A stretch of DNA of 20,224 nt from Myxococcota bacterium (lineage in GTDB: Bacteria; Myxococcota_A; UBA9042; PHBI01; JAWLBL01). The stretch's first letter is position 1, and each line of letters begins with the position of its first letter. Below the pieces are notes generated by a model. The model ran no database searches and was not told where the DNA came from. It was given only the letters and a program-made list of their open reading frames with translations. The stretch is from NCBI GenBank assembly GCA_041687695.1, contig JAWLBL010000012.1:156324-176547 (forward strand). The letters are read 5' to 3'. Of this stretch, positions 1-20,224 are shown in pieces. A program made the position numbers and the translations under genes.

Positions 1-231
1 CGGGTCGTTGAACGACGTTACCGCGGAAACGTGTCCCTCGGGTCGGCAGGCCGGCGGGTCGTTGAACGACGTTACCGCGGAAACGTGTCCCTCGGGTCGG
101 CAGGCCGGCGGGTCGTTGAACGACGTTACCGCGGAAACGTGTCCCTCGGGTCGACAGGGTCGGCAGGCCGGCGGGTCGTTGAACGACGTTACCGCGGAAA
201 CGTGTCGCTCGGGTCGGCAGGCCGGCGGGTC
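1..231. repeat. Tandem array of 54-bp units (one 63-bp unit), each with the near-palindromic core CGTTACCGCGGAAACG; probably continues left of the window
   Basis: Unit cgggtcgttgaacgacgttaccgcggaaacgtgtccctcgggtcggcaggccgg. Cores at 16-31, 70-85, 124-139 and 187-202 (spacings 54, 54, 63). The array runs into the mrpE stop codon (230-232). Confidence 0.95.
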
Positions 232-718
232 AGTGGGGGCCGAAGGCGCGGATGACGCGGCGCTCGACGCGGGCCTTGAGGCGGCGGCGGAAGCCGTCGA
301 GGTCGTCGGGGTCGAGGTACATGGCGTGGACGTAGAGGAACCGGCGGTCGCGGGAGACGTCGAGGGAGACCGAGCCGGGGGTCAGGGTGACCAGGGTCGC
401 CAGGATGGTGATCTCGGCGTCGCTGCGGACGTCGAGGGGGACGGCGACGACGCCGGGGCGCATGCGGTGACGGGGCGTGATGACGTCGTAGGCGACGCGC
501 AGGGAGGCGAGGACGAGGTCCCAGGCGAAGACCGCGAGCAGGATGGCGAAGTGGCGGACGCGGGTGGCGTAGCCGGTCGAGCCGACGAGGGGCTCGAGGA
601 CCCACAGGACGGCGTAGCCGACGAGGAGGCCGACCATGAAGCTCTCGGCGGTCAGCTCGCCGCCGATGGCGACCCAGACGAAGGCGAGCAGGAGGTGGAT
701 GCTGAGGCTGCGGGTCAT
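230..718 (-). CDS. mrpE: Mrp/Mnh Na+/H+ antiporter subunit E (162 aa)
   Basis: Starts [15 protein letters not shown], with the ATG overlapping the mrpD stop (ATGA). Motifs [22 protein letters not shown] and LYVHAM are typical of MrpE. Confidence 0.9.
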
Positions 719-2244
719 CGGGGGACCCCCTTGGGGCCCAGGACGGCCTGGAGGTAGGCGGTAGGATCGCGCAGCTCGTCGGCGGCGGCGCGGGCGATGT
801 CGACCAGGGGCTCGGCGAACAGGCCGACGAGGACGGTCAGGGCCGCGAGGGCGGCCGTGGGGAGGACGAGCGCGAGGGGGACGGGGCGGCCGGTGGGTCC
901 GGTGGCGAGCGGCGGGGCGACCGGGTGGGGGGCGAGGAAGGCCTTGACCCAGATCTTGGTCATGGACAGCAGCGTCAGCAGGCTGACCAGCACGGCCACC
1001 GCGACGATGGTCCACTGGCGGGCCTCGAGGCCGGCGCCGAGCACCAGGAGCTTGCCCCAAAAGCCCGACAGCGGGGGGATGCCGGCCAGGGCCAGGGCGG
1101 GGACCAGGAAGAGCGCGGCCAGGGCGGGCCGGTGGGCGTACAGGCCGCCGATGCGCGACAGGTCGTAGCTGCCGGCGGCGCGGCGGATGAGGCCGCTGAC
1201 CAGGAAGAGGCAGCTCTTGGCCAGGATGTTGTGGACCATGAAGAAGATGGCGGCGAGCAGGCCCAGGCGGGTGTCGAGGGCGAGCCCGAAGACGATGTAG
1301 CCGATCTGGCTGATGATGTGGAACGACAGCAGGCGCCGCAGATCGTTCTGGGCCACGGCGCCGAGGACGCCGGTGAGCATGGTCAGGGCGGCGGCGACGG
1401 CCAGGAGATCGTGGGTGAAGGCGACGTCCTGCCGGAAGAGCAGGGTGAAGGTGCGGATGAGGGCGTAGGTGCCGACCTTGGTCAGCATGCCGGCGAAGGC
1501 GGCGGTGGTCGCGACCGGGGCGGCGGGGTAGGAGGCGGGGAGCCAGAAGAAGAGCGGGAAGAGGGCCGCCTTGATGCCGAAGGCGCCCATGAACAGGACC
1601 GAGGTCGCCGTGACCAGGGCCGGCGTCTCGGCGCGGCGCAGGGCCAGGGCGAGGTCGGCCATGTTGAGCGTGCCGGTCATGCCGTAGACCAGACCGACGC
1701 CGATGAGGAGCAGCAGCGAGGCGACGAGGCTGAGGACCAGGTACTTGAGCGCGCCCTGCAGCTGCGCACGCGTCGGGCGCCCCTTCGGCCCGAACAGCAG
1801 CAGGACGAAGGAGCCCATCAAGAGCACCTCGAACCAGACGTAGAGATCGAAGAGATCGCCGGCGAGGTAGCTGCCGCAGACGCCGAGCACCATCAGGTGC
1901 AAGAGGGGCTGGAAGCCGATGGTCACCTCGCGGTCATCCAGATCGATCGCGGCGTAGGCCGAGGTGGCCAGGCCGATGACGCCGGTGACGACCAGCATCA
2001 GCGCGCTCAGGTGGTCGGCGACCAGCGTGATGCCAAAGGGCGCCGGCCAGCCACCGACCTGCGTCGCGATGGGCCCGTGGGCGCGCACCAGGGCCAGCAG
2101 CCACACGGCGACGGCCAGCAGCAGCGCCATGCCGCCGACGCCGAACAGCCGCCGCAGCCAGGGCAGGCGCCCGGCGACGAGCGACAGCACCGCCGCGATG
2201 AGCGGGATGAGCAGCGGCGCGGCGAGCAGGCTCTCGGGCCTCAT
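715..2244 (-). CDS. mrpD: Mrp/Mnh antiporter subunit D (509 aa)
   Basis: Starts MRPESLL, coupled by ATGA to the mrpC stop. Motifs GGWPAPFGITLVAD, DLFDLYVWFEVLL, GIKAALFPLFFWLPASY, LLSFHIISQIGY and GIPPLSGFWGK. Confidence 0.93.
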   Translation of the reverse strand: MRPESLLAAPLLIPLIAAVLSLVAGRLPWLRRLFGVGGMALLLAVAVWLLALVRAHGPIATQVGGWPAPFGITLVADHLSALMLVVTGVIGLATSAYAAIDLDDREVTIGFQPLLHLMVLGVCGSYLAGDLFDLYVWFEVLLMGSFVLLLFGPKGRPTRAQLQGALKYLVLSLVASLLLLIGVGLVYGMTGTLNMADLALALRRAETPALVTATSVLFMGAFGIKAALFPLFFWLPASYPAAPVATTAAFAGMLTKVGTYALIRTFTLLFRQDVAFTHDLLAVAAALTMLTGVLGAVAQNDLRRLLSFHIISQIGYIVFGLALDTRLGLLAAIFFMVHNILAKSCLFLVSGLIRRAAGSYDLSRIGGLYAHRPALAALFLVPALALAGIPPLSGFWGKLLVLGAGLEARQWTIVAVAVLVSLLTLLSMTKIWVKAFLAPHPVAPPLATGPTGRPVPLALVLPTAALAALTVLVGLFAEPLVDIARAAADELRDPTAYLQAVLGPKGVPR

Positions 2245-2651
2245 GGGGGCGCCTCGTCGGCGTCGGCCTGGTCCGCGGTCTCGAGCCCGCCCGAGACCTG
2301 GCCGTCGGGGGGGCGGTCGTCGAGCTGGTCGACGTCCCATGTGCCCTCGACGTCCTCGACGCGCTTGAGCAGCACCATCGTGAAGGTCAGCAGGCCGAAG
2401 CTGATGACCAGCGCGGTCAGGATGAGCGCTTGCGGCAGCGGGTTGGCGAAGGGCTGCGTGAGGGCCGTCTGGTCCGGCGGGATGATGGCCGGGCCGCCTC
2501 GGGTCACGCGGCCCATCGCGAAGAGCAGCAGGTTGACGGCGTTGGTGCCGAGCATCAGGCCCATGAGGATGCGCACCATGTTGCGCTGCAACAAAAGGTG
2601 CACGGTCACGCCGAACAGCGCCCCGGTGAGCAGGACGAGCAGGGCGTTCAT
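2241..2651 (-). CDS. mrpC: Mrp/Mnh antiporter subunit C (136 aa)
   Basis: Starts MNALLVLL with an ATGA overlap. Motifs NAVNLLLF and NPLPQALILTALVISFG. Confidence 0.92.
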   Translation of the reverse strand: MNALLVLLTGALFGVTVHLLLQRNMVRILMGLMLGTNAVNLLLFAMGRVTRGGPAIIPPDQTALTQPFANPLPQALILTALVISFGLLTFTMVLLKRVEDVEGTWDVDQLDDRPPDGQVSGGLETADQADADEAPP

Positions 2652-3078
2652 CGGGGGCCCTCGGGGCCGGGGACCTCGTCGCGGGGCGCGAGGCCGAAGA
2701 CGCCGACCAGCAGGACGCCGACGACGACCAGGAAGATGCCGGTGTCGAAGAGGATGGGCGAGCCGAGCTTGATGAAGGCGTTTTCGAACCAGACGCCGGT
2801 CAGGAACGGCTCGCCGACCAGCGGGCCGACGAAGCCCGACAGGGCGACGAGGGCGACGCCGGCCCCGATGACCGGCCGCGGGCCGACGCGGGTCGCGCGG
2901 CGGACCTGGTCGGGGCCGAAGGCGAGGCCCTGCAGGACGAAGCCCGCGCCCGCCATGAGCCCGGCGATGAAGCCGCCGCCGGCCGCGTCGTGGCCGCGCA
3001 CCAGCAGGAGGACGGAGAGGACGAGGATGAGGGGCACCAGCAGGCGTGTTGCGGTGCAAAAGAGCAGGCTGCTCTGCA

Positions 3079-3082
<4 letters not shown>
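2648..3082 (-). CDS. mrpB: Mrp/Mnh antiporter subunit B (144 aa)
   Basis: Starts MMQSSLLF with an ATGA overlap and a GGAG RBS. Motifs RGHDAAGGGFIAGL and LFDTGIFLVVVG. Confidence 0.92.
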
Positions 3083-5384
<2,302 letters not shown>

Positions 5385-5388
<4 letters not shown>

Positions 5389-5759
5389 GGGGTGGGCGGC
5401 GCGGGCGGCTCGGGGGACGCGGGGGGCTCGGGCGGCGTGGGGTCGTGGCCGCGGAGCTCGTCGATCCAGGTGCCCTTCCACAGGGGGATGCGGGCGTAGT
5501 AGGTGGCGCGGGCGAGGACGTGGGCGCCGACGGGGCCGGTCAGGACGACGACGATGAGGAAGGCGACGGCGCGGCTGATGACGCCGAGCTGGGGGTGGAG
5601 GACGGCGATGGCGGCGGTGAGCAGGCCGGTGCCGAGGGTGGCGGCCTTGGTGGCCGCGTGCATGCGGGTGAGGACGTCGGGCAGGCGGACGATGCCGAGG
5701 GCGCTGACCGCCATGAAGGCGGCGCCGGCGAGGACGAGGAGGGCGCCGAGGGTCTCCAT
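5385..5759 (-). CDS. mrpG: Mrp/Mnh antiporter subunit G (124 aa)
   Basis: Starts METLGALL. Motifs GIVRLPDVLTRMHAATKAATLG and GPVGAHVLARA, followed by a Pro-rich tail. Confidence 0.92.
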
Positions 5760-5767
5760 GGCGGGGT

Positions 5768-6091
5768 TCAGTCCGGGTTCCCGGGGGGCGGGTCGTCGTC
5801 GCGGCGGCGGGGCGCGGCGCCGACCAGGACGGAGCGGGCGACGGCGACGGTGCTGAGGAAGGCGACGGCGGCGAGGACCAGGGCGGCGTCGATGAGCTCG
5901 GGCTGCCCGATGGCGAGGCCGTAGACGATGATGAAGCCGATGGTCTGGTAGGCGGCGTTGTCGAGGGCGATGACGCGGTCGGGCAGGCTGGGGCCGAGGA
6001 CGAGGCGGGCCAGCGAGAGCGCGAGGCCGACGCTGAGGGCGACGAAGGCGACGCTCATCGCCCAGCCGAGGAGGCCTTCTCCGAGCTCCAT
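5768..6091 (-). CDS. mrpF: Mrp/Mnh antiporter subunit F (107 aa)
   Basis: GGAG RBS upstream of the ATG. Motifs RLVLGPSLPDRVIALD and AFLSTVAVAR; three hydrophobic segments. Confidence 0.9.
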   Translation of the reverse strand: MELGEGLLGWAMSVAFVALSVGLALSLARLVLGPSLPDRVIALDNAAYQTIGFIIVYGLAIGQPELIDAALVLAAVAFLSTVAVARSVLVGAAPRRRDDDPPPGNPD

Positions 6092-6169
6092 GAGGGCTCC
6101 AGGGGGCGGCGGGGGGCGTGGGAGGAGGGCCCGAGGGCCTGCGCGGGGCAGCCGGCTCGGGACGACTCC

Positions 6170-6178
6170 AACCTAGCA
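6170..6178 (-). promoter_or_regulatory. Possible extended -10 element (TGcTAGGTT) upstream of mrpF
   Basis: The minus strand reads gcggTGcTAGGTTggag about 80 nt upstream of the mrpF ATG. No clear -35. Confidence 0.3.
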
Positions 6179-6221
6179 CCGCTTGCGGCGACGCAGGAGA
6201 GAGGGGGCGTGGGGCCGCGGT

Positions 6222-7892
6222 TCAGCCGAGCCGCAAGAGCCCCAGCGCCAGCGCTTCGCGGACCTCGGGGGCGTCCTCGGGGTGCGCGGCGAAGAACGTG
6301 GACGTGGGCGGGGTGGCGCGCGCGGCGCCGAGCACCCGGGCCATCGCGGCGGTCAGGGCGACCAGCTCGACGCGATGGGCGCTGGGGCGGACCGCCAGGG
6401 TGGTGGGGCGCATGGGCGCTCGCAGGGCGACGTCCTCGAGCACTGCCAGGCCCGAGGTCAGGGGGTCCACCGCGGTCAGCGCTCGCCCGGTCAGGTGCCG
6501 CCGCAGGGCGCCCGCCGCGTGCAGCAGCTCGCTGGGGTCGGTCGGGAACATTCCCAGCCGGACGCCTGTCCCGAGGCCCACGTGGCCGGGCGGCGGCTCG
6601 GGCGGCGGGGCGGACTGAAGGGTCTGCTGGGCCCAGGTCTCGAGCGCCAGCGCCGCCAGCGCCCCGGCGCGCCGCTCGGCGACCAGCCGCCGCCGCGCCC
6701 AGCGCCCGAAGCGGGCCGTCAGGGGCAGCGCCCGCCCCTCGAAGCCGTCTCGAAGCTCGCGCGAGGCCGAAAAAGCCAGCAGCTCGTCGCGCCCTGGCGC
6801 CGCCATCAGCCGCGTCAGCGGCCACGCGCGGTCCAGCCGGTCGGCCAGCACGGTCAGCCGATAGTCCGTCTCGGCGCGGCTCGCGGCTGGGTCCTCGGGG
6901 TCCTCGGACCCGCTGAAGGTCGCGTCGAACAGCGCCCAGCACGCCGCCGCGTCCAACGCCGTGGTGGCCGCATCGTCTGATGGCGGGCCCACCTCGGGCG
7001 TCCGGGCCGCATCGGTCACCTCGCGCTCGCGCGGCACCAGCGGGCGCAGACGCTCGAGCGTCACCAGGGCCAGCGCGTCCGGGTGCCCGTCGCCCTCGAA
7101 GGTGACCGCGCGCAGCCTCGGGCACGCCGCCACCAGCCGCTCGAGCAGCCCGAACAGCTCCTCGCGCACCGGCAACGAGTGGTCGTCGACGTACACGGCC
7201 CGGGGGCCGTGGCGCGTCACCACGCCGCCCGCCAGGTGGATCTCGACCACGGCGTCCAGCGGCAGCCGCTCGAGCCCGTCGTCCAGCGCCACGCCGCGTG
7301 CCAGCTGGTGGCTGAGCAGATGCCCCAGGTCCAGGACCAGCCCGCAGCCGGTCCGCTGGTGCAGCGCCGCCATGAAGTCGACGACGTGAAGCGGCCCGCG
7401 CAGGGCGAAGAAGGCCGGGTTCTCGAGCAGCAGCGGCACCGACACGCGCGCCTGCACGTGCAGCGCGTGACGGACACAGTCGGCCAGCGCCCGTTCGGTC
7501 AGCGGCGGGCTCAGGTAGACGTACCCGGGGAACATCTCGCCGCCCGCGTGCCACCAGGCCACGTCGTTGCCGACCCACGGCGAGCCGACCGCGGTCAGGT
7601 GCCGATCGAGCGCCTCGAGCCGCGCCTCGGGCTCGAGCTCGGGCCCCCACAGGTTCAGGTGCACCGGGTGGAACAGGGCCGGGACCTCGGCCCGCCGCGC
7701 CCACATCGTCTCGAACAGGGTCGCCTCGCGCCGCGCCTCGTCCACGTCGAGCGGGGCGCTGTACTCGACGAAGTCGAAGGCCCCCGGCCGCGCGTCCAGC
7801 AGGCGATAGGGCTGCGGCAGGTCCGTCCGCTGCAGGTTCGTGCTGATCCCCAGCCCCAGCCAGGGCAGCCCGGCCCGCGCGGCCGCGCTCAC
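6222..7892 (-). CDS. DUF692-family (MNIO, MbnB/TglH-like) multinuclear iron oxidative enzyme with a ~250-aa C-terminal extension (556 aa)
   Basis: GTG start overlaps the upstream stop (GTGA). The motif order DFVE, FHPVHLNL, SPWVGND, PLLLENP, LVLDLGH, VEIHLAGG, VDDHS, VTFEGD matches the DUF692 TIM barrel. Confidence 0.82.
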   Translation of the reverse strand: MSAAARAGLPWLGLGISTNLQRTDLPQPYRLLDARPGAFDFVEYSAPLDVDEARREATLFETMWARRAEVPALFHPVHLNLWGPELEPEARLEALDRHLTAVGSPWVGNDVAWWHAGGEMFPGYVYLSPPLTERALADCVRHALHVQARVSVPLLLENPAFFALRGPLHVVDFMAALHQRTGCGLVLDLGHLLSHQLARGVALDDGLERLPLDAVVEIHLAGGVVTRHGPRAVYVDDHSLPVREELFGLLERLVAACPRLRAVTFEGDGHPDALALVTLERLRPLVPREREVTDAARTPEVGPPSDDAATTALDAAACWALFDATFSGSEDPEDPAASRAETDYRLTVLADRLDRAWPLTRLMAAPGRDELLAFSASRELRDGFEGRALPLTARFGRWARRRLVAERRAGALAALALETWAQQTLQSAPPPEPPPGHVGLGTGVRLGMFPTDPSELLHAAGALRRHLTGRALTAVDPLTSGLAVLEDVALRAPMRPTTLAVRPSAHRVELVALTAAMARVLGAARATPPTSTFFAAHPEDAPEVREALALGLLRLG

Positions 7893-8566
7893 GGGGCGCT
7901 CGCGAGCCGCGCCTCGACGGCGTCGAGGACGTCGATGGTCCGGCGCTCGTCGTCGCCCACGACGATGACCATGGTCGTCGAGCGGACGCCCCAGAGCAGG
8001 CCTGCGACCTCCTCGCCCGAGTGGAGCTTCACGACGACCTGCCGGCCGGTCCAGTCTGCGACGGTCTTCAGGGCCGCGTCCATCAGCTCCATCGAGCCCA
8101 TCGGGATCGCGGTCACGGGCTTCGCCTCGGGCGGCGGCGTCGGCTCGGCCGGGGTGGCCGGCGTCTGGGTCGGCGCCGCGGGAGTCACCGCAGGCGCCAC
8201 CGCGACCGGGGGGCCGTCGGGCGAGACGCAGCGTCGCTTCTCACAGATGCGGTCGCCCTTGCAGTCGGTGTCCTTGCTGCAGCCGCTGCCCACCGAGGTC
8301 GTGGGGCGCGCCGAGCTGGCCGCGACGTTTCGCGCTTCGCAGTGGCAGGACTCCACCGTGGCCGTGTTGAGCCCTTGGTGGACCGCTCCGGTCGAGATGC
8401 CGGCCATCACCATGCCCTTGGCGGAGCAGATGCGATGGCAACGCTCCGCGGTCATGCCGCACCCGACCGTGGCGAGCGCCGCCAGGGAGAGCGTGACCAG
8501 CGCCAGCGCCCTCAGGCTGGGAATGGTGGCCGGACGCGGAGAGATGAAACGCTTGGAATGGGCCAT
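7889..8566 (-). CDS. Cys-rich lipoprotein with a Pro/Ala/Thr linker and a small C-terminal beta domain, possibly Sm/LSm-like (225 aa)
   Basis: GAGGA RBS before MAHSK; lipobox LATVG-C; 9 Cys including CHRIC, CHC and CSKDTDCKGDRICEKRRC. C-terminus GRQVVVKLHSGEEVAGLL. Confidence 0.75.
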   Translation of the reverse strand: MAHSKRFISPRPATIPSLRALALVTLSLAALATVGCGMTAERCHRICSAKGMVMAGISTGAVHQGLNTATVESCHCEARNVAASSARPTTSVGSGCSKDTDCKGDRICEKRRCVSPDGPPVAVAPAVTPAAPTQTPATPAEPTPPPEAKPVTAIPMGSMELMDAALKTVADWTGRQVVVKLHSGEEVAGLLWGVRSTTMVIVVGDDERRTIDVLDAVEARLASAP

Positions 8567-8732
8567 GGGATCCTCGGTGCACACAAGGCCGCGACCATAG
8601 CCCACCCCCTGCGCCTCCTACAACGCCGCCGTCCGTGGTTCAGCGCCGCCGTCGACACCGACGCCAGCGGCGGGGACGCGTCCGTGCCCGTGTGTCGAGG
8701 CCCCTCCCCCCTGTCCTCCCAGGAGAACCGCC

Positions 8733-9662
8733 ATGCGCCTGTTCTTCGCGGCGCTGCTGGCCGCCTCCGGCCCCCTCGCCGCCTGCGAGAGCGACGACGG
8801 CATCGACCTGATCGTCGACGCCACCGACACGACCCCCGGCGCGGACGTCATCGACGGCGACGCGGACGCCCTGGACGATGCGCTCGCCGACACCGGCGAA
8901 GACGCCGCGGACGCCGACGACGACCTCGTGGACGCCGACGTGGACGTCGCGGACACCGACGACGACGCGACGGACGCCGACGATGTCGACGACGACGCGA
9001 CGGCCCGCCCCGTGCAGGCCTCGTGGAGCTTCACCGAGGGCCGCCAGGGCTGGCTCGTCGGCGTCAGCGACTATTCGCCCGGTCAAGAGAGCTCCATCGA
9101 CTTCACGGCCCGCCTGCGCGACCTGCCGCGCGAGCTGGACGCGGTCGGCACGGGCCTGTACCTCGAGGGCACCAACGTCTCGGACGATCTGTTCATGTTC
9201 CTCGAGCGCGAGCTCGGCCGCGCCGACGGCCTCGTCCCCGGCCAGGCCTACACGGTGACCTTCCGCCTGCGCTTCGCCTCGAACGCCCCCAGCGGCTGCA
9301 TCGGCATCGGCGGCGCGCCCGGCGAGTCGGTCTACCTCAAGGCCGGCGCCAGCCCCGCCGACCCGCAGGTGGTCTTCGACCCCGTCCAGGACCTGTTCGT
9401 GATGAACGTCGACAAGGGCAACCAATCCCAAGGCGGCCCGGCCGCCAGCGTCGTCGGCGACATCGCCAATGGCGTCCCGTGCGACGAGGCCCTGCCCGAC
9501 CCCGAGTACGTCACGCTGACCCGCGTCCACACCCACGAGCGCCCCGTCACCGCAGACGCCGAGGGCCGGCTGTGGCTGCTCGTCGGCACCGACTCGGGCT
9601 TCGAGGGCCCGACCGGCCTGTACTACCAGGCGATCTCGGTCACGCTCGAACCCGTCCGCTGA
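8733..9662 (+). CDS. Lipoprotein with an Asp-rich linker and a C-terminal globular beta-rich domain of unknown function (309 aa)
   Basis: AGGAG RBS; lipobox PLAA-C; ~70-aa D/A-rich tract. Globular part contains NVSDDLFMFL, GCIGIGGAPGESVYLKAGA, MNVDKGNQS and LWLLVGTDSGFEG. GC3-biased codons. Confidence 0.85.
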   Translation: MRLFFAALLAASGPLAACESDDGIDLIVDATDTTPGADVIDGDADALDDALADTGEDAADADDDLVDADVDVADTDDDATDADDVDDDATARPVQASWSFTEGRQGWLVGVSDYSPGQESSIDFTARLRDLPRELDAVGTGLYLEGTNVSDDLFMFLERELGRADGLVPGQAYTVTFRLRFASNAPSGCIGIGGAPGESVYLKAGASPADPQVVFDPVQDLFVMNVDKGNQSQGGPAASVVGDIANGVPCDEALPDPEYVTLTRVHTHERPVTADAEGRLWLLVGTDSGFEGPTGLYYQAISVTLEPVR

Positions 9663-9668
9663 CCGCCC

Positions 9669-9730
9669 CCCGGCGCGCGGCCCGGCCAACATCCGCGAAA
9701 CATCCGGTTGCCGGGCCGCGCGACGCCGGG
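9669..9730. terminator. GC-rich imperfect hairpin after the 8733-9662 gene (possible terminator or stabiliser, no U-tract)
   Basis: Arm cccggcgcgcggcccggccaac (9669-9690) pairs with gttgccgggccgcgcgacgccggg (9707-9730) with small bulges. Confidence 0.45.
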
Positions 9731-9737
9731 CTACAGT
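9708..9737 (+). promoter_or_regulatory. Possible sigma70-type promoter TTGCCG-N18-TACAGT for the tandem paralog pair
   Basis: TTGCCG at 9708-9713 and TACAGT at 9732-9737. GGGAG RBS at 9760-9764 precedes the GTG at 9773. Confidence 0.35.
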
Positions 9738-9772
9738 GACGCGATCCCTCGTGCCTCCCGGGAGCTCGCGTC

Positions 9773-10870
9773 GTGAAAACAATCGCCACGGCAGGCCTGC
9801 TGGCCGCCGCGTCCTTCGTGCTGGTCCCCCTCCGACCCGCCGTCGCCTGCTCGCCCCCGGGCGCTTGGCTGCATCGGACCGCGCAACCCGCAGAGGGCGC
9901 CATCGGCGTCCCCACCAACGCCGAGGTGCGCGTCTCGTACATAGGGTGCCTCGACGAGCTGGGCAACGCCCAGGTCCAGCCCGCGCTCGAGACGGCCGCG
10001 GGCGAGGCGGTCGCGGTCACCGTCGAGAAGGTCGAGGACAGCCTCGTCTTCGGCCGCCTGAGCTTCGTGCTGCGCCCCACGGCGCCGCTGACGCCCGAGA
10101 CCGAGTACCGGGTCGTCGACGGGCTGGACCTCGGCGACGAGGGTGACCTCCAATGCTTCGAGCTGGCGCAGGCGGGCTCGGGCACGGCGCCGCCGCTCAA
10201 TACCTTCACGACCGGCGCCGGCCCCGACACGAGCCCCCCGACCTTCGCCGGCGCGACCGGCGCGGTCGTCAGCGACGACGCCTGCGACGACAGCGCCTGC
10301 TGCGGGCCCTACTTCGTCCAGCGGGTCCAGCTGTCCTACGCGCCCGCGACCGACGACGTGCTGCCGGTCGAGCTGCGCTACCACGTGTACGCCCAGGGGC
10401 AGGACCAACCGCTGGTGCGCTACACCCAGGCCCCCGTGGGCATCGCTTGCGGCAGCGACCCCCTGAGCCCCTGGGACGGCTTCACGGTGCCGCCCGGCGC
10501 GACCGCCGCGCTGTACCTCCGCGCCGTCGACCTCGCTGGCAACGTGGCCGGCCCCACGACGCCGGTGTCGGTGGCGATCGACTGCGATCCCGACCCCATC
10601 GCCGAGCCCGGCCCCGAGCCCACGGTCGAACCCGGCCCCGAGGCGACCGCCGAGCCCGGCCCGGTCGCCGAGGACCAGCCCGACGCCGGCAGCACGCCCG
10701 ACGTGGGCGCCGAAGCCGACACCGCGCCCGACGCCGGCCCGCCATCAGACGCCAAGGGCTCTGGATGTGGTGCCGCCAGCTCGGGCCCGCTGGCCGGGCT
10801 GCTCGCGCTGCTGGCCCTTGCGGCAAGCCGCCGCCGTACGCGTTCCGCGCGTTCGCCGAGCGCCCCATGA
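9773..10870 (+). CDS. Exported Ig-like (Big_5/SbsA-like) domain protein with a MYXO-CTERM-like sorting tail, paralog 1 (365 aa)
   Basis: Signal peptide ending AVA-C. Ig-like signature PAEGAIGVPTN...LRPTAPLTPETEYRV...FTTG, an EPGPE linker, and the tail GSGCGAA-hydrophobic-RRR. Confidence 0.85.
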   Translation: MKTIATAGLLAAASFVLVPLRPAVACSPPGAWLHRTAQPAEGAIGVPTNAEVRVSYIGCLDELGNAQVQPALETAAGEAVAVTVEKVEDSLVFGRLSFVLRPTAPLTPETEYRVVDGLDLGDEGDLQCFELAQAGSGTAPPLNTFTTGAGPDTSPPTFAGATGAVVSDDACDDSACCGPYFVQRVQLSYAPATDDVLPVELRYHVYAQGQDQPLVRYTQAPVGIACGSDPLSPWDGFTVPPGATAALYLRAVDLAGNVAGPTTPVSVAIDCDPDPIAEPGPEPTVEPGPEATAEPGPVAEDQPDAGSTPDVGAEADTAPDAGPPSDAKGSGCGAASSGPLAGLLALLALAASRRRTRSARSPSAP

Positions 10871-11922
10871 AGGCGTCGGCGACCCTCTTGGCCCTGGCGT
10901 CGGCCGCGACGCTGACCCTCACCCCGCGCCCCGCGCCCGCCTGCGGGCCGCCGCTGGCCTCGATGCACCGCCAGGTGCAGCCCGCGCCCGGCGCCGAAGG
11001 CGTGCCGACCAACGCCGAGGTCCGCGTGACCTACCGCGGCTGCGTCGACGCGCTGGTCGAGGCGGGCCTCGCGCCGTCGCTCGAGACGGCGGCCGGCGCC
11101 GAGGTCGCGGCCACGGTCGAGCGCGTCGAAGACGCCAAGGCGCTGGGCCGGGTTACCTTCGTGCTGCGGCCCGAGGCCCCGCTCGCGGCCGGCGCCGACC
11201 ACCGGGTCGTCGATGGGATCCGGGTCGGCGGCGAGCTGGCCTCGTCCTGCACGGACTACCAGGCCCAGGCCGACGACGTGACCGCCTTCGCCACCTTCAC
11301 GACCGGCGCCGGGGCCGACACCGCCCCGCCCGCCTTCGCGGGCCTCGATGGCGCCAGCGCCGAAGCGGAGGCCTGCCTGGACGTGTCCTGCTGCGAGCCG
11401 TACGCCATCCAGCGCGTCACGCTGGCCTTCACGCCCGCCACCGACGACATGCTGCCGGGCGAGCTGCGGTACAACGTCTACGCCCAGTCCCAGGCGTCGC
11501 CGCTGGCCCGCTATGTGAAGGACCCGGTGGGTATCGCTTGCGATCGCCACCCTGACCCACCGCTGGGCGCCTTCGCCCTCCCGAGCGAGTCGCCGGCCAT
11601 GCTCTACGTCCACGCCGTCGACCTGGCCGGCAACGAGGCCGGCGCGTCGACCCCCGTGGCCGTGGCGTTCGACTGCAACGGCGACTCCGCGGCCGAGCCG
11701 GGCCCCGAGCCCGCGGCCGAGCCGGGCCCCGAGCCCGCGGCCGAGCCGGGCCCCGAGGAGCCGGCCGACACCAACGCCGGCGCCGAGTCCGAGCCCGACG
11801 CCGCCCCCGCGCCCAACACCCGGGGCTCCGGCTGCCAGGGTAGCGGTGCTGGCGCGATGGCTCCGCTGCTCGCGCTCTTGGCCATGCTCATGGGGCTCCG
11901 GTCCCGCCGCCAGCGCAGCTGA
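10867..11922 (+). CDS. Exported Ig-like domain protein with a MYXO-CTERM-like tail, paralog 2 (351 aa)
   Basis: ATG at 10867 overlaps the paralog 1 stop (ATGA). Colinear with paralog 1 (GVPTNAEVRV, LETAAG, FTTGAG, CC.PY, PATDD.LP.ELRY.VYAQ, AVDLAGN). Tail GSGCQG-hydrophobic-RSRR. Confidence 0.87.
   Translation: MKASATLLALASAATLTLTPRPAPACGPPLASMHRQVQPAPGAEGVPTNAEVRVTYRGCVDALVEAGLAPSLETAAGAEVAATVERVEDAKALGRVTFVLRPEAPLAAGADHRVVDGIRVGGELASSCTDYQAQADDVTAFATFTTGAGADTAPPAFAGLDGASAEAEACLDVSCCEPYAIQRVTLAFTPATDDMLPGELRYNVYAQSQASPLARYVKDPVGIACDRHPDPPLGAFALPSESPAMLYVHAVDLAGNEAGASTPVAVAFDCNGDSAAEPGPEPAAEPGPEPAAEPGPEEPADTNAGAESEPDAAPAPNTRGSGCQGSGAGAMAPLLALLAMLMGLRSRRQRS
11687..11757 (+). repeat. Intragenic 24-bp tandem repeat x3 encoding (AAEPGPEP)n
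   Basis: ccgcggccgagccgggccccgagc at 11687, 11711 and 11735. Confidence 0.85.
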
Positions 11923-12149
11923 CGCACGTCGAGCCAGGCCGCCAGACTGGTCCGCCGAGGCGAGATCCACGGGGACGGGCGAGATACCGCGCGTTGGCCC
12001 AGTCGAGGGTTCGGGGCGTCTCTGCCAGGCTCCTCGCCGCGTCGAACCTGCTGCTGCCAGCCGCCTGCGACGACCAGCGTCGTGGCGCCAAGTGCTGTGG
12101 CGAAGCCGCCGTACGGCGACGCCGGCCCTCCGTCCGGGCTGACGCCCCG

Positions 12150-12424
12150 CGGCCATCCCCATCGCCGACCAGCACCTCACCACGGGCCACTTCCGCCAGC
12201 CGGCCCGCCACGGCGACCTCCTCTTCATCGAGGGCGCCGCCGGATCCCGCTCGACCGCGGCCTCGGCCTGCTCGCCCACGACGAGGCCACCCTGGCGCCC
12301 CGGCCAGCGCGCCCCTGGACCGCTCGCCGAGCGATCCCGCGCTCGACGGCCCCGCGTCGCATCGACATGGGCTCCGCGGGCGTCCGCGTCTCCCGGTTCG
12401 ACGCCGCGACCTGGAGCGTCGGAC
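12150..12424 (+). pseudogene. Probable frameshifted gene remnant
   Basis: Protein-like, GC3-biased fragments in different + frames: AIPIADQHLTTGHFRQPARHGDLLFIEG in one, LDRGLGLLAHDEATLA and RIDMGSAGVRVSRFDAATWSV in another. No intact start. Confidence 0.35.
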
Positions 12425-13540
12425 TCAGTCCGGCAGGCGGGTCCGGACGCCCGCGCCCCACCAGACGTGGTTGGTCTGCTTGATCACCTTGCTCGACCCA
12501 TCCGTCGTGTTGACGACCAGGACGTCGCCCTTGGCGTCGAAGGCGAAGGCGCTGGTGGTCCAGCCGGCGACGCCGTACAGCTCGGAGTAACCGGTGATGG
12601 CGCCGAAGTCCGCGACGACCTGACCGTTCTTGGGGTCGAGCAGCACGAGGTGATCGTGGCCGGCGCCGGCCTTGTTGGCGGTCGCCCAGGTGCCCAGCCC
12701 CTCGATGGAGTAGGCATCGCCCGAGGACGAATACGACCCGCCGAAGCTGCCCAGCTTGGACACGGACACGGGCGCCGAGCCGGCCGGGAAGGCGGGCGTC
12801 AGGCGGTGCCAGCCGCCGTCGTTCGAGATCCCGACCAGGACGTCCTCGTTGGGGTCGAGCACGCCCTTGGGGACCAGGGTCAGGCCGTTGAAGGACGTGG
12901 GGAGCCCGCCGAGATCCGTGCAGACCGCCGTCTGCGGGTGGCAGGTGTACAGGCGGTCGAAGCTGACCCCGTACAAGACGCCGTGGCGGTCGATGGCGAT
13001 GTCGGTCATCTGGTGGCCGCCGCCGTCGTTCGGCCAGGCGAAGGCGCCCATCTCGGCGATCAGGTAGGTCTTGACGTGCAGCGTGAAGAGCTTGGTCGAC
13101 GTGTGCGCGTAGACCACGTCCGGCGCCGCGACGCCCGGCCTGAGCGGATCGAAGGGCCACAGGTCGTTGGCGTTCGGCACGGTGTCGCCGTCGACGTCGG
13201 GGTCGCAGGCGTCGCCGACGCCGTCCTGGTCGTTGTCGAGCTGCCCCGCGTTGGGAATGGAGGGGCAGTTGTCGACGTCGTCCGGCACGCCGTCGTCGTC
13301 GAAGTCGGCCGGCGGTGGGGGCGTGCCGGGGTCCAACTCGACGTCGGAAGCCGCGTCGGGCGCCGGCGCACCGACATCGCCACCGGTGTCCTGGAGCACG
13401 GCGTCCTCGACCGCGTCGGCGAACACCACGTCGTGGACGGCGTCGGTGGCTTTGGCGTCCTCGCCGGCCGCCGGGCCGGGGGCGTCGGAACAGCCGGCCG
13501 CGCCCAGGGCGACCGCGAGCAGGGCGTGTCTAGGCTTCAT
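12425..13540 (-). CDS. Lipoprotein with thrombospondin type-3 (Ca-binding) repeats and a C-terminal beta-propeller-like domain (371 aa)
   Basis: Lipobox [52 protein letters not shown]; blade-like [16 protein letters not shown] and FNGLTLVP. Confidence 0.85.
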
Positions 13541-13547
13541 CCGGCCC

Positions 13548-13576
13548 ACCATGCGAAGCCGCCCCGGAGGTGTCAA
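13548..13576 (-). promoter_or_regulatory. Sigma70-type promoter TTGACA-N17-CATGGT; predicted +1 at or near the ATG at 13540
   Basis: Minus strand: TTGACA (13576-13571), 17-nt spacer, CATGGT (13553-13548), then 7 nt to the ATG. Confidence 0.5.
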
Positions 13577-13588
13577 CGCCAACGATGG

Positions 13589-14779
13589 TCAGCGGACCCG
13601 GTGGACGACCCGTCCCTCCGCCTCGCCCATTCGCCAGCGGGTCTCCACCTCGAGCGCCCGCCGGTCGTCGGCGGGGGCCTGCAGCGCGACCTCGACGTCC
13701 AGCGTGGCGTCGGCCGCGACCGGCCGCGGCTCGAGCGGCAGAAAGGTCTTCTTCCAGTGCGTCTCGGGGTCGGCCGGCCCGGTCGGCAGCTCGACGCCTT
13801 CGCACAGGTCCAGGGTGAACCAGCCCATCAGGCCTACCAGCTCGCCCGCCGGCAGCCCCTCGAAGCGCGCCGTCCCGCCGACCACCGCGCCCATCCCCGG
13901 GTAGGGCACGTCCGCGATCACCGCCCCCGGGTGCATCAGCGACTCGGGCAACGCGTCCTGTGTCATCGCGCGCCCCAACGCCGGCTCACGCAGCGCCGAC
14001 AGGTCCACGCCACGATAGGTGCCGAAGGCGTCCATCGCGTCGTCGAAGGCCCCGCGCGCCCCGACCGGGGCGACGTGCAACCTCACCCCGCGGGGGATCA
14101 CCTGTCCGTCGGGCTTCAGGTTGCGCTTCACGCAGGCCTCCAGATCCGGCGCGCTGCCCTCGGCCAGCGCTAGCGCCCCGAAGGTCTCGGTGACGATCAC
14201 GTCCACCGGCTCGGGCAGCTGCACCGTCCCAAAGTCCCCCCGAATCAGCCGGATCTGCTCGTCGACGCCCGATCGCCGCGCGGTCTCGGCCGCCACGTCC
14301 ATCAGCTCGGAGCGATCGACCGCGTAGACGACCCTCGCCCCCGCCAGCGCCGCCAGGCACGCCAGCACGCCCGACCCGGTCCCGGCGTCCAGCACGGCCA
14401 TCCCCGGCTTCACCACCTGCGCGATCGCGTCGGCGTAGGCGTCCAGCCGCACCTTGTCGGCCAACATGCGCCGGTGCACGTCGATGGCCCCGAACCCCTC
14501 GAACATGGCCGGCGTCGCGTCGGCCTCGCCCTCGGCCACCAGGAACCCGACCTGCGCCAGCTTGCGAAACAGCGCCGCCCCCTGCGGCCCGAAGTTCTCG
14601 GCCACGTCGTCCAGCGTCCTCGGCTCGGAGCAAAAGGCGAGCAGCAGCGCCGACTGCGGCGGTACCCGCGCCGCGATGCCGGCCGAGGTCGACCGCAGCC
14701 TCAGCGCCCCTCCCGCTTCGAACGAGGCCGTCAGATCGGTCAGGCGCACCAGCGCCACGTCGTCTCGAGATGTGCTCAT
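13589..14779 (-). CDS. PRMT-like (protein arginine methyltransferase family) SAM-dependent methyltransferase with an N-terminal wHTH/RRE-like segment (396 aa; alternative GTG start at 14788)
   Basis: FEGFGAIDVHRRMLAD, motif I VLDAGTGSGVL, VYAVD, double-E loop VDVIVTETFGALALAE, LKPDGQVIP, GWFTLDL and the LPTGP..ETHW loop. Confidence 0.85.
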   Translation of the reverse strand: MSTSRDDVALVRLTDLTASFEAGGALRLRSTSAGIAARVPPQSALLLAFCSEPRTLDDVAENFGPQGAALFRKLAQVGFLVAEGEADATPAMFEGFGAIDVHRRMLADKVRLDAYADAIAQVVKPGMAVLDAGTGSGVLACLAALAGARVVYAVDRSELMDVAAETARRSGVDEQIRLIRGDFGTVQLPEPVDVIVTETFGALALAEGSAPDLEACVKRNLKPDGQVIPRGVRLHVAPVGARGAFDDAMDAFGTYRGVDLSALREPALGRAMTQDALPESLMHPGAVIADVPYPGMGAVVGGTARFEGLPAGELVGLMGWFTLDLCEGVELPTGPADPETHWKKTFLPLEPRPVAADATLDVEVALQAPADDRRALEVETRWRMGEAEGRVVHRVR

Positions 14780-14789
14780 GTCGCGCACC

Positions 14790-15692
14790 CTACCACCGAA
14801 AGGCCACGTCGAAGCGCGGCAACAGCTGCCAGTCGTCCGGCCCCGGGAAGTCGCCCGCCGACAGCCACCACCCCGCCTCGACCCGCACCGACGACCCGGC
14901 CCGCCAGGCCAGCCCGGCCGAGTGGTTCCAGACGGGGCTGCCGTCCTCGTACTCGCCGCCCAACAATACGAAGAGCGTCACGTCGGCGAAGTAGTCGAAG
15001 GGGCCGGCGATGGGCCCCTCGGCGGCCAGCGTGGCGTCCAGCGTCGCCCCGTTCACCCAATGCGCAGTGCGCTCGTACAGGTACCAGAGATCCGCCGTCG
15101 TCAGGTTCGCGCGCCCGAAGGAGGCCGCGGCCCGGACGCCCGCGCGCGCGGTCAGCGCGTGTCGCCGGTCCTCGGTGGAGGGGGCGCGGGGCAGCCCCTC
15201 GGGCAGCCAGGTCGCCAGGACGTGGGAGTGGAACGCCACGATGGTCGGCGTGACCGTCTCCTCGGCCCACAGGCCGCCCGTGCCTGCGCGCGACAGCGTC
15301 TCGATGAGCGGCGTCGGGTAGGCCAGCGTGTGCTCGGACGACAACACCAGGTGCTCCGACGCGCGCCACAGCACCTTGGCCGTCAGGTTCGGCATCAACA
15401 GGTTGGCCAGGGCGTGCGTCGACAGCTCGACCCGCTCGGTCAGTCCGTAGCGCAGCGGCGCGAAGACCCCGATCTCCCAGTCGCCCGGGGCGACGGTGCG
15501 GGCGGTCTGCCCCGACCACGGCGCGTGCGGCGTCGGCACGGACGACTCGGGCAGCGATTGCTCATCCGCCTCGTGCGCCTCGAGCTTCGGGCGCAGCTCA
15601 TCCGGGCCGGCAGGCCCCTGAGGCGCAGCGAAGGCGTGCGCCGACGCGACCAACGACAGGACGCCGCAACAGGCTCGTACGGGTGCCTTCAT
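14790..15692 (-). CDS. Exported hypothetical protein, probable outer-membrane beta-barrel (300 aa)
   Basis: Signal peptide MKAPVRACC..ASAHA; ATG overlaps the upstream stop. Alternating amphipathic strands and a C-terminal FDVAFRW ending in an aromatic residue. Confidence 0.72.
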   Translation of the reverse strand: MKAPVRACCGVLSLVASAHAFAAPQGPAGPDELRPKLEAHEADEQSLPESSVPTPHAPWSGQTARTVAPGDWEIGVFAPLRYGLTERVELSTHALANLLMPNLTAKVLWRASEHLVLSSEHTLAYPTPLIETLSRAGTGGLWAEETVTPTIVAFHSHVLATWLPEGLPRAPSTEDRRHALTARAGVRAAASFGRANLTTADLWYLYERTAHWVNGATLDATLAAEGPIAGPFDYFADVTLFVLLGGEYEDGSPVWNHSAGLAWRAGSSVRVEAGWWLSAGDFPGPDDWQLLPRFDVAFRW

Positions 15693-16816
15693 GGCGCCAG
15701 CTCCAAGTCGACGGCGACAGGTGCGTGGTCGCTGAGCGGCATGGTCGGCAGGCAGGTCCCCGCCTCGCAGCCCGGACCGTCGAACTCGTCCTGGAACGTC
15801 ACGCCGGATCCGGGCACGAACCGCCCGTTGGTGAAGAGGTAGTCGAGCTTCCGGTTCCAGAACGCCCGCCCGTCGACCGTATGCGTGAAGTAGGCCGCGT
15901 TGTCCGCCTGGTAGTCGGCCAACGGCGTCTCTGGGTCGTACTTGGCGTACAGACCCGCCAGCACGTCGGCCTCTTGCGAGTAGTCGTCGTCGCGGTAGGC
16001 CTGGTCCGTGCACACGGCGTCGGGGAAGTCCTGCACCTTGTCGGAGCCGGGCGGCAGCGTGTTCAGGTCTCCTCCCGCCACGAACGTCTTGCCCTCGGCC
16101 GCCAACTGGTCCAGGTGCTGCTCGAACAGCGCGATCTGCCGCTCCTTGGTTCCGTCGTGCGAGTACGCCTCGGTGTGCACGACGACGGTCCACAAGCCGC
16201 CTTCGACGCCGGGCACCTCGACCCGCGCCTCGAGCAGCGCCCGCTGCAGGTAGAAGTAGCGCTTGAGCGCGTCGTACTCGCCGACCAGCGGCAACGCCAG
16301 CCGCTTTGCGTCGTGGAGCGGCCAACGCGAGAGCACCGCCTGACCCGAGTCGACCCGGCCCACCCCGTCCGAGGGCACGAAGTCGGCCCGCCACTGCGAC
16401 GCATAGGCGGCGTGGTTCAGGTCGGTGTGATCCAGCAGGTACTGGACCTGATCGATGTACGCGCTGCGCTTGGAGGCGACGTCGACCTCCTGGACGAACA
16501 ACACGTCCGGGTCCACCTCGCGAATCTTGGCGGCGATCCCGTCCAGATGGGCCCGGACCTCGGCCGCCTTCATCACCCCCCGGTTGCCGTGACAGTCGAA
16601 GAAGAAGTCCAGCCGCCCTCCCCCGTACTTCACGTTCCAGTTCATCACCCGCAACGAGCCGTTCGGGGCCGTCGCCGGCTCGGGCGTCCGATCCGCGTAC
16701 ATCACCGCCGGCTCGACCGGCTCGAACTGGGTGTCGAACACGTCCCACGCTTCGCACCCGCCCGAGGCCACCGTCGCGATCAGGCCCAGCGCTCTCCAGG
16801 ACATCACCCGCCGCAT
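15689..16816 (-). CDS. Endonuclease/exonuclease/phosphatase (EEP) family lipoprotein (375 aa)
   Basis: GGAGG RBS before the ATG at 16816; lipobox-like ASGG-C. Motifs LRVMNWNVKY, DVLFVQEVD, VHTE, GGDLNT, KLDYLFT and LSDHAPV. Confidence 0.9.
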   Translation of the reverse strand: MRRVMSWRALGLIATVASGGCEAWDVFDTQFEPVEPAVMYADRTPEPATAPNGSLRVMNWNVKYGGGRLDFFFDCHGNRGVMKAAEVRAHLDGIAAKIREVDPDVLFVQEVDVASKRSAYIDQVQYLLDHTDLNHAAYASQWRADFVPSDGVGRVDSGQAVLSRWPLHDAKRLALPLVGEYDALKRYFYLQRALLEARVEVPGVEGGLWTVVVHTEAYSHDGTKERQIALFEQHLDQLAAEGKTFVAGGDLNTLPPGSDKVQDFPDAVCTDQAYRDDDYSQEADVLAGLYAKYDPETPLADYQADNAAYFTHTVDGRAFWNRKLDYLFTNGRFVPGSGVTFQDEFDGPGCEAGTCLPTMPLSDHAPVAVDLELAP

Positions 16817-16839
16817 CGCCACCTCCCGGTCCCACGCTC

Positions 16840-18441
16840 CTAGCCGACTCGCCCGGCCGCCGCAACCCCAGCCCTGGCCCGCCGCTGCCGAATCGGCGCC
16901 AGCGCCGCGCCCATGTCCAGCCGCTCACCCCGCCACCCGGGCAGGTTCGTCGCGCGGTCGATGGTCACTCCGGCCTCGCGATTGGCCGCCTCGACCCGCC
17001 GCCCGCCCCGGACGATCGCCGGACGCGCCGGCACCACCGGCAGCTCGGAGCCGTCGGGACGCCTGAACACGACGCGCACGCCCTCGCGCGCAACGGTGAA
17101 TCCCCCCTCATGCACCAGCGCGTGGTGGCGACGACACAGCAGCACCAGGTTCTCGAGGCTGGTCTCGCCTCCGTCGGCCCAATGCCGCAGGTGGTGACCG
17201 TCCACGTGCCGACGGTGGTCGCACCCCGGGAAGCGACATCCCCCGTCGCGAATCCTCAACGCTCGGGCGATCGCGGGCGGAATGCTGCGCGTCTTGCGCC
17301 CGATGTCGAGCGGCTGCCCTGCCCCGTCCACGACGACACCCAGCAGCGACGCGTCGCAGGCCAACCGACGCGCCGTCTCGGGTGCGATGGCTGGACCGCC
17401 GTCGATCTCGCACCGTCCCGGCGGCCCGTCCTCGGCGAGCGTGTCGGCCTGCACATGCACCACGACCTGATGCCTGCGTCCGCCATCGAGCCCCAGCGGC
17501 TCGCCGTCGGCGGCGGCCAGGAACCGCTCGGCCATCATCACGAGCCCGTCCGCATGACGCGCGCTCACGGTCTCGGCCTCGGCGCCCCGAGGCGGCATCG
17601 AAGAGGCGAACTCGACCGCGCCATCTCCCCGCGCTGCGCCGTCCCGCTTCACCTCAACCGTCTGCGCTCCCGCCTGCTGCACTTCGGCCCGCTTCTCTTC
17701 GTCCCGCTCCCCTTCTGCGCGCTCCATGTCCGACGTCGCGTCGCCAACCTCGGCACCATAGCCGGTCTCGGCCGACCCATGACCAGGTCCCTCCCCCGGT
17801 CCCGCCGCTCGCTCGGACTGGGTGCGCGCCGCTTTGCGCAGCCCGTCGACCGCCGCCCGCAAGCCCTCGAGAAACAGCGCCCCCTCCTCGGGAGGCAGGC
17901 TGGCCCGGACGATGAGCGCCCCATCCTCGTCCCAGTGCCAGGTCAGCTCCCGCTCGCGCCGCATCCGATCGGCCTGCTTGCGAGCCTCGCGTCGATCCAG
18001 CTTGCGCTGCTCGCTGACGACCCGCTCGACGTGCGCCGCCGTGCCGGTCTTGGCCAGATACAACAGGTAGTCCTCGGTCTCGGGGCACGCGACGCGCGTC
18101 ACCGCGCGCACCTTCGAATAGCTCACCTCGCCCGCCCCGTAAGCCTGGGACAGCTTCGGCAGCCCCTCGAGCGCCCGGGCCACCCTCACCTTCTCGCGCG
18201 CAGCGTTCAGCCCGATGCCGCACCGCCAGCTGAGCCAGTGGGCGCACGACCGAACGCCCTCGCCCGTCCAGGCGCCGCGGCGGTCGAACACCGCGAGCAT
18301 CCGTAGAAAGCGGCACTCGGCCGCGTCCAGATGAGCGGCCGCCGCCGCCAGCCGGTCCCCCAGCTCGTCCCGCGACATCGCCTCCAACGCCTCGGCGCTC
18401 ACCTCGCCCAGGGGCGAATCGACTTCGTGTCCTTCAGCCAC
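16840..18441 (-). CDS. DUF222 (13E12-like) domain protein with a C-terminal HNH endonuclease (533 aa)
   Basis: AGGAGG RBS and GTG start. DUF222-like SCAHWLSWRCG..GEVSYSKVRAVTRVA and ETARRLACDA. HNH region RDGGCRFPGC..DGHHLRHWADGGETSLENLVLLCRRHHALVH. Confidence 0.92.
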   Translation of the reverse strand: MAEGHEVDSPLGEVSAEALEAMSRDELGDRLAAAAAHLDAAECRFLRMLAVFDRRGAWTGEGVRSCAHWLSWRCGIGLNAAREKVRVARALEGLPKLSQAYGAGEVSYSKVRAVTRVACPETEDYLLYLAKTGTAAHVERVVSEQRKLDRREARKQADRMRRERELTWHWDEDGALIVRASLPPEEGALFLEGLRAAVDGLRKAARTQSERAAGPGEGPGHGSAETGYGAEVGDATSDMERAEGERDEEKRAEVQQAGAQTVEVKRDGAARGDGAVEFASSMPPRGAEAETVSARHADGLVMMAERFLAAADGEPLGLDGGRRHQVVVHVQADTLAEDGPPGRCEIDGGPAIAPETARRLACDASLLGVVVDGAGQPLDIGRKTRSIPPAIARALRIRDGGCRFPGCDHRRHVDGHHLRHWADGGETSLENLVLLCRRHHALVHEGGFTVAREGVRVVFRRPDGSELPVVPARPAIVRGGRRVEAANREAGVTIDRATNLPGWRGERLDMGAALAPIRQRRARAGVAAAGRVG

Positions 18442-18473
18442 GCTCCGGCCTCCTGATTCAAAGGAAGAGGAGC

Positions 18474-18502
18474 ACCGTGCCTGAACGCACGTTCCGTGTC
18501 AA
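18474..18502 (-). promoter_or_regulatory. Sigma70-type promoter TTGACA-N17-CACGGT for the DUF222-HNH gene
   Basis: Minus strand: TTGACA (18502-18497), 17-nt spacer, CACGGT (18479-18474), about 32 nt upstream of the GTG. Confidence 0.6.
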
Positions 18503-18514
18503 CACCCGTTCAGC
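18480..18514. promoter_or_regulatory. Two tandem LexA (SOS) box candidates
   Basis: Box 1 (minus, 18496-18480) CGGAACGTGCGTTCAGG has 1 mismatch and box 2 (plus, 18498-18514) GTCAACACCCGTTCAGC has 2 mismatches to the recalled Myxococcus LexA consensus CTRHAMRYBYGTTCAGS. Box 1 also fits GAAC-N4-GTTC. Confidence 0.65.
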
Positions 18515-18825
18515 GCCATCATCGTCGTTTTCCTGATATCGCAATACCTACATGCAGTTACAATGACACGACCGCCTGCTGGAGGTCACCGAGGGCGGCG
18601 GAGAAGCGAGCGCGAGTCGATCGCCCGCAGCCCGGTAGAATCGGTCGAAAGTGCCACGCCAGCATCGGAGGTTGCGTAGCGTGGCGGATGGTGCGGGCGA
18701 CGCCGTGCCGTCGCGGTAAGCGGGAGGCCGCATCTCGGAGGCGTAGCCGGGCGACCAGGGCCTTGCGCGTCCAGGAGGCGCGCCGCGGTCGCCGTGCAGG
18801 TCTCCGCGGCGGCGCAAAGGGCTAG

Positions 18826-18989
18826 GAGGCTGTAGTGAATAAGCTGATTCGCCGGCTCCGGCCGATCTTGGGCAGCTCCGGCCCCGGGAGACGCTGCGGC
18901 GAACCGCTCGGTTCACCTCGGTCTCCCGGAACCGGATCTGCTCCAACCTCGGCTCGGATCCGACAAATCCCATTATTCACTACAGCCTC
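18826..18989. mobile_element. 164-bp MITE (non-autonomous IS derivative) with 17-bp perfect TIRs and flanking CTAG duplication
   Basis: CTAG (18822-25) + GAGGCTGTAGTGAATAA (18826-42) ... TTATTCACTACAGCCTC (18973-89) + CTAG (18990-93). The interior is also an imperfect inverted repeat centred on gaaccg-ct-cggttc. Confidence 0.85.
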
Positions 18990-18999
18990 CTAGTGAGGC

Positions 19000-20224
19000 G
19001 CCGTCGCGTTTCCGCGGAAACGTTCCTCGACCGAGGCGACCTCGGTCGACGAGATCTCGCGGGCAGGAAGGGCGCGTGGAAAGCGCCTGTCAGGCGTCCA
19101 GTGCGCGGGAAGGGCCTTGTGAGGTGCCGTGGCGCTACCGCGGAAACGTTCAGCCACGGAGGCGACCTGGGGTGCCGAGGGACTTGCGCGCCCAATAGAC
19201 GCGCCGCGGTCGCGTTGCAGATCCCGGGGGCGCGCGGAGGGCCTCTCGAGGTGCCGTGGCGTTACCGCGGAAACGTTCAGCCACGGAGGCGACCTGGGGC
19301 GACGCGAGCGAGCGGGCAGCGGTGGCGCGTGGAGGGCGCGTGGCAGGACCCCGGGACGGCGCGGAGGGCCTCGTGAGGTGCCATGGCATTACCGAGGAAA
19401 CGTTCAGCCACGGAGGTGACCTGTGGTGCCGAGGGACTTGCGATCGGGCGCGGCGAGCCCCAGCAGGTCGCCGCGACACGCGAAGGGCTGCGTCACGTGC
19501 CGTGGCGTTTCCGCGGAAACGTTCAGCCACGGAGACGACGTCTGGTGACGTGGCCCTTGCGCGCCCAGCAGGAGCGCCGAGGGCGCGTGGCAGGACCCCC
19601 GGGCGCGCGGAGGGCCTCTCGAGGTGCCGTGGCGTTGCCGCGGAAACGTTCAGCCACGGAGGTGACCTGTGGTGCCGAGGGGCTTGCGATCGGGCGCGGC
19701 GAGCCCCAGCAGGTCGCCGCGACACGCGAAGGGCTGCGTCACGTGCCGTGGCGTTTCCGCGGAAACGTTCACCACGGAGACGACGTCTGGTGACGTGGCC
19801 CTTGCGCGCCCAGCAGGAGCGCCGAGGGCGCGTGGCAGGACCCCGGGGCGCGCGGAGGGCCTCTCGAGGTGCCGTGGCGTTGCCGCGGAAACGTTCACCA
19901 CGGAGACGACGTCTGGTGACGTGGGACTTGCGCGCCCAGCAGGAGCGCCGAGGGCGCGTGGCAGGACCCCGGGGCGCGCGGAGGGCCTCTCGAGGTGCCG
20001 TGGCGTTGCCGCGGAAACGTTCACCACGGAGACGACGTCTGGTGACGTGGGACTTGCGCGCCCAGCAGGAGCGCCGAGGGCGCGTGGCAGGACCCCGGGG
20101 CGCGCGGAGGGCCTCGTGAGGTGCCGTGGCGTTACCGCGGAAACGTTCAGCCACGGAGACGACGTCTGGTGACGCGAACGAGCGGGCAGCGGTGGCGCGT
20201 GGAGGGCGCGTGGCAGGTCCCCGG
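19000..20224. repeat. Mosaic tandem array of at least 10 units of 119-127 bp, each with a hairpin around the palindromic core CGTT(T/A/G)CCGCGGAAACG; continues past the window end
   Basis: Cores start at 19007, 19133, 19260, 19387, 19506, 19633, 19752, 19878, 20004 and 20130 (spacings 126, 127, 127, 119, 127, 119, 126, 126, 126). Most units carry gtgCCGTGGc-core-ttca(g)CCACGGag; unit 1 is more diverged. Confidence 0.95.

Follow-up and report, generated by a model that had tools for sequence, protein, structure and literature searches.

The DUF222-HNH protein encoded in the window (the whole 20,224-bp stretch of Myxococcota DNA analysed) very probably binds the 16-bp palindrome that is arrayed beside its gene and that most of its homologues carry inside the gene itself. 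The letters of this palindrome change with residue 79 of a predicted recognition helix, suggesting that the DUF222-HNH protein itself, rather than the host ParB, reads the site, as the initial annotation of this DNA had proposed. What that annotation missed is that the usual position of the site is the gene's own coding sequence, with one variant per clade. The sites are kept in or beside the genes, are specific to the clade and track residue 79. On this basis we consider a model whose chances we regard as about even: a selfish, damage-induced element whose protein would read its own palindrome through a ParB-like HTH.

The gene, its promoter and the palindrome sites

Both domains first assigned to the protein are borne out by Pfam, with DUF222 (PF02720) scoring 83.3 bits (curated cut-off 24.4) and the C-terminal HNH 26 (cut-off 21.4). 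Within the HNH, C402, C407, H416, H417, N431, H439 and H440 are invariant among 120 sequences. The LexA-type box assigned to the promoter also stands, and gamma-type LexA boxes recur upstream of 70 of 122 homologues versus 1 of 101 controls. The window gene may be under LexA control, but lexA and recA of the host itself fit the M. xanthus consensus only when 4 mismatches are allowed. For mycobacteria, PMC3381160 already describes SOS control of the DUF222-HNH (13E12) family. Rfam gave no matches in the window or at four paralogue loci.

Table 1. Features of the window, with positions counted from its first letter.
Feature	Position	Strand	Remarks
Right end of 54/63-bp-unit array	1..231	+	4 sites in window, 13 seen in all
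DUF222-HNH gene	16840..18441	-	533 aa, GTG start
HNH nuclease domain	17107..17250	-	residues 398-445; Pfam and alignment
Predicted ParB/Noc/KorB-like HTH core	18100..18246	-	residues 66-114; fold comparison
Predicted recognition helix	within HTH core	-	residues 78-91
N79, candidate specificity residue	18205-18207	-	in predicted recognition helix
LexA-type box	18480..18496	-	16/17 positions of M. xanthus consensus
TTGACA hexamer	18497-18502		LexA-type box directly after it
Degenerate first array unit	about 18692..18821	+	decayed core; severed by MITE
MITE	18822..18993	.	172 bp; terminal inverted repeats, CTAG at both ends
Tandem array, 119-127-bp units	18990..20224	+	one palindrome per unit, 10 in window

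The window holds 14 palindromes, in keeping with the first description: ten in the right-hand array (starting at 19007, 19133, 19260, 19387, 19506, 19633, 19752, 19878, 20004 and 20130; three of the ten, at 19007, 19506 and 19752, are the perfect CGTTTCCGCGGAAACG) and four in the left (16, 70, 124 and 187). Both arrays run past the window across assembly gaps, the right-hand one to about C12:176911. The first intact right-hand site does lie 566 bp from the start codon (18441), close to the roughly 565 bp originally given for the start of the array, but a MITE separates a degenerate first unit from the rest, so that only about 250 bp lie between the start codon and the beginning of the array itself. 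This MITE, of which the genome holds about a dozen copies, is a later insertion unrelated to the array. Since genome-wide matches to the right-hand unit at 19243-19370 are confined to its own array, the core alone is common to both arrays, as had been claimed; the left unit, however, is not unique. Its flank has 46 matches, 29 within 150 bp of a core (own array and other loci), and the 54/63-bp unit belongs to a dispersed unit family of this genome. Members of the 54-bp family are intergenic, clustered and dispersed. The arrays themselves probably do not encode protein, as units 119 and 127 bp long disrupt the reading frame.

A genome-wide count supports the motif picked out in the window: 43 copies of CGTTDCCGCGGHAACG, which form 14 clusters over nine contigs, compare with 0.036 expected under an order-5 Markov model, and the real core has 41 one-mismatch matches versus 0-6 for 25 shuffled control palindromes. 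Twelve of the 13 other clusters are on a contig without a gene of the window clade; the left array is 17 kb from the window gene. Of the genome's 433 tandem arrays, 24 contain one of three palindromes (that of the window clade or those of the two further subfamilies described below), and the units of these 24 have many different, unrelated lengths.

Palindrome and gene are also associated within the homologues, of which at least 7,996 were found among 8,000 candidates scored. At 80 homologous loci we counted 111 palindromes in 114,867 gene bases versus 7 in 700,165 flank bases, and 53 of these loci carry the palindrome in the gene. VSAET peptides are encoded by the exact palindrome in 53 of 70 cases (0.36 expected), and FRGN peptides in 25 of 26 by the same DNA in another reading frame; by frame, in-gene sites divide 87 to 28. 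The in-gene palindrome is thus held at the DNA level: its synonymous positions are fixed, and it is translated in two different frames. If the palindrome is indeed a binding site, it has been selected within coding sequence in two reading frames, and the recurring VSAET, DSAES, VPAGT and FRGN peptides would be DNA signals, not protein motifs. Several protein-tolerant positions within the same gene hold sites, and over 141 loci their density reaches 2.1-4.7 per kb in linkers and tail, while promoter regions hold 3 sites in 51 kb (0.06 per kb), the background level. In five genomes picked because they contain the gene, DUF222-HNH genes include or adjoin 39 of 49 sites (two-table count), so motif and gene clade co-occur, as foreseen. 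The window gene itself, unlike most homologues, has no palindrome inside it, and none was found for a clade of close relatives (four loci: L197, L198, L210 and L211) or for the two long double-domain paralogues.

Helix residue 79 and the predicted ParB-like domain

What does the covariation consist of? H79 goes with GTCCCC in 3 of 3 cases versus 0 of 93 others, with three origins, and N79 with GTTACC in 6 of 11 versus 1 of 85 others, GTTACC being absent at 5 of the 11 N79 loci; V79 is accompanied by three arm types. The peptide VTA[EV]T appears in 11 of 22 N79 proteins and in none of 97 others. A comparison of 48 disjoint sister pairs shows a different site class in 14 of the 17 with a residue-79 change versus 5 of the 31 without (p = 1e-5; residue 79 ranks first of 391 columns), the site class having been defined post hoc, after a test on any site difference that did not single out the helix and ranked this residue just 14th and 65th among the 391 columns. 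The tree sign tests, among those listed, are too small to reach p < 0.05. Residues 84 and 113 were rejected as specificity positions: their mutual information is high, their sister-pair ranks only 76 and 263, and the H/Q84 change has a single origin on the tree.

Three cases come from outside the set used to derive the rule. A Rhodococcus plasmid homologue with H79 carries CGTCCCCGCGGGGACG 109 bp upstream, the gene of the C40 paralogue, whose residue 79 is V, contains CGCTTCCGCGGAAGCG, and N79 of the window protein agrees with the GTTACC half-sites of this genome (38 of 86); the window protein is likely the owner of the GTTACC/GTTTCC sites here. Moreover, in paralogues of one genome that are 82-83% identical, site and helix switch together.

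The ParB-like HTH originally suspected by eye finds support of moderate strength from fold comparison. For the N-terminal domain, the top 11 Foldseek rows are ParB, Noc, Spo0J or KorB (probability 0.92-1.00, E 0.2-1.1, no row at E <= 0.001), and so are the top four by VIA (Z 7.9-5.7). HHalign gives the ParB match a probability of 16%, and the HTH_ParB profile hits 16 of 137 family members at E <= 1. Sequence-profile searches of the PDB yielded no ParB match and the ESM Atlas no usable one. The methods agree, with moderate scores, that ParB/Noc/KorB DNA-binding domains are the best fold matches. The ParB/Srx CTPase domain has no Pfam match, and the model has only helices before the HTH.

Spread of the genes and possible roles of the sites

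This genome contains two copies of the window clade along with 24 family members that are more distantly related, and five other genomes have 3-6 DUF222-HNH genes each. Copies within one genome have only the promoter and the ORF in common and sit at unrelated loci. Two further subfamilies here carry their own palindrome in all 7 and all 15 of their genes, respectively, with cross-over between them in 0 of 7 and 1 of 15. Bracketing inverted repeats were seen at none of 93 loci of the window clade, the window gene included, and ends are ragged; this clade also yielded no evident target duplication, no empty site and no recombinase. In a second family of this genome, several genes do have bracketing inverted repeats.

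In the selfish model, release of LexA would switch the gene on, and a dimer of the protein would bind the 16-bp palindrome and so keep the HNH nuclease tethered to DNA of the element itself. Repair of nicks near the palindrome, through template switching or recombination at short homologies, could duplicate site-bearing units into arrays and now and then place a copy of the element at another locus. The upstream array of the window gene may substitute for its missing in-gene sites. We see such nick-driven spread as evenly poised between right and wrong; a nuclease aimed at its own gene would need a restraint. Only tentatively do we go further and suggest that DUF222-HNH genes form a class of mobile element without transposase or defined ends, whose sole cis signal would be an in-gene ParB-type operator and whose dimer would nick nearby or in trans. 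The dimer on its own gene might then hold that gene as repair template, and SOS repair after nicking would copy the element and amplify site-bearing units. If so, helix and palindrome, recoded per clade, would constitute a natural library of programmable 16-bp-targeted nickases.

The sites could also be nothing but a brake, with bound dimers in the gene body or arrays blocking transcription or soaking up a toxic nuclease after SOS, and with arrays growing by ordinary slippage and unequal exchange and being retained by selection. All binding-code evidence fits this equally well, the several protein-tolerant positions would be expected if extra sites help in cis, and in the five genomes most sites are confined to genes. 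However, the promoter region, at 0.06 sites per kb, is avoided, repression is apparently already covered by LexA, and both the multi-copy spread and the gene-distant arrays are left unexplained. We find a mere brake doubtful.

That the protein serves the host in the damage response, with the scattered sites as places where it loads or where recombination occurs, be it in repair, in rearrangement or in organizing the chromosome, seems unlikely to us. The SOS-type boxes are conserved and the clusters are scattered over many contigs here; furthermore, PMC13157036 reports M. tuberculosis inversion breakpoints that coincide with 13E12 genes, which its authors attribute to homologous recombination. 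Against a host benefit stand the lack of a Pfam match to the ParB CTPase domain, the retention of sites within the gene in most genomes examined and the patchy distribution: the 18-mer was found in 0 of 40 relatives, and in a motif-first test the 16-mer occurs in 10 of 300 phylum genomes (its reversed control in 12), with at least three copies in only two. In the eight single-hit genomes, the 2.5 kb examined around the site contains no family gene, and in the two multi-hit genomes one lies beside 2 of 9 sites. As for phages, the idea of a phage target or decoy was dropped, with the 16-mer in 25 viral stretches versus 16 for one control palindrome; no family gene adjoins it in those 25. Few records of the DUF222-HNH protein come from plasmids (5) or phages (3).

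Still less can be said for the very improbable reading that a host transposase, RAYT-type or other, amplifies the units as single-strand hairpins of the REP kind, with the HNH gene as bystander. The 54-bp family is REP-like in its distribution, and a RAYT-type transposase could still help to disperse it. The RAYT/REP mechanism, to which the initial annotation had likened the arrays, is nevertheless unsupported, because the folding of three array units is not better than that of their shuffled versions (z +1.5, -0.6, +1.2) and most sites are asymmetric: 35 of 41 cores are GTTDCC-type variants that mispair in the hairpin stem. Nor could it explain in-gene location or helix covariation. Finally, variant parS clusters bound by the host ParB, though sharing the length and GTTTC/GAAAC arms of parS (PMC7383237), can be set aside as exceedingly improbable, since three canonical parS, centred on ACGT, immediately precede the host parAB (C18:99271-100982), on another contig than the CGCG-centred window arrays, ParB loci of this group have parS at 25 of 30, all ACGT-centred and none CGCG, and the motif accompanies the HNH gene in different phyla and varies with the helix of the HNH protein.

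Comparison with known systems

Finally, we would like to place the DUF222-HNH genes among known elements. Unlike a classical insertion sequence or transposon, the window clade has neither terminal inverted repeats nor evident target duplication. With RAYT (TnpA-REP) and its REP/REPIN repeats, the DUF222-HNH genes have in common that clusters of palindromic repeats flank a nuclease gene, that further copies are found at other places in the genome and that each nuclease type has its own repeat type; in contrast, the window protein lacks an HUH Y1 transposase domain and has HNH rather than HUH/Y1 chemistry, its array units do not fold, and the site is mostly in coding sequence. Free-standing HNH homing endonucleases and HTH-HNH nickases likewise combine a DNA-binding module and HNH in a compact selfish gene, but homing endonucleases target the allele without the element, while in the present case it is the element that contains the site. 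Modular HNH nickases are known (PMC3592412).

The closest relatives by domain content are the REP13E12/13E12 repeats, identical in having DUF222 (PF02720) and a C-terminal HNH, and alike in being dispersed, multi-copy and gene-sized; LexA-type control, described in PMC3381160, may be a further trait in common. These genes are very common and known as damage-induced repeats; we found no paper describing a DNA-binding fold, target, cognate site or mechanism of spread for them. A cognate site and a residue-to-base code would give this large, unexplained family a testable mechanism.

ParB-parS, Noc-NBS and KorB-OB offer the best structural match for the HTH, and parS is a 16-bp palindrome of the same length with GTTTC/GAAAC arms (PMC7383237). 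The same paper shows that few residues set specificity in ParB and Noc, as apparently they do here. There are also differences: the centre is CGCG with many clade-specific variants, the DUF222-HNH proteins have no detected CTPase domain and no parA neighbour, an HNH nuclease is added, and the sites lie within the protein's own gene. If our reading is true, the ParB/Noc HTH family extends to a nuclease.

The palindrome and its gene family

The 16-bp palindrome described in the initial annotation proves to be over-represented genome-wide: CGTTDCCGCGGHAACG occurs 43 times in the 8-Mb host genome, in 14 clusters, against 0.036 copies expected. Only the cluster of the right array adjoins a gene of the window clade; the remaining clusters do not. 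Both window arrays run on past the window, across assembly gaps, and a MITE, whose ends we take to be IS5-like, separates a decayed first unit from the remainder of the right array. The feature formed by palindrome and gene is real; the window gene, with its upstream array and zero in-gene sites, is atypical of its family. Its best-scoring homologues carry a Deltaproteobacteria label, which, along with myxobacterial traits, suggests a host from that neighbourhood.

Across 80 genome loci, we counted 111 palindrome copies (at most one mismatch) in 114,867 gene bases versus 7 in 700,165 flank bases, which sustains the proposed co-occurrence of motif and gene clade. At 141 loci, site density reaches 2.1-4.7 per kb in three regions, namely linker, pre-HNH region and tail, and the promoter region has no more than the background density of 0.06 per kb. 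Of the 120 proteins gathered by the homologue search, query counted, 75 contain an SAE[TS]-type peptide. The exact palindrome encodes 53 of 70 VSAET peptides, where codon usage would give 0.36; 25 of the 26 FRGN peptides represent identical palindrome DNA in the next reading frame; and in 99 of 118 sites the bases on either side of the core form a complementary pair, C-G or T-A. Together, this codon choice, frame shift and complementarity indicate that selection acts on the in-gene palindrome at the DNA level. In five genomes, chosen for having the gene, 39 of 49 sites lie in or beside a family gene. When 300 phylum genomes were screened for the motif itself, at least three copies turned up in only 2; in both, one site is accompanied by a family gene, and the stretches examined around the other seven of their nine sites lacked one.

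The LexA-type box of the window gene shares 16 of its 17 positions with the M. xanthus consensus (PMC9705874). Six of the 13 genome matches at this level precede family genes, and a box with at most two mismatches was found for 23 of 25 family genes versus 1 of 200 random windows; host lexA and recA fit this consensus at no fewer than four mismatches. A gamma-type box occurs at 70 of 122 homologous loci versus 1 of 101 control windows. For 13E12 genes, LexA control has been described (PMC3381160).

Features of the window and of the host genome (G000; C, contigs; L, gene loci)
Feature	Location	Strand	Remarks
Left array (sites in window)	16-202		four palindromic sites, units 54/63 bp
Operon ending at left array	230-6091	minus	presumably an Mrp/Mnh cation-proton antiporter, by eye
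MbnB/TglH/ChrH-family RiPP modification enzyme	6222-7892	minus	PF05114
Two adjacent paralogues, secreted-looking	9773-11922	plus	~70% DNA likeness in places; Pro-Glu repeats, Gly-Cys and hydrophobic tails
PRMT-like methyltransferase	13589-14788	minus	
Exo/endonuclease-phosphatase family protein	15689-16822	minus	starts 18 bp past HNH gene stop
DUF222-HNH gene, 533 aa	16840-18441	minus	Pfam domains
LexA-type box	18480-18496		
MITE, 172 bp	18822-18993		ends in CTAG on both sides; about a dozen genome copies
Right array (sites in window)	19007-20145		ten palindromic sites, units 119-127 bp
Host parAB, L161	C18:98858-100982		three canonical parS directly upstream
Second-family gene L162	C33:13270-14436		
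Second-family gene L163	C1:169789-170928		
Gene-less second-family arrays	C27:85500-86600; C3:293300-294900; C7:201600-202400		
Two-domain paralogues L165, L166	C22:2404-4353; C16:54226-56313		650-700 aa; tandem-duplicated N-terminal domain; LexA-type boxes
86-bp tandem unit	C9:212369-212593		AGTCCCGGGACT and LexA-like box; upstream of putative antitoxin-PIN toxin pair (by eye); no family gene nearby
Arrays of 41-44-bp period (83 bp at C5)	C9:43940-44558; C19:163810-164352; C5:17314-17614; C4:252418-252695; others		other palindromes, e.g. GTGGTTCGAACCAC, GGTGGTCGACCACC

A predicted ParB-like domain and its residue 79

The ParB-like helix-turn-helix suspected by eye is recovered by several methods, whose agreement, rather than any of the individually weak scores, argues for the predicted fold. 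With a model of residues 22-165 (pLDDT 96.7), ParB, Noc and Spo0J fill the best 11 Foldseek rows (probability 0.92-1.00, E 0.2-1.1). The best four VIA rows are ParB (Z 7.9, rmsd 4.7, 109 aligned), Spo0J (Z 6.9, rmsd 2.7, 91 aligned) and KorB twice (Z 6.3 and 5.7), the next unrelated row having Z 5.2. HTH_ParB is the commonest Pfam match besides DUF222 (16 of 137 members, E <= 1), and HHalign, with E 0.0016 but a probability of 16%, places the invariant R112 on the Arg of the ParB GHAR motif. Pfam profiles and the structure model gave no sign of a CTPase domain.

Covariation was analyzed in 96 dereplicated loci with a called site, from 117 of 141 aligned (site-less loci excluded), and the tree for the code test was built without helix and linkers. 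Residue 79, in the predicted recognition helix, is among the best five columns for four of the five half-site positions tested. GTCCCC arms accompany H79 in 3/3 loci versus 0/93 others, with three origins on the tree; GTTACC is found in 6/11 N79 loci, the other five being exceptions to the code, versus 1/85 others; and a GGCC centre in 2/3 E113 loci versus 0/93. The tree sign tests listed were underpowered. In a separate protein set, VTA[EV]T occurs in 11/22 N79 proteins versus 0/97 others. Counting any site difference, a sister-pair test failed to single out residue 79 (ranks 14 and 65 of 391); with post hoc arm classes it ranks first (14/17 vs 5/31, p = 1e-5). Three cases outside the rule's derivation agree: an H79 Rhodococcus plasmid gene, a V79 paralogue on C40, and the host genome, which has GTTACC at 38 of its 86 half-sites, in line with the prediction from N79. 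Between paralogues of a single genome that are 82-83% identical, four symmetric bases of a site at the same position change together with four helix or downstream residues. As a further exception to the code, three arm types accompany V79. From these patterns, we infer that the DUF222-HNH protein would bind the palindrome and form dimers.

The closest-scoring homologues, the clade of L197, L198, L210 and L211 (P0002, P0003), have an AGEK helix with SKMRA downstream, and none of these four loci shows a palindrome, another exception to the code; loss of specificity or domestication is possible.

Second family in the host genome

A second, DUF222-like HNH family of 22 host genes is homologous to the window clade (HHalign 96%). 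Its first subfamily (7 genes) has a single helix type and the palindrome TCGTCCCGGGACGA; the second (15 genes, a different helix seen in 14) has CCGCCCCGGGGCGG, with site cross-over in 0/7 and 1/15. Within genes, the sites of paralogues are shared by descent and do not count as independent. Of the exact copies, 32 of 43 TCGTCCCGGGACGA and 20 of 33 CCGCCCCGGGGCGG lie within 1.5 kb of a second-family gene. Palindrome arrays without genes look like non-autonomous derivatives. Both palindrome types alternate in those on C27 and C3, inverted repeats seem by eye to border the C27 array, and long inverted repeats flank several second-family genes. Second-family-like genes of relatives (L207, L209, L219, L221) have their own palindromes, centred on GTCCCCGGGGAC. 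The two-domain paralogues lack a palindrome and share the linker word CAGATGTC, which could be the non-palindromic site of a two-domain monomer.

Possible modes of spread

The HNH domain, in which the catalytic and zinc residues are invariant, resembles IscB, McrA and TagI; the nuclease is therefore likely active. Within-genome copies share 1.4-1.8 kb, from promoter to stop, with ragged ends at which no inverted repeats were found. The family is scarce on plasmids and phages, viral enrichment of the palindrome is not clear, and site-bearing units of unrelated lengths have been duplicated many times, some in frame within genes. For these reasons we favour a selfish element, a reading to which we give an even chance: site binding would hold the nuclease to the element's own DNA, and spread would proceed via nick repair. 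Nicking and mobility are likewise inferred.

The main rival, that the sites serve purely as a brake or for titration, seems less likely to us: promoters are free of sites, though a roadblock remains compatible with this. Host ParB, raised earlier as the binder of variant parS sites, has canonical parS at parAB and is thus an unlikely candidate. The analogy to RAYT/REP is not supported as a mechanism and is likewise unlikely, because the three array units modelled fold no better than shuffled sequences. Full-text searches of a library with few of the subscription journals found no paper that connects DUF222 with either a ParB-like domain or this palindrome. The window harbours a further variant of the DUF222-HNH family, which is already named but unexplained.
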